Assembly (NCBI GenBank): GCA_963700285.1
Contig: CAVOXA010000015.1
Span: 228,715 to 292,714 of the forward strand
Direction: 5' to 3'
Source of the DNA: an uncultured Chloroflexia bacterium
Lineage (GTDB): Bacteria; Chloroflexota; Anaerolineae; JAAYZQ01
DNA length: 64,000 bases
The notes under the pieces are model-generated. The model made no database searches. It was not told the origin of the DNA and saw nothing but the letters and a program-made list of their open reading frames with translations. Position 1 is the first letter of the stretch; each line of letters opens with the position of its first letter. Positions 1 to 64,000 of the stretch are shown here, piece after piece. Both the position numbers and the translations under genes were made by a program.

Positions 1-40
1 CGCATTCTATTGGAAAACCGGATAGGATACAAGATAAGAC

Positions 41-85
41 AAAAAGCCCCGGTTCTGGCAATCCTGGATTGCCAGAACCGGGGCT
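41..85 (-). terminator. Intrinsic terminator downstream of etfA
   Basis: Perfect 20-bp inverted repeat AGCCCCGGTTCTGGCAATCC (45-64) / GGATTGCCAGAACCGGGGCT (66-85), followed by a T-run on the minus strand. Confidence 0.8.
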
Positions 86-105
86 CCACCTGCTGTTGTT
101 TGCCT

Positions 106-1089
106 TCATTCAGCCAGCAGTGTCTTCGAACTCTTTTTCCAGCAGTGGCACCACCTCGAACAGGTCGCCCACGATGCCATAGTCGGCCACCTTGAAGATC
201 GGCGCCTCGGGGTCCTTGTTCACAGCGACGATGACCTTGGCTGTTTTCATACCCGCCAGGTGCTGGATGGCGCCCGAGATGCCGCAGGCGATGTACAGGT
301 TGGGCGTAACCGTCTTGCCGGTCTGGCCCACCTGGTGGGCGTGCTCGATCCAGCCGGCGTCCACCGCCGCGCGCGAGGCGCCCACCGCCGCGCCCAGTGT
401 CTTGGCCAGGCTGCTGATGGGGGCAAAGCCCTCCGGCACCGGCCACACCCCGCCCGCCGGAGACGATGATGTCGGCCTCGGCTACGTCGATCTCGCCCTC
501 GCCGGCCCCGACAATGTCCACCACCTTGGCCCGCACGCCATCGGCGACTGCCGCTACCGGCTCCACCGTTGCTGTCGCACCCTCATCCGGCTCCAGGGCG
601 TGCAGTACGTTGGATCGTACCGTGGCCATCTGCGGATCGCCGTTCAGCTTTACCTTGGCCAGCGCCTTGCCGGCAAAGATGGGGCGCGTGGCTAGCAGCC
701 GCCCGCCGTCGATCTCAAGGGCGACACAGTCCGAGGCCAGCCCCACGCCCAGCCGGGCCGCCAGGCGGGGGGCCAGGTCTCGTGCCCATGGCCGTCGCCC
801 CGATGAGGATGATGGCCGGCTCGACCTTGCCGATAAAGGCCGCCAGGGTGTCGGCATAGCCCTCGCTGGAGTAGGTGGCCAGGGCCGGATCGTCGGCTAC
901 GTAGACCTTGGTCGCGCCGTACTGGGCCAGGATATCGGGCATGTCGCCCAGACCCGAGCCCAGCAGCGCCGCCTCGACGCTGCCCCCCAGGGCGGCAGCC
1001 AGTTCGGCACCCGCACCCAGCATCTCGAAGGCGACCTTTTTCAGGACACCGTCTCGCTGTTCAGCAATGACCAGAACATTGTTTCCCAT
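106..1089 (-). CDS. etfA: Electron transfer flavoprotein alpha subunit (frameshifted in this assembly)
   Basis: N-term [14 protein letters not shown]; C-term [51 protein letters not shown]; split over several frames; end approximate. Confidence 0.9.
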
Positions 1090-1099
1090 GATTCGCCTC

Positions 1100-1891
1100 C
1101 TAGATGACCTTTGCTTCTTCGCGCAGCAGCCGCACCACCTCTTTGGCCGCTTCGGCGGGCTCGCCTGGGATGATGCGACCAGGCGGCCGTTCCGGCGGCG
1201 GCAGGATCTCGACGACCTCCAGCTTGGCCCCAGCTGCGCCGACGTCTGCCAGCGTCCAGGCCCACGTCGGCCACGGTCCACTGGGTGAAGGGCTTGCTGC
1301 GCGCCTGGCGGATGCCGCGGAAGGAGGGGTAGCGCGGCTCGTTCAGCCCTTTCTGGGCGGTGATGACCGCCGGCAGAGGCAGTCTCCACGACCTCCTTGC
1401 CGCCCTCGATGTCCCGCTCGGCCCGGGCCGATTTGCCATCGGCATGATCTCTAGCTTGCTGACTACCGACACGTGGGGCAGGTCCAGCATCTCGGCCAGC
1501 ATGATGCCCACGGCGGCATTGTCCTCGTCGACGGCCTGCTTGCCGCAAAAGACGGCGTCATAGTCGCCCAGCGTGTTGATGGCCGCTGCCAGTGCTTTGG
1601 CCGTGGCGTAGGCATCGCCGCCCAGGAACGCCTCGTCGGACAGGTGATAGACCTCGTCGGCGCCCATGGCCAGGCCCTTGAGGATGCTCTCCCGCGCCCG
1701 CTCCGGCCCCAGGCTAGACCAGCGTCACCTTGCCGCCGTAGCTTTTCCTGCCAGGTGAGGGCCTCCTCCAGGGCAAACTCGTCGTAGGGATTGACCACGT
1801 ACTGGATGCCCTCCTCGACGACCTTGCCATCCCGCACCTCGATACGCGTCTCGGTGTCCGGCACTTCTTTCAGACAGACGATTGAGTTCAT
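1100..1891 (-). CDS. etfB: Electron transfer flavoprotein beta subunit (frameshifted)
   Basis: MNSIVCLKEVPDTE, VNPYDEFALEEAL, FCGKQAVDED, LPAVITAQKGLNEPRYPS in different frames. Confidence 0.9.
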
Positions 1892-1973
1892 GGTCCCTCC
1901 TCAAATCTGATTCTACCATAACCCCCACAATCCGTAAAAGCCGCCAATTGCCAAAATCTGCTCCGCCCTGCTT

Positions 1974-3953
1974 TCACAGCAACATCGCGTCCAACATGGC
2001 CAGCGTCTGCTTCTGGGTGAAATGCCCCAGGGTGATGGCTTTCGATGGGCAGGCCACCGAGCAAGCGCCGCAGCCCTTGCACAGTACCTCGTTGATGGTC
2101 ATGACCCCCCGCCAGGGATGTAGATTCAGCGCACTGTAGACGCAGGCCTCCTCACACAGGCCGCAGCCGACACACAGCTCATGGATGATGGCGCTGGTGA
2201 TGGCCTCAACCTTGGCTTTGCCCCGCGACAGGGGGATGAGGGCCGACGAAGCGGCCGCCTTGGCCTGGGACACCGTATCTGGGATATCCTTGGGACCCTG
2301 GCAGGTGCCCGCTAGAAAGATGCCGTCGCTGGTTGTGTCCACTGGCCGCAGCTTGGGGTGGGCCTCGGCCAGAAAGTCATCGCCCGTGCAGGACAGCTTG
2401 AGCATCTGGGCCACATCCTTCCCGGCAGCGCTGGGCTCCAGGCCGACGGCCAGAACAACCATATCGGCCTCTACCTCCACCGTCCGGCGCAAGAGCGTGT
2501 CCTCGGAGCGGATCACAAGCCTGTCGCCCCGCCGGTAGATCTCTGACGGGTTTCCCCGCCGGTAGCGCGCACCCCGCGCCCGGGCCCGGTCGTAGAACTC
2601 TTCTCCCCCCTTGCTAAAAGCGCGGACATCCATGTAAAAGGCGGTTACCCTCGTCTGAGGCAGTCGTTCCAGGATCACGTTGGCCTGCTTGGCAGTGTAC
2701 ATGCAGCACACCCGCGAGCAGTACTCGTTGCCCGATCCGTCGGCCGCGCCAGCCTTGTCCCGGGAGCCCACGCAGTGGATGAATACCACGTGCTCCGGCT
2801 CCTTGTCGGTGCCCGGCACCACAATGCGGCCGCCCGTTGGCCCATTGGCCGCCGCCAGCCGCTCGAACTCCAGCGCAGAGATGACGCCAGGATAGCGCCC
2901 ATAACCAAACTCTGGCTTGCGCCGGGGGTCGAAGGGATCGTAACCGGTAGCAATAATGATGCTGCCTACCTTGAAAGTGAGGTCCTGCTCCCTCTGGTCA
3001 AAATCCAGCGCATCCTCGGGGCAGGCCAGGGCGCAAGGTGGCCCCCCCCGGCACTCACCATCTGTGAACAACAGGCAGTGGTCTGGATCAACCGTGTATG
3101 TGGCTGGCAGCGCCTGGGGGAAGGGCAGGTAGATGGCCGGCCGCTGGCCCAATCCCATCTGGAACTCGTCAGGGATCTGACCCGCCAGGACGCAGGCTCG
3201 GGCGCACTCGCCACAAGACGTGCACTTGACGGGGTCCACGTATCGCGCCTTCCGGCGCACGGTCACCTCAAAATTGCCGATATAGCCCTCGACCCCCACC
3301 ACCTCGCTGTAGGCCAGGACCTCCACGTCGGGATGCTCCATGGCCCGAGCCATCTCCGAGACAACCAACGCCCCGGCGTCCTCCATCCGGGGGAAGGTCG
3401 CGTTGAGCTGGGCCATCCTCCCGCCCAGGCTGGGCTGCCGCTCCACCAGGTAGACCCTATAGCCTGCGTCGGCGATATCCAGCGCGGCCTCCAGCCCGGC
3501 GATGCCGCCGCCAATGACCAGCGCGGCCGGGGTAACCTCCACCTGCCGCTCCTGCAGGGGCTCCAGCAGGGCTGCCTTGGCCACCGTTCCCGCAACCAGC
3601 TCTTTGGCCTTCTCGGTACCGATCTCGCGCTCAGTGTGGACCCACGAACACTGCTCGCGGATGTTGGCCATCTCAAAATAGTAGGGATTGACGCCGACCT
3701 CTTCGACGGCGGTCCGGAAGGTGGCTTCGTGCATGCGGGGCGAGCAGGAGGCCACGACCACCCGGTTCAGGTCATGGTCGCGGATGTCCTGCTTGATCAT
3801 CTCCTGGCCAGGATCGGAGCACATGTACATATAGTCGCGGGCCACGACCACGTGGGGCAGCGCGGCCGCGTATTCGGCCACGGCCTCCGGGTCCACGGTC
3901 GCCGCGATGTTGATCCCGCAGTGACAGATATAGACGCCGATCCTAGACGCCAT
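1974..3953 (-). CDS. hdrA: Heterodisulfide reductase subunit A-like flavoprotein (659 aa)
   Basis: RIGVYICHCGINIA, VVASCSPRMHE, NIREQCSWVH, GGGIAG, CVGSRD..YCSRVCCMY, C-terminal 2x[4Fe-4S] motifs. Confidence 0.93.
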   Translation of the reverse strand: MASRIGVYICHCGINIAATVDPEAVAEYAAALPHVVVARDYMYMCSDPGQEMIKQDIRDHDLNRVVVASCSPRMHEATFRTAVEEVGVNPYYFEMANIREQCSWVHTEREIGTEKAKELVAGTVAKAALLEPLQERQVEVTPAALVIGGGIAGLEAALDIADAGYRVYLVERQPSLGGRMAQLNATFPRMEDAGALVVSEMARAMEHPDVEVLAYSEVVGVEGYIGNFEVTVRRKARYVDPVKCTSCGECARACVLAGQIPDEFQMGLGQRPAIYLPFPQALPATYTVDPDHCLLFTDGECRGGPPCALACPEDALDFDQREQDLTFKVGSIIIATGYDPFDPRRKPEFGYGRYPGVISALEFERLAAANGPTGGRIVVPGTDKEPEHVVFIHCVGSRDKAGAADGSGNEYCSRVCCMYTAKQANVILERLPQTRVTAFYMDVRAFSKGGEEFYDRARARGARYRRGNPSEIYRRGDRLVIRSEDTLLRRTVEVEADMVVLAVGLEPSAAGKDVAQMLKLSCTGDDFLAEAHPKLRPVDTTSDGIFLAGTCQGPKDIPDTVSQAKAAASSALIPLSRGKAKVEAITSAIIHELCVGCGLCEEACVYSALNLHPWRGVMTINEVLCKGCGACSVACPSKAITLGHFTQKQTLAMLDAMLL

Positions 3954-3965
3954 CTTTGCTCCTCA

Positions 3966-5102
3966 TTAGATCGCCTCCGCCACCAACTCCATAATGTCCA
4001 TGACCCGGATCCTATCCTCCAACTCCAGGATCTTGACCGCGTCCTCCAGCGTCAGCAGGCAGAAGGGACAGGAAACGGCCAACACCTCCGCGCCCATGCC
4101 AACCGCGTCGCGTACCCGCTGGTGAGCCAGCCTCTCCTCGATGTTGGTGCCCTCGGCCCACATCCGGCCGCCGCCGCCTTCACAACATACGCTCCGCTCC
4201 CGGGAACGGTCCAAATCCTCAAATTCGATGCCGGGAATCGACTTCAAGATGTAGCGCGGCTCGTCATAGATGCCGTTGTGCTTGCCCAGGAAGCAGGGAT
4301 CATGGTAGGTTACCTTTTTGCGGACCTCATGGCCGTAGGTCAGTTTGCCCTGATCCAGCAGCTCGATCAGAAGCTGGCTGTAGTGCTGCACAGGGAAGGG
4401 CATCTCGCCATACTCGTTCTTGAAGGTGTTGTAACAGTGGGGCGAAGCGGTCACCATTCGCCTGGCTTGAAATTCCTGGACCATCTCGTGGAACTCTTCG
4501 ACCATCGACTCAAAGCCTTCAGCTTCGCCAATACGTTTGATCTCGTTGCCGCAGCACATCTCATCCATGCCCATGGTGCCAAAGTCAAGGCCCGCCCGCT
4601 GAAACACCGTCGCCAGGGCGCGGGTTACGGGCTGGATACGGGGGTCGTAGGCCGGTGTGCAGCCCACGTAGAAAAGGAGATCGGTCTCGCCCTCACCCAG
4701 GACATTCTTGACCTCAAAGCCCAGTTCCTCAGCCCACTGCTCACGACCTTCGGTGGGAAAACCCAGGGTGTTGCCCCGAGTAAAAGCGCTCATCAGCGCA
4801 TCCCGGACGCGGGGGGGCACGCCCTTTCCCTCCTCGACGATATAGCCCCGCAAGCCAATAATGACATCGGCGGGATGGATGTCTTTGGGGCAGCGGGTCG
4901 TGCAGGTCAGACAGTTGGTGCAGTCCCACAGGACGTCAAGGCCACCGGTTTCGATGCTGTCCTCGATCAGCGCCTCGTAGATGATGCCCCGGATGTTGAG
5001 GCCCGTCTTCATCGAGACCGGACAGGCCCCGGTGCACCTCCCGCACTGGATGCATTCCAGCAGGGTGTATTCGCGTACAAAATCGTGGGTATCAATGCGC
5101 AT
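3966..5102 (-). CDS. HdrD/GlcF-like Fe-S protein with two CCG domains
   Basis: CIQCGRCTGACP and CTNCLTCTTRCP ferredoxin motifs; MCCG, YHDPCFLG, VCCEGGGG, CPFC. Confidence 0.88.
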   Translation of the reverse strand: MRIDTHDFVREYTLLECIQCGRCTGACPVSMKTGLNIRGIIYEALIEDSIETGGLDVLWDCTNCLTCTTRCPKDIHPADVIIGLRGYIVEEGKGVPPRVRDALMSAFTRGNTLGFPTEGREQWAEELGFEVKNVLGEGETDLLFYVGCTPAYDPRIQPVTRALATVFQRAGLDFGTMGMDEMCCGNEIKRIGEAEGFESMVEEFHEMVQEFQARRMVTASPHCYNTFKNEYGEMPFPVQHYSQLLIELLDQGKLTYGHEVRKKVTYHDPCFLGKHNGIYDEPRYILKSIPGIEFEDLDRSRERSVCCEGGGGRMWAEGTNIEERLAHQRVRDAVGMGAEVLAVSCPFCLLTLEDAVKILELEDRIRVMDIMELVAEAI

Positions 5103-5133
5103 GCTACCCCCTCACCAACCATCGTATTGCCAC

Positions 5134-5394
5134 TTACCGATAGACTTCCCGTCGGTGCCTCACACGTGTAACTCAGACGAGGTTATTGCCGTCATCGATT
5201 TCGTACACGATGCGATACCGTCCAACTCGAATACGATACAGGCGCTGGTGCCCTGAAAGCTTCCGAACACCCGGCGGGCGTGGTTCCTGTGCCGGGCGGT
5301 CTATCACGGCAGCAACCCGCTGCTTCACTTCGATGGGCAAAGATCGGAATTCCCTGCCTGCCGAGGACGCAAATTCGACATCATACACCGCCAC
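5134..5394 (-). pseudogene. RelE/ParE family toxin with an in-frame TGA 13 codons before the natural end
   Basis: PRPPGVRKLSG..YRIRVGRYRIVYEID; after TGA (5173-5175) the same frame continues VTRVRHRREVYR-TAA, the typical RelE C-terminus. Confidence 0.8.
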
Positions 5395-5647
5395 TGGCAG
5401 CTTCCTCGTCGGCCAACTCCGCCCTCAGCGTCTCCCAGGGGATGGTTGGCTCATCTTTTCGAGACTCAGACACCAGCATGCCATGGAAATCTTCCCAAAG
5501 CTCCCCCCACTCCTTGAGACTGAGGACCACGGCGGTGCGTTCTCCAGATTCGTCGACGAGGTACTGGACTCCCTTCAGGATTGCCCCCTGGTCACTGATC
5601 CGATAGGCGGCTCTTGCCTCCTTCATGGAGTCTTCTTCGTGCTCCAT
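5381..5647 (-). CDS. Putative antitoxin upstream of and overlapping the RelE-like toxin
   Basis: 88-aa acidic protein with QYLVDESGERTAVVL and IPWETLRAEL; 14-nt overlap with the toxin start. Confidence 0.7.
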   Translation of the reverse strand: MEHEEDSMKEARAAYRISDQGAILKGVQYLVDESGERTAVVLSLKEWGELWEDFHGMLVSESRKDEPTIPWETLRAELADEEAASGGV

Positions 5648-5743
5648 TGTCTCCCAACCTTTCTATCTAGCTGTTCCGCTGATGTCCTCGATCCACGCCA
5701 AGACCAAAGGTAGCCAGCAGAGCAGGCTCGGGTCAATCCGGTG

Positions 5744-6898
5744 CTACTGGGCCAGACGGTTGTACTCTGTCAGCACTTGCCGCAGGCGATCATGCGGCAG
5801 GGCATAGACCGTCGTGCCGTCGATGCCGATCATGGTCTCGGCAGCTATGAGAGCATTGACGATGGCTTCCTCCACAGCAAATACCGTTGCTTCAAAGAGC
5901 GGCGTCATCTGGCCGTTGGGCAGGCTCTCAACCTTCGAGATGCCTTCGCGCTGCGCTGCGCCGGGGTTGGCGGTAGAGAAGGCGATGAAAATGTCCCCAG
6001 AGCCGTTGGCGCCCATGCCGCCCACGCGCGCGATGCCCAGCGGCACGCGCCTGGCCAAACGTTTGAGTTGGTGCGGCAAGAGTGGCGCGTCCGTGGCAAC
6101 CACCACGATGATGGAACTGCCCCCCATTTCGGCTGGTTGGGTTGGGCTCGGACCAGCATCCTTGTTGCCCGAAACCGGCTGAAGATCGGGTATCTCACGC
6201 CCAACGGGAACACCAGCCACGGCAAGATTGCGCCTGTCGCCATGGTTGGCCTGAACCAAAACCCCGACCGTATACCCGCCACGCCCGGTCTCAAGCTGTC
6301 GAGACGCTGTACCGATGCCGCCCTTGAAATCGTGGCAGACCATGCCGGTCCCGCCGCCAACGTTGCCCTCAGCCACGGGGCCGGTTGAGGCCTGCTCCAG
6401 GGCGGCAAAGACGTGCTCCTGTTTCACATGGAAGCCGTTGATATCGTTCAATCCGCCGTCGTAGGTTTCAGCGACCACCGGCAGGCTCCAGGAAATGCCG
6501 GAAAAAGTCGGATCGGTAAGGCGCTTTTCAACGGTCCAGGCGACAACTGCATCCCGCACAATGCCCACACTGTGCGTGTTGGTGACCATCACCGGGCCTT
6601 CCAGAAACCCCGACTCCTCGACCCAGGTCGTGCCGGTCATTTCCCCATTGCCATTTAGGGAATACCAGCCGGCAAAGACCGGATCGTGCATCTTGCCCCG
6701 CGGCAGGATCGCCGTGACCCCTGTCCTGACCGGGCCCTTGCCTACCTGCAGTTTCCCCTCACCGGATATCAGGGTTGTATGCCCCACCTCGACACCCTGC
6801 ACGTCGATGATGGCGTTCAGAGATCCAGGCACCCCCTCAAAGGGGATGCCCAGGTCACGTGCTCTAGGCATGGCTCTCCTCCCCGCGCTTTCTCCCAT
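5744..6898 (-). CDS. P1/S58 family peptidase (DmpA-like D-aminopeptidase/beta-peptidase)
   Basis: RARDLGI, NGNGEMTG, EGNVGGGTGM, KGGIGTAS, GSSIIVVVATDAPL, NGSGDIFIAFST; start may be the downstream ATG at 6871. Confidence 0.9.
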   Translation of the reverse strand: MGESAGRRAMPRARDLGIPFEGVPGSLNAIIDVQGVEVGHTTLISGEGKLQVGKGPVRTGVTAILPRGKMHDPVFAGWYSLNGNGEMTGTTWVEESGFLEGPVMVTNTHSVGIVRDAVVAWTVEKRLTDPTFSGISWSLPVVAETYDGGLNDINGFHVKQEHVFAALEQASTGPVAEGNVGGGTGMVCHDFKGGIGTASRQLETGRGGYTVGVLVQANHGDRRNLAVAGVPVGREIPDLQPVSGNKDAGPSPTQPAEMGGSSIIVVVATDAPLLPHQLKRLARRVPLGIARVGGMGANGSGDIFIAFSTANPGAAQREGISKVESLPNGQMTPLFEATVFAVEEAIVNALIAAETMIGIDGTTVYALPHDRLRQVLTEYNRLAQ

Positions 6899-6913
6899 AT
6901 GATGTGCTGTCCT

Positions 6914-9697
6914 TCACTCTTGGCCAACAAGGCTCTGCACGGTATTGGCAGCCCACTCTCGCTTGAGCTGCGACAAGGCGACGATGGTTCGTCCTGCTGC
7001 CGCTTTGGCCTGAGCGACGGTGTCAGGGATGTCCTTGGGTGCCTGGCAGTTCCCGGCCAAAAAGATGCCCGGCCGCTGTGTGTCCACAGGGCGCAGCTCG
7101 GGGTGGAGTTCGGCAAAGAAACCGTCCTCTGAGAATTCAAGCTCCAGTATATCCGCCACCTGTCCCGCATCGGCCCGGGGCTGGACACCCGTGGCCAGAA
7201 CCACCAGGTCGGCGGGCACTTCTACGGTCTTGCCCAGCAGCGTATCCTCAGCGCGGACGATCAGCTTGTCGCCACGCTTATAGATCTCGGCGGGATTGCC
7301 CCGGCGGTAGATGATGCCTTCGGCCCGCACACGATCGTAGAACTCTTCAAAGCCCTTGCCAAAAGCCCGCACGTCCATATAGAATACCGTGATCTTGGAT
7401 CCAGGCGCCTTATCGTGGGCCAGGTGGGCCTGTTTGGCCGTGTACATGCAACAGATGCGCGAGCAGTACTCCTCGCCCGATCCGTCTGCCGCGCCGGCCT
7501 TGTCCCGGGAGCCGACGCAGTGGACGAACACAATCTCCTCAGGCTCCCTGCCGTTGACCTTGATCTTGCCCGCTGTTGGTCCTGACGCGGACGCCAGCCG
7601 CTCGAATTCCAACCCCGAGAGCACGTTGGGATAGCGCCCATAGCCGAATTCAGGCTTGCGCGTGGCGTCAAAAGGGTCAAATCCGGTAGCGACGACAACG
7701 GCGCCTACGTCCAGTTCGACGACCTCGTCTCGCATATTGTGGTCAATGGCCTGAGGCTGGCAGGCTATCTCGCATTGGCGGCATTCCGAACAGACGCCGC
7801 AGTCCAGGCAGCGCAGCGCCTCGGCCACGGCTTGTTCCTCGGTGAATCCCAACTCTACCTCGGCGAAATCGCTCCCCCGTTCTTTCAGGGGGAGCTGGGG
7901 CATGGCCACCCGCCCCTGCTTGTGCGCCCGGCGCAGATCCAGTGCCTCAAAAGGAACAACGGGCAAGCCATCTTGTGGTACGGCGAGGTCTTGCCCCAGA
8001 AAGTAGCGGTGGATGCTCTTGGCCGCGCGCTTGCCCGTGGCGATGGCCTCAATGGCGGTGGCTGGCCCGCTGACAGTATCGCCGCCCGCAAAGACGCCCG
8101 TAGCTCCTGTGGCCAGCGTGGCCGGATCGACGACCAGGGTTCCCCAACGGGAGACCTGTAGCTCCCCTGAATTCACAAAGCCCAGATCAGGTGTCTGGCC
8201 GATGGCCGGGATAACCATGTCCACATCCAATAGGAACTCGGAGCCCTCGATGGGAATGGGTCGGCGACGGCCGCTGGCATCAGGCTTGCCCAGTTCCATG
8301 CGCTGGCACTGTATGCCTGCGACGTGTGACGATGCGCCTGGCCCATCCTGGCCCAGAATGCGGATGGGGTTGGCCAAAAAGTGGAATCGGACGCCCTCTT
8401 TTTCCGCATCCTCCACTTCCCAAGCGCTGGCAGGCATCTCAGCTCGGGAGCGGCGGTAGACGACGGTCACCGATTCAGCTCCCAGGCGTAAAGACGAGCG
8501 AGCCGCATCGATGGCCACGTTCCCCCCGCCGACCACGGCTACGCGATGGCCAATGGTGACGGGGCGCCCCAGGTTCAGATCGCGCAAGAATGCCGCGCCC
8601 GGAACTACGCCGTCCAAATCCTCGCCCGCGATGCGTAGCTGGCGTTCCTGGTGGGCGCCGACCGTGACAAATACCGCATCGTACGTACGGCGCAGGTCAT
8701 CCAGCGTGGGGCCGCCTGGTCCACCAACGGGTGTATTCAGCCTGATCTCGACCCCTAGTTCCTCGATGCGGGCAATCTCCTTTTCCAGAACCGCTCGAGG
8801 GAGGCGGTAATCGGGAATCCCCACGGCCAGCATGCCGCCAGCCACCGGCAGCGCCTCAAAGACGGTCACACTGTAACCTTCGAGGGCCAGGTCCTGCGCT
8901 GCCGTCAGCCCGGCTGGCCCGGCGCCAATGATGGCCACGGTCTGGTCTCTGTGCACACCAGGAGCGGGCAGCGGAGAGGATTCCTCCTCAAGGTCGGCGA
9001 CAAAGCGCTTCAGCGCACAGATGGCAATGGGCTGGTCATACTCACCCCGGCTGCAGGCTGTCTCGCAGGGGTGATGGCATACCCGACCAATGACGCCGGG
9101 AAAGGGGATGGTTCGCCGGATGAGAGCCAGTGATTCGGCAAACTTGCCCTGGCCGACGAGGGCCACATAGCCCTGGACATCGATGTGGGCCGGGCAGGCC
9201 TCCTTGCAAGGCGGCCAGCCGCGCTTGTCGATAGTATATTTGTTGGGTACGGCCTGGGGAAAGGGGACATAGATGGCGTGACGATCCGCCATCTCCATAT
9301 CAAACTCATTGGGCACGGTCACGGGGCAGACCTTGGCACAATCACCGCAGCCGGTACACTTGGCCATGTCCACATAGCGGGCTTTTTTCAGAACCCGCGC
9401 CCGGAACGCTCCCACCTTGCCTTCCACACCCAGCAGCTCGCTGTAGGTCATCAGCTCGATGTTGGCGTGGTTGGCCACGTCCACCATCTTGGGGGTCAGG
9501 ATACAGGCTGAGCAATCAAGGGTGGGGAACGTTTTATCCAGTTGGGCCATGTGGCCGCCCACGCTGGGGTCTCGCTCCACCAGGTAGACACGGAACCCGG
9601 CGTCGCCGATATCCAGCGCCGCCTGGATGCCCGCGATCCCCGCGCCGATGACCAGGGCTGCGGGTTTCTTTTCTAATTCGCTCATACGCTGCTCCAT
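6914..9697 (-). CDS. HdrA-like protein with an inserted GltD/NfnB-like NAD(P)H:flavin module (HdrL-type)
   Basis: LDKTFPTLDCSACILTPK, then PCKEACPAHIDVQGY, GRVCHHPCE, GAGPAG, GGGNVAIDAAR, EALRCLDCG, then the HdrA CVGSRD/YCSRICCMY block. Confidence 0.9.
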   Translation of the reverse strand: MEQRMSELEKKPAALVIGAGIAGIQAALDIGDAGFRVYLVERDPSVGGHMAQLDKTFPTLDCSACILTPKMVDVANHANIELMTYSELLGVEGKVGAFRARVLKKARYVDMAKCTGCGDCAKVCPVTVPNEFDMEMADRHAIYVPFPQAVPNKYTIDKRGWPPCKEACPAHIDVQGYVALVGQGKFAESLALIRRTIPFPGVIGRVCHHPCETACSRGEYDQPIAICALKRFVADLEEESSPLPAPGVHRDQTVAIIGAGPAGLTAAQDLALEGYSVTVFEALPVAGGMLAVGIPDYRLPRAVLEKEIARIEELGVEIRLNTPVGGPGGPTLDDLRRTYDAVFVTVGAHQERQLRIAGEDLDGVVPGAAFLRDLNLGRPVTIGHRVAVVGGGNVAIDAARSSLRLGAESVTVVYRRSRAEMPASAWEVEDAEKEGVRFHFLANPIRILGQDGPGASSHVAGIQCQRMELGKPDASGRRRPIPIEGSEFLLDVDMVIPAIGQTPDLGFVNSGELQVSRWGTLVVDPATLATGATGVFAGGDTVSGPATAIEAIATGKRAAKSIHRYFLGQDLAVPQDGLPVVPFEALDLRRAHKQGRVAMPQLPLKERGSDFAEVELGFTEEQAVAEALRCLDCGVCSECRQCEIACQPQAIDHNMRDEVVELDVGAVVVATGFDPFDATRKPEFGYGRYPNVLSGLEFERLASASGPTAGKIKVNGREPEEIVFVHCVGSRDKAGAADGSGEEYCSRICCMYTAKQAHLAHDKAPGSKITVFYMDVRAFGKGFEEFYDRVRAEGIIYRRGNPAEIYKRGDKLIVRAEDTLLGKTVEVPADLVVLATGVQPRADAGQVADILELEFSEDGFFAELHPELRPVDTQRPGIFLAGNCQAPKDIPDTVAQAKAAAGRTIVALSQLKREWAANTVQSLVGQE

Positions 9698-9734
9698 GGT
9701 GCGCAGGGCGTCAAACGCAAGATGCAGCCGGATC

Positions 9735-10874
9735 TCACGGGCGGGGCCTTTCGCCTAGGGTTGTCAATTCATCCTCGCGGAACTCTTGTACCGGTGCTGC
9801 CTCCGCCAGGCTCCGGCCAGGATGGTAGTCAAAGATGGCCTGCACCTTTTCCCCTACGGCCCGAAAGACCGTACCCACGGGAATGTCCACAGGACAGGCC
9901 TCGGTGCATAGTCCGCAGCCCACACAACTGGTCACCATGTGGTTCAGGCGCGTCAGGTGGAACAGCAGCGTGTCAGGCAGCATCCGTACCTCGCCCTTGC
10001 GCGCCGCCCACTGGTAGTAAAGCTGCGACTCGTGCTCAAAGGTCGCCGTTCGAAAGATGCACTCCTTGCAGTAGCAGATGGGACAGTTGATCATGCAGTT
10101 GTGACAGCGGATGCAGGTGGAAAACTCTTGCAGCAGCCCCCCCATACTGTCCACCCGGTCCCGGAACGCAGCAAAGGCAGCATCGCGGGCCTCCACGCGG
10201 GCTGCAACCAGCTTTTCTACGGCCTCCGCCCTACCGGCCGGTGCACCGTTGGCCGCCACGCCCAGCGGTGCGGCCAGCGTATCTCGTGCCTTGAGATAGA
10301 CCTTGCCCGGCTCAACCCCCACCAAGCCGATGGTCAAGTCCACGTGGTCGCCATCGGGCAGCGGTTGCTCGCACATCTGGCAGGCGGCCCGGAAGGCCAT
10401 GGCCTCGCGGGGCTTGGGCTCGCCCCCCTCCGCACCGGCCAGCAGCTCTGCCACCAACTGGCCCTTGTCCTCCACAGCCTGGTAGTCGGTGACGCCATAC
10501 GTGCCCAGGCAATCGATGCCCACGATCAGGACCTGGTCCCCGGATCTCGCATTGGCCTTGGCCTGCTGGAACTTGACCAGTTCGACCAGAGCCCGGATCT
10601 CACAGGCGCGCAGGACCACCCCGAGCTTCTCCTGGTGGCCGGTCACCGTCAGGTTGGCCACCGCCCGCGCGGCGTTGATGGGCAGCACCGGCGCCAGGGG
10701 ATCGGCCCTCTGCAGCGCCTCCGGGTCGCTCACCAACATCGGCGCGACGGTTCCACCAGGCAACGTCATGGGTACCAGCAAGGCGTCTACGACATGCTTG
10801 TCCAGCAGCTTTCTCAACAGACCCTGAATCGTCGCCAGCGTGCCGTCTTGTACCTCTATGGTTGCTTCAATCAT
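9735..10874 (-). CDS. FdhB/FrhB-like 4Fe-4S dicluster protein (Hdr/MvhD-associated)
   Basis: LRACEIRALVELVK, GIDCLG, CIRCHNCMINCPICYCKEC, CVGCGLCTEACP. Confidence 0.8.
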   Translation of the reverse strand: MIEATIEVQDGTLATIQGLLRKLLDKHVVDALLVPMTLPGGTVAPMLVSDPEALQRADPLAPVLPINAARAVANLTVTGHQEKLGVVLRACEIRALVELVKFQQAKANARSGDQVLIVGIDCLGTYGVTDYQAVEDKGQLVAELLAGAEGGEPKPREAMAFRAACQMCEQPLPDGDHVDLTIGLVGVEPGKVYLKARDTLAAPLGVAANGAPAGRAEAVEKLVAARVEARDAAFAAFRDRVDSMGGLLQEFSTCIRCHNCMINCPICYCKECIFRTATFEHESQLYYQWAARKGEVRMLPDTLLFHLTRLNHMVTSCVGCGLCTEACPVDIPVGTVFRAVGEKVQAIFDYHPGRSLAEAAPVQEFREDELTTLGERPRP

Positions 10875-10927
10875 CCCTCACCCTCGCGCCAAATATGAAA
10901 CCCACCCCGTCGCTGCCAATCTCCAGA

Positions 10928-11356
10928 TCAGATCGACCCAACACCCTTGAGTGGATTGGGTCCCTTCGCTTTCAGGGTCGCCACCATGTCAGTCACGGTG
11001 TCGGCAAAGTACTGGCCCTCGCTGGCGCTGATCCAGCGCAGCCAGACACGGTCGGAATCAAAGCCCATCTGGTCCAGGATATTCTGCAGAATGGCCATCC
11101 GGCGGCGGGCTTTGTAGTTGCCGCTCTGGTAGTGGCAGTCGCCGGGATGGCAGCCGCCGACGAGGACACCGTCGGCGCCCTCCAACAGGGCTTTGGAGAC
11201 ATAGACCGGGTCCAGGCCGCCGGAGCACATGAGGCGGATGATGCGGATGTTGGGCGGGTACTGGATGCGAGAGGTACCCGCCAGGTCGGCACCGGTATAG
11301 GTGCACCAGTTGCACAGAAAGGCGATGATTCTGGGTTCAAACTCGGCCTCAGCCAT
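10928..11356 (-). CDS. mvhD: MvhD/FlpD [2Fe-2S] hydrogenase iron-sulfur subunit
   Basis: FLCNWCTYTGAD, IRLMCSG, GCHPGDCHY, WISASEG. Confidence 0.92.
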   Translation of the reverse strand: MAEAEFEPRIIAFLCNWCTYTGADLAGTSRIQYPPNIRIIRLMCSGGLDPVYVSKALLEGADGVLVGGCHPGDCHYQSGNYKARRRMAILQNILDQMGFDSDRVWLRWISASEGQYFADTVTDMVATLKAKGPNPLKGVGSI

Positions 11357-11953
11357 CTACTCCTCCCGGACGTCCAGGATTTCCATACCAAGGGCTTCCA
11401 TAATGGCTACGAGCTTTTCGCTTGGCACATCGGCAACCTTTACGGTAACCATCCGGTTGGTGGGATCCTCTCCCCTAAACGTGCCCAAGGCCAAGACATT
11501 GCCCCCCATCGAGGCAATCTCACCGGTGAGACTGGCCAACATCCCCTTCTCTTCGGGTATCAGCATGGTGAGGCGTACACCTTGCTCTCTGGCGCCCAGC
11601 AACTCGAGGAAGACTTTGAACAGATCTGTTTCGGTGATGATCCCCACCAACCTCATGCCGCGCATAACGGGCAAACTGCTTATCTTTTGATCGGCCATGA
11701 TGCGAGCTGCTTCTTCGAGGGCGGTATATTCGGTGACTGTGACCACGTCAATCGTCATGACTTCTTCGACTGAATCGTCGCTGCTGGCCCGTAGAAGGTC
11801 TTTTTCTGACACGATACCGATGAGTACGTCGTTGTTATCTAGGACCGGCAGGTGTCGTAGCTTGCGCTTTTCGACAATCTCCAGTGCCTGCCTGACGGTT
11901 GTCGCCCAGGTGATGGTCACTGGATTGGGTGTCATTCGCTCGATGATTAGCAT
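11357..11953 (-). CDS. CBS-pair plus ACT domain protein (AcuB-like)
   Basis: LRHLPVLD..GIVSEKDL; ISSLPVM..VGIITETDLFK; C-terminal ACT-like region GVRLTM..KGMLASL. Confidence 0.85.
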   Translation of the reverse strand: MLIIERMTPNPVTITWATTVRQALEIVEKRKLRHLPVLDNNDVLIGIVSEKDLLRASSDDSVEEVMTIDVVTVTEYTALEEAARIMADQKISSLPVMRGMRLVGIITETDLFKVFLELLGAREQGVRLTMLIPEEKGMLASLTGEIASMGGNVLALGTFRGEDPTNRMVTVKVADVPSEKLVAIMEALGMEILDVREE

Positions 11954-11970
11954 ATCTTTTTCATCTCCTC

Positions 11971-14900
11971 CTACGACATGGCCATGTCAACAGCAGCCAT
12001 CAGTTGTTTGTGCTCAAAGGTCTTTTGCAGGGTGGCCTTGTTGGGACAGACCATGGCGCACACCCCGCAGCCCTGGCACAAGACATAATCCACGTCCGCC
12101 ACCCGCGTGTCCTGGTTCATCACCCGCGCACCGTAGGGACAAGCTTCCTCGCACAGACCGCAGAAGCTGCACAGCCGTTCGTTGACCCACACCGACGTTG
12201 GCCGGTCCTCCACCACCTCCGGCGCCAGAAAAGCCGCGGCCCGCATCGCCGCCCCCCGTCCCTGGACCAGCGTCTCTTCCAGGAAGCGGGGACTGTGGGC
12301 CAGCCCCGCCACATAGATGCCGCCCCCTTTCGCGCTCTGAAGATCCAGCGGCTTCATCTTGGCCTGCTCCTCCCGGAAAAAACCGTCGCCGTCCAACGTC
12401 AGCCCCAACTTTCCCGCCAGCGCCCCCTCTTCCTCAGCGTCGATGCCCACGCTAAGGACCAGCAATCCGGCTTCCAATACCAGCGACTGTCCGGTCACCG
12501 GCTCGACGAGGCTCACCGCCAGCCGGTCCCCCTCCGCCCTGACGGCGGGCTTGTCCGGCACCTCGTAGCGCAGGAACACCACCCCCGCATCCCGCGCCGC
12601 CTGATAGTAGGCTTCGCGAAAGCCGTAGGTCCGCACCTCGCGGTAGAGGACATAGACCTCCAGCCTGGGCTTCAATTCCTTGAGCTTCAGGGCGTTCTTG
12701 ACCGCCAGGGTACAGCATACCCGGCTGCAATAGGGCCGCTCCGGCTCCCGAGAACCAACACACTGGATCATGACTACCCGCTGCACTGTGGCCAGCGTGC
12801 CGTCGGCGATCTGCTGCTCCAGCTCGCGCTGCGTCAGCACCCGCGGGTCCTGGCCGTAGAGGTATTCCTCCGTCACCGCTGGTCCGCCGCCGGTGGCCAC
12901 CACCAGCACGCCGTGGTCCACCACCTCTTGCCGACCGTTCACGCCGACGGTCGTCCGATACTGGCCGGCTTTGCCCTGGTAGTCCACCACTTCGGCGCCT
13001 AGATGAACCCTGATCCGCTCCTCAGCCGCCACCTGGGCGACCAAGTCAGCCAGGGCCGCCTGCGGATCACTGCCGTCGGCCTGATAGTGGATGTGACGCC
13101 ACTGGCCGCCCAGGCTCGATTCCCGCTCCACCAGGACCACGGGAATGTCCAACCGGGCCAGGGCCAGCGCGGCCGCCATCCCCGCCGCCCCACCGCCAAC
13201 CACCACCGCCCGGCGAGTCAGCGTTTGGCTACCGCCCAGCGCCAGGGCTTCCACCCCGGCCATGGTCCTCAGGCCGGCCACGGCCATGCCTACCAGGGAT
13301 CGGGCTTTCCCGACCTGGGCTTCCCGGGCCAGATCCGCCCCGTTGCCGCGGTGGGGGTAGACCACCTGCTCCCGCAGGTTGGCCCGCGCCAGCAGCCGGG
13401 GGTCCAGTCCGGCATCCCGCATTATCGCCTCGAATTCGCCGCCGAACAGCCGCGGCGAACAGCCGGCGACCACGACCCGGTTCAGTCCCTCAGACTCAAT
13501 GGCCGCACCCATGGCGGCCCGCCCCTCCGGCGAGCAACCCTCCGGCACGGCCCGCGCCAGGGCCACCCCAGGCAGCTCCTTCGCCCAAGCTGCCAATTCT
13601 GGTACGCCAACAGGCGCCAGTTCGCCGTTGCACTCACAGACAAAGACCCCCACCCTGGGCTCCTCATCCGAAACGTCGCGATATCCTTCCGCTATCTGCC
13701 CTCTGTCGTCTGGCGTCCGTCGCCTGTCGCCGGATGCCTGCATCCGCTGTGTCTGTCCAGCCAGGTACCCCGCCACCTCAGCCGCCGCCCCCGCCGCCTC
13801 GGCCACCGTCTCGGGGATATCCTTTGGCTCGCGGAAAGCGCCGGCTACGAACACGCCAGGGTGGTCCATGTGCGTCGGCTGGTAGCCGCCCGTCCGGGCA
13901 AAGCCGTACTCGTTCAGCGCCACCCCCAGCTCGCGGGCCAGGGCCTGCATCCCTGCCGGAGGCGCCAAGCCCACCGCCAGTACCAGCAGGTCAAAGGCTT
14001 CCTCCCGCAGCTTGCCCTCTTCGCCCACGTAGGTTACGGCCAGGTCCCGCGTGCGCTGCCGCTGGTAGACCGACGAGGGCATGGCCCGCAGGTACCTCAC
14101 CCCTGGCAACGCCTGCACCCCCTCTATGTAGGCCTCGAAATCCTTGCCAAAGGCGCGCAGGTCCATGGTAAAGACCGTCGCTTCCAGCTCCGGGTCCAAC
14201 TCCTTGGCCAGGGCCACCTGCTTGGCCGTGTACATGCAGCAGACCGAGGAGCAGTAGCCCGCTCCGCAGAGGTTGTCCCGCGAGCCGACGCAGTGCACAA
14301 AGGCGACCCGCTTCGGTGCCTTGCCGTCCGACGGCCGGGCCAGGTGGGCCACGCTGGAGCCCGCCAGGCTGGCCATCCGTTCAAACTCCAGGGCGGAGAG
14401 CACATTGTCATAGACCCCGTAGCCGTACTCACCCTTGACCCGGGCCTCAAAGGGCGCATAGCCGGGCGCCAGCAACACGGCGTCCACGTCCAGGACCTGC
14501 TTGCGGTCCGCCATCTCCAGGTCGATGGCGCCGGTAGGGCAGGCATCCACGCAGGCGCCACAGCGGGTGCAGGTTTCCATGTCGATGACCCAGGCATCGG
14601 GCACCGCCCGCAGTCCCGGGGGCCGGTAGATGGCCTTGACCGGCGAAAGCCTGCCCTCGTGGTCGTGGGGCCGGGCTTCGGGGCAGACGGCGGCGCAGTC
14701 GCCACAGCCATTGCACCGGTCCACGTCCACGTAGCGGGCCTTGTGGTTGACAGTGACCTGGGGCGCCCCGTTTCCCGGTCCACCAGCACCCCAATCTACG
14801 GCCGAGACCTCGGCGTAGGGCAAGAGGTGGACATCCTCTCTGGCTTCGCACTCGAAGGTGGGGCAGAAAGCCGGCTGCCGGGGCAGCATGAGGCAGATGC

Positions 14901-15087
14901 CGCAAGAGTTGGTGGGAAAGGTATGGTCCAGCAGGTGCATCGAGCCGCCAATGGCCGGCGCGGCGTCCAGCAGGTAGACCTCGATGCCCAGCTCGGCCAG
15001 GTGCATCGCCGCTGCCATGCCGGCGATCCCCCCACCGGCGACCAGGACGCTGTGCTTGCCTTTGTCCAGTGAATCGGCTCTTTCCAC
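11971..15087 (-). CDS. hdrA: Double-length HdrA-like protein (two FAD domains, 1038 aa)
   Basis: Two GGGxAG motifs, two CVGSR..YCS..CC blocks, internal RVGVFVCECNG domain, several ferredoxin motifs; GTG start. Confidence 0.9.
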   Translation of the reverse strand: MERADSLDKGKHSVLVAGGGIAGMAAAMHLAELGIEVYLLDAAPAIGGSMHLLDHTFPTNSCGICLMLPRQPAFCPTFECEAREDVHLLPYAEVSAVDWGAGGPGNGAPQVTVNHKARYVDVDRCNGCGDCAAVCPEARPHDHEGRLSPVKAIYRPPGLRAVPDAWVIDMETCTRCGACVDACPTGAIDLEMADRKQVLDVDAVLLAPGYAPFEARVKGEYGYGVYDNVLSALEFERMASLAGSSVAHLARPSDGKAPKRVAFVHCVGSRDNLCGAGYCSSVCCMYTAKQVALAKELDPELEATVFTMDLRAFGKDFEAYIEGVQALPGVRYLRAMPSSVYQRQRTRDLAVTYVGEEGKLREEAFDLLVLAVGLAPPAGMQALARELGVALNEYGFARTGGYQPTHMDHPGVFVAGAFREPKDIPETVAEAAGAAAEVAGYLAGQTQRMQASGDRRRTPDDRGQIAEGYRDVSDEEPRVGVFVCECNGELAPVGVPELAAWAKELPGVALARAVPEGCSPEGRAAMGAAIESEGLNRVVVAGCSPRLFGGEFEAIMRDAGLDPRLLARANLREQVVYPHRGNGADLAREAQVGKARSLVGMAVAGLRTMAGVEALALGGSQTLTRRAVVVGGGAAGMAAALALARLDIPVVLVERESSLGGQWRHIHYQADGSDPQAALADLVAQVAAEERIRVHLGAEVVDYQGKAGQYRTTVGVNGRQEVVDHGVLVVATGGGPAVTEEYLYGQDPRVLTQRELEQQIADGTLATVQRVVMIQCVGSREPERPYCSRVCCTLAVKNALKLKELKPRLEVYVLYREVRTYGFREAYYQAARDAGVVFLRYEVPDKPAVRAEGDRLAVSLVEPVTGQSLVLEAGLLVLSVGIDAEEEGALAGKLGLTLDGDGFFREEQAKMKPLDLQSAKGGGIYVAGLAHSPRFLEETLVQGRGAAMRAAAFLAPEVVEDRPTSVWVNERLCSFCGLCEEACPYGARVMNQDTRVADVDYVLCQGCGVCAMVCPNKATLQKTFEHKQLMAAVDMAMS
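13692..13740. repeat. Degenerate 7-bp tandem repeat inside the hdrA coding sequence
   Basis: CTATCTG CCCTCTG TCGTCTG GCGTCCG TCGCCTG TCGCCGG ATGCCTG. Confidence 0.55.
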
Positions 15088-15103
15088 GTTGAAAGCTCCT
15101 GCG

Positions 15104-16000
15104 CTAGACCAGGCCCAACCGGCCCAAGAGCGGCCGGGGGTTGACCAGGTGCTTGCCCAATACCTTTTTCAAAGACAGACCATAGGCCAAGGCCATCAAC
15201 TCGGTGAAGTAAAAGATGGGCAGCGGTTCATAACCGGGTTTGGGTGGTCGCGGCAGCGGCGGTCCGCCGCGGTAAAGCTGCCGCCCATCGACGTTGGCCA
15301 TGCACATAGGGCAGGCCGTGACCAGGGCATCGGCCCCCGCCTCGTGGGCGGCGATGGCCAGTCTGTCCACCAGATGGACCACTACGTCGCTGCGGTTCAG
15401 GGTCAGGCTGCCGCCGCAGCAGTCCACGCCGTAGCTCCAGGGCATCGCCTCGGCGCCCATCAGCTCGATGATATGGTCCATCGTCTGCGGGTGCTCCGGG
15501 TCGTCCCAGCGACCGGTATACTTGGGCGGCCGGATGAGCAGGCAGCCATAGTAGGCTGCGACCTTTAGGCCTTCCAGCGGCGCCTTGACCCTGGCCGTCA
15601 ACGCCTCCCTGGACAGGTCGTTGGCCAGGATGTCCAGCAGGCTGCGGGGCCGCACCCGGCCTTCATACTCAAAGTCCAGCACCGACTCCATCCTGGCCCG
15701 GAAGGCGCCGTCCTGCTGCAGGGCCAGGTCGGCGGCTGCCAGCCGCGAGTAGCAGGCCGCGCAGGGGATGGCCATATCGTCCAGGCCCACTTTCTGCGCC
15801 TGGGCCAGGTTGCGGGCTGGCAGGGCCAGAAAGAGGGCGGGATCCATAGAGTGGGCCGACGACGCCCCGCAGCAGTTCCAGTCGGGGATCTCGACCATCT
15901 CCAGGTCCAGCGCCTGGCAGACCAGCTCGCTGCTGACCCCAAACTCCACGCCCGTCGAATGCAGCGTGCAGCCCGGATAGAAGGCATACCGTCTCGTCAT
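15104..16000 (-). CDS. hdrB: Heterodisulfide reductase subunit B
   Basis: YAFYPGCTL, DWNCCGA, PCAACY, YYGCLL, CCGGS, TACPMC. Confidence 0.92.
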   Translation of the reverse strand: MTRRYAFYPGCTLHSTGVEFGVSSELVCQALDLEMVEIPDWNCCGASSAHSMDPALFLALPARNLAQAQKVGLDDMAIPCAACYSRLAAADLALQQDGAFRARMESVLDFEYEGRVRPRSLLDILANDLSREALTARVKAPLEGLKVAAYYGCLLIRPPKYTGRWDDPEHPQTMDHIIELMGAEAMPWSYGVDCCGGSLTLNRSDVVVHLVDRLAIAAHEAGADALVTACPMCMANVDGRQLYRGGPPLPRPPKPGYEPLPIFYFTELMALAYGLSLKKVLGKHLVNPRPLLGRLGLV

Positions 16001-16007
16001 CCCGACC

Positions 16008-16547
16008 TCACCCTGAATCCTCATCCCCCAGCTCAAACAGTTCCTTGACCTGGCCGATGTTCTGGATGCGCTTGGGCAGGGGATGGATCTTGCCCTTGAG
16101 GAACATGTCCAACCCCATGTCCAGGTTGCTGAACAGGTCGCGGCTGGTGAGCTTGTGCTGGAGGATCATGGTCAATTCGTGCAGCCGGCCCCAGGTGCGG
16201 ATGCTGTCCAGAAAGGCCTGGTGCAGCTTGAACACCGATTGCTCTGCCGGGCTGACCCCTTCGGCCAGGGCGATGTGGCGCAGGGCGTCGATGACGGCGC
16301 CGGGGTGGATCTCGTTGGGGCAACGCGTGCCGCAGGTCTCGCAGCCGATGCACAGCCAGATGGCCGAGGAGCGAAGGAGGGCGTCCTTCTGACCCAGTTG
16401 GACCAAACGCAAGATCTGGGCCGGCGTGTATTCCATGGCGTAAGCCGACGGGCAGCCTGCCGAGCAGCGCAGGCAGTAGTAGCAGCGGCTTACGTTCTGC
16501 TGGCTCAGTTCGCTGACCTGTCTGATGAAGGTCAAGTCTGGATCCAT
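16008..16547 (-). CDS. hdrC: Heterodisulfide reductase subunit C
   Basis: CYYCLRCSAGCP and WLCIGCETCGTRCP; immediately upstream of hdrB. Confidence 0.9.
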   Translation of the reverse strand: MDPDLTFIRQVSELSQQNVSRCYYCLRCSAGCPSAYAMEYTPAQILRLVQLGQKDALLRSSAIWLCIGCETCGTRCPNEIHPGAVIDALRHIALAEGVSPAEQSVFKLHQAFLDSIRTWGRLHELTMILQHKLTSRDLFSNLDMGLDMFLKGKIHPLPKRIQNIGQVKELFELGDEDSG

Positions 16548-16867
16548 GGCTCCGTCCCTCGCCAAGTGTTCACCCTATTGGCGGTACCTGGTCCCTCACT
16601 ACTCGGTCTTGCTGCCCATTTCACAAACGAAAACTGCCCACGCGGCCTGCTAGGGCCAGCCTGGGCAGCATAGATCAGTTGCATGCGTGACGGCGGTCAC
16701 CCTTCTGCAACAAGGACGCTGTCTCCTGCTGCACCGATCTGCGTCTCGCCCCCTGATTTCCAGGTTCCTATGGTTGGCCACAAAGCCGATCAAGTGAGAT
16801 CCCTTTCCTATGGGCATCACCACACTGCTCTTGGCCTTGGAGCCCCCATTGACCCCAATACGCCGGT

Positions 16868-16896
16868 ATTATACCATACCTCCCGGATTCCGCAAA
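16868..16896 (-). promoter_or_regulatory. Sigma70-type promoter for the hdr cluster
   Basis: Minus strand TTTGCG-N17-TATAAT with TG extension, about 320 nt upstream of hdrC. Confidence 0.5.
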
Positions 16897-16968
16897 CTCC
16901 AGGGATCCTCACTGACTGGCAGTCATTCACTGACTACCGATAGGCCATCCAGCCTTCTGCTGACAAGT

Positions 16969-17070
16969 CTATTCCCGCCGCGCTTTCATGGCGAGCACGA
17001 TGCTCCCGACAACGAGCAACAACAGCAAGAGGATGATGACGCACTCGGCCGCCCCAACACGAAAAAACAT
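16969..17070 (-). CDS. Small single-pass membrane peptide (33 aa), absent from the ORF track
   Basis: MFFRVGAAECVIILLLLLLVVGSIVLAMKARRE; GAGGGG RBS; upstream TTGAGA-N16-TATACT with TG extension. Confidence 0.6.
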   Translation of the reverse strand: MFFRVGAAECVIILLLLLLVVGSIVLAMKARRE

Positions 17071-17193
17071 TAGGCCCCTCATTCTTGGCTACACCTCACG
17101 TTTTGTGCACAACGTGGGGGTTCCGGCATTCTGGACTACAATCCAACACGGCACCAGTATAGCACAACTGCATTCTGTCTCAAAAGGTATCAT

Positions 17194-17222
17194 TTGACAA
17201 GTCCCGCCGCGTGAGTTATACT
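17194..17222 (+). promoter_or_regulatory. Sigma70 promoter of glnA
   Basis: TTGACA-N17-TATACT. Confidence 0.75.
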
Positions 17223-17316
17223 TGCCGCCAATAATTTGTATCCAAAATAGGCACGGGGGTTTCTGTCTGGCCAGGCCCAAACCCCTGCTGCCCTATCTGA
17301 CTATAGGAGTTGACCT

Positions 17317-18654
17317 ATGACGACAAAAGAAGAGATCACCCGCCGCGTGGCCGAGAAAGGCATCGAATTCATCAGCCTGCAGTTCACCGACATCGTGGGA
17401 TTGGTCAAGAGCGTAACCATTCCAGTTGAGGAGTTAGAGACCGCCCTGGATCGCGGCATCTGGTTCGATGGCTCTTCGGTGGAGGGTTTTGCCCGCATTG
17501 CCGAGAGTGACATGTATCTGGTCCCTGACCTGGATACCTTCTCGGTCATTCCTTGGGAGCAAGATAGCGGTGCAACCGCCCGTTTCATCTGCGACGTCTA
17601 CACACCTTCCGGCGAACCATTCCCAGGCGATCCCCGCCAGGTCCTCAAACGTGCCATACAGGAAGCCGCGGCGCTGGGGCTGAGCTATCACGCCGGACCG
17701 GAGCCAGAGTTCTTTCTCTTCAAGCGGGATGAGGATGGCGAGGCCGTGCCCCGGCCTCACGATCAAGGTGGTTATTTCGATCTCTCGACGGATCGCGGGG
17801 TCGAGGTGCGCAAGAGGATGGTCAGGGCGCTGTCCGCCTTTGGCATCCGGGTCGAAGCCAGCCACCACGAGGTTGCCACCGGCCAGCACGAGATCGACTT
17901 TCGCTACACCGACGCCCTGCGCGCCGCAGACAACGTAGTCACCTTCAAGGCGACGCTCAAGCAGGTCGCTCGACAGCATGGCTTGCACGCGACCTTTATG
18001 CCAAAACCAATTGCGGGCATCAGTGGTTCAGGCATGCATGTCCACCAGAGCTTGGTACGCATCGATAACGGCGAGAATGCGTTCGCTGACAATGGGGACG
18101 AGATTGGTATCTCAAAATTGGCCCGTCAATTCGTCGCTGGCCAGTTGGCCCACGCCCGAAATATGTGTGCGGTGCTATCCCCCCTGGTCAACTCCTACAA
18201 GCGCTTGGTCCCCGGTTACGAGGCGCCGGTGTACGTCAGTTGGGGACAGATCAATCGCTCGGCGCTGATCCGTGTACCACAAGTGACTCCCGACCGGCCC
18301 GAGTCTACACGATTGGAGATCCGCTGCCCCGATCCCAGTTGTAACCCTTATCTGGCCTTCGCCGTTATGCTGCGGGCAGGATTGGACGGCATCCATCGGG
18401 AGCTGGGAGCGCCAGCTATCTCGAATGAAGATCTGTACCACCTGGACGATCAAGGACGTGAGGCGCGTGGATTGGATACGCTGCCAGGCTCCCTGGGTGA
18501 GGCGCTAGAAGAACTAAAGCGCGACGAGCTCATGCTCGAAGCGCTGGGCGAACACATCTACGAGCGGTTCATCGAAGCCAAGACCATCGAGTGGCAGGAA
18601 TACTTGACCCAGGTCAGCAGCTGGGAGCTGGAGCGCTATTTGCGCGTATACTAG
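17317..18654 (+). CDS. glnA: Glutamine synthetase type I-alpha
   Basis: FDGSSVEGF, GPEPEFFLF, HHEVATGQHEI, ATFMPKP..SGSGMHVHQS, NSYKRLVPGYEAP, NRSALIR, RLEIRCPDPSCNPY. Confidence 0.97.
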   Translation: MTTKEEITRRVAEKGIEFISLQFTDIVGLVKSVTIPVEELETALDRGIWFDGSSVEGFARIAESDMYLVPDLDTFSVIPWEQDSGATARFICDVYTPSGEPFPGDPRQVLKRAIQEAAALGLSYHAGPEPEFFLFKRDEDGEAVPRPHDQGGYFDLSTDRGVEVRKRMVRALSAFGIRVEASHHEVATGQHEIDFRYTDALRAADNVVTFKATLKQVARQHGLHATFMPKPIAGISGSGMHVHQSLVRIDNGENAFADNGDEIGISKLARQFVAGQLAHARNMCAVLSPLVNSYKRLVPGYEAPVYVSWGQINRSALIRVPQVTPDRPESTRLEIRCPDPSCNPYLAFAVMLRAGLDGIHRELGAPAISNEDLYHLDDQGREARGLDTLPGSLGEALEELKRDELMLEALGEHIYERFIEAKTIEWQEYLTQVSSWELERYLRVY

Positions 18655-18714
18655 CCCTCAGTGTCGGGGCGCCCGGGCTTGGGCGTGACACGGCAACCCT
18701 GAGCAACCTTGTAG

Positions 18715-18751
18715 CCAGGCCCGACAGGTTGCCTAGACCTGTCGGGCCTGG
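18715..18751. terminator. 15-bp-stem hairpin (REP-like or bidirectional terminator) between convergent glnA and GNAT
   Basis: CCAGGCCCGACAGGT-tgcctag-ACCTGTCGGGCCTGG. Confidence 0.65.
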
Positions 18752-18761
18752 TTGGGCCGGC

Positions 18762-19238
18762 CTAGAGGTGTTTGGCAAAGATGAACAGGTCATCGCCAGG
18801 CGCGTAAAAGTCGCGGACCGATGCCTCGAGGCCGAAGCCGCTGGAGCTATAGAGCCTCCTCGCCGCAGCATAGGGCGCGGTGCTGGACGTTTCGACAAGC
18901 AGCAACCGCCCGCCTCGCGCCCGTACCTCGGCTTCCACCTGTGCCATCAGGCCATGGCCCATGCCATGCCCCTGGACAGCTGGACCGACGGCGATCCAGT
19001 ACAGGTCATAGGTCCCATCGGTCAGTGGGTGCGGCCCAAAACAAGCGTAGCCCTGGGCCGGACAGCCATCTTGGCTGGCAACCAGGAACACGTATCCGCT
19101 TGTTTCCTGCTTATCTTGGTACGCGTTCCAGAGCTCGAGAACACAGTCCCGTTCTGTAGGGTTGAAGATGCCAATCTGGCCTGTGATCTCCAGGATGGAT
19201 GGGCCATGGCTGGGCAACGCCTGCTCGATCGTGTGCAT
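18762..19238 (-). CDS. GNAT N-acetyltransferase, last gene of the KamA/ATP-grasp operon
   Basis: GYACFGP..GTYDLYWIAV..QGHGMGHGLM..VETSS..Y.AARRLY..GF..DFYAPGDD. Confidence 0.88.
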   Translation of the reverse strand: MHTIEQALPSHGPSILEITGQIGIFNPTERDCVLELWNAYQDKQETSGYVFLVASQDGCPAQGYACFGPHPLTDGTYDLYWIAVGPAVQGHGMGHGLMAQVEAEVRARGGRLLLVETSSTAPYAAARRLYSSSGFGLEASVRDFYAPGDDLFIFAKHL

Positions 19239-20256
19239 AGAACTGTCTCCAGGCAAACTCGACAATCTGTTCCGCCATTTCACCATAGCTGTACCCAGCC
19301 GTCCTGGCGGCGCGAAAGAATCCTGCATCTGGTGAAAGGTCCGGATTGCAGTTGACTTCTACGACGTAAGGTACACACTCTTCGCTCAAGCGCATGTCCA
19401 CGCGGGCATAGCCATGGCAGCCGAGGGCATGCCAGGCCCGTAACGCCGTGGCAGTAATGCAGACCCCCACCTCTGATTCTAGCGGGGCTGGGCAGAGCAC
19501 CGGCGTGTTCCGGTACTCAAAGCTCTCTTCCTCCCACTTGGCGGCAAAAGACACGATGCGCTCGTACGGGTCGGAAAAGGCGCAAAAGTCGATCTCAGCC
19601 AGCGGCAACACCTGAGGAGGATCTCCCCAGATGGAAACGTTGAATTCTCGCCCCACCACAAAGGCCTCCGCCAGGGCCGTCTGCCTATAAGCATCCACAA
19701 CGTAGGCGATCCGCTCACGCAGCGCGCCCACCGTATGGACCACTGCCTCCGGCCCCACGCCGATGCTTGCATCCTCGGCGACCGGCTTGACGATGAGTGG
19801 GAAGGACAGTTCGTCGATCCGCTCCTGCACCTCGTCGGGGTGGCAAAACAGCCACCACGCTGGAGTGGGCACGTCGTTATCCAGCAACAGGTCCTTTGTT
19901 TTGGCCTTGTGCGCACCATGGGCTATGGCGCTCCCACCAGATCCGGTGAAACAGTAGCCCATGGCGCCCAGAGCCCAGGCAATGCGCGCTTCCTCAAAGA
20001 GCTTGCCTGCCAAGCCCTCGGCCAGGTTAAAGACGGTCCATTGGCTGGGGGGATACGGGGTTAGGGTCGTCTCCACGTCGCCGTAGAGGGGTACCCCGGT
20101 CACCCGGTAGCCCCTGGCGCACAAGGCATCTATCACGGCTTGGGCGCAAGCGATGACGCCCTGCTCGGCCAAAAGATCCCGTGCCTCGCCTTTGATCAGA
20201 TCGGCACTGGCGTTGTACAGCACTGCAATCCCCGGGGATTGCCAGTTCGTTCTCAT
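19111..20256 (-). CDS. D-Ala-D-Ala ligase-like ATP-grasp enzyme (second ligase)
   Basis: VFNLAEG, FPLIVKPVAEDASIGV, EAFVVGREFNV, GYARVDMRL, VEVNCNPDLSPDAGF; start overlaps the upstream stop (ATGA). Confidence 0.88.
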   Translation of the reverse strand: MRTNWQSPGIAVLYNASADLIKGEARDLLAEQGVIACAQAVIDALCARGYRVTGVPLYGDVETTLTPYPPSQWTVFNLAEGLAGKLFEEARIAWALGAMGYCFTGSGGSAIAHGAHKAKTKDLLLDNDVPTPAWWLFCHPDEVQERIDELSFPLIVKPVAEDASIGVGPEAVVHTVGALRERIAYVVDAYRQTALAEAFVVGREFNVSIWGDPPQVLPLAEIDFCAFSDPYERIVSFAAKWEEESFEYRNTPVLCPAPLESEVGVCITATALRAWHALGCHGYARVDMRLSEECVPYVVEVNCNPDLSPDAGFFRAARTAGYSYGEMAEQIVEFAWRQFYAHDRAGVAQPWPIHPGDHRPDWHLQPYRTGLCSRALERVPR

Positions 20257-22901
20257 CCCACACCTCCTAGGGTCAGGGGCGCCAGCAATGGTGGAGTCAG
20301 GCCACCTGGCCTCAAGTGATCCTGGCCAACACTCCAGAGCGGAGGCCTGTAGCTGGGCGCTTTGAGTCCGTACCGCTCCGCGGCCAGGTAGAGGATCTCG
20401 TTGATCATTTCGTCGTAGGCCAACGCCTCCGCCCGGGCCATTATGCACAAATCACTGGAAACCGGGTTCATGCCCGGCAGCGTATTGATCTCCATCAAGT
20501 AGGGCTGGCCGTCGCTCCCCAAGCGAAAGTCCACCCGGCTGACGTCGAACGCTCCCAAGGCCTCAAAGGCTTCTACGGCCAGTTCTTTGAGCCTAGCTTC
20601 CAGGTCCGGCGGGATGTCTGCGGGACAAAAGTAGTTGGGGGCCTCTTCCTCGCCTGGAAGATAAGACTTGGAGACAGCATTGTAAAAGCCCGCATTGTCA
20701 CCCACGTTGGCGTCGATCTCCAGGATGGGGAAGACGTGGAACCCTCGCCGGTCGTACAGGTCACTGCGTCGTACTGCCCGTGGCGCTTGTGAGTTGCCAA
20801 AAAAGCCTACTGTGAACTCCCTCCCGGACAGGTAGCTCTCCACCAGCGCCGGTTGGTGATAGACGTCTATCGCCCACCGCACCTGGCGTCGCAATTCGGC
20901 CTCGGTATGCACTACCGATTGGCTATTGATGCCCATACCGGTGCCCTCTCGTAGCGGCTTGACGAACAGTGGAAAAGCCAGAAGGTGGTCCAGCGCTTCC
21001 TCGCCCGTGCGAAAGACTTGGAACGGCGATGTGGGCAGGCCCATGTCGCGCCAGATACGCTTGGCGGCCGCCTTGTCCAGCGACAGGGTGTGGCCCGATA
21101 CCTGAGAAGCGCTAAAGGGAATACCCAACATCTGCAACACTGCCGGCACGTGAGACTCGCGGGCCTCACCCTGCATGCCTTCGGCGATGTTAAAGCAGAT
21201 GTCCGGGGCCGCCTGCCGTACAGTATCGAGAAAAGTCCCATCCGCTTCCAGTCGGATCACCTGATGCCCACCCACGCGCAGCGCGGTCTCCAACGCATTC
21301 ACGGTTTCCAACGAGTCGTACTCGGCAAGGGCATCCGGAGGCGCTCCGGGAGCGGCCTCCACATTGGCCTTGAGGTTGTAGACCAAGCCCACACGCCACC
21401 CCCGCCGCTGGATCCTGTTTTTTATGTTCACAGCCCCAACTGTGTGGGGCCGGGGTAGCTTCGGCCGGCCGGTTGTTTTGGATACGGCTTTGTTGTCGCC
21501 CGAATCCATAGTCCAGAGCGGTTTCCAGTGTCCATTGCCATTACTGCCGGGCAGCGCCAACCGAGCTGGCACGACCTGCGACTCATCTCCTCGTTGGTGG
21601 AGAGAGCGCCACCCCTCGGGTGCGATGGTACGCGCTTCACCGGTCAGTAGCCCAGCCACGCCTTCTTGCTTCCCCTCGCTGCGGTGGGCTTGGCAGTAGC
21701 CGCAGGTGGCGGGGTCGTGGGCGGTGTAGACCGGTGGTTGCGCGTAGGCGCTAACAAAGCCCTCAAAGTTGCGCACCACTGCCATCTGGTCAGACATGCT
21801 GAGGAGGTAATTGGGCTGGATCGGTACCTTGCCGCCACCTTCCGGTGCATCGATGACAAATGTTGGTACGGCAAGACCTGAAGTATGGCCGCGCAGCGAT
21901 TCGATGATCTCCATGCCCTTGGCAACCGGTGTTCGGAAATGACCCGCGCCGTGGACCAGATCGCACTGGTAGATGTAATAGGGACGCACCCGATTCTGCA
22001 CCAGCCGATGGACCAGCTTCCGCATGACATTGGGGCAGTCATTGATCCCGGCCAGAAGCACTGTCTGGCTTCCCAGAGGAATGCCGGCATCCGCCAGGAG
22101 CGCCAGTGCGGCCTCGACCTCTGGCGCGATCTCTTTGGGGTGGTTGAAGTGGATGTTCATCCACAGGGGATGGTACCGGCGCAGCATCGCCACCAGGTCT
22201 TCAGTGATACGCTGGGGAAGAAAGACCGGTACCCGCGTTCCGATGCGGATGATCTCCACATGGCGAATCTCTCGAAGACGCGCTAGCAGACTCTCCAGCA
22301 CCCGCTGAGGCAGGGCCAGGGGATCACCGCCGGAGATCAATACATCCCGGATCTGAGGGCTGGCGGCGATGTACGCAATCTGCGCCTCGTGCTGGCTCGT
22401 GCTGAACTGGATGTGTGGATCTCCCACCATCCGGCTCCGGGTACAAAAGCGACAGTAGCTGGCGCACTGCGTGGTGACCAGCATCAACACCCGGTCGGGG
22501 TAGCGATGGACGAGCCCCGCCACGGGCGAATGGGCGTCCTCGGACAGGGCGTCTGCCATCTCGGCTTCGAATGGCAGGGCCTCACGGCCGGTGGGGATGA
22601 CCTGGCGCCGGATGGGACAATTGGGATCGTCGGGATCGATCAGACTTGCGAAATGGGGGGTGGTTTCTGCACGAAAGCAGTCTGGGGCTGCAAGACCTGC
22701 AACTTCTTCGGGAGTGAGGTGGATCAACCGCGCAAAGTCGTCCAGGGTGCTCAGGCGGTTGGACAACTGCCAGCGCCAGTCGCCCCATGTGGACGGCGAA
22801 GCGTCCAGCCACGGAGGGGGAGGTTCATCTGTACCGGGAGGTTCCTCCAATTCAGCCAAGTTTTCTTGCTCGCTCATTCTGGTTGACTCGCTCCTACCCA
22901 T
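20253..22901 (-). CDS. kamA: Lysine 2,3-aminomutase (KamA) fused to a C-terminal Ddl-like ATP-grasp domain
   Basis: HRYPDRVL, CASYCRFC, DVLISGGDPL, HFNHPKE, YQCDL, IDAPEGGGK; then FNIAEG, FVKPLREGTGMGI, GREFTVG, RVDFRL, EINTLPG, all in one 882-aa frame. Confidence 0.9.
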   Translation of the reverse strand: MGRSESTRMSEQENLAELEEPPGTDEPPPPWLDASPSTWGDWRWQLSNRLSTLDDFARLIHLTPEEVAGLAAPDCFRAETTPHFASLIDPDDPNCPIRRQVIPTGREALPFEAEMADALSEDAHSPVAGLVHRYPDRVLMLVTTQCASYCRFCTRSRMVGDPHIQFSTSQHEAQIAYIAASPQIRDVLISGGDPLALPQRVLESLLARLREIRHVEIIRIGTRVPVFLPQRITEDLVAMLRRYHPLWMNIHFNHPKEIAPEVEAALALLADAGIPLGSQTVLLAGINDCPNVMRKLVHRLVQNRVRPYYIYQCDLVHGAGHFRTPVAKGMEIIESLRGHTSGLAVPTFVIDAPEGGGKVPIQPNYLLSMSDQMAVVRNFEGFVSAYAQPPVYTAHDPATCGYCQAHRSEGKQEGVAGLLTGEARTIAPEGWRSLHQRGDESQVVPARLALPGSNGNGHWKPLWTMDSGDNKAVSKTTGRPKLPRPHTVGAVNIKNRIQRRGWRVGLVYNLKANVEAAPGAPPDALAEYDSLETVNALETALRVGGHQVIRLEADGTFLDTVRQAAPDICFNIAEGMQGEARESHVPAVLQMLGIPFSASQVSGHTLSLDKAAAKRIWRDMGLPTSPFQVFRTGEEALDHLLAFPLFVKPLREGTGMGINSQSVVHTEAELRRQVRWAIDVYHQPALVESYLSGREFTVGFFGNSQAPRAVRRSDLYDRRGFHVFPILEIDANVGDNAGFYNAVSKSYLPGEEEAPNYFCPADIPPDLEARLKELAVEAFEALGAFDVSRVDFRLGSDGQPYLMEINTLPGMNPVSSDLCIMARAEALAYDEMINEILYLAAERYGLKAPSYRPPLWSVGQDHLRPGGLTPPLLAPLTLGGVG

Positions 22902-23237
22902 GGACAGAGCTCCCTTCGACGCACTGCGAAGAGAGCCCTTGTAGTCGCGCTCAAGAGATTGATAGCACGACTATTGTGTCCACGCTTCCATTGAATTTGT
23001 TGCATGATCATACCCCGGTCCTGTCCCAAAGCCATAGGAAAAAGCTATCAAGAGGGTGGAAAACCAGTCTGGATCATACGATTCCTGCAATTACCCGGAT
23101 CCTGGTTCAAGAAGCCCACCACCATAGGGTCGTGATGGAGCCTCTGAGTGGAAGGCGCATGGAGACGAGGCTATAAGATAGAGGGTTGGGGGCTGATGGC
23201 GAGTGTTGATGCTAGTTCAAACCCGTACGGGACAGAG

Positions 23238-23266
23238 TTGCTCTCGCAACCGAACAATGCTATAAT
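23238..23266 (+). promoter_or_regulatory. Sigma70 promoter with extended -10
   Basis: TTGCTC-N17-TATAAT, with TG before the -10, 20 nt upstream of the TPR gene. Confidence 0.6.
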
Positions 23267-23286
23267 CCCAGCTATGAGAGCCGGAC

Positions 23287-24420
23287 ATGTATATCCAACC
23301 GCGTAAGAAGAGGCGATCCTCGCCCGTCAGGGTGTTCATCCTGCTGGTGCTTATTGGCATCGGGGTGTACATCCTGGTTTGGCGGCGCGACGACATGCTT
23401 CAGCCTATTCAGGTCGGCCCCACGCCCACACCAACGCCTACAGCCAATGATGTTATGACCGAGGCGCACGAACTCTACCGTGAGGGGCTATTGGATGAGG
23501 CCATCGCCAAGTATAGTGAGGCCGCCGCGCTAGATCCCTCTGACCCGATAGCCTACGTCTGGTGGTCGCACTTGCTGACACTCCGCCAGAGTACGGCAGA
23601 AGGGGTGGAGAAAGCCCGGGAGGCGGTAGGTATTGCCCCAGACAGCGCCGAAGCGTTGGCGGCCTTGTGCATGGCCCTCGATTGGGATGCGGGAATCGGA
23701 GACCAGTCCAAGCTCCAGGAGGCCCTGGGCGCCTGCCTGAGCGCCATAGACCTCGACCCGGGATATGCCGAAGCGCATGCCTACCTGGCCGAGGTCTATG
23801 CCGACCTGGGCCAGAAGACCCAAGCCGCGGAGACGGCCCGCCTGGCCGTCAGCCTGGATGATAGCAGCGTCTTTGCCCACCGAGACTTGGGCTACGCGCT
23901 GGAAAAACAGCGCAATTATCAGGACGCTGTCGCTGAATACCAGCGTGCCTCCCAACTGCATCCCCGGCTGGCCCAACCCTACGTCGATCTGGGCCGCATT
24001 CACATGTCCCACAACCGTTACAAAGATGCGTTGTCGGCCTATGAGAAAGCGACCGTGGTAGAGCCAACCAGCGCCCACGCCCTAGATTCCCTGGGCCAGG
24101 CCTACTTTAATACCGGCGACTACCAGCGAGCGGTGGTAGTCCTAAAAAAGGCAACCGAAGTTGATCCATCCTATGTCCCTGCCTATGGGCATTTGGGCCT
24201 ATCCTACTATATCCTGCGCAACTACGAAGACGCCATTGACATGTATCAGCAGGCTTTCGATCTGGGGGCCACCGAACTCGAGTACTATTACGAATTGGGT
24301 CTGTCTTACGCCTTTCTAGATCGCTGTGATGAAGCACGACCCTGGCTGCTAAAGGCTATCGAGCTTGACTCCACTGCCTGGCCGGCTTGGGAAGGGTTGG
24401 ACCTCTGTCCTGAAGAATAG
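23287..24420 (+). CDS. Membrane-anchored TPR protein
   Basis: N-terminal basic plus hydrophobic segment, PTPTPTPT linker, many A..LG..Y/A..LDP TPR units. Confidence 0.85.
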   Translation: MYIQPRKKRRSSPVRVFILLVLIGIGVYILVWRRDDMLQPIQVGPTPTPTPTANDVMTEAHELYREGLLDEAIAKYSEAAALDPSDPIAYVWWSHLLTLRQSTAEGVEKAREAVGIAPDSAEALAALCMALDWDAGIGDQSKLQEALGACLSAIDLDPGYAEAHAYLAEVYADLGQKTQAAETARLAVSLDDSSVFAHRDLGYALEKQRNYQDAVAEYQRASQLHPRLAQPYVDLGRIHMSHNRYKDALSAYEKATVVEPTSAHALDSLGQAYFNTGDYQRAVVVLKKATEVDPSYVPAYGHLGLSYYILRNYEDAIDMYQQAFDLGATELEYYYELGLSYAFLDRCDEARPWLLKAIELDSTAWPAWEGLDLCPEE

Positions 24421-24498
24421 CAGGCAGAGACCCTTGTCCCACGCTGGAATCTGTGAACCAAAGGAGTCAAAGGATACCGGACACTAGAGGGCAACACG

Positions 24499-25095
24499 AT
24501 GGAGTGGTTGGAAAAGTACCGATGGTACATCTTGCTGGCCACAGTGCTGGCAGTCGGTGGCAGCGTGATTTTCATTCAGTTGCGCCGCCCCGAAGCCCCA
24601 CCACTGCTCCTAAGCACAGCTACGCCTGTTCCACCCCCTGAAGCCACGCCGACGCCGCATCCTCTCCGGGTCTATGTCAGCGGAGCGGTACATCACCCAG
24701 ATGTGTACACGGTCGCGCCTGATAGTATCGTCAAGGATGTGCTGATGGCGGCTGGCGGGCCCAGCGACGAGGCAGATCTGGACCGCATCAATTTGGCGCA
24801 GCCCGTTGCCGATGGACAGCAGGTCTATGTACCCCGGATTGGCGAGGAGAACCCGCCGGTTCAGCTACCGTCCAACCAGCGCAGCCAGCCCATCGTAGCC
24901 GGCACAGTCAATATCAATACTGCCGATTTGGCGGCGCTCGAGTCGCTGCCGGGAATAGGGCCGGCGCTCGCCCAGCGCATCCTCGACTACCGCCAGGCCA
25001 ACGGGTCCTTTGCAAGTCCCAAAGAGATCATGGAGGTATCAGGTATCGGCCCAGCCACGTTCGAAGGGATCCAAGATTTAATAACGACCAAATGA
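24499..25095 (+). CDS. comEA: ComEA DNA-uptake protein
   Basis: TM anchor, VYVSGAV..P.VY (SLBB), INLAQPVADGQQVYVP, VNINTA..LESLPGIGP..V.GIGP HhH. Confidence 0.92.
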   Translation: MEWLEKYRWYILLATVLAVGGSVIFIQLRRPEAPPLLLSTATPVPPPEATPTPHPLRVYVSGAVHHPDVYTVAPDSIVKDVLMAAGGPSDEADLDRINLAQPVADGQQVYVPRIGEENPPVQLPSNQRSQPIVAGTVNINTADLAALESLPGIGPALAQRILDYRQANGSFASPKEIMEVSGIGPATFEGIQDLITTK

Positions 25096-25175
25096 GTCCG
25101 ATTTGTGATCCTCCTTACTGTTCCACGGCCAGGATAGGATACAATATGGATACTCCTTTCTCCTCCTTGTGAGGG

Positions 25176-25216
25176 GAAGAGCAGGAATCTCATATGGGGT
25201 TCCTGCTCTTCTTTTT
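25176..25216 (+). terminator. Intrinsic terminator after comEA
   Basis: GAAGAGCAGGAATCTC-ATAT-GGGGTTCCTGCTCTTC followed by TTTTT. Confidence 0.75.
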
Positions 25217-25293
25217 GTTACACCCCTCCAGATGCTTGTCGGTAGCATCCAGGCTATGGTATAATGATCTCAATCGATGGATGAGGTCTGATA

Positions 25294-26436
25294 GTGGAAG
25301 CGAAAACAGCCAATATCCTGGTGATCGACGATGAAGTGGGGATGCGCGAAGGCTGCCGGCGAGCTTTGGTGCCCTACAGCTATCGTGTCAGCACGGCCGA
25401 ACATGGCGCTGAAGGCCTGCGCAAGTTGCGCGAGGCGCCGTTCGACCTGGTTCTTGTGGATGCCATGATGCCCGGCATGAGTGGGATTGAGCTTCTGGAG
25501 CGCATCTGCGAGCAAGAACCTGACATGGTGTGCATCATGATCACCGGTTATGCTACCGTGGACCTGGCCGCTCGGGCCATGAAGCATGGAGCCCACGATT
25601 TTTTACCCAAACCCTTCACCTCGGACGAACTGCTCGCAGTCGTTCAGCGTGGTCTGGCCGAGCGGCAGCGACGCGAACAGCTCAAGCAGCAGGAGGTACA
25701 GCAGGACGAGGTCCAACAGCTTGAGCGAGCCCGCCAAGAGATGGCCAAGCTCGATGCCATTCAAAGCCGTTTCATGCTGGTTATCGCCCACGAACTGCGC
25801 AACCCAGCCGGCGTGATCAAGAACTATCTGCAACTGATGCGCGCTGGTTACGTCGATGAAGACGAATGGGATGAGTACCTGGAGAAGCTGGACCTGAGAG
25901 CCAGCCAGTTGTTGAACATGCTCGACGACATCCTCGAACTGGCGTATTTGAAGGAGACACACGGGGCCACCAAGACCAAGCCTGTGGCAGTGGTTGACAT
26001 CCTGGAAGAGGTTGTGAACCAGCTACAGCCGACTGCCGACGACAAGGGACTAAAGCTCGTGGTGCGGAGCCGTGGCAGGCCCACCATGCTGGCCCAGCGT
26101 GCCCACCTCCACTCCTTGTGGACGAACCTGATTCGCAATGCCATACAGTATACGCCTTCCGGGTATGTCAAGGTTGCACTCGCGGAAAACGACGGCCTGA
26201 TCGTGAGTAAGGTAGCTGATACCGGGATCGGAGTATCTACCGAAGAATTGGGGCGCATCTTTCAAGAGTTCTACCGCTCAGAAGCTGCCCAAAACCAGGT
26301 ACAGCTGGGCACGGGATTGGGGCTGCCCATCGTGAGCCAGATTGTGAAAACCTACCAGGGTACCATTCAGGTCGACTCGACGCCCGGTCAAGGCAGCACA
26401 TTCACCGTCTGCCTGCCGGCAGGAGCAAGCGGGTAA
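25294..26436 (+). CDS. Hybrid receiver-histidine kinase
   Basis: ILVIDDE, LVDAMMPGMSG, FLPKPF; HELRNP H-box, NLIRNA, DTGIG, GTGLGL. Confidence 0.92.
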   Translation: MEAKTANILVIDDEVGMREGCRRALVPYSYRVSTAEHGAEGLRKLREAPFDLVLVDAMMPGMSGIELLERICEQEPDMVCIMITGYATVDLAARAMKHGAHDFLPKPFTSDELLAVVQRGLAERQRREQLKQQEVQQDEVQQLERARQEMAKLDAIQSRFMLVIAHELRNPAGVIKNYLQLMRAGYVDEDEWDEYLEKLDLRASQLLNMLDDILELAYLKETHGATKTKPVAVVDILEEVVNQLQPTADDKGLKLVVRSRGRPTMLAQRAHLHSLWTNLIRNAIQYTPSGYVKVALAENDGLIVSKVADTGIGVSTEELGRIFQEFYRSEAAQNQVQLGTGLGLPIVSQIVKTYQGTIQVDSTPGQGSTFTVCLPAGASG

Positions 26437-26464
26437 TCATAGAGCAGGATACCAACGGGCAAAC

Positions 26465-27421
26465 ATGTCAGACATCCAGCTACGGGAGTATACGGCCAGG
26501 ATCGGCGATCTGATAGCGGGAGGGCGGCAGGATGAAGCGATTGCTCACTGCCGCTACATCTTGCTCTTTCACCCCCGACATGGCCAGACGTATCGGCTGC
26601 TGGGAGAAGCCTGCCTGGCCAAAGAGATGTGCGGCGAGGCGCGCGACTTTTTTCAGCGGGCACTGAGCGCTGATCCGGAGGACGTTGGCACCTGGCTGGG
26701 ATTGGGTCGCGCCTATGGCGAGCACGGCATGCCAGCGGAGGCCCTATGGGCGGTGGAAAACGCTTTCGAACTGGAGCCCGGCCATGGGAAGGTTCGACAG
26801 GACCTTGGGCGCTTGTACGGCCAGCGCGACCGTGACCCATCTGTCGGGGTCCAGGCGCCCGGGGAAAGAACCCGTCTCAGGTTGACGAGAGGCGCATTGG
26901 GACGCCTGTACATGCGCTGCAACCTGTACGACAAGGCCATTGATGAGCTGCAGGCCGCCCTACTAATTGACTCCAGCAGGCCGGTCACACATGTCGCCCT
27001 GGCGGAAGCCCTGTGGCGCGACGGGCGAGACCTGGAGGCGACCAACGTCTGTTTGGAGATCCTTAGAACCCTCCCGAACTGTCTAAAGGTGAACCTGATC
27101 CTCGGTACGATTTGGCTGCGTAGCGGAAACCCGCGCCCCGCACAGGCCAGGCTGGACGTTGCCCGGGCATTGGATCCTGAGAACTTGATGGCCCAGGAGA
27201 TGATGGGCCATGAATCTCCGCTGCCTGCGGCAGAGGTCCTGGTCGCGGTACCAAAGGATGACAAGTCTGCATCGGCACCCACACTGGCGACATCCGATGC
27301 GCAGGCCGTAACTGAGGATGTACCAATCTGGGTACGCGAGTTAGAACAACTGGAAGTGCGTGCCACAACGCCAACCACCGGTGGCGTGACACAGGGGACA
27401 TCGTTGGCGGAGACCGGCTAG
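26465..27421 (+). CDS. TPR-containing protein
   Basis: Repeated helical TPR-like motifs (YRLLGEA, ALSADPED, AFELEPGH, ARALDPEN). Confidence 0.75.
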   Translation: MSDIQLREYTARIGDLIAGGRQDEAIAHCRYILLFHPRHGQTYRLLGEACLAKEMCGEARDFFQRALSADPEDVGTWLGLGRAYGEHGMPAEALWAVENAFELEPGHGKVRQDLGRLYGQRDRDPSVGVQAPGERTRLRLTRGALGRLYMRCNLYDKAIDELQAALLIDSSRPVTHVALAEALWRDGRDLEATNVCLEILRTLPNCLKVNLILGTIWLRSGNPRPAQARLDVARALDPENLMAQEMMGHESPLPAAEVLVAVPKDDKSASAPTLATSDAQAVTEDVPIWVRELEQLEVRATTPTTGGVTQGTSLAETG

Positions 27422-27538
27422 CCCCCGATAGACAAGACAATAGAAGCAGCGAGATCTGTGATGCGGCGACTCGGGGCTCAAGTTGGGGCTTGGTGTCACG
27501 TCATCGCAGGGAGGCTGAAACCAAATCAAGGAGTTCAC

Positions 27539-27988
27539 ATGGAACGCACATTGGTCCTTATCAAGCCGGATGGTGTACAACGGGGACTTGTCGGCCCCAT
27601 CCTGACCCGCCTCGAACGCCGCGGTCTGCGATTTGCTGGGCTAAAGCTCATGCAGATCACACCCGAGCTGGCGGCCAAGCACTATGGCATCCACCAGGGC
27701 AAACCCTTCTACGAGCCGCTGATCGAGTTCATCACCAGCGGACCCGTGGTCGCGGCGGTCATTGAGGGCGAGGACGCCGTCGAAATCGTGCGCAATACGA
27801 TGGGAGCCACAAATCCGGCCCAGGCTGAGCCAGGTACCATCCGCGCCGATTTTGGCCTGGAGATCGGCCGCAACCTGGTCCACGGATCCGACGGGCCGGA
27901 TACGGCGGCCACCGAAGTACCTCTTTTCTTCACAGAAGATGAGATCCTGAACTACGAGCGCGCCGTCGACGGCTGGATCAACGAATAA
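27539..27988 (+). CDS. ndk: Nucleoside diphosphate kinase
   Basis: MERTLVLIKPDGVQRGL, GATNP..PGTIRADF, NLVHGSD. Confidence 0.97.
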   Translation: MERTLVLIKPDGVQRGLVGPILTRLERRGLRFAGLKLMQITPELAAKHYGIHQGKPFYEPLIEFITSGPVVAAVIEGEDAVEIVRNTMGATNPAQAEPGTIRADFGLEIGRNLVHGSDGPDTAATEVPLFFTEDEILNYERAVDGWINE

Positions 27989-27995
27989 GCACTGG

Positions 27996-28029
27996 CGAGT
28001 TTTCCCCACCAAAGGGTGGGGAAAACTCG
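27996..28029. terminator. Hairpin terminator between convergent genes
   Basis: CGAGTTTTCCCCACC-aaag-GGTGGGGAAAACTCG perfect 15-bp stem. Confidence 0.75.
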
Positions 28030-28121
28030 ATTCTGATCAGGGACAGACTGCACAAGCCCTCTTTCGAAAAATACGGGACGACTCGTACTCGTATCACAGA
28101 CGTAGGGTTGGGGGCTCCCTC

Positions 28122-29690
28122 CTACGGTGCGGCAAACTCCACAATAGCCATGCCCAACCCGTCCACCGTCACCGGCACCTGAATGTCAGCTCCCTCCGGT
28201 TGCAGGTAGTAGGTACTGGGCCACAGCCCGCCAAACTCACAGGCATCAGACCCATATTCGGGCTTGGTGCCTGTCGTGCAAGTGGCGTGCCAGCCTCCCC
28301 CACCGGTGATTTGTACTGGCACACCTCTCCAGTTGAGCACGCGCACGACGATCACCGATGAGACCCCCGTACGCCCAGGCCTTTCCCCACTGCTGTTGCT
28401 GGCCACCCAGCCCCGCCAACGCGGTGCTGCCGGAGCCAAAGTGGGCTGAAAGACCGCCAGGGGGCCGACCGTTGGGATCCGGGTGGGCGCTCCACCGGCG
28501 AGAGAGGTGGCCGTAGGCTGAACCGGAGGGCGGGCTGGCTTTGGAGGCACCGCGGAAACCTCATCGAAGCGCACCAGCGCCCAGCCCCACCCATCCATGG
28601 TGATCTCGGCGCTGGTACTGAGCCCCTTGGGTGTGATGGTGTAGGTCCCGGCCCGCAGCGCGCCGAATTCACAGGCATCGGGCCCATACTCCGGTTTGTA
28701 TCCGGTCTGGCAGGTGCCGCTCCAGTTGCCCGACTTGATCTCAACCTCGTGCCACGGCCGGCCCGCTACCACCACGGCGATGGCCGAGTTGACGTGCTCA
28801 GTCGGCTCGGCGCCACTGGTGTTCTCGGCCACTGAGCCGGCCCAATGGAACTCGGCCTTGCCAACCGGATAGAACGCGACCAGCACAAAGTCGCCCGGCT
28901 CCACTTTTACATCCAGGTGTGTTCCGAGCTCACACGGAGTGATGCGATAGATCCCAGACTGCAGTGCGCCAAACTCCAAGGCGTCGGGGCCATGTTCCGG
29001 CTTGGTACCCGTTTTTTGGAGGGCGCCCCAATCTCCAGATCGGATCTCAACCTGCTGGCCCGCAGGCTGGCCAACCACGCGTACGGTGACGGAAGCCCAA
29101 TGAACACCCATGGGGTTCTTCTCATGGCGCACGACGCGGCCATACCAGCTCTGTGCAGGCTGTGGTTGGTGGGTTGGCGCGGGTGGTTGGGGCGTGACCG
29201 TAGCCGGTTGCGGTGTAGCCCATACCTGGACGCGAGGCGTGGTCGTGGGCAGGCGGGGTGTGTACGTGGGCGTTGGGGCGCAGGGGCTCTGGACAAAGTT
29301 CACCCGCGTATAGTTCTTGCCGTCCAACCAGATCTCAAAGACGATACCCAATCCTTGAGGCTCGATGAAATAGATCCCTTGGCTTAACGGGGCAAACTCG
29401 GCCACAAAGGGGCCGTATTCCGGCTTGGTATTGGTATAACCCACCGTGTTAAAGTCCCCTAGCGAGTGGACTCTTACTGGTAGCCAGGGCTTGCCCCACA
29501 CCGACACCCGCAGCACGCTTCCAATCAGGCTTACGTCGGTTCGCTGCTCGGTGATTGTCGCTCTCCAGCAACTGGCGGCCTGGACGCCGGGCTGCTGGCC
29601 TCCCGATCCCCATAGTAGTTGGCTGGCCAGAACCGCGATTGCAGCCAAAGCCAGCCAACCCCACCTGAAGGATCTCTTGGCTTGGACCAC
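28122..29690 (-). CDS. Secreted protein with four ~95-aa beta-rich repeats and Pro/Thr linkers
   Basis: Signal peptide; four copies of T(G/N)xKPE(Y/H)G..(A)xEFxxL..G.Y.I.P. Confidence 0.8.
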   Translation of the reverse strand: MVQAKRSFRWGWLALAAIAVLASQLLWGSGGQQPGVQAASCWRATITEQRTDVSLIGSVLRVSVWGKPWLPVRVHSLGDFNTVGYTNTKPEYGPFVAEFAPLSQGIYFIEPQGLGIVFEIWLDGKNYTRVNFVQSPCAPTPTYTPRLPTTTPRVQVWATPQPATVTPQPPAPTHQPQPAQSWYGRVVRHEKNPMGVHWASVTVRVVGQPAGQQVEIRSGDWGALQKTGTKPEHGPDALEFGALQSGIYRITPCELGTHLDVKVEPGDFVLVAFYPVGKAEFHWAGSVAENTSGAEPTEHVNSAIAVVVAGRPWHEVEIKSGNWSGTCQTGYKPEYGPDACEFGALRAGTYTITPKGLSTSAEITMDGWGWALVRFDEVSAVPPKPARPPVQPTATSLAGGAPTRIPTVGPLAVFQPTLAPAAPRWRGWVASNSSGERPGRTGVSSVIVVRVLNWRGVPVQITGGGGWHATCTTGTKPEYGSDACEFGGLWPSTYYLQPEGADIQVPVTVDGLGMAIVEFAAP

Positions 29691-29729
29691 GTTGTCACCC
29701 CCTGTTTCTCCTCTTTCCCTGTGCGCAAC

Positions 29730-31195
29730 CTATTGGCTCTTGATGCGCATGTAATACAGCGCCGACTCCAGGTACTCCCTGAGCGTCATCTTGAAGGGGA
29801 ACATGCGATTCTTGATGGCCCACCCCTTCCACAGCTTGTAGACCAGCCAGAAAACCTGGTTGGAGGGCCAGCGGATCAGCCGGCGGATCACGGGCAGCAG
29901 CCAGGGGAACTCGACCCCCAGGGCAAAGAGCTTTTGCAGATTCTCGATCTGCCGCTTCTCCGCCTCACTGCCGAACTTGATGACGGTGTCGTCGCTGACC
30001 GAGCCTGACAGATCATCGAAGGAGCCCATCATCCAGCCATGCTCGTAGGCCCACTCGCCCAGCGCCGGTCTTGGGATAGGGCTGGAAGAGAAAGACGTTG
30101 GCGTAGGCTGGCCGGCACTGGGCGTTGAGTTCCAACGTCTCAAAATCGGTCTCCAGGTTGCCGGTGGGCAGGCCCAGCATGTTGTTGGTCATAAAGGCGA
30201 TGTCGTGCCGCCGCAGGATGTCGGCCGCGCCCAGGATCTCCTCGCGGCTCATGTTGCGGTTCAGGACCGCGTTGCGCAGCTCGATCGTTGCCCGCTTCCA
30301 GCCCAAAGCTGACTGACACACAGCCAGCATCCTTAAAGAGGGCGATCTTTTCGTCGGTCACCAGGTTGGCCCGCACCTGGCACCAGAAGGGCAAGCCGAT
30401 CTCGGCCTTGTAGCGGGTCATGAACTCGTTCAGCCACTTGTCCTGCAGGATGAAGGTGTCGTCCATGAAGAGGACAAAGCGCACGTCGTACTGCGAGGTG
30501 ACCTCCTGCGAGTTCGCGGATGACGTTGTCCGGGCTGCGGCGGCGGAAGCGGCGACCCTGGCCCTCGTACAGGTCCGAGTAGGCCTTGTTGAAGCAGAAG
30601 GCGCAGTCGTAGGGACAACCCCGCCCGGTGATGAAGCGGCTTGATCTTGGTGCGGCGGCTCTGCTCGTGGGCAGCGTAGAGCAGTTCCCGGTCGGAGAAG
30701 GGAAGCTCGTCCAGTTCCTCACCAGTCAGCAGCGGGCGCAGTGGATTGCGCACGATCTCGCCGTTGAGCTTGAACCACCAGTTGGGAATGGCCGGATCGA
30801 GCAAGTGCACCCCGGGGCAGCCATCCGCCGTTGCGCTCCAGGGCGTTCATCAGATCCAGGGTGGCATACTCGCCCTCGCCGATGCACAGGCCATCTACAC
30901 CCTCCCGCTCGATCATCTCTGGGAAAAAGGTGGGGTGCGGCCCGCCAAAGATCGAGAACACGCCCGGCAACTGGGCCCGGATGCGCTGGTTCAGTTCCAG
31001 GTACCAGGTATGCGGTCCGGTGTAGACGGTATAGCCCACCACGTCGGGCTGCAGCCGCAGCGCGGCCTCGACCGGGTCCTCCTCGCTGGCCACCACCAGG
31101 CTGACCTGGTGCCCTGCCTGCTTTAGCACGCTGCTGATGAGCAGGATGCCCTGGGGCTCGTTGTCGATTTCTTTGACGATGAATAGCAAGTGCAA
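29730..31195 (-). CDS. B12-binding radical SAM protein, paralog 1 (frameshifted)
   Basis: [56 protein letters not shown]; several frames. Confidence 0.85.
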
Positions 31196-31289
31196 TGTAC
31201 AGGTCTCCTAATTCCAGGACTCGATGCGGACAAAGGTCTGCTGCACAAGAATTTATCCTGGGACACCGGCGGCAGGGTCTGCCCACCTG

Positions 31290-32756
31290 TCACGATTTGA
31301 TGCGCATAAAGTGCCACGCCGTCTCTACCATCTCCCGCAGGCTAAGCTTGACCGGATGGACCCGGTTCTTGATGGCCCAGCCCTTCCAGCCTTGTTCAGC
31401 AGCAAGAAGAGCGGATTGTCCGGCACTTTCATCAGCCGCTTGATGAGGGGCACCAGCCGGGGCCACTCGACACCGATGGCAAAGAAGCGCTGCAAGACCG
31501 CCAGTCCACGCTTGTGTGCCTCGTCGAACTCGAGCACCGAGTGATCCCAGGCCACCTCGCCGATGTCGTCAAAGGTACCCACCATCCAGCCGTGCTCGCG
31601 GGTGAACTCGCCCAGCTCGGTGCGGGGGTAGGGCTGGAAGATAAAGACGTGGGCGTAGGACGGGCCGGGCTTGGACGTTCAGCTCCAGGGTCTCGAAATC
31701 ATCCTCCAGCGTGCTGGTGGGCAGGCCGATCATGTTGGTCGTCGTAAGGTGCAGCCCGCCCTCGCGGATGAGGTGCGCCGCCTCCAGGATCTGCTCCTTG
31801 CTCATGCGCCGTTTGAGCAGGTCGTTGCGGATCCGGTCGTTGCCGGTCTCGATGCCCATGCTGACCAGTGGCAGCCGGCCTCCTTGAGCAGGCGCACCTG
31901 CTCGGCCGTCACCAGGTTGGCCCGCGTGTTGCAGAAGAAGGGCAGTCCGATCTGGCGCGGGTATTTCTCGGCGAATTCGGCCAGCCACTCGGCTTGGACA
32001 GCACAAAGGTGTCGTCCACAAAGACGACAAATTCCAGGGGATAGTGGTCGCGGACCCAGCGGACCTCCTCGATGACATTGTCCACGCTGCGCTGGCGAAA
32101 GCGCTGCCCCTTGCCGCGATAGATCTCGGACAGGGCATGGTTAAAGCAGTAGGTGCAGTTGTAGGGACAGCCACGCCCGGTGAGAAAGTGCTTGATCTTG
32201 CCCCGGGCTGCGATGGGATCCCGCTCGTAGACCAGCGCCCGGTCGGGGAAGGGCAGGCTATCCAGGTCTTCCACGTAGGGCCGCACCGGGATTGGTGATG
32301 ACGCACGGTTCCGGCTCGCCGTCTGTGCTGGAAGGACCAGTTGGCCAGGCCCAGCACCGCCTCGGCGCCACCCTCGGCCAGGGCATTGACCAGATCGACC
32401 AAGGCCTCCTCGCCCTCGCCCCGGCAGATGCCGTCCACACCCGGTCCTCTGCGGACCATCTCGGGGAAGAAGGTGGGGTGCGGCCCGCCAAAGACGGAAA
32501 AGACGTCACGTCCGAGCGCTGTACTTCGGCCTTGAGCCGCTGGTTCACGTCCAGATAGTAGCGCTGCGAGCCGGTGATGACCGAGTAGGCCAGCCACGTC
32601 GGGCTGGAACTCGCGGGCAACCGCCACCGGGTCTTGGTGCGCGCCCACGGCCAGCTCCACCTGGTGGCCCGCTGCCTTGAGGGCGCTGGACAGGTGCATG
32701 ATGCCCTGGGGCTCATAGTCAGTCTGCTGAGCGACGAACAGTACGCGCAAGATCAT
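31290..32756 (-). CDS. B12-binding radical SAM protein, paralog 2 (frameshifted)
   Basis: [52 protein letters not shown]; ends FMRIKS, matching YMRIKSQ of paralog 1. Confidence 0.85.
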
Positions 32757-32894
32757 ATCCCTCTGAGAAAATAAGGTCGCCCCACCGAGGCGGAGCGACC
32801 CTGCAACCAGGATCAGTCTACCACAGGACAGCTCCCATGACAAATCGGACCGCTCAGGTCAATATCCACGTCCGCAACCCTCCAGGCGAGCACA

Positions 32895-34931
32895 CTACCA
32901 TTCAATGACAGACGTCATGGCCGGATGATCGGATTGCGGGCCGGGCAGGTACTCGGAAGCGGTGACGCTCGTTCCCGGCGACACAAAGATGTGGTCGATC
33001 CTCGCGGCCGGATCGATTCCCTGCCCATCATTGCCCTGCGGCCACACGAGCAGCCAAGAATCATCCAGTACGTCGGTCGTCAGCCGGTACTGGTCCGTAT
33101 CCGGCCGGAAGTTAAAGTCTCCCATGAGAACCAGGTTCTCCGTGCCCGGCAACGATTGCAAGATCGCTTCCTGCTGCACCATGGGCCCACCATTGCCCAG
33201 GTGGGTCACAAGCACGTCAAAGGTCCTGCCCCCGACTGTCACCTGCGCCTCGATGGTCGCCGTCTGTTCTCCCTCGCTGTACATGTAAAAGGTCCTCGGA
33301 TTCTCGATGGGAACCTTGGAGAGCAAGGCGATGCCAAAGGTCCCCGGCACCGTCTTGGGGCCATAGTAGGAGTACAGGTCCAACCCATCGGCAAAGTACC
33401 GCACCACGTCGCGGTTTCCCCCGGCGATGCGGCTGGTGTCGGATTCCTGCAGCCCGATTACGTCGGCATCTACCTCCCGAAGCAGATCAAGCTGACCCTC
33501 ATAGTTTCTGAGACCGGCCTCGCTGTACCCCTGCCGGATGTTGTAGGTCAGTATCTTCAGGGTACTCTGCTGGGCCGGCTGAGCGGCTGGGCTCGCGGCG
33601 CTGAAGACAGCGCCGGCAACGGTAAGCACGGAGACAAGTACAACCACAGCAGAGAAGGCCCTGCCCAGCTTCAGACCGGCCGCCTCTCGGGCGAGATCGA
33701 AGGTGCGCAGGCGCACCAGCAGCACCGGCAGTGTCAGGACGAGACCGCCCAGCAAAAAGACGAACCAGAATTTGTCCCTGAAAAAGGGAGCCACCACCGG
33801 GATATAGTCATAGACGGTAGTGAACACCTGGGCAAAGATCATGAACAGGAGATAGAGGGAAGCCAGGCTGAACCCCCCGCCATGGGACCGCAAAGAAGGC
33901 TTGCTGGCGACGAGTTCCTGAACAAACAGGATCAAGTCAATGAGAATCACGGGGAATAGAACCAGCATAAGAAACAGAGGGATGTAGTGCAAGGACGCTA
34001 CGACAGGCTCTGGCAACGGATAGGCGCTGGCAGAAACCGGGAACCTGATCTGATGGGCAAGAATGGCCAGCACCATGGAAAGCACAAAGAGAAGGTTCCA
34101 TACCAGGACCTTCGCCAGCGTCAGCACAACCAATAGGCCAGGTTTCGATGCCAGCAAGAGAGCGAACAGACAAAGCACCAGTACGACGGCCGCGATGATG
34201 AGCCGGTAATCGGCCCCCGCCCAGCGGGCGATCACGTTGGGACTGGCAAAGGCAAAGTAACAGAGCACGAACACAGCAACCAATCCCAGGCAGAGGCCGG
34301 CTGTCTTCCAAAAGCTGGGCCGGTCGCCCACACCAGCCTCGTCCATAGCCTCTGTTCCATCTGGTTGGGGTTCAACAGAAGGTACCCTATCGGGCCTCCA
34401 GAGGAAGAACATCAGCGCGCCGGCTACGATGGCCAGAAACCAGCCGATGATCTGATACCAGCCGGAGCTAGAAATGTCGCTGCCCGAATTCAGCGTCCTG
34501 AGAAGGATGGAGAGCAAAAGCCCGAGGGACAGGCCCAACCCCACGATCAAGCCAACAAATCCCCGTCTGCCGTCTTTCTGATTCCTGAGGACAAGGGGGA
34601 GAAGGATCAGGAAGCAAGCCACCCCGAATCCGGCGATAAGCATTTTGCCCCTGGTATCGACCAGCGGGGTGATGACCCTGCAAGCAAGCATCAATGCCCC
34701 CAGAAAGACCGGAGCCCATCTTGCTGGCCTTTGTGGCAGGAAAAGCAGGATCACGGGGGAGAAGAGGAGCAGCACGCTGGCGATTTCGACCGGCAGGCTG
34801 GTTCCCAGCAGGCCAAAGGCATAAATGGCCTCGACGAACTCGGAGATCAACTGGAGGAAAAACAGAAACAGAATGCTATGGAGTACAATGTCCGCGAGCT
34901 GGCGATCCTTCAGCGCATCTGGTAAAGACAT
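32895..34931 (-). CDS. Polytopic membrane protein with C-terminal EEP domain (CWH43/PGAP2IP-like)
   Basis: Long multi-TM N-terminal region, then TYNIRQG, DVIGLQESD, THLGN, LMGDFN, IDHIF, SDH. Confidence 0.8.
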   Translation of the reverse strand: MSLPDALKDRQLADIVLHSILFLFFLQLISEFVEAIYAFGLLGTSLPVEIASVLLLFSPVILLFLPQRPARWAPVFLGALMLACRVITPLVDTRGKMLIAGFGVACFLILLPLVLRNQKDGRRGFVGLIVGLGLSLGLLLSILLRTLNSGSDISSSGWYQIIGWFLAIVAGALMFFLWRPDRVPSVEPQPDGTEAMDEAGVGDRPSFWKTAGLCLGLVAVFVLCYFAFASPNVIARWAGADYRLIIAAVVLVLCLFALLLASKPGLLVVLTLAKVLVWNLLFVLSMVLAILAHQIRFPVSASAYPLPEPVVASLHYIPLFLMLVLFPVILIDLILFVQELVASKPSLRSHGGGFSLASLYLLFMIFAQVFTTVYDYIPVVAPFFRDKFWFVFLLGGLVLTLPVLLVRLRTFDLAREAAGLKLGRAFSAVVVLVSVLTVAGAVFSAASPAAQPAQQSTLKILTYNIRQGYSEAGLRNYEGQLDLLREVDADVIGLQESDTSRIAGGNRDVVRYFADGLDLYSYYGPKTVPGTFGIALLSKVPIENPRTFYMYSEGEQTATIEAQVTVGGRTFDVLVTHLGNGGPMVQQEAILQSLPGTENLVLMGDFNFRPDTDQYRLTTDVLDDSWLLVWPQGNDGQGIDPAARIDHIFVSPGTSVTASEYLPGPQSDHPAMTSVIEW

Positions 34932-34989
34932 GATGGCTCCCTGCAAGATAAACCCTCAGGCCCAGCGTTTGGATCTATCGTCTAAGAGT

Positions 34990-37578
34990 TTACCGTAGGA
35001 CCTCTACTGGCCCCAGGTCGAGATCGCTGCCCAGAGGGATCTGCCAGCAGCCCCACGGAACAGGCTGCCCATCGCGCATCACGCGCATCTTGAGCCGGTA
35101 GCTCCCTGGCGGCATGCCGTCAGGGAGCTGAGAGGCAATCCACTGGCGAACAACTTGCCCAGTCTGCCAAAAATCAGAAGGATAGCGACTGCCCATTGGC
35201 TCCTCGGCAAGCAGGGTTTCCTTGTCTCCCTCCAGCCAGAGCGCCAGACGCAATGCGCCGGCGGGCTGTTCCCGTGCCTGCCACAGCAGCGTCAACGGCA
35301 AGCTATCGCCAGGGTGGAAGGCTGCTTCGGGGTCTGGCGGGCTGAAACCCAGCAATTCTACGTCGCCATAGATAGCGCAAACTGTCTCGCCCTCGCTTTC
35401 CTCCAGCGCCCAGCGCGGCGGACGAGCCGGGTTTCCCTCCAGATGTACAGGCGCCAGCTCAGCGCGCCCCAACTCGGCGCCGGTATCCGGCTCGTATACG
35501 ATGACCAGGGGTGTATACTCGCCGGGAGACAAACCCGATGGAAGCGGGATCTCGTAGGCATCGGCCACGACTTTGCCGGGCTGCCAGGCCGTGACGGGAT
35601 AGGCGCCCGAGACCGGCTCAGCATCGATTGCGGCGACCACCTGGCCACCGGCATCCAGCAGCCGCGCCGAGACCTTGAACGGCTCGTCCAGGCCTTCCGG
35701 CGCCTGCCACCACAGCCGCAGCCGTACCCATGCCTCCCAGTGCCCCCGGTGTTCGTGCAAGCCGTAACCCAACAGATGCAATCCTGGGGCTGGCTCCAGC
35801 TCTGTCGGACGAGGTATATTCGGCGCATCATCTTCGGGCTTGCCTGCCCGGATGAGCGTCTCCAGGTCTCCGGCCACGTCTATCATGCCAATGACGGAAC
35901 CCAAGGCCAGTTCGTCGCCTAGACCGGGCAGAGGACGGGTGATGTAGGTTGACCGGCCGCCAGCCAATGCCGTCTCGATGGCAGCCCGCCGGGACTGCTC
36001 GTTGTCGGCGACCACCGTCTCAATGCCAGGGAGTAGGCCGGCTGTCCTCTGGAAATAACGCAACAGCGTCATTTCACCCAGCAAGCCGACGATCGTGCTG
36101 TCAGGCGGCAGGGACTGCTCTGACACGTAAAGGCCGTAATCGTGAGCGCTCCAGCGCTGGCTCAGATCGATCTCAGGATAGTTGCGCGCGGCGATGAGCA
36201 GGGGCTGGGCGATGGCCAGGAGGATGATCACGACGCCGCAAACAGCAAGCAAGCGGCGCACGGCAAGGCTGCTGCCCCGGGGACGGAGCAGATCAGCGGC
36301 ATAGTCCACACCCACCCCGATCCAGACTGCTACCAGTAGAAAGGCTGGGATAAAGAAAACCTCGACATCGGGCACGCGATAGACGAGGGCAAAGGCGGCA
36401 TAGGTCAGAAAGGCCAGACCGGTCAGAGCCAGGGCCTTGGGCCGGCGCAGCAGACCAATGAGCCCCACCAATGCCAGGGCCAGCCCAACGGGGCCAAACT
36501 GCCTCCAAAATAGCTCGGCATGGAAGGCGGCGTCCAGGTCACGGGCCAGAGGATTGTCGCCAAGGAATACGTTGTAGCCGCTGGCCATCACCCATCCCCA
36601 AAAGCCCCGCCAGGTATTGGTGTAGGCGCCGTCCAGCGAGCCCACGTGTCCCCGGATGGGCAGATAGAAATACAGAAGGAGCGGGGTGACAAAACTGAGG
36701 AACAGTAGAATGACGGGCCGGCCGGTCCATTGACGCCAGCGCGGCCGATCCTGGTGTTCAGGGCCAAGCAGCGCGGCCCGGCCCAAGACGCGCCGTTCGA
36801 CGAGCAGCACAAAGACGAGCAACGCCGGGGCCAGTAATAGCATCATACGGTGGTGGGTCAGGCTCAGGCCATAGAAAGCCGCCAGGACATAGATCCAGGG
36901 GTGGACCTGCAGGCGCCGCCTGGGCGGCACCGCTGGGAAAAAGCGGCGATAGGCGGTATAGATACCAAAGATGGCCCGGCGGATGGCCAAGGGCACGCGC
37001 GACCAGAAGCCCTGACCTGGCATCAATCGTGCCGGCTGTTCCTTTGGAGCGGTTTGCAGCAGCCAAAAGGGCGTCACGGGCGCCAAAGGCTGCCGCGACC
37101 AGCGCAATGCCAACCACGACATGGCAGCTACAAAGGCAGCGTTCAACGCATAGACCTCGGCGATGACCGACTGGGACCAAAAGACAGGGGAAGCCGCCAG
37201 GGCAACGGCTCCCAGCAGGGCCGGAAGTCTGCGGCGGGTCAGTTGGCGCGTGAGCAGGTAGACGAGGGCCACCGCGGTGGCAGCCGCCACGGCCGAAAGC
37301 AAGTTCACCGCCCACGCAACGTTGGGAAAGGGTCCAAGGGTGAACAGCTTGCCCAGGAGCGTATAGAGAGGGTAGCCGGTTGGATGAGCGATGGCCAGGT
37401 CGTGGGCGACCAACGGGAACTCCAGGCTGTCGTCAAACAGCGTCGCCACCGAAGGGGCCAGCGTCTGGATGTAGACCAGTAGGCTGGCAGCGAACAGACC
37501 CGCCGCCAGCAGGCCATCGCCGGCCCGGTCCCACACCCTGCGCATGCCAGCCATGAAGGATTCGGTCTTCACCAACAC
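34990..37578 (-). CDS. DUF2723/TMEM260-like GT-C glycosyltransferase with Chloroflexi-type C-terminal domains
   Basis: TLAPSV..DDSLEF..IAHPTGYPLYTLLGKLF, FWSQSVIAEVYALN, SLTHH; C-terminal L.L.WQ..YP...WQPG.VV.D repeats. Confidence 0.82.
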   Translation of the reverse strand: MLVKTESFMAGMRRVWDRAGDGLLAAGLFAASLLVYIQTLAPSVATLFDDSLEFPLVAHDLAIAHPTGYPLYTLLGKLFTLGPFPNVAWAVNLLSAVAAATAVALVYLLTRQLTRRRLPALLGAVALAASPVFWSQSVIAEVYALNAAFVAAMSWLALRWSRQPLAPVTPFWLLQTAPKEQPARLMPGQGFWSRVPLAIRRAIFGIYTAYRRFFPAVPPRRRLQVHPWIYVLAAFYGLSLTHHRMMLLLAPALLVFVLLVERRVLGRAALLGPEHQDRPRWRQWTGRPVILLFLSFVTPLLLYFYLPIRGHVGSLDGAYTNTWRGFWGWVMASGYNVFLGDNPLARDLDAAFHAELFWRQFGPVGLALALVGLIGLLRRPKALALTGLAFLTYAAFALVYRVPDVEVFFIPAFLLVAVWIGVGVDYAADLLRPRGSSLAVRRLLAVCGVVIILLAIAQPLLIAARNYPEIDLSQRWSAHDYGLYVSEQSLPPDSTIVGLLGEMTLLRYFQRTAGLLPGIETVVADNEQSRRAAIETALAGGRSTYITRPLPGLGDELALGSVIGMIDVAGDLETLIRAGKPEDDAPNIPRPTELEPAPGLHLLGYGLHEHRGHWEAWVRLRLWWQAPEGLDEPFKVSARLLDAGGQVVAAIDAEPVSGAYPVTAWQPGKVVADAYEIPLPSGLSPGEYTPLVIVYEPDTGAELGRAELAPVHLEGNPARPPRWALEESEGETVCAIYGDVELLGFSPPDPEAAFHPGDSLPLTLLWQAREQPAGALRLALWLEGDKETLLAEEPMGSRYPSDFWQTGQVVRQWIASQLPDGMPPGSYRLKMRVMRDGQPVPWGCWQIPLGSDLDLGPVEVLR

Positions 37579-37709
37579 CTCATGGGGCTAATGATACCAC
37601 AAAAGGTGTGAAACACAAACCACTCTGAATTCCTTTCCTGCTGCCCTACCTGCCAATGAAACGTTCAGCCGATTCCACAAGGAAGCCGAACAACAGGGGG
37701 AGAACTTGG

Positions 37710-38516
37710 TCAGATCAGTGCAAGATCGAAGCCAAATTGCTTCTTCAAGAGAACTCTGTACTCGTCTTCACCATCAACAGGTTGTTCCGTTTTTATCCCG
37801 CGATCAGTGACGGTCAAATGCGTATCAGACAGGGTGATCCGGCCGGAAGGCGTGGCCCGGGTACAGATACGTCTCTGAGTGAATCCCGATTCGGGCGATG
37901 TCTGATGGTAGCGGCACATACCAGCGAAATCTTGTAGCTGCCGCGCCTGCAGGGTGAAGCAGTAATTGCGCTCCCACCGGCCATCATCTTGGTGCTGCCA
38001 GACGATGCGATGAATACCGTCATGTTCGATCCGGTAGGCGCCAACGGGCTCTTCCTGTACTTCAAGTTCGTCGAGGTGCAGCGGTTCCCGAAAGTTATCC
38101 CCAAAGCCAACATCAGCCAACCAACGGTTTGAGCCGCCCCTCCCTTGTTGGCCCCAGTCCATGCCTTCGACAGGATTCTCGATATGTACAAGCAAGGCCA
38201 GGTGGTCGAACTCTGGGCTGTAGCCCCCACCTTTGTGCGCCACCCGGGCTGACAAATAGGTTACGGAAAAGCCCATCTCCCGCAACAAGGCTGCAAATGC
38301 GGCATTCAGCTCGTAGCAGAACCCGCCACGGCGGCGGACGACGATCTTTTCAAAGAGGGCCTCCTCCGCAAGGCTGATGGGTCGCCCCAGGTGAATATCG
38401 AGGTTCTCAAAGGGCACGGCCAGCAGGTGCCTTCGGTGCAAGGCTCGTAGGGTATCAAGGCCTGGCGTAATTGGGCCATCATATTCGACCCGTTCAAGGT
38501 AAGCCCAGACATCCAC
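37710..38516 (-). CDS. Arylamine N-acetyltransferase
   Basis: VPFENLDI, RRRGGFCYELN, DHLALLV, WLADVGFG (Cys-His-Asp triad motifs). Confidence 0.92.
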   Translation of the reverse strand: MDVWAYLERVEYDGPITPGLDTLRALHRRHLLAVPFENLDIHLGRPISLAEEALFEKIVVRRRGGFCYELNAAFAALLREMGFSVTYLSARVAHKGGGYSPEFDHLALLVHIENPVEGMDWGQQGRGGSNRWLADVGFGDNFREPLHLDELEVQEEPVGAYRIEHDGIHRIVWQHQDDGRWERNYCFTLQARQLQDFAGMCRYHQTSPESGFTQRRICTRATPSGRITLSDTHLTVTDRGIKTEQPVDGEDEYRVLLKKQFGFDLALI

Positions 38517-38522
38517 GGCGGG

Positions 38523-39545
38523 TCAGTATCCCTTCCCCGGGTTACAGATGTATTGAAGGGGCTCCCCCGCGACGTACCGTTTCAAATTCTCGCAAAAGAT
38601 AGCCACCATCCTGTCCCCGATGAAGGGGGATGAATGGCTGTCATGGGGGACGATAAACACATTATCCATATCCCACAGTACGTGGTCCGCTGGCAAAGGC
38701 TCCTCTGTGAAGGCATCCAGGTAGGCGCCGGCGATCCACCGCTCCTGAAGCGCCGCGATCAGGGCCTGCTCTTGGACCACCTGCCCTCTGCCGATGTTGA
38801 TCAGGTAGGACGACGGCTTCATGGCTTTGAACGCCTTTTCGCCCAAAAGAGCCTCAGTCTCAGCCGTATGGGGCACGGCAAGGACCACATAGTCGGCTTG
38901 GGGCATCCGCTGGCAGAGTTCGTCGACAGAAAAGACGACATCCACGTTCTCAACAGGCGCAACATGGCGCTTGGTGCCAATGACCTCCATGTCAAAGGCT
39001 TTGCAGAGCTGGGCCACCTTTTTGCCGATGTGGCCCAAGCCGACGATGAGCACGGTTCTCCCGAACAACTCGTCATTCTTGAGCTGGTTCCAGTGGTGAG
39101 CCTTCTGATCGATCCGCCGTGTACCAAGGCCCTTGGCATGTTCCAGCATGGCGGCCATGACGCTTTCGGCGATGGGTTGGGTATGCAGCCCCACGGCGTT
39201 GGTGAGGGTCACCGTGCCGTTCAGGATCTGGGGGGTGATATTGTCCCTGAAGCCGGTGCTGCAGATCTGCACCCAGCGGAGACTGGGCGTAAAGAACGCC
39301 TGGTAATCCTCCCAGTCCAGCTCTCCCTCGTAATGGATACGATTGCCCCCCTCGGCCAGGAGCACCTCTATGCCTTCCACTTGACTCACCCTGTGGGCAG
39401 GGATCTCGACGAGGTCGATAGCCGGCGAGATGGCACAGATCTGTTTCCTGTGTTTCTCTTGAAGCCAGTTGCCGTCCACTCGGGGATAGTGGTAGCCCCG
39501 CGGGATTCCGCTCACTGACACCCTGATCGTTCCTCCACCTTTCAT
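38523..39545 (-). CDS. D-2-hydroxyacid dehydrogenase family protein
   Basis: IAESVMAAML, IVGLGHIG, LINIGRGQVV, LDAFTEEPLP, VPHDS. Confidence 0.88.
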   Translation of the reverse strand: MKGGGTIRVSVSGIPRGYHYPRVDGNWLQEKHRKQICAISPAIDLVEIPAHRVSQVEGIEVLLAEGGNRIHYEGELDWEDYQAFFTPSLRWVQICSTGFRDNITPQILNGTVTLTNAVGLHTQPIAESVMAAMLEHAKGLGTRRIDQKAHHWNQLKNDELFGRTVLIVGLGHIGKKVAQLCKAFDMEVIGTKRHVAPVENVDVVFSVDELCQRMPQADYVVLAVPHTAETEALLGEKAFKAMKPSSYLINIGRGQVVQEQALIAALQERWIAGAYLDAFTEEPLPADHVLWDMDNVFIVPHDSHSSPFIGDRMVAIFCENLKRYVAGEPLQYICNPGKGY

Positions 39546-39856
39546 GCTATCTGCTGGCTCCTTTCTATCACAGATCCGACCCAGCCTGTCTGGCGATTCC
39601 TGCGAACATCCGTGGTCCATGATACCACAGACGATCCAGAACTCAAACCACCAAGATTGACGAGCGCCGCTGGCCCCGTTTCAACAACCGTTGTGGCAGC
39701 CGGGTCTACATCACGGGCTATCCCTTCAGCCGCAGTGGTTTGCAGTAGAAACACCGAAAGGGCTCCAGCCCTGTACGTGGGCTGGAGCCTTTTCGGTTGG
39801 ATCTGAGGGAAGACTGCTTACGCCTTCTGCAGGCCAGGCTGTACTTGCTGTCTTTG

Positions 39857-40430
39857 CTACGAACAAAACTTGCCGGCACGGTAGGCGTTGGAGTATTGCT
39901 GGGCAAAGCGGTCCCGGCCCAACACTAGATCAGTAGCTAGCAGGGCGGTCCTCATCTCCCGATCCAGCGGATCCAAGATGGCGCAGTCCAGCCCGGCCGC
40001 CAGGGCCAGCGTCAGAAACGCCTGGCTGATCCGCGTCCGGGCCGGCAGACCAAAGGAGATATTGCTCAGGCCGCAGGTCAAGTGTGTTTCCGGCAACCAG
40101 CGGCAAGATCCCCTCGAGCCGCTCTGCTTCGCCGTTGATGGAATTGATCATGGAAGTCCGCTCCACCACCTCGATGGCAGCCATCAGCGCCTGCGGATTG
40201 GCGCTGTCCAGGCAGAGAGGTAGGTCCACCACATCCTGGACGGCACGAACCAGCCATACCAGGTCCTCCGGCTCGTCCTGGGGCTTGGCCCCTGCGTTCA
40301 CATCCAGGTAGGCCGAGCCAGCTTCCGCCTGTCGCTGAGCCAGATCCTGGATGAACGCTGCACCACGTTCAACGACCTCCCGGGCCACCCGCTTGCGAGT
40401 TCCGTTGATCTTTTCGCTAATGACTTTCAT
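39857..40430 (-). pseudogene. Methyltetrahydrofolate:corrinoid methyltransferase (AcsE/MT2-type) with internal deletion
   Basis: SEKINGTRK, YLDVNAG, LCLDS, MINSINGE joined out of frame at about 40093 directly to CGLSNISFGLPAR..GLDCAILDP; the central part of the family fold appears to be missing. Confidence 0.8.
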
Positions 40431-40494
40431 ATTACGTCCCCAGGATAAAGGACTGGCATTCCAAAGAAGGAATGCCAGTCCTGCTTGGAGTCGC

Positions 40495-41625
40495 CTAACG
40501 GAGCGTCCCAAACTCTCGCCCAGCAGCGATCAAGGCCTCCATATTCTCCGGCATGGTGTTGATGGGAGCATCGCAGCCGGGGCAGAGCAGGAGACCTTCT
40601 GGTCCAACATCGCGCACCAGATCCCGCACATAGCTATAGATGTCATCGGGGGTACCGGCCGCAAACAGCGAGGCCGGTACATCGCCCAGGATGGCCATGT
40701 GGCCGTCCAGGGGTTCCTTGGCCTTACGAACGTCGATCATGCCATCGGGGTTGAGCAGGCACATCTTGGCCGGCAATTCTTTCAGCCGGCCAAGGTCCCG
40801 GGTCCAATCCTGATCCCAACGCAGGATGGAGACTATCCCCTCGGCGGCCAAGGCATGGACGATCTGCTGGTAGTAGGGAAAGACCATTTTGTCCCAGATC
40901 TTGGGGGCCACGAGCCCGCTGGCCGCCCGCCATCCACCTACCCAGGCCCCAAGGGAGTCGGACAATCGTGCCTGGCCGATCCCGGCGCCGATGGCCTCGG
41001 GCAAGATGACGTCCATGGCTGCCTTGACGCGGTCCGGCATGCGGTATAGGTCCAAATAGAAGGCAGACATCGAGCGCCAACCGCAGAGATATGCACAGGG
41101 GATGGTGGTGATACCACCGCTGAGGACCACATAGCCACTGTCGCGGAACCTGCCAGCCATTGCCGGCGTATTCTGCATGTTCCAGGCCATGGCCGCCTGG
41201 AACTCGTCCATATCCATCACCTTGGGCAAGTGCTTGCCCAGGAAGGCCTGCCAGCCGTTCTCGACGATGAAATCATAGTCGTCGGGCGTCATGGCCTCCT
41301 TTTCCTGCACCTGCCACAGCGAGCCTTCTGGCAGCTCGCGGCCGGGGATATTGGCGTGGGAGAGCCAGATCGAGGTAAGGCCGATATGGATACGGGCTTG
41401 AGCCAAGCCGTTGACACCGTCAATTTCACCTAGTCGGTCGAGTGTCGCCAGCGTGACGTCCACCGCGCCTTGCTCGTCGGTGCAGAACTGCGATATGGGC
41501 ATACCCATGTAGCGCGGCGCAAAGCCAACCCCGATATATATGATGGGAATCTAGTCGACGGGCTCATAGTTGATCGCCTTCTGTACACGGTCCAGCCGAT
41601 CTTGGTACAGCGCTTGCTTGTCCAT
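40495..41625 (-). pseudogene. Uroporphyrinogen-decarboxylase-family (MT1-like) methyltransferase with in-frame TAG
   Basis: MDKQALYQDRLDRVQKAINYEPVD-TAG(41551-41553)-IPIIYIG in frame with the 337-aa ORF ending GDVPASLF..GTPDDI..PGC..PENMEALI. Confidence 0.75.
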
Positions 41626-41626
41626 C

Positions 41627-42187
41627 CTACGCCTCCATCCACTGTGAAGCCTGGCTGATTGCGGCCTGGGCGCTGTTCCCCCAGGCATTAGCACCGGTGT
41701 ACCTGCAGACCGTCTCGTCCACCGGCCCGCCGCCAACCATGATCTTGACATCAGGCCGCAAGCCAGCTTCCTCGATGGCGTCCACCGTCTCTTTCATGGT
41801 ATCAAAGGCGATGGCCAACAAACCGGACAGAGCCAGCACCTTGGCGCCCGTCTCCGTCAGTTTGTCCACAAAGGCCGACGGCGCCACATCTATACCCATG
41901 TCGTGCACATCGAAACCGCTCGCCCGCAGCATGCCCACGACCAGATCTTTGCCGATGTCGTGAATATCGCCCTTGACGGTACCAATCACCACATCGCCCA
42001 TGGTTTCTGTAGTCACACCAACCATGGCCGGCTGCAGGATCGCCGACGCGCCCTTAAAGATCTCGGCAGCCATCATCAGATCCGACACGAAATACTCGCC
42101 GGCCTCATAGCGCTCGCCTACCACAACCATGCCCTGGCGGCAGGCCTCAAAGATCTCTAATGGCTCCGCGCCATCGTCGAGCGCCCG
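41627..42187 (-). pseudogene. Corrinoid (B12-binding) protein, apparently 5'-truncated
   Basis: RALDDGAEPLEIFEACRQGM..GERYE..GTVKGDIHDIGKDLV, LSGLL, VGGGP; no in-frame start before an upstream stop. Confidence 0.75.
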
Positions 42188-42580
42188 CCGTCGGCGCGGA
42201 CTTTTGGGCCATCGACGCCATGGTCGGTGTCAACCTCTGCAAGCAGATCATCGCGGGCCAGGATCAGGCCACTTAAGCCCTTGCTTCCTGCCCAAGTTTC
42301 GCACAACATGGCGGACACCGGCCAAGACCACAAAGACACACATAACCACCCAGCCCAGATGTGTGAACCTCGAACAGATAAACCTCACGACCCAATAGCA
42401 GATGCCCGAGCCGCTTCTTCAGTCAGATGGCAGTCAGGAATGCGTCATGCGTAGCCTTTCAGAGTCGCGTATACTGTGAGCAGAATGCAGCACATGGGTA
42501 GTTGAAGCTTTGTGGTGATGGTGATATAATGGGTGCAAGGCTGTGCTGGTAATGAGAACTGGCGAGAACTAGGAGGGCCC

Positions 42581-43299
42581 ATGCTTGAATCGAACCTAAG
42601 TACGCTCAACTGTGTCTACTTTGCCCTGTTCTTTGTCGGCGTCGGTTACGCGCTCTTTGTCGTCCTCACCGGCGGCCTGTCGGACATTGACATGCCCGAC
42701 GTGGACATTGACATCCCCCAGATCGACCTGCCAGGCGACGTGGACATCCCCGGCGCAGATATCCACATCGGGGCGGGAGATGTAGCGGCCGGGGGCATAG
42801 ATGCCCCGGACGTGTCGGTGTCGCCCCTCAGCCCCATCACCATCGCCACCTTTATCACGACCTTTGGCGGCGTTGGCGTGCTGTGCCTCCAGCTCTTCGA
42901 GGTCAGTCCCCGCCATGAGCCTGGTCTGGTCAGTGGCCGCGGGGCTTGGTGCAGCCGGGGCTCATGTACCTGTTCTACAGCCAGTTCCTCATCCGCTCCC
43001 AGGGATCCAGCGAGCTGCGCCGGGGCGAACTCGTCGGATAGCAGGCCGAGGTGACGGTGCCCATCGGCGAGAACACCACGGGCCAGGTGACCTATCTGAC
43101 CAAGTCAGGACGGATGAGCTCCATGGCCCGCTCCGCCGATGGCAAGCCGATCCCCCGCGGGCAGTTTGTCCAGATCGTGCGCACCATCGGCCCCCAGGTG
43201 TTGGTAACTGCCCTGTCGCCCGACGCAGGGGAGTCGGACGAGCCGAAGCCTAGTGCTTTGAGGCAACCGGGAAATGTCCCGGAAGACTTGGAAATCTGA
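42581..43299 (+). CDS. NfeD-like/YqiJ membrane partner of flotillin (frameshifted)
   Basis: TM segments flanking an acidic DIDIP-rich loop, SPLSPITIATFITTFGGVG, C-terminal OB-like VTVPI..GQV..ARS..IPRG; directly upstream of flotillin. Confidence 0.75.
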
Positions 43300-43335
43300 A
43301 GCAGATCGTGATTCCGAAAGGAGTGTGAAGAGAGA

Positions 43336-44823
43336 ATGTGGCAGGCGATCCTAGTTGCAGTTGGCATTCTGTTTGTGATGTTTGTCACGGCTGGATTCTA
43401 TGCCAGCCGCTACAAGAAGGTCGGCCCCAACCAGGTGCTGGTCATCTCTGGCCGGCGGCGGGAGATGGTCAACCCCGATGACCGGCCAGAAGGAACGGGT
43501 CGGCTTCCGGGTGGTCAAGGGCGGCGGCACCTTTATCGTCCCCGTCCTGGAGCGGGTCGACATCCTCTCGATGGAGATCCTGACCATCGAGGTCGAGGTC
43601 CGCAGCGTCTACACCATCGAGGGCGTGCCGGTCCACGTCGACGGCGTGGCCCAGATCAAGATCCGGGGCGAGGACGTTTCCATCTATACCGCCGCCGAGC
43701 AGTTCCTGTCCAAGGGACCGGATGGCATCGTCTACGTCGCCCACGAGACGCTGGCCGGCCACCTGCGCGCCATCCTGGGCATGCTGACCGTCGAAGAGAT
43801 CTACAGGGACCGGGACGCCTTTGCCCAGAAGGTGCTGGAGGTCTCGGGCGGCGACCTGGCCAACATGGGCCTGGAGATCGTGTCCTTTGTCATCAAGGAC
43901 ATCCGCGACGACAAGGAGTACCTGGAGTCGTTGGGCCGCACCCGCACCGCCGAGGTCAAGCGCGACGCCGTCAAGGGCGAGGCCGAGGCCCAGCGTGACG
44001 CGACCATCGCCCAGGCCAACGCCGCCCGCGACGCGACCATCCAGTCGGCCGAGGCCCGGCAGGAGGGCGAGACGGCCAAGTACGAGGCCGAGACCAAGAT
44101 CGCCGAGGCGCAGAAAGAACTATCGCGTCCAGAAGGCCCAGTATGACGAAGCCTCCAACCGCAGCGAGGTCCAGGCTGAGCTGGCCCGCACCCTCCAGGA
44201 AAAGATCACCAACCAGGAGATCATGGCCCAGGAGGTGCAGATCGAGGTCGTCGCCAAGCAAAAGCAGATCGAGGTCCAGGAGCAGGAGGTCCAGCGCAGG
44301 GCCCAGGAGCTGGAGGCCACCGTCGAAAAGCCGGCCGAGGCGGAACGGTTCCGCATCGAGACGCTGGCCAACGCCAAAAAGTTCCAGACCGAGACCGAGG
44401 CCGCAGGCGAGGCGGCGGCCACCCGCCTGCAAGGCGAAGGTGAGGCCGACGCCACCAAGGCCAGGGGTCTGGCCGAGGCCGAGGTGATCCAGGCCCAGGG
44501 CTTTGCCGAGGCCGAGGCCATGGAGAAAAAGGCCGAAGCCTGGCAAAAGTACAACCAGGCGGCCATCATCCAGCAGCTCATCGAGGCCCTGCCCCAGGTG
44601 GCCGCCGCCGTCGCCCAGCCGCTGGCCCAGACCGACCGCATCGTCGTCATCAACAGCGGCGGCGATGGCGCCGGCGCCTCCAAGATCACGGCCGACGTGA
44701 CCAACATCGTCGCCCAGGTACCCGAGACCCTGGAGGCGCTGACCGGCATCAACCTGATGGACGCGCTCAAGATCGCTGCCCGGCATCGGCCAGTCGGTGG
44801 AAGGAGAGCCGACGGAAGAATGA
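43336..44823 (+). CDS. Flotillin/SPFH protein (frameshifted)
   Basis: RYKKVGPNQVLVISG, GGGTFIVPVLE, VYTIEGVPV, AAEQFL, GHLRAILGMLTVEEIY, AEA-rich coiled coil; end approximate. Confidence 0.9.
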
Positions 44824-44891
44824 GTATCCAGCCGATGAGTCTGGCAGCACAGGGCTTGTGCATGCCACTAGGCTCTGTTTTCCCGAGACCC

Positions 44892-44920
44892 TTGACAAAA
44901 TCGGACCTCAGTGGTACAAT
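44892..44920 (+). promoter_or_regulatory. Upstream sigma70 promoter of the nuoB module
   Basis: TTGACA-N17-TACAAT. Confidence 0.65.
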
Positions 44921-45018
44921 CTCAGGAGACCATGGGGACGAGCCGCTGGTGTTGCGCTCGCGTTGCCCAGCGGTTTGGATCTGACAGGCCGGAGCACTGG
45001 GGAAAACGCTCCCGGTAA

Positions 45019-45047
45019 TTGACAAAAAAGGCACAAACGGCTATAAT
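45019..45047 (+). promoter_or_regulatory. Consensus sigma70 promoter of the nuoB module
   Basis: TTGACA-N17-TATAAT, perfect consensus. Confidence 0.8.
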
Positions 45048-45170
45048 GAGGTGCGCTATCGTATCGCATGTCTGGCAAAGAGCAGCCAGGTTTTCGGGCT
45101 TGGTAGGAGTACCGCACAAAAGCTGGCTATGGCTTGGACATGCGCACTTCGCTCAAAGGAGAGTGGCAGC

Positions 45171-45850
45171 ATGAGTGACGAGATCACAGGTGCCCGACGA
45201 GCTAAAGGGCAATGTCTTTATCACCAAGTTGAGCCAGGTCTACGGCTGGGGCCGCAAGTACTCGCTGTGGCCGATGTTCTTTGGCGTGGCTTGCTGTGCC
45301 ATCGAGTTCATGGCCGCATCGGCTTCTCGCTTTGATACCGGTCGCTGGGGTATGGACCTGGCTCGCGCCTCACCCCGCCAGGCTGACCTGCTCATCGTTT
45401 CTGGCACAGTCACCAAAAAGATGGTCCCCAAGATCGTGACCCTCTACAACCAGATGGCCGAGCCCAAGTATGTCATCTCGATGGGCGCCTGCGCCACCGG
45501 CGGCGGGCCGTTCAAGGAGGGCTACAACGTCGTCTCGGGCATCGACCAGTTCCTGCCGGTGGACGTCTATGTGCCCGGCTGCCCGCCCACCCCGGAAGGC
45601 GCTCATCACCGGCCTATATGGCCGTCCACGACAAGATCCAGAACGAACAGATCAACGAGGTGCGCTGGTACCGCAAGGACGCCATCCCCGAGGTGCCTGT
45701 GCCCGTTCTTGGGTGGGCCAGACCTGATCGACCCGCGCCAGATCCCCGAGATCAGCGCGGCGGCGCACGAGACAGGTACGCGAGCATGGCGCCGACGACC
45801 ATGGCGAGCCAGCCTGGAGAGCAGAGGCCGCCTGACCATACGACTCAAGG
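45171..45850 (+). CDS. nuoB: NADH-quinone oxidoreductase subunit B (frameshifted; end approximate)
   Basis: [50 protein letters not shown]. Confidence 0.9.
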
Positions 45851-45859
45851 GAGAGAAGC

Positions 45860-47623
45860 ATGGCATTCGATTTGGGGGCCATAGAAGCCCAGTTGAACGA
45901 AACATTTCCAGGGCGCAGGATTCCTGGGCGGTAGGACCGCGATGGGGATTGGCTGGTGCTGGACTGCCGACCAACTCCCGGCGGTGGCGACCCATCTGCG
46001 CGACGAGATGGGCTTTGACTATCTCACCCACCTCTCCGCCTCCGACTATCCAGATCGCATTGAGGTGGTCTACAACCTGTATTCGACCCAGCCGGACCAG
46101 CTGGGGCCCGGATCTGCCCCTCAAGGTACGCATCCCCGACAGGGCAGACTCCCCAGCGTGCCGAGCCTGACGCCCGTCTGCCCGAGCGCCAACTTTCAGG
46201 AGCGGGAAGTCTGGGACATGTTTGGCGTCCGCTTTGACGGCCACCCGAACCTGAAGCGCATCCTGCTGTGGGAGGGGTTCGAGGGCCATCCACTGCGCAA
46301 GGATTGGCACGAGCCCTACTACGAGGAGGACCAGAAGCCGTTCAAGAGCCGCTGGCCCAACCCCGAGACGCCCACGCCCCGCTCGGCCGAGGAGCGGGTC
46401 CGCTGGCGGGCCAACGTCCAGTACCCGCAAGGGCTTTGATCCCGACCCGGAGCAGTGGGCAGCCCGTGCCCGAGGTCGACGTGACTGACCGGGTCAGACA
46501 AGATCGACGTCAACGGCCTGGAAACCGACCGGATCCTGCTCAACATCGGCCCCCAGCACCCCAGCACCCACGGCGTATTCCGCATGGTCGTGGGCTTGCA
46601 GGGCGAGACGGTGACCAGTGTCTACCCGGTCGTCGGCCACCTGCACCGCAACCACGAAAAGATCGGCGAGCGGAACCTGTGGACCGGCAACATCCCCTAC
46701 ACCGACCGCCTGGACTATATCTCGCCCATGTACAACGACTTTGGCTACGTGGTGGCGGTGGAAAAGATGATGGGCCAGGAGGTGCCGGAACGGGCCGAGT
46801 ACCTGCGCGTCATCATGGGCGAGCTGACCCGGGTCAGTCAACCACCTGCTGGCCATCGGCTTTTTGTTCAACGAGCTGGGGGCCATGATGACGCCCATGC
46901 TCTATGGCTTTACCGAGCGGGAGCACGTGCTGGACCTGTTCGAGGAGGCCTCCGGGGCGCGGATGATGGTCAACTACTACCGCTTTGGCGGCGTGGCCCG
47001 CGACGTGAGCGACGACTGGCTCAAGCGATGCCGCAAGGTGGTGGACCGGCTGGCGCGCAAGATCGACGAGTTTGAGACCCTGCTGACCGACAATGAGATC
47101 TTTATCTCCCGCGCCCGGGGCGTGTCGGCCATGACCTGGCAGGAGATGGTCAGCTATGGCGTCACCGGCCCGATGCTCCGCTCGGCAGGGCTCGCCGTAC
47201 GACATCCGCAAGGTGGAACCCTACTCGATCTACGAATCGTTCGACTTTGACGTGCCCGACCCACGAGACGGGCGACCTGTACGACCGCTACCGGCAGCGC
47301 ATCGCCGAGGCGCGGGAGAGCGTCAAGATCCTGCAACAGGCCCTGGACCGCATCCCGGCCAACGGCTCGATCCAGGCTGGCAAAAAGCCGTGGAACCCCA
47401 AGGTGCCGGCCGGCGAGGTCTACAGCCGGGTGGAGCACCCCAAGGGTGAGCTGGGCTTTTACCTGGTCAGCGATGGGGGGACCAATCCCTACCGCTACCA
47501 CGTGCGCTCGCCCTGTTTCGTCAACCTGGGGGCGCTGGAGGCCATGTCGGTGGGCACCTGCTGGCCGACGCCATCGTCATCCTGGGCAGCATCGACACCA
47601 CGATGGGGGAGGTGGACCGCTAA
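45860..47623 (+). CDS. nuoCD: Probable fused NuoC/NuoD (frameshifted)
   Basis: [30 protein letters not shown]; [35 protein letters not shown]; no NiFe-binding CxxC. Confidence 0.85.
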
Positions 47624-48569
47624 TGTTTGGACTGGGAATGCTCAAAGGCCTGAGCGTCACCATGCGCCACTTTATCGAGTCGTACATCTACGACCGCAAG
47701 CCGTGGGAGCCCCGCTACAACGAGGAATGGCTGGAAAAGCACCAGGCCATCGACGGCAAGGGGCTGTTCACCATCCAGTACCCGGAGCAGAAGCGCAAGA
47801 TCACCGAGAACTTTCGCTTCATCCCCATGCTGGTCTACGAGGAGACGACCGACGATCCGCGCTGCACAGCCTGCGGCATCTGCGCCCGGGTCTGCCCGCC
47901 CCAGTGCATCTGGATCCAGCGAGCCACCGACGACAAGGGCCGGCCCAAGGCCCAGCCTGCCGGCTTTTGGATCGATGCCACCATCTGCATGTCCTGCGGC
48001 TTCTGCGCCGAGTTCTGCCCCTTTGACGCCATCAAGATGAACCAGGAGCACGAGATGCCGTACACCGACCGCGACCAGGGACATGTTCTACGATCTGGAA
48101 AAGCTGCTGGTCCCCGTCGAGTACTATGCCGAGCTGCATCCCAGCGACTATGCGCGCGAGGAGGCAGCTCGCCGGGCCAAGGAGGAGGCCAAGCGGCAGG
48201 CTGCAGAAGAGAGGGCAGAGGCTGCAGCGGCCAAAAAGCAGAGGCCGCGAAAGAGGCAGCGGCCGCAGAAGCGGCGGCGGCAGCCGAAGTGCGACAGCTG
48301 AACCTTCCGAGCCGGACGATCTGACGCGCATCGAAGGGATCGGCCCCAAGATCTCCGGCGTGCTCCAGGCCGCTGGCATCAAGACCTTTGCCCAGTTGGC
48401 CGATACCGACGTGGATCGCATCAAGCGAGATCCTGGAGGAAGCCGATCCCAACCTGCTGCAACTGGCCGATCCAACCACCTGGCCCCGGCAGGCCAAGCT
48501 GGCTGCTGCTGGCAAGTGGGACGCCCTGGAGCGTGGCAGGAAAGGCTCAAGGGAGGACAAGGACGCTGA
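47623..48569 (+). CDS. nuoI: NuoI with Ala/Glu/Lys-rich linker and C-terminal HhH (DUF4332-like) domain (frameshifted)
   Basis: TIQYPE, CTACGICARVCP, CMSCGFCAEFCPFDAI; then EAARRAKEEAK.. and PDDLTRIEGIGPKISGVLQAAGIKTFAQLA..TWPRQAKLAAAGKWD. Confidence 0.8.
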
Positions 48570-48609
48570 GCCGGTCTGGCTTTGAGATCCGAGCAGAAGC
48601 AAGGGAGCT

Positions 48610-49547
48610 GACAACGTTCCAGAGCCGCGTCGACCTGCACTAGCCATACCACTGCCTCTGACGGCAGCCTGACGTCCAGAGGAGCTGGTGGCCCGGGCGG
48701 CGAGCCTGGGCATCGAGGTCCTGGCCATCACCGATCACGATACGACCGAGGGGCTGCCGGCGGCCCTGGCCGAGGCGCAGCGGCAGGGCATCACCGTGGT
48801 GCCGGGAGTGGAGATCAGCACCATCAGCGGGCGGGAAGAGATCCACCTGCTGGGCTACTTTGTGGATCTCGACAACGCAGAACTTCAGGCACTGCTGGCT
48901 CGCACCCGAGCAGGCGCGCCGGGATGCGAGCCCAGACAGATGCTGGCCCGCCTGGCCAAGCTTGGGACTGCCCATCGAATGGGATCGGGTGGTCGAGATC
49001 GCCGGGGGACAGCGGTCCATCGGCCGCCCGCACGTGGCAGCGACACTGCTGGAGGCCGGCCACGTGAGCAGCTTCGACGAGGCGTTCGACCTGTGGATTG
49101 GCCGGGACCGCCCGGCCTATGTGGAGCGCTACAAGCTGTCGCCGGAAGAGGCCATCCAGTTGGTGCGACGGAGCGGCGGGCTGCCGGTTCTGGCCCATCC
49201 CTACATCTACACTCGCAGCGGGGAGTGCAAGGCAGGGCTGGACCTGAGACGCTGGCTGCCGCGGCTGCGAGAGGCCGGCCTGGAGGGCATCGAGGTCTAC
49301 TATCCCAACTATCACGCGACGCGCCAACCGCCACTTGCTGGCTTTGGCCCTCCAGCACGGTCTGCTGATCACCGGTGGCAGCGATTTTCACGGCGGCATG
49401 CTGGGCAATGGACTGGGAAGCGTGGCCGTACCCTGGGCAGTATGGGAAGGACTCGAGCGGCGCCACCAGCTCATGCAGGAACATGCCGACGTCACAGGCT
49501 CAAGCCCATGGCAGGCAGCGGCCAGTGCCGCTTCCCTGGCCAGGTGA
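48610..49547 (+). CDS. PHP-domain phosphoesterase (TrpH-like), frameshifted; start approximate
   Basis: VDLH-HTTASDG, AITDHDT, PGVEIS, IHLLGY, GRPHVA, VLAHP, TGGSDFHG. Confidence 0.85.
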
Positions 49548-49551
49548 TCAC

Positions 49552-49929
49552 ATGACATTCAATCCAAGAACAGAGTTGTTGTTCCCGCCGCGCCTGATCC
49601 CCGATCTCAAGGATCTGCGGGGCGAGGAGTGGCGAGAACTGGTCGAATATGTGGCTTCGTTGCCCGAGACCCACCCAGACACGCTGGCCTTCTGCCTGAT
49701 GATGATCCGGCTGAACGCTTGCCTGAACTGCGTGTCGGGCAGCTATCGCTTTATGCGGGGCTGCGAGCTCTGTGCCCAGCAGACGATCGCGCGCTATCAG
49801 GGCACCGACGAGGAGCTTGATCGAGCTGTTCGAGCAGGCCAAGAAGACCTGGACGCAGTAGGCGAGGAGGAGATCGACCTGGTTCCTGATTCCCAGACCC
49901 AGAGATCCTGGAATGACCGAGACTGGTAA
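49552..49929 (+). CDS. Hypothetical Cys-containing protein
   Basis: FNPRTELLFPPRLIP..LAFCLMMIRLNACLNC..RGCELCA; tightly coupled to its neighbours. Confidence 0.65.
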   Translation: MTFNPRTELLFPPRLIPDLKDLRGEEWRELVEYVASLPETHPDTLAFCLMMIRLNACLNCVSGSYRFMRGCELCAQQTIARYQGTDEELDRAVRAGQEDLDAVGEEEIDLVPDSQTQRSWNDRDW

Positions 49930-51255
49930 TGACGCCTCTCAGGATCGGAATCATCGGCGGCGGGTACGCGGGGTTGACGGCAGCCTACGAACTGCAGAAG
50001 CAAGGCCATGCCGTCACGGTGCTGGAAAAGTATGGACGATGGGGTGGACAGGCAGCCACCCTCCCTCTCCTGGGCACTCACATCGAGTACTTTTACCACC
50101 ATCTCTTTGGCAGCGATACCCACATCCTGGGCTTGATGGACGAACTGGGCATCGGCGACCAGTTGCGCTGGATCGAGTCAAAGGTGGGGGTTTACGCTGA
50201 TGGCCAGATCTATGACTTTGTCACCCCCCTGGATCTGATCCGTTTCAGGCCACTCGAGCCTGGTCAACCGCGTCAAGCTGGGCTTGATGTACCTCTACCT
50301 GCGGCGCGTGGACGACTGGCAGCAGCTTGGAAGAGATCACGGCCCGCGACTGGATCCTGCGCTACATGGGCCAGGAGATCTATGACAAGTTCTGGGGCGC
50401 GCTGCTGCGGGGCAAGTTCGGCGACTTGGCCGACCAGGTGAGCATGACCTGGCTGTGGGGCAAGATCAAGGTGCGGGGCAGTTCGCGCCAGGGAGCTACG
50501 GCCAAGGAGAAGCTGGCCTATCCTCTGGGCAGTTTTGAGATCATCACCCAGGCGCTGGTGGACCGCCTACAAGCAGGCGGCGCCGAGCTGCACCTCAATC
50601 AAGAGGTGATGGGCCTGACGACCGATCCTGACGATCCAAACCGGATGACAGGCGTAGTGACCAAAAAGGAGACCATCCCTTTTGACGTGGTCATCGCCAC
50701 CGTGCCAGGTTACAACCTGCTGGAGATCGCCCCGCCCGACGATGGACAGTAATTACGCAGCATTGCTCCGTTCGGTGCACTACCAGGCCGCGCTGGTGTT
50801 GCTTCTGGTCAGCAAACAGAGCCTGAGCCGCATCTACTGGCTGAACATCGCCGATCGGACGATGCCCTTTGTGGGCGTTATCGAGCACACCAACTATGTG
50901 CCAGCCCAGCGAGTATCAGGGCCGGCACCTGATCTACGTCTCCAACTATCTGGAGCGGGATGACCCTCGCTACGAGATGAAGGCTGAGCGAGCTCTTTGA
51001 CCTCTACCAGCCCCATCTGAAGCGGATCAATCCAGCCTTTAATGCCGATTGGATCGAAAAAAAGATCGTGCTCCGGGCCGAGGCAGGCCAGCCAGTGATC
51101 ACCTGCAACTACTCGCAGCGCATCCCGGACCACCGCACGCCCGCTCAAGGGACTCTACCTGGCCAACACCCTGCAGATCTATCCGGAGGATCGGGGTACC
51201 AACTACAGCGTCCGGCTGGGGCAGACCATCAGCAAGATCGTTGACGAGGATCTGA
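49929..51255 (+). CDS. FAD-dependent oxidoreductase (protoporphyrinogen-oxidase/amine-oxidase-like), frameshifted
   Basis: GIIGGGYAGLTAAYEL, EYFYHHLF, YWLNIAD..PFVGVIEHTNY, YPEDRGTNYSV. Confidence 0.8.
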
Positions 51256-51344
51256 GCGTGACCGTGAGAGGCAATCCATGTTCTGTGCTGTGCGCACAGT
51301 GCCCAATATCATGGAATCTAAGTAAACTGAAGAGGATATGAGTC

Positions 51345-51611
51345 ATGACCTACGTAATCACCGAACCATGCATCCGCGACGGAGCCTGTGCCGAGGTCTG
51401 CCCGGTCGAGTGCATCGTGGCCGGGCCAGAGGATGAGGGCTGGCCGACCTACTTCATCGACCCCGACACCTGCATCGACTGTGGCGCTTGTGCGCCCGAG
51501 TGCCCGGTGGACGCGATCTATCCCGACGATGAGGTCCCCGACGAGTATGTGGACTGGATCGACAAGAACCGCGCATTCTACGAGGAGGGACCTGGGTACG
51601 ACGCAGCCTAG
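51345..51611 (+). CDS. Ferredoxin (dicluster type)
   Basis: MTYVITEPCIRDGACAEVCPVECI..CIDCGACAPECPVDAI; GAGG RBS. Confidence 0.92.
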   Translation: MTYVITEPCIRDGACAEVCPVECIVAGPEDEGWPTYFIDPDTCIDCGACAPECPVDAIYPDDEVPDEYVDWIDKNRAFYEEGPGYDAA

Positions 51612-51755
51612 CGCTGCGTTGCTCCGCCAAACCGCGGCATCTGCCCATGATTGGGCGGCAATAGCAAATTGATCAGGGCAGCGGACCGGTCATGGCTCTA
51701 TGAGCGCCGGGCGGGTTCGCTGCTTTGATATGCATTGGGGGCTTGAGACAGGATC

Positions 51756-53528
51756 GTGAAGGGGCAAGGACCAGGTAAAAGTCAAAACCGAGAGCTTGCG
51801 AGTGCTCTTGCCCGGGCGGCGATGATTGGCATATTGCTCCTGAGTGCCGCCTTGCTGTGGTACGATCTGGGAACACGAGACGTGCTTGGACGCGACGAAA
51901 ACGCGACCGTCATCAAACTCGATCAGCCGGACTTGATGGCCGTGCTGCGCGTCACCGGTCTCAAATTCACCGGCGAGCCGGGCAACATGCAGCCCCTCTA
52001 TTTTCTTCTCCAGCACCTGTTCTGGCCCGTCGTTGAGCGCAGCGCGTTCGTGCTTCGTTTCTTGCCGTCGGCCTTTGCCCTCCTGGCAATAGCCATAACC
52101 TACAAGCTCGGTGAGGCGCTTTTTGGCCGTAAAGCTGGGCTCGCGGGCGCGCTGCTCACGGCGCTTTTGCCACTTACCGTCCGGTACGCGCAGATCGCCC
52201 GGCCCTATACCTTGCTCGCCCTACTCGCCCTGGCCTCGGCCTATTTCTTGATACGGGCCCTGGCAAGCAACCGGCCTCTCCATTGGCTGGGCTATGTCGT
52301 TGCCACAACGCTCTGTTTCTACACCCACTACAACGCACTCTTTGTCCTTCTCACCGAAGCATTGTTCACAGCCGTAATCTGGTTGACTGTGGTCGCCGGC
52401 GTACTGAAAAAGCGGCCACCAGTCGGGCGGCTGCCAGTCGCCCGACTGGTAGGGCCGGTACTGGCTTTTCTGGTGATGGGCTTGCTCTGCCTGCCGGGGC
52501 TCATCCGGTTGCTGAGGCTGCCTTGGGTTGGGCCAGAGGGCAGCGCAGGGCCAGAGGTCGCCGTGGCGCTCGATCTCACCCTGCCCTTTTTCCAGGGTTT
52601 TCTAAGCAGAATTGGGCTGGCAGATCCCTGGCTGCGGGGCCTCATCCTGGGTCTCATGGGACTCGGTCTGGTGGCTGCCCTCTACCGCCGTCGCTGGCAG
52701 GCCGTTCTGTTTTCCGTCCTCTGGCTGGCGGTCCCTTTTTTGGTCCTGTCTGTGATGAAATCTCCGCGGCCCTTTGAGGAACGGTATGTGATCTTTGTAC
52801 CCCCTGTGGCGCTGCTGCTGGCTGGCCAGGGAGTTGTTGCTGTCGGACAGGTACTGGGTTCCGTAGGCCGTGGCTGGGGGCCAAGGGTTTCACGGACAGG
52901 CCAATGGGTTGCCATGGCCGCCATCACAGTGGTTCTGGTACTGCTCTTTGTAGCCCCGCTGCGTGCTCACTATGCGACCAACCAGTCGGAGGCCCGCCTG
53001 GAATTCGCCTTGACGGTGATAGAAAAGCAGGCCCAGCCTGGTGACATCGTCATCGTTTCACCTCGGACCTTCGTACGACCCCTGGCCGTGGATGGCGCCA
53101 GCGTGCTCTACCTGACGGAGCACCTCTCGCCCGCGGAACTCGACGACCTGGCCCAGCAAGTTGACCGGATGTGGGTTTTGTACACGACCTTTCTGCCCAC
53201 AACGGAACTGCAGGAACCTCTGGACCAATGGATACAAGCGCATCCGGACGAGTTTGTGCTGGTTCCCATCAAGGCGCCAAGTGCCGTAGCCTATGGCAAT
53301 ATGGCGGCCGTCGATGCCGAGGCCAGTCTAAAAGACCGGGTCCTTGCGCTCAAAGAGCTGGTCCAGGGCCCTGCCGGACAACACGGCAACTGGGTGCGCT
53401 ATGGCATCCTGGCTGATGCCTATCAGGCCCTTGGTGACCTGTACGCCAGCCAGGGGGACGCCATCCAGGCTGCAGAGAACTGGACCAAGGCGGAGGAGAC
53501 GCGGGCGGAGGCGCCTCCACCCTGGTGA
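51756..53528 (+). CDS. GT-C (PMT/GT39-like) membrane glycosyltransferase
   Basis: RDE, PLYFLL, LRFLPS, RYAQIARPYTL, YTHY; multiple TM segments. Confidence 0.8.
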   Translation: MKGQGPGKSQNRELASALARAAMIGILLLSAALLWYDLGTRDVLGRDENATVIKLDQPDLMAVLRVTGLKFTGEPGNMQPLYFLLQHLFWPVVERSAFVLRFLPSAFALLAIAITYKLGEALFGRKAGLAGALLTALLPLTVRYAQIARPYTLLALLALASAYFLIRALASNRPLHWLGYVVATTLCFYTHYNALFVLLTEALFTAVIWLTVVAGVLKKRPPVGRLPVARLVGPVLAFLVMGLLCLPGLIRLLRLPWVGPEGSAGPEVAVALDLTLPFFQGFLSRIGLADPWLRGLILGLMGLGLVAALYRRRWQAVLFSVLWLAVPFLVLSVMKSPRPFEERYVIFVPPVALLLAGQGVVAVGQVLGSVGRGWGPRVSRTGQWVAMAAITVVLVLLFVAPLRAHYATNQSEARLEFALTVIEKQAQPGDIVIVSPRTFVRPLAVDGASVLYLTEHLSPAELDDLAQQVDRMWVLYTTFLPTTELQEPLDQWIQAHPDEFVLVPIKAPSAVAYGNMAAVDAEASLKDRVLALKELVQGPAGQHGNWVRYGILADAYQALGDLYASQGDAIQAAENWTKAEETRAEAPPPW

Positions 53529-53674
53529 CAGACAATGCGCACAAAGCCCCTTTTCGATGCAGGGACACTTTATGGCCAGCTCTACCCCAGCCTGATACAC
53601 GGTCTGGTCTTTTTTTGCTAGGGTGGTCACCGAAGCACTCACTGATTCATCCGAGTCTGGGACGCCATAGACTG

Positions 53675-53703
53675 TTGACAGAAGCCCGACCTGATGATAC
53701 AAT
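53675..53703 (+). promoter_or_regulatory. Sigma70 promoter of def
   Basis: TTGACA-N17-TACAAT. Confidence 0.7.
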
Positions 53704-53788
53704 CACCGTCAATCGCGGCCAGGCGGCTGCAAGTTGCAGGCTGACAGCCCAACGCTGACAGCCAATGTGTTTTCCCAGAGAGCAAGAG

Positions 53789-54340
53789 ATGTCCAATTTA
53801 GAGATCCTGACGGTAGAAGATGCCCAACAGCTCAAGGTGCTGCGGAGCAGATCGAAAAAAGTTCAACAAGTTACGCCCAAGCACGCAGCCTTTGCCCAGC
53901 GGATGCTGGAGACGATGCGTGATGCCATTGGCGTGGGATTGGCAGCCCCGCAGGTCGGCGTTCTGCAACGTTTTTTTGTAGCCGAGATCCCCGAAGACGA
54001 GGAGAACGACCAGCCCGCGCAGACTTTTATCCTCTTCAACCCCGAGATCGTCAAAGATAAAGGGGAACAGATCGGCTACGAGGGCTGCCTGTCCATCCCC
54101 GGCTATATCGGCGAGGTCGCGCGCCGGGATCAGATCACGATCAAGGGGCTGAATGAAAAGGGAAAACCTGTGCGCTTCAAGGTAGAGGGCTATATATCCC
54201 GTGTCTTTCAGCACGAGATTGACCACCTGGACGGCATCCTATTCACCGACAGGTTAACCGACCCCAACACCTTCCAGCCTGTAGAGGTTGGACAGGAAGA
54301 AGCAGCCGAATTAGAGGCTGCAAGGGTAGAGGACCGATAG
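53789..54340 (+). CDS. def: Peptide deformylase
   Basis: GVGLAAPQVG, EGCLSIPG, QHEIDHLDG. Confidence 0.97.
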   Translation: MSNLEILTVEDAQQLKVLRSRSKKVQQVTPKHAAFAQRMLETMRDAIGVGLAAPQVGVLQRFFVAEIPEDEENDQPAQTFILFNPEIVKDKGEQIGYEGCLSIPGYIGEVARRDQITIKGLNEKGKPVRFKVEGYISRVFQHEIDHLDGILFTDRLTDPNTFQPVEVGQEEAAELEAARVEDR

Positions 54341-54411
54341 GCAGGCAGGTTTTGAGAACCTGCCAGGTCTGTGCTATAATGGACTATGAACCGGGAAGAG
54401 GCGGGGGACAT

Positions 54412-55986
54412 ATGCCTGCTTCTCAGAAAAAGATCATTACCAAGTTACTTGAACGACGCCAGATCGAAGCCGATCTGCAGGAGCTGCTCGCCGCCGATTC
54501 GGAACCGGCGCTGCACCGCCATGCGCAAAAGATCGCCGCGCGGGGCCGCCAGGTCATCCCAACCATCATTGGCAGCCTGGACCGAGCCGACGCTCGAATG
54601 CTGACTGCTCTGGGCGTGGTGGCGGCCTTTCTCGACCGTGAAGAGGTGACCGCGGCGTTGCGCCAGGTGGTTCTGCAACCCCAACATAGCGATCGGGGCC
54701 GGATAGCGGCCATGACCATCCTGGAGCGTTTTCTGGGCCAGCCTCCAGACGATGATCTCTTGGCCAACCTGTCCGATCCCGAAGGGATGGCCATTTCCTC
54801 GCTGGAGGAGGTGCTGGACCAGGCGGAGAACAACCCAGCCGTCCTGATCGAATATGTGCTGGGGCTGGACCAGCAGGAGCCAGATGTTGTCGTGGCTGTC
54901 ACCAGGGCCTTGCGCGACAGGGGACGGGCTTCGGGCTATCGGTGGGAGCGGACGATCGAGCCCCTGCGGATGATGGCCCAAGACGTGCGCGAGGAGATTG
55001 CCGGCGAGGCACTGCGGGCTTTGGGCGCTATGCGCTTGGCGGGTGCGGCACGGGCACTGCAAACATTGATTCCAATCAGTGCGCCAGGGCTCCGTCCCAC
55101 CGCCGAACGCCTGCTGCGCAAACAGCAGTTCGCTGGTGTGGAGGTGACACCGCTTCCGCCTCCATCATCGGGCTGGCGGGCGTTGGTCAGTGCCGTGGAC
55201 GGGCGGGGCCGGCAGCACGTGTGGTTTATCGAGGCCGACCAGCAAAGGGCCCAAGTGCGTCTTCTCAGCGTCCTGCTGAGCGATCGGGTTGGCGCGGTAG
55301 AGGCCGTAGGGCACGAGCAGGTACCCGTATTGCTGCTGCCTCCTCGGCGCCCCTTGGGCCATGTACACGACGTGGTGTTGCCCGATGGCTCCGGGGTCAT
55401 GCTCATGCTGGAGGCATCCTTCGACCTGGGCCGGCGGCTGCTGCTCGAAGCCCTGGAGCACAATCGCCAGACGCAGATACCCGTAGCGGGTCCGCTGCGG
55501 CTGCTCAGTCCATGGCTTTGGGGTTACAGCGGCGCCGATGCGCTGCCGCCCAGGGCCGTACCTGAGGAACCTTGGCCTCAAGCCAGTTCAAGAGCCCTGG
55601 CCGACAGCCTTTTGGAGCACCCGGCCTTTGCAGCCTGGACGGCCGGCGGAACCCTGCCTCAGGACACGATCCACAGTGCCGCACAAGAGGCTTTGCGCCA
55701 CCCAAACTGGGATCTGGAAGTCTGGGTCGGGCGTTTGGGCAGCGAGCTATTTGCAGATACGGCGGTGGCAGAGATATTTAACAGGCGACTGGGAGCCATG
55801 AGCGAGTGGCTTCTTTTGGCAGGCGACGAAGCCGCGTCCCGGCTGGCCCTCGCCGCCGCGCAGTCCGTCGTGGAGGGAAAACCACAGGAGCAACCGTTCC
55901 TGCTGGCATTGGTTCGCCGTGACCTGGAGCTGGCCCTGCTCAGCTCGGAGCAGAGGACTAGGCCAGAACTTGATACTGAAAACTAA
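54412..55986 (+). CDS. Hypothetical protein with N-terminal HEAT-like helices
   Basis: Long open frame with an RBS and an upstream TGCTATAAT; no family recognised. Confidence 0.65.
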   Translation: MPASQKKIITKLLERRQIEADLQELLAADSEPALHRHAQKIAARGRQVIPTIIGSLDRADARMLTALGVVAAFLDREEVTAALRQVVLQPQHSDRGRIAAMTILERFLGQPPDDDLLANLSDPEGMAISSLEEVLDQAENNPAVLIEYVLGLDQQEPDVVVAVTRALRDRGRASGYRWERTIEPLRMMAQDVREEIAGEALRALGAMRLAGAARALQTLIPISAPGLRPTAERLLRKQQFAGVEVTPLPPPSSGWRALVSAVDGRGRQHVWFIEADQQRAQVRLLSVLLSDRVGAVEAVGHEQVPVLLLPPRRPLGHVHDVVLPDGSGVMLMLEASFDLGRRLLLEALEHNRQTQIPVAGPLRLLSPWLWGYSGADALPPRAVPEEPWPQASSRALADSLLEHPAFAAWTAGGTLPQDTIHSAAQEALRHPNWDLEVWVGRLGSELFADTAVAEIFNRRLGAMSEWLLLAGDEAASRLALAAAQSVVEGKPQEQPFLLALVRRDLELALLSSEQRTRPELDTEN

Positions 55987-56003
55987 CGTGAGGAGTGTGG
56001 ACA

Positions 56004-56201
56004 ATGGGAGGATTCGGTTGGCCTGAGATTCTGATCATCCTGGTGATCGTGGTGCTCATCTTTGGCGTAGGTAAGGTGGCAGACGTAGGCCCCGCTATCG
56101 GCAACGCGATCAAGGGCTTCCGCGATGCTGTGCCGGACGATGACAAAGAGAACGGCAAGAAGACAGCGGAAAAAGAACCCGTCGAGGAAGAAAAAGCCTA
56201 A
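56004..56201 (+). CDS. tatA: Twin-arginine translocase TatA/E
   Basis: GFGWPEILIILVIVVLIFGVGKV..G.AIG.AIKGFR; AGGAG RBS. Confidence 0.92.
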   Translation: MGGFGWPEILIILVIVVLIFGVGKVADVGPAIGNAIKGFRDAVPDDDKENGKKTAEKEPVEEEKA

Positions 56202-56541
56202 GCCAGTCAGTTGGCACCGGCTTCGACGATCTTGTAGCATTCTTGGTCTCACCCCAAGTCATTCCCCTTGTGGCGGAGGCTGCCGGCGCCTTGGGGATCT
56301 TGGGGCTAGCCGGCAGCTTGGTGGGATCCCACCAGACATCAGCCAGTATCTTGGTTCGAGAAAAGACAGGCTGCATGGAATCTCCATGCAGCCTTGTTTC
56401 GTGGACAGGTTTCCTGCGGCTCCCCCTCGACCTGACAAAAGTCATAGACAGCCGCTGGTTCTTCGACTATAATCTAGGGTATCAATGGGGGTATCTGTGC
56501 GGCCTCAAATACTGGCCCCGTCAGAGTTGGAGGACCAAGAA

Positions 56542-56862
56542 TTGATTGAACTTCGATTATTCGGTAACCTGCAGCAATACTCACCCGAGCCTGCGTCCGT
56601 GCCCGGAACTCCGCTGCACATGCCGCTTGGGGATGGCAGTACGCTGGGGCAGGTGCTGGATCAAGTAGGCGTCGATCCAGATGAGGTGAGCAACGTTTTC
56701 GTCAACGGGCGGTTGCTCCCCCGATCCGTCTATCCGATTACGCTGGGTTATCAGCTAGCCGCTGATGGCCCGCTCTCGCCGGAAGCATACCTGAGCGCGC
56801 CGGTGCAGCCGGGAGATCGGGTGGGGATCTTTCCCCGCAAGATGGCGTCGGTAGTCGTCTGA
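56542..56862 (+). CDS. MoaD/ThiS-like beta-grasp protein lacking the terminal GG
   Basis: IELRLFGNL..STLGQVL..VFVNGR..PGDRVGIFP; ends RKMASVVV. Confidence 0.7.
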   Translation: MIELRLFGNLQQYSPEPASVPGTPLHMPLGDGSTLGQVLDQVGVDPDEVSNVFVNGRLLPRSVYPITLGYQLAADGPLSPEAYLSAPVQPGDRVGIFPRKMASVVV

Positions 56863-56920
56863 AGCCTGAACGCAGAATGACCCATATCCAGCGACCGTAG
56901 AAAGAACAAGGAGGTAAGAG

Positions 56921-57193
56921 ATGAATAAGGGATGTCCCGGGGCAATGGTTTTCAAGGACGCCACACCCGACTATATAGATTGTCCCCACTGTGGGGAAGA
57001 GATGGAGATCTGGTCCGATGAGCCGCTGGCCCGCTGCGACAACTGCAACCTGTGGGTGAGCCAGCAGCGGGGCGCGTCCTGTATCGACTGGTGCAAGTCT
57101 GCGGTGGAATGCATCGGTCTGGAGGCCTACGAGCGCTTGCAGCGCAACCGCCCGCCGGAGGAAACCCTTGCCCAAGCAAGTTCCCCTGTATGA
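56921..57193 (+). CDS. Small Cys-rich (Zn-ribbon/Fe-S) protein
   Basis: CPG..CPHCG..EIWSDE..CDNC..SCIDWC..C; GGAGG RBS. Confidence 0.75.
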   Translation: MNKGCPGAMVFKDATPDYIDCPHCGEEMEIWSDEPLARCDNCNLWVSQQRGASCIDWCKSAVECIGLEAYERLQRNRPPEETLAQASSPV

Positions 57194-57947
57194 TGCACTG
57201 GCGGCGGATTACGACCGCTTTGTGAACTGGGAAGGGCGGCTCGCCCACGAGTTGCCCTTTTTTCAACGCCTATTCGAGGAGCGGCGCGTAGAACGCGTGC
57301 TGGATTCGGCCTGTGGCACCGGCCACCATGCCATCGCCATCGCTCAGCAGGGCCGCCAGGTGGTGGGCACCGACCTGAGCGTGGCTATGGTCGAGCGGGC
57401 CAGGCAGAACGCAGCGAGGACCAGCATGGATGTCGATTTCCGGGTAGCAGGCCTTGGCGAGCTATCCACGTTAGGCGAGTCCTTTGATGCGGTGCTTTGC
57501 CTGGGCAACTCGCTGCCGCATCTACTGACACCCCAAGCTGTTGCGGAGGTGCTGGCCGACTTTGCCGCCGTACTCAACCCCGGCGGGCTGTTGGTGATCC
57601 AGAACCGGAATTTTGATCTGGTGTGGGCCGAAAAAGAGCGGTTCATGTCCCCCCAAGCGCACCGCGACGGCGACCAGGAATGGCTGTTCCTGCGTTTTTA
57701 CGATTTCCACGAGACAACCATCACCTTCAACATGATCCGCTTGCGGCGCACGGAGCAGCGCACGGACCAGGGCTGGCAGCAGAACGTCGAGTCCACCGAA
57801 CTGCGTCCCGTCTTTGGCCACGATCTGGCCGTCGCGCTGGAAGCGGCTGGATTTGAGGGCAGCATCTTTCACGGGAGCTATGATGGATCGCCCTTTGACC
57901 CGGCGCGGAGTGGCGACTTGATCGCCGTGGCAACACGTAGTAGCTAA
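57168..57947 (+). CDS. Class I SAM-dependent methyltransferase (glycine/sarcosine N-methyltransferase-like)
   Basis: VLDSACGTGHH, GTDLS, FDAVLCLGNSLPH, LNPGG..QNRNFD. Confidence 0.88.
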   Translation: MPKQVPLYDALAADYDRFVNWEGRLAHELPFFQRLFEERRVERVLDSACGTGHHAIAIAQQGRQVVGTDLSVAMVERARQNAARTSMDVDFRVAGLGELSTLGESFDAVLCLGNSLPHLLTPQAVAEVLADFAAVLNPGGLLVIQNRNFDLVWAEKERFMSPQAHRDGDQEWLFLRFYDFHETTITFNMIRLRRTEQRTDQGWQQNVESTELRPVFGHDLAVALEAAGFEGSIFHGSYDGSPFDPARSGDLIAVATRSS

Positions 57948-57969
57948 GCTAGCTCTGAGCAGGAGATCC

Positions 57970-58001
57970 AAGACGGCCCTGGCAGTTACCAGGGCCGTCT
58001 T
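57970..58001. terminator. Hairpin terminator between convergent genes
   Basis: AAGACGGCCCTGG-cagtta-CCAGGGCCGTCTT. Confidence 0.75.
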
Positions 58002-58050
58002 TCACTTGGTCAATCAGGCCCAAAACGCTGTGAGCCCACTCATCTCTAAA

Positions 58051-59100
58051 TCAGTCTTGGGGTACACCAAACTGCCACTCCAAGCCACGCCACAGATCGT
58101 CCCGCCACGAGGGATAGTTATGCCCGCCTCTGTACTCCCGATAGGCCACCTCATTGCCCCGGGAGTTCAGTAGATCGTACATGTCCCGGTTGCACTGCCG
58201 CAGCCATTCGTAGCGGCCCGCATCCATCCAGATTTTGAGCGGTTGCACGCGGCCGTAGCGGAGCAGGTCCCAGAGCACCGGTTCGTAGCCGGCAATGTTG
58301 AACGCACCAGACTGGCTCAGAACGCGGCCAAAAACCTTGGGCGCGCGCACTCCGGCATAGAGGGCCATCAGCCCGCCCAGGGATGCACCCAGGATGCCGT
58401 GCGCGCCAGGGTAGATCCGCAGATCGAACAGGTTCAACTCCGCCTGGGCCAGCGGCAGCACGCGCCGGATAAGGAGCCCCAGGGTCGCCTCGTTGCAGGC
58501 GTATTCCACACCGCGCGCCGCGCCGCCGTGATACACCATGGCCATCGCCACAGGCTCTATGCGTCGCAGAGCGATGAGATTGTCCACGGTGTTCACCAGC
58601 TTGGCCCTCCGCCGGTAATCCTGCCCATCCAGCACGATGAGTAAGGGGCAGTTCAGGAGGGTTGGCGGCCGGTACAGATAGACCGTGCGCTTGCCGCCCA
58701 CCAGAAGGGAGCTGTCCTCAAGGACATGCCGGGTGACCCTGCCATGTGGCACGCTCCGCTTGCGCAGCCTTAGTGGACTGGGCCCGGCCTCGGGCATGTA
58801 GAAAAAGTGGTTGTCGTGACCAAAACCATTGGGGGTGGTATGGGGATTGAAAGGGTCGGCCAGGCGCTCGCCGTCACGCCAAAAAACGTACTCGATATAG
58901 GCATCGCCGGGCAGCATCAGCGTGTGTGTCCACACCTTTGGGGCGACCTGTGACAGCGACAGGGGCGTCCCTACATCCCAATCACAAAAGTCGCCGATGA
59001 GCTGGGGCGCTTCCTTACCCCACCAGACAAAGGTAGCCGCACTGTCCTCGATGATAGGCGTACCCTCTTTCGCGCGTTTGAGCAGGTCATTCATAGCCAT
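58051..59100 (-). CDS. Fes-like alpha/beta esterase with N-terminal CBM48-like domain
   Basis: LIGDF.DW, DPFNP, LDGQDY, GASLGG nucleophile elbow, SQSG, GGHNY..WR. Confidence 0.85.
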   Translation of the reverse strand: MAMNDLLKRAKEGTPIIEDSAATFVWWGKEAPQLIGDFCDWDVGTPLSLSQVAPKVWTHTLMLPGDAYIEYVFWRDGERLADPFNPHTTPNGFGHDNHFFYMPEAGPSPLRLRKRSVPHGRVTRHVLEDSSLLVGGKRTVYLYRPPTLLNCPLLIVLDGQDYRRRAKLVNTVDNLIALRRIEPVAMAMVYHGGAARGVEYACNEATLGLLIRRVLPLAQAELNLFDLRIYPGAHGILGASLGGLMALYAGVRAPKVFGRVLSQSGAFNIAGYEPVLWDLLRYGRVQPLKIWMDAGRYEWLRQCNRDMYDLLNSRGNEVAYREYRGGHNYPSWRDDLWRGLEWQFGVPQD

Positions 59101-59493
59101 CAACTCCCTTCAACGCAAGGCCTCAGCAAGGGTACCTGGGCAGAGTCATCGACACGAAGAGCATCCCTATCGCTCTCTTGAGAAGCTGGATGGGCGCTCA
59201 GGATCTCGATCTGTTTGGGCAGAGCACCAGCGGGCCAGGCAAGGTTCATCATTCACCTGTAGAGGGATGGCATAGGGCGCTGGCTAGATTATCCTCGAGT
59301 ATACCATAGAACCCTTACAAGGTCAATCAGTTTTCATATAAGGTTCGATTCAATTTGCGCTCTCGAAGCTCTTGGGGTAAACTAGAAAACTGTCCCAGGT
59401 CGGTGCAATATGCGCCGCCCACCGGCTTTCAGTACGGAACCTCTGGAAGCGGCACGCACTCGTAGCCAGTCATCACAGTACAGAGAGGTCAAC

Positions 59494-59757
59494 ATGACAG
59501 AAGCTGTGCCCCAGATCACCATCTATACGCGCCCCTGGTGCGGGAGCGTCATGCGGGTCAAACGCTGGCTGGACCAGCGAGGGATCCCTTACTCCGAGCT
59601 CGACGTCACCAAAGATATCGAAGCAGCCCGAACCGTTGAGGAACTGAACAACGGCTACCAGTCGGTGCCAACCATCCTCCGGGATGGGGTGTACGTGGCG
59701 ACAGAGCCCAGCACGGCAGACCTGGAGCGGCTGTTTGGCGACATCCCGGCAGGCTGA
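59494..59757 (+). CDS. Glutaredoxin/mycoredoxin-like protein
   Basis: IYTRPWCGSV, NNGYQSVPTI, TEPS; GAGG RBS. Confidence 0.8.
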   Translation: MTEAVPQITIYTRPWCGSVMRVKRWLDQRGIPYSELDVTKDIEAARTVEELNNGYQSVPTILRDGVYVATEPSTADLERLFGDIPAG

Positions 59758-59937
59758 TTCCTGGCCAGGCTTTTCTTGCTGTGCAGAAGGGCGTGGCCCA
59801 ATCTGGACGCGCCCCCGTGCCCGCCTTCGCGCGTGTCCTTTGGCCAATGGTTGTGTTCTATCAGTTGCGCAGTCCTGGCGCGGCGCCACAGTGCTGCACC
59901 CAAAGCAGCGGGATAACGACACAAGAGGGTAAAGGTT

Positions 59938-60937
59938 ATGAAAATCGCGGTAGATGCAATGGGAGGGGATCGTGCTCCAGCCGTGGTGGTCGAGGGTGCG
60001 ATCCAGGCTGCCCGCGACTTTGGCCTGGAGATCATCCTGGTCGGCCAACAGGCACCGTTAGGCCGAACTAGACAAACATGACACAGCGGGGCTGACGCTG
60101 AGCTTAGAACACGCCAGCCAAGGTGCTGGAAATGCACGAACACCCGGCCGCGGCTGTAAAGGCCAAGAAGGACTGCTCGATGGTGGTCGCCATCGAGCTG
60201 GTCAAGCGCCGCGAGGCCGATGCCTTCTTTACGGCGGGCAATTCGGGCGGCGCGCTGGCGGCATCCCTTTTTCGCCTGGCCGCATCAGGGGCATCCAGCG
60301 CCCAGCCATTTCTACGGTTTTCCCCAGCCAAACACCTCAGGGCTACTGTTTTCTCCTGGACATCGGCGCCAACGCCGACTGCAAGCCAGAGTTCCTGCTC
60401 CAGTTTGCCATTATAGGCCCCATCTATGCCGAACGGGTGCTGGGTATACCCAATCCACGGGGTGGCCATTGTGTCCAATGGAGAAGAAGCGGGCAAGGGC
60501 AGCCAACTGTCCGGGACACCCTGCCCTTGCTGCAGGCCGGACCCTTCAACTTTGTCGGCAACGCTGAGGGCAAAGACATTTCCTGGGGCATTGCCGACGT
60601 GATTGTCACCGATGGATTCACGGGCAATGTGATCCTCAAGCTGGCTGAGGGTGTAGCCAAGTACCTGCTGGACCTGTTGAAAGGAGAGATCACCGGCCGC
60701 CAGGTCTCAAAGGTTGGAGCGATGCTGGCCAAACCGGCTTTTGACGAGGTAAGGCGCCGGCTGGACTACCGGGAATACGGGGGCGCCCCCCTCTTGGGCA
60801 TCGACGGCGTCGTCATCATCGGCCACGGCCGGTCTGATCCACTGGCCATACGCAACGGCATCCGCCTGGCGGCCCAGACAGCCGAGAATGGCGTGGTAGA
60901 GGCCATCACGCAGGGATTGGCCCGCTACGAGCGGTAG
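59938..60937 (+). CDS. plsX: Phosphate acyltransferase PlsX (frameshifted)
   Basis: [54 protein letters not shown]. Confidence 0.92.
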
Positions 60938-61018
60938 AGCAAAGATAGACGATAGACACAGGACCAAGAACCTGGCACACATCACGGTCTTGGCGTGGAG
61001 ATCGGTTCGGGAGCATAG

Positions 61019-62262
61019 ATGAGAGAACGAGACATCAAACAACGAGTTGTTATCACCGGCATGGGGGGGCGCTCATCTTCCCTGAGGACTCTCAAGAGAC
61101 CTGGGAGGGTCTGGTGGCCGGCCGGTCGGGGATTGCCTGATTAATACAGCTCGACGCGAGCATCTTTCCCATTCGCATCGCGGGAAAAGTCAAGCGGGCT
61201 CTCGACCCCGGCGAGTATATCGATTTCAAAGAGGCAAAGCGAATGGCCCGCTGCTCGCAGATGGCGGTAGCCCTGGGCACGCAGGCGATGGCCGACGCAG
61301 GCCTGGGCGACCAGGTACCCGACCCAGAGCGGACCGGCGTGGTGGTAAGCACCGGTATCGGCGGCTTTGAGGTTGCACTCGGGGGCTGGGATCTCATAAA
61401 GCCAGGCTGCGGCGGGTCAACCCCGTTACGGCCGTAGCCTCCCTTTGCAACATGCCGGCCCACCACGTGAGCGAGCGTTTCCAGTGCCGTCTGACAACAC
61501 CACAGTAGTTACGGCCTGCGCGGCCGGTACCCAGGGCATTGGCGAAGCGACTGAGGTAATCCGCAGGGTGCCGCTGACATGATGATAGCTGGCGGGGTGG
61601 AGGGCATGATCCACGAGGTCATGATCGGTGGCTTTACCCGCATGCAGGTTTTGGCCAATGACAACGAGTTCCCGGAAAGAGCAAGCCCTTTGACGCCCGG
61701 CGATACGGCTTCTGCCTTGCAGAAGGCGGCACTTTCATGGTATTGGAGCGGCTGGACAAGGCCCTGGATCGGGGAGCGCGCATCTATGTCGAGGTGCTGG
61801 GCTATGCGGCCAATTCGGATGCCTTCCACATGGCGGCGCCCGACCCCGAGGGGTTGTGCTACGGGTCATGAAGTGGGCGCTGGAGAACGCGGGCGTAGCG
61901 CCGGCCGAAGTCGACTATATCAACGCCCATGGTCCCGGAACGGTGGTCGGGTACCCGATCGAGACCAAGGCCATCCGGGACCGTCTGGCGAGCACGCCTA
62001 CTGGGTGCCCATCAGTTCGACCAAGTCGATGATCGGCCATCCCCTGGGCGGCGCGGGGGCCATCGAAGCCATGGCCTGCGTCAAGACGATCACTGAGGGC
62101 CTGATCCACCCCACCATCAACTACGAGATGGATCCAACCTGTGATCTGGAATGTATGCGCCCAACGAGGCGCGCCGAGGCTGACGTCCGGATCGCCCAAT
62201 CCAACTCTTTCGGGCTGGGCGGGCAGAACGCCTGCCTGGTTTTGGGACGCTACGAGGACTAG
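61019..62262 (+). CDS. fabF: Beta-ketoacyl-ACP synthase II (heavily frameshifted)
   Basis: [47 protein letters not shown]. Confidence 0.88.
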
Positions 62263-62271
62263 GGAAAACAG

Positions 62272-62964
62272 ATGAGGATAATCACGGACGAAGCCCGGAT
62301 TGCCAAGGGAGCCCGCCTGGCAAGTTTGCCACCTTTGCGGGCCTGGGCTTTCTGGTTGGCGGGCTGGCCATCTCCCTGCTCTTGCAGGAAACGCCCCTGC
62401 TGTGGCTCTCTTTTGCCTGCCTGTTGGTAGGGCTGGTGGTTTCGAGCGTGGGCACGGGAAACATGAATCGCTGGGTGCGCGAGCCGCGGGCCGACCAGGC
62501 CCTGGCCCAGGGGCTGAAAGGCTTTGACGACCGCTACTGCCTGTACAATTATACCCTGCCCGCGCCCCACGTGCTGCGGGCCCGTGGGCCTTTACGTGCT
62601 CACGGCCATGGGCCAGGATGGAGCCATCAGCTACGAAGGGGGCAGATTCCACCGGGACTTTAGCCTGACGCGTGTCCTGCGCTTCATGGCCGAAGAGGGG
62701 ATGGGCAAGCCCTTTAAGGAAGCAGACGCCCAAATGGAGGATTCGCAAGTGTTCCTGGACGACAACAAAGTGGGCGGAGGGTGTCGAGATCAGAACATGC
62801 TGGTCTTTTACAACCCCAAGGCCGAGCTGACCGTGTCGGCCCCCCCGCGCCCGGTGGTGACGCCCAAGGGATTAAAGAAAGCCATCCGCAAACAGGAGGA
62901 CGCCAAGCTGCCAGCCGAGCAGCTTGAGGCTCTCCAGGCGCTCTTTGAAGAGGAAGATGCGTGA
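62272..62964 (+). CDS. Membrane-anchored hypothetical protein, possibly NERD-like (frameshifted)
   Basis: MRIITDEARIAKG, two TM segments, LKGFDDRYCLYNY.LPAPHVL..P.GLYVL. Confidence 0.6.
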
Positions 62965-63068
62965 CGTTGGGCAGGTAGCACGATTGCAGGATGACAGGGG
63001 GCTCACGGCCTATTGTGCCGTGGGCCCTTTTCTCGTGGGCTGCTGTGCAAAAGCCCGGACGGGTACTG

Positions 63069-63330
63069 TCACCGTATCCGCCGCCAGGACCGGACCTCTG
63101 TGCTGCTATCCTGATCTTCACCGGGGGCTATTCGGGACAGGCAGTCCTGCACCAACACTGCCTTTCGCACCAAGGATTGTTGCTGGGAACCCAACCTCCA
63201 CGACGCGCATTCACATACCAAGATCCGCTTTGCTCAGGAGTTCGCTGCGGGTCAGCTGCTCCTCACGGGCAACACAGTCGACTTGGGCCAGAAGCTGGTC
63301 GGGTAAGGAAACCATCACGTTCGTCGCCAT
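63069..63330 (-). pseudogene. Degenerate ribbon-helix-helix (CopG-like) antitoxin
   Basis: MATNVMVSLPDQLLAQVDCVAREEQLTRSELL then a stop; a second frame gives AVLVQDCLSRIAPGEDQDSSTEVRSWRRIR; upstream TTGATT-N16-TATAAT. Confidence 0.65.
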
Positions 63331-63404
63331 CACGCACCTCGTGCTGAGCATCATGGCCCTATTATACCCAAAAGCCATGCTCAATCAAGCCAGAACACCC
63401 GTGA

Positions 63405-63572
63405 GCTGCCATTCCCGACCCCGCCGCGTGAGCGCAAACCACAGCGGGAGTCCATACAGCCTGCCACTCCAGCCTTGTCATTCCCGCGCAGGCGGGAATC
63501 CATGCAACCTGCCACTGCAGCCCTGTCGCTCCACCCCCACCGCCGCGAGGGTGAACTACGGCGGGAATCCAC
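63405..63572. repeat. Three tandem degenerate palindromic (REP-like) units
   Basis: Core GTCATTCCCGCGCAGGCGGGAATCCA (63477-63502); flanking units end GGGAGTCCA and GGGAATCCA; linkers TACAGCCTGCCACTCCAGCCTT and TGCAACCTGCCACTGCAGCCCT. Confidence 0.75.
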
Positions 63573-63641
63573 ATCCTCCACTAATGGGCTCAGCACAGCA
63601 ATCATGCGCCAGGCACTTTCCGGGCTGATTGGCTGAGCCAT

Positions 63642-63670
63642 TTGCATTTTTCGGACAGCGGTGCTATAAT
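63642..63670 (+). promoter_or_regulatory. tRNA promoter
   Basis: TTGCAT-N17-TATAAT with TG extension, 14 nt before the tRNA. Confidence 0.7.
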
Positions 63671-63684
63671 TTCCCGGTCGTTGA

Positions 63685-63758
63685 GGGCGAGTAGCTCAGT
63701 TGGTCAGAGCGCATGTCTCACATACATGAGGTCGGAGGTTCAAGTCCTCTCTCGCCCA
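63685..63758 (+). tRNA. tRNA-Val(CAC)
   Basis: Acceptor GGGCGAG/CTCGCCC, D arm GCTC/GAGC, anticodon stem CATGT/ACATG with loop CT-CAC-AT, T loop TTCAAGT; CCA not fully encoded. Confidence 0.93.
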
Positions 63759-64000
63759 CCTGAGTCCCCATAGGTCTGTTGTACGCCTAGTAATGGGGAT
63801 GGCGGATGGGTCTGGGACTAGTTCCACTTTACCCGAGTCCCCGCAGTTGGATTCTCCAGAAATGAAGATGAGCTTTGTTTAAGATATTTCCCTCGTTGCC
63901 CCTGCTCTTCGTGCCTGTCTGATCGAGGCAGCAGAAACTGATTGCGATAACCGTTGATGTGGCAAAGAGTGTCTGCCTAAGCCTTTTGCCGTGGCTGCGT

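Follow-up and report, generated by a model that had tools for sequence, protein, structure and literature searches.

An enzyme of the lysine 2,3-aminomutase family (KamA), two Ddl-fold ATP-grasp ligases (A and B) and a GNAT acetyltransferase are encoded by a cassette that occurs, in the order kamA, ligase A, ligase B, GNAT, in several bacterial phyla. In the 64,000-nucleotide stretch of DNA analyzed here (the window), the first two genes are joined into a single reading frame. Judged from the sequences, there is about an even chance that the cassette joins beta-lysine to a primary amine (beta-lysine itself, or a di- or polyamine), extends the product and N-acetylates it to a polyamine-like cation. 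The features of the cassette in the window are as follows.

20253..22901, minus strand: kamA::ligase A fusion ORF, 882 aa without a stop (874 aa from Met9)
21609..22808, minus strand: KamA (lysine 2,3-aminomutase family) domain, aa 32-431
21402..21608, minus strand: linker of ~69 aa between KamA and ligase A
20358..21401, minus strand: ligase A (Ddl-fold ATP-grasp), aa ~501-848, PF07478 match
20263..20268, minus strand: AGGAGG, Shine-Dalgarno-like, ahead of ligase B, within the 3' end of the fusion gene
19111..20256, minus strand: ligase B (Ddl-fold ATP-grasp), 381 aa, domain end at ~aa 338
19247-19250, minus strand: GGAG ahead of the GNAT ATG
18762..19238, minus strand: GNAT acetyltransferase, 158 aa, PDB 2R7H family

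The 882-aa KamA::Ddl-like fusion, which the earlier note had read as one uninterrupted frame, is confirmed as real. A read check was run across 21400-21600. Short-read contigs of run X1 reproduce 21370-21604 and 21581-21857, and contigs of runs X6 (another study) and X7 reproduce 21571-21721 and 21572-21722, respectively, all with 0 differences and 0 gaps; the support over 21370-21570 is one contig, and X1 is possibly the source sample. Five other full-length KamA::ligase A fusions (63-82% identical) and two partial ones were found. The exact matches over the linker and the existence of these relatives rule out an assembly artefact. A 94-98% identical relative (P0259/P0260) is split by one-base shifts; since one shift falls inside the conserved ligase domain, the split looks like an assembly error in that record. 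Unfused relatives of KamA have a C-terminal tail similar to the first half of the linker, and the linker varies in length and sequence between the fused proteins. Translation of the fusion probably starts at Met9 (22877), which has AGGAG on its 5' side and is matched by the equivalent initial Met of the relative P0004. Both gene overlaps noticed earlier are present. The ATG of ligase B overlaps the TGA of the fusion gene as ATGA (20253-20256), and this arrangement, together with AGGAGG, points to translational coupling; we read all three genes as one translationally coupled cassette. The overlap of the GNAT gene with the tail of ligase B is 128 nt, and the final ~40 ligase B codons cross the GNAT start. 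A scan for promoters and terminators gave nothing exceeding chance, and contigs of the RNA run X5 covered the region in short pieces only, by which expression was not shown.

A neighbourhood analysis of KamA with two Ddl-like ligases and a GNAT revealed that the cassette recurs. The complete four-gene set is present at 26 of 40 loci of a second phylum, at 16/49 Chloroflexota loci and at 19/80 metagenome loci, the latter often short. The KamA::ligase A fusion was seen at none of 10 GTDB loci and in none of the 26 second-phylum cassettes, and is a minority, lineage-restricted form of the widespread cassette. The fused proteins fall into three groups of the tree, interleaved with unfused L001, L184 and L005, and a single clade of fused proteins was not rejected by the AU test (p 0.164). 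Fusions form a chain across the members: KamA::A, A::B (L283), B::GNAT (L274, L284 and L285) and GNAT::KamA (P0131). Ligase A is carried by 63/400 and 50/201 genomes of two phyla, and KamA was found in 61 of the 63 ligase-A genomes of the 400-genome sample. Within one class of 45 genomes, KamA and ligase A occur together in 37 and neither is present in the remaining 8. Kin in these two counts are not independent. At the level of the locus, the only level examined here, ligase A lacks an adjoining kamA in 13 of 39 second-phylum cases. The cassette is modular, with KamA and ligase A as its core and ligase B and the GNAT as its add-on. The fusion had been put forward as evidence that links KamA to the ligases; the further fusions, the conserved gene order and the matching presence and absence agree, and we take the proteins to be functionally linked on these grounds.

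The substrate of the cassette KamA is most likely lysine, as the sequence features suggest and as had been favoured. The KamA domain scores 518.5 bits against TIGR03820, slightly below its cut-off of 525.4, and 326.7 against the KamA-family profile, above the cut-off of 199.2. The scores are far lower, relative to the cut-offs, for the glutamate (418; cut-off 650) and arginine (378; cut-off 600) profiles; an empirical glutamate-aminomutase comparator above cut-off was not found among 14 genomes. The best structure match is PDB 2A5H (E 4.5e-145). CxxxCxxC, YQCDL and IDAPEGGGK occur in the sequence, as does the C-terminal CxxC, in agreement with the motifs of the earlier note. Residues C146/C150/C153, R155, D314, D351 and K358 align with C125/C129/C132, R134, D293, D330 and K337 of 2A5H, among which we take K337 to be the PLP lysine, the arginine to bind the substrate and the two aspartates to contact the lysine side chain. 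Equivalents of R134, D293, D330 and K337 are kept in 82/82 cassette KamAs, spanning visibly different KamA subgroups.

Two of the contexts of beta-lysine that had been set aside, EpmA/EF-P and AblAB, are indeed not the ones that apply. Ligase A might stand in for EpmA and beta-lysylate EF-P, given that no EpmA-sized match was found in the Anaerolineae having KamA and ligase A. The chance of this is next to nil. The tip of the EF-P loop in the host is Arg, not Lys, likewise in most ligase-A-positive genomes and in all 8 negative genomes tested, and genome G057, whose EF-P is of the Lys type, carries an EpmA-like gene next to efp. With no EpmA, a score of the KamA domain against EpmB of 228.7 (cut-off 369.3) and Arg in the EF-P loop, this reading was rejected. 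The AblA/AblB system resembles the cassette in pairing a KamA-type mutase with a GNAT, and an acetylated beta-lysine unit is a likely end state of the cassette. The cassette differs by its non-AblB GNAT and by the two intervening ligases, and one genome carries AblAB and a cassette-type pair separately. Neither the GNAT nor the host genome (89% complete) gave a match to TIGR03827 (AblB), on which ground the AblAB reading was rejected. As for the fermentation enzyme beta-lysine 5,6-aminomutase (PF09043), no match was found in 5 genomes, and control genomes likewise gave none.

Both ligases have the three-domain ATP-grasp fold. The two Lys, Asp, ExN and Arg that PMC4431377 lists as catalytic in ATP-grasp enzymes forming amides are intact in each. 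By HMM and by fold they come closest to Ddl enzymes (TM 0.75-0.79 for the highest-ranking structures), with which they share the fold and the ATP/Mg catalytic residues. Fold searches with both ligases returned Ddl structures only, and no closer non-Ddl ligase; a plasmid search gave distant ligases only. The ligases differ from Ddl/Van enzymes in their low identity (20-28%), in their acidic pocket, in occurring without MurF and in scoring 171.9 and 137.3 against the curated D-Ala-D-Ala ligase profile, below its cut-off of 243. The D-Ala pocket of Ddl (E. coli numbering) presumably consists of His63, Glu68, Ser150/Tyr216, Gly276 and Ser281/Leu282, and this pocket is conserved in neither ligase. 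By sequence alignment against the host's own Ddl, ligase A shows His63 to Glu, Glu68 to Arg and Leu282 to Asp (36/36 homologues), and ligase B shows His63 to Glu/Asp, Gly276 to Asp, Tyr216 to Trp and Leu282 to Gly (31/31 homologues). Both have therefore gained invariant acids at positions which, on the roles assumed here, line the D-Ala sites of Ddl.

These observations bear on a peptidoglycan reading, in which both proteins would be alternative D-Ala-D-X ligases and KamA a passenger. The top HMM and fold matches to Ddl enzymes would agree with it. The scores, however, lie far under the Ddl cut-off, the D-Ala pocket residues are replaced, a separate Ddl is located near murF in the host, and MurF exceeded its cut-off in 0/4 complete cassette genomes. 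Complete genomes that lack MurF carry an intact cassette, which therefore does not serve peptidoglycan; this reading, scarcely credible on such evidence, was rejected. The earlier proposal of an N-acetylated amide stands as a prediction, and its option of an envelope component is weakened, as far as peptidoglycan is concerned, by the MurF-less cassette genomes.

The acetyltransferase of the cassette is small, has one domain and belongs to the acetyl-CoA type. Its best match is PDB 2R7H (173 bits, E 3.7e-50; runner-up 40 bits), a member of the same family deposited under the putative label "Putative D-alanine N-acetyltransferase of GNAT family". No functional paper on 2R7H was found in open-licence PMC/bioRxiv, and the pockets of the ligases make its D-alanine label doubtful. 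Of 11 long GNAT matches, 5 are fused to ligase B and 4 to methyltransferases. The latter, and the glycosyltransferases and methyltransferases that lie 3' of ligase B in one set of loci, would fit a product that is not free but built into a lipid or surface glycan as head group or decoration, the GNAT being an acyl or aminoacyl transferase. We consider this very unlikely, as none of the genes that recur in different lineages encodes an exporter, flippase or lipid enzyme and the GNAT is of the small acetyl-CoA type. A GNAT::deacetylase gene lies inside or adjoining the cassette at 5/179 loci, at one of them between kamA and ligase A. Its best single-domain PDB matches are acetylpolyamine amidohydrolases (6phr, 246.8 bits). 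The host genome has no orthologue of this gene.

Genes of polyamine synthesis are found around some cassettes. One or more genes for arginine decarboxylase, agmatinase and a member of the deoxyhypusine/homospermidine-synthase family lie directly 5' of ligase A-B at 7/80 metagenome loci; having no adjoining kamA and belonging to one ligase-A clade, these amount to 1-2 independent cases. In 4/8 genomes of one family, kamA and an agmatinase-family gene are divergently oriented, and agmatinase and pyruvoyl arginine decarboxylase are present in 15/44 and 1/44 genomes, respectively. Agmatinase was found in 0/9 genomes of a family whose members all have ligase A. A gene of the deoxyhypusine-synthase family was found in 0/5 genomes and a strong spermidine synthase in 1/5. 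The host genome has agmatinase-family genes and gave no match to arginine decarboxylase or deoxyhypusine/homospermidine synthase. Polyamine synthesis is not universal, and many cassette genomes are without it.

In the pathway that we propose, KamA would very probably convert L-lysine to beta-lysine. Ligase A would then, on balance, convert the carboxylate of beta-lysine to an acyl phosphate and form an amide with an amine bearing a second positive charge; the epsilon-amine of a second beta-lysine or lysine and a di- or polyamine fit equally here. For ligase B, the addition of a second unit onto the ligase A product is an evenly balanced prediction. The GNAT would acetylate a terminal amine, and in some lineages the acetyl group may be removed again by the acetylpolyamine-amidohydrolase-like enzyme. 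The fusion would hold beta-lysine beside its consumer. The product could serve as a polyamine surrogate, osmolyte or nitrogen store. The earlier note had suggested a small peptide. Its amide is retained, and a cationic polyamine-like amide is favoured over an ordinary peptide on account of the acidic pockets and the polyamine-type neighbours. Alternatively, beta-lysine could be the acceptor and Glu, Asp, Gln or Ala the donor, yielding a zwitterionic di- or tripeptide, as osmolyte or nitrogen store, with N-acetylation to follow. A second carboxylate could be bound by the invariant Arg that ligase A has at the Glu68 position, such a route has no need of polyamine genes and fits their patchy distribution, and glnA adjoins the cassette in the window, though it is convergent and is not a recurrent neighbour at the loci examined. 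Yet most of the changed pocket positions in both ligases gain acids, not bases, and complete small genomes hold an AblA::AblB fusion for the known osmolyte besides a separate kamA-ligase A pair, so we regard the zwitterionic peptide as unlikely.

The logic of the proposed polyamine-like route has precedents. In pyrrolysine biosynthesis (PylB/PylC), an epsilon-amine is acylated by an ATP-grasp ligase whose substrate is supplied by a radical-SAM lysine mutase. The order of mutase then ligase is common to the cassette; the mutase chemistry and the ligase family are presumably other ones, and the cassette is without the PylD/PylS/PylT context. Beta-lysyl amides occur in antibiotics (the oligo-beta-lysine of streptothricin, the beta-lysyl-spermidine of tallysomycin), and glutathionylspermidine and trypanothione synthetases acylate polyamines in stepwise, ATP-dependent fashion. 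The likeness is in the joining of beta-lysine to amines and in stepwise polyamine acylation. Those systems rely on NRPS-type adenylation or other ligase families in specialized clusters, whereas the cassette is compact and housekeeping-like and is found in anaerobes and soil bacteria.

The cassette suggests that beta-lysine has yet another destination, in addition to fermentation, EF-P, the AblAB osmolyte and antibiotics. More tentatively, Chloroflexota (including wall-less lineages), Acidobacteriota and Myxococcota (protein evidence) may make an unrecognized polyamine-like class, an oligo-beta-lysine or beta-lysyl-polyamine amide, with two re-tooled Ddl-fold ligases and an acetylation/deacetylation switch; this would be the chief use of beta-lysine in the thousands of genomes whose KamA is unexplained. 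No description of the cassette was found in open-licence PMC/bioRxiv, a search which Greek-letter spellings of beta may escape. With three or four small genes, the product should be findable by heterologous expression and labelling; the fusion offers a single-gene entry point to the first two steps, and ligases that couple beta-amino acids to amines would make useful biocatalysts.

Some Anaerolineae have an ATP-grasp ligase near an acidic-tailed zinc-ribbon protein, an arrangement reminiscent of LysW/LysX. A small LysW-like protein might be the carrier or target, its acidic tail receiving beta-lysine or a peptide of it, which we consider improbable. At 8 loci (L003, L165, L176, L179, L180, L185, L187 and L195), a LysW-like ORF precedes kamA or ligase A by no more than ~60 nt. 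None, however, is upstream of the cassette in the window or present in the 40 second-phylum loci, and of the complete cassette genomes two have none and two more gave weak matches inside long ORFs; the gene is absent in most cassette lineages examined. The protein scores 27.5 against the LysW cut-off of 53.2 and its C-terminal residue is variable, not a fixed Glu, and the cassette ligases are Ddl-like, not LysX. The host genome does carry two copies of the LysW-like gene, on another contig, behind a response regulator.

The cassette consists of kamA, the genes for two Ddl-like ATP-grasp ligases (A and B) and a GNAT gene. The 882-residue frame, the ATGA start of ligase B and the overlapping GNAT that the earlier note had described were all confirmed on the window sequence:

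20253..22901, minus strand: KamA::ligase A fusion, 882 aa, a single uninterrupted frame
20256..19111, minus strand: ligase B, starting within the ATGA overlap, with AGGAGG ahead
19238..18762, minus strand: GNAT, overlapping the final 128 nt of ligase B
17317-18654, plus strand, outside the cassette and convergent with it: gene for a glutamine synthetase of type I (match to TIGR00653 above its cut-off)

Translation of the fusion likely starts at Met9. Its KamA domain scored 518.5 bits against TIGR03820 (cut-off 525.4), 326.7 against the KamA family model (199.2), 418 against the glutamate aminomutase model (650) and 378 against that for arginine aminomutase (600). The second domain, ligase A, is a Ddl-like ATP-grasp (PF07478). 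A long ligase B/GNAT overlap resembling that of the window is also seen in three relatives (loci L002, L176 and L187). The glutamine synthetase does not recur as a neighbor of the cassette.

The KamA::ligase A fusion is genuine and recurrent. The linker was matched with 0 differences and 0 gaps by contigs of the sequencing runs X1, X6 and X7 (two studies), the stretch 21370-21570 being supported by one contig and X1 possibly being the source sample; the read check suggested earlier thus returned exact agreement of short-read contigs, free of frameshifts. Among the 120 matches listed of 1319 long homologues there are at least five full-length fused proteins (63-82% identity) and at least two partial ones. 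The linkers of the fused relatives diverge, yet they stay in the frame in which unfused relatives read their KamA tail. Counting against the fusion is a 94-98% identical record in which KamA and the ligase are split. Because that record carries an additional one-base shift within the ligase domain, an error in it is the simpler reading. A lysyl-tRNA-synthetase-like gene of the host (G000:C3:55027-55966) is broken across two frames, and therefore indel errors probably exist elsewhere in the host assembly. The fused arrangement is the minority form of the cassette: kamA and ligase A were fused in 0/10 GTDB loci having both (among 80 loci) and in 0/26 complete cassettes of the second, Acidobacteriota-side sample. 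The metagenome ORF L192 gave partial matches to both domains. In a two-domain tree the fused proteins fell into three groups with unfused ones between them, and a single origin was compatible with the data (AU test, p-AU 0.164, not rejected).

The distribution of the genes reveals a modular make-up. Among 401 Chloroflexota genomes, host included, KamA is present in 144, ligase A in 64 and ligase B in 28, one of these 28 being a ligase-A-type paralogue; KamA accompanies ligase A in 61 of the 63 ligase-A genomes other than the host. Within the host class, 37/45 genomes have both KamA and ligase A and 8/45 have neither, counts that include unlinked genes and come from related, non-independent genomes. 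Every ligase-B genome has ligase A and the converse fails; therefore, KamA and ligase A form the core, and ligase B and GNAT an extension. In the second phylum, sampled around a Holophagales record, 50/201 genomes have ligase A. The neighborhood analysis that the earlier note had proposed uncovered a recurrent four-gene cassette there: 26 of 40 loci (retrieved out of 54 matches) hold all four genes, nine miss the adjacent kamA alone, three have ligases A and B, and two have one ligase. Fusions join neighboring cassette genes: A::B in locus L283, B::GNAT in 5/11 long GNAT matches and in loci L274, L284 and L285, and GNAT::KamA in protein P0131. Among the 120 matches listed, 111 are tandem double ligases (P0136-P0247, 665-773 aa), with source names, where stated, from Myxococcota (Myxococcus, Corallococcus, Archangium, Polyangia); each half scores best as ligase A, judged on the protein sequences alone. 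The GNAT family has one solved structure, PDB 2R7H, labelled putative.

We take R134, D293, D330 and K337 of PDB 2A5H to be the lysine- and PLP-binding positions of KamA. Their equivalents are kept in 82/82 cassette KamAs, and each cluster cysteine in 81-82 of 82. A search of 14 genomes for a glutamate aminomutase as comparator yielded none over cut-off. Positions 63, 68, 216, 276 and 282 (His, Glu, Tyr, Gly and Leu; E. coli Ddl numbering) presumably line the D-Ala pocket. In an alignment to the Ddl of the host, from which nine incomplete or outlying rows had been removed, 36/36 ligase-A sequences show His63→Glu, Glu68→Arg and Leu282→Asp. The changes in ligase B, shared by 31/31 sequences, are His63→Glu/Asp, Gly276→Asp, Tyr216→Trp and Leu282→Gly. 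Most first halves of the tandem ligases have Ser at the Gly276 position. An Asp at the acceptor-carboxylate site of Ddl would argue for an acceptor carrying a second amine, and the acidic residues at the donor site would fit a diamino acid. The predicted models of both ligases have the Ddl fold (pLDDT 92), with Ddl enzymes as all the best structure matches, and both ligases retain the ATP-grasp catalytic set as described in PMC4431377 (section 5). According to PMC2821294, YjeK makes (R)-beta-lysine and the classical lysine 2,3-aminomutase the (S) form.

Several known systems were weighed. The cassette does not serve peptidoglycan synthesis: the host has a true Ddl near murF, and the intact cassette occurs in four complete genomes of 1.7-1.9 Mb lacking MurF over cut-off. 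The envelope role once suggested is thereby weakened as far as peptidoglycan is concerned. The mismatch with AblAB (N-epsilon-acetyl-beta-lysine synthesis) and with beta-lysylation of EF-P, pointed out previously, held: in the host genome, 89% complete, neither AblB nor EpmA was found, and the tip of EF-P is Arg. A complete 1.5 Mb genome has an AblA::AblB fusion (L150:5658-7952, both over cut-off) and a separate kamA-ligase A pair. A search for KamD, run without a positive control, found none. PylBC and the synthesis of streptothricin, tallysomycin and trypanothione are further points of comparison. No description of the cassette was found in searches of the open-licence literature. The cassette appears to be part of no known beta-lysine system; it encodes enzymes of known kinds that together form an orphan pathway with a wide distribution. 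As a separate observation, EF-P in loci L308 and L316 (genomes G121 and G346) has an odd loop tip, Asn-Trp replacing the Arg/Lys-Gly pair.

The likeliest product, at about even odds, is a cationic, acetylated beta-lysyl amide, and a new class of metabolite is a realistic possibility. A polyamine-like product is suggested by polyamine-synthesis genes directly ahead of ligases A-B in 7/80 metagenome loci, by an agmatinase-family gene divergent from kamA in 4/8 genomes of one family, and by a GNAT::deacetylase, closest to acetylpolyamine amidohydrolases, within or beside the cassette in 5/179 loci. The patchiness of these genes and their one-clade linkage speak against a polyamine partner as a general rule: the seven linked loci belong to a single ligase clade with no adjacent kamA, arginine decarboxylase occurs in 1/44 genomes and agmatinase in 15/44, with 0/9 in a family whose members all have ligase A. 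In the host (89% complete), arginine decarboxylase, a synthase of the deoxyhypusine/homospermidine-synthase family and a GNAT::deacetylase orthologue were not found. In a self-contained route, beta-lysine would be joined to the epsilon-amine of beta-lysine or lysine. Because this route would require KamA and ligase A alone and would suit minimal genomes, the best reading keeps both beta-lysine/lysine and polyamines as acceptors. Loci L208, L210 and L222 have a RimK-like third ATP-grasp gene (weak, 31.6 bits; e.g. L210:4188-4964) between arginine decarboxylase and ligase A.

LysW-like genes lie closely upstream of the cassette in eight loci, and in relatives a response regulator + LysW-like module adjoins the kamA cassette. 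The host has the module on another contig:

G000:C1:1454992-1456420 (L248 7978-9422), minus strand: response regulator (in two frames), then a pair of genes for LysW-like, acidic-tailed zinc-ribbon proteins

No LysW-like gene was found ahead of the cassette on the window, and neither two complete cassette genomes nor the 40 second-phylum loci yielded one. The proteins reach half of the LysW cut-off score, and their terminal Glu is not fixed. The genes look like a lineage-specific, co-regulated accessory of the cassette.

Elsewhere in the window, HdrA-, HdrB- and HdrC-like genes stand in tandem at 11971-16565 (minus strand), encoding a flavoprotein with Fe-S repeats, a CCG-domain protein and a small Fe-S protein, the last assigned from its cysteine motif alone. 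At 28122-29690 (minus strand) a secreted-looking protein of 522 aa contains a module that is repeated within it and matched nothing in Pfam at 1e-10. Loci L123, L133, L136, L140, L141 and L294 hold further families of Ddl-like genes that are not part of the cassette; the gene adjoins a KamA-like radical SAM protein without the lysine-binding Asp residues in L123, an opine-dehydrogenase fusion in L133, and a Peptidase_Mx-like gene in L141 and L294.
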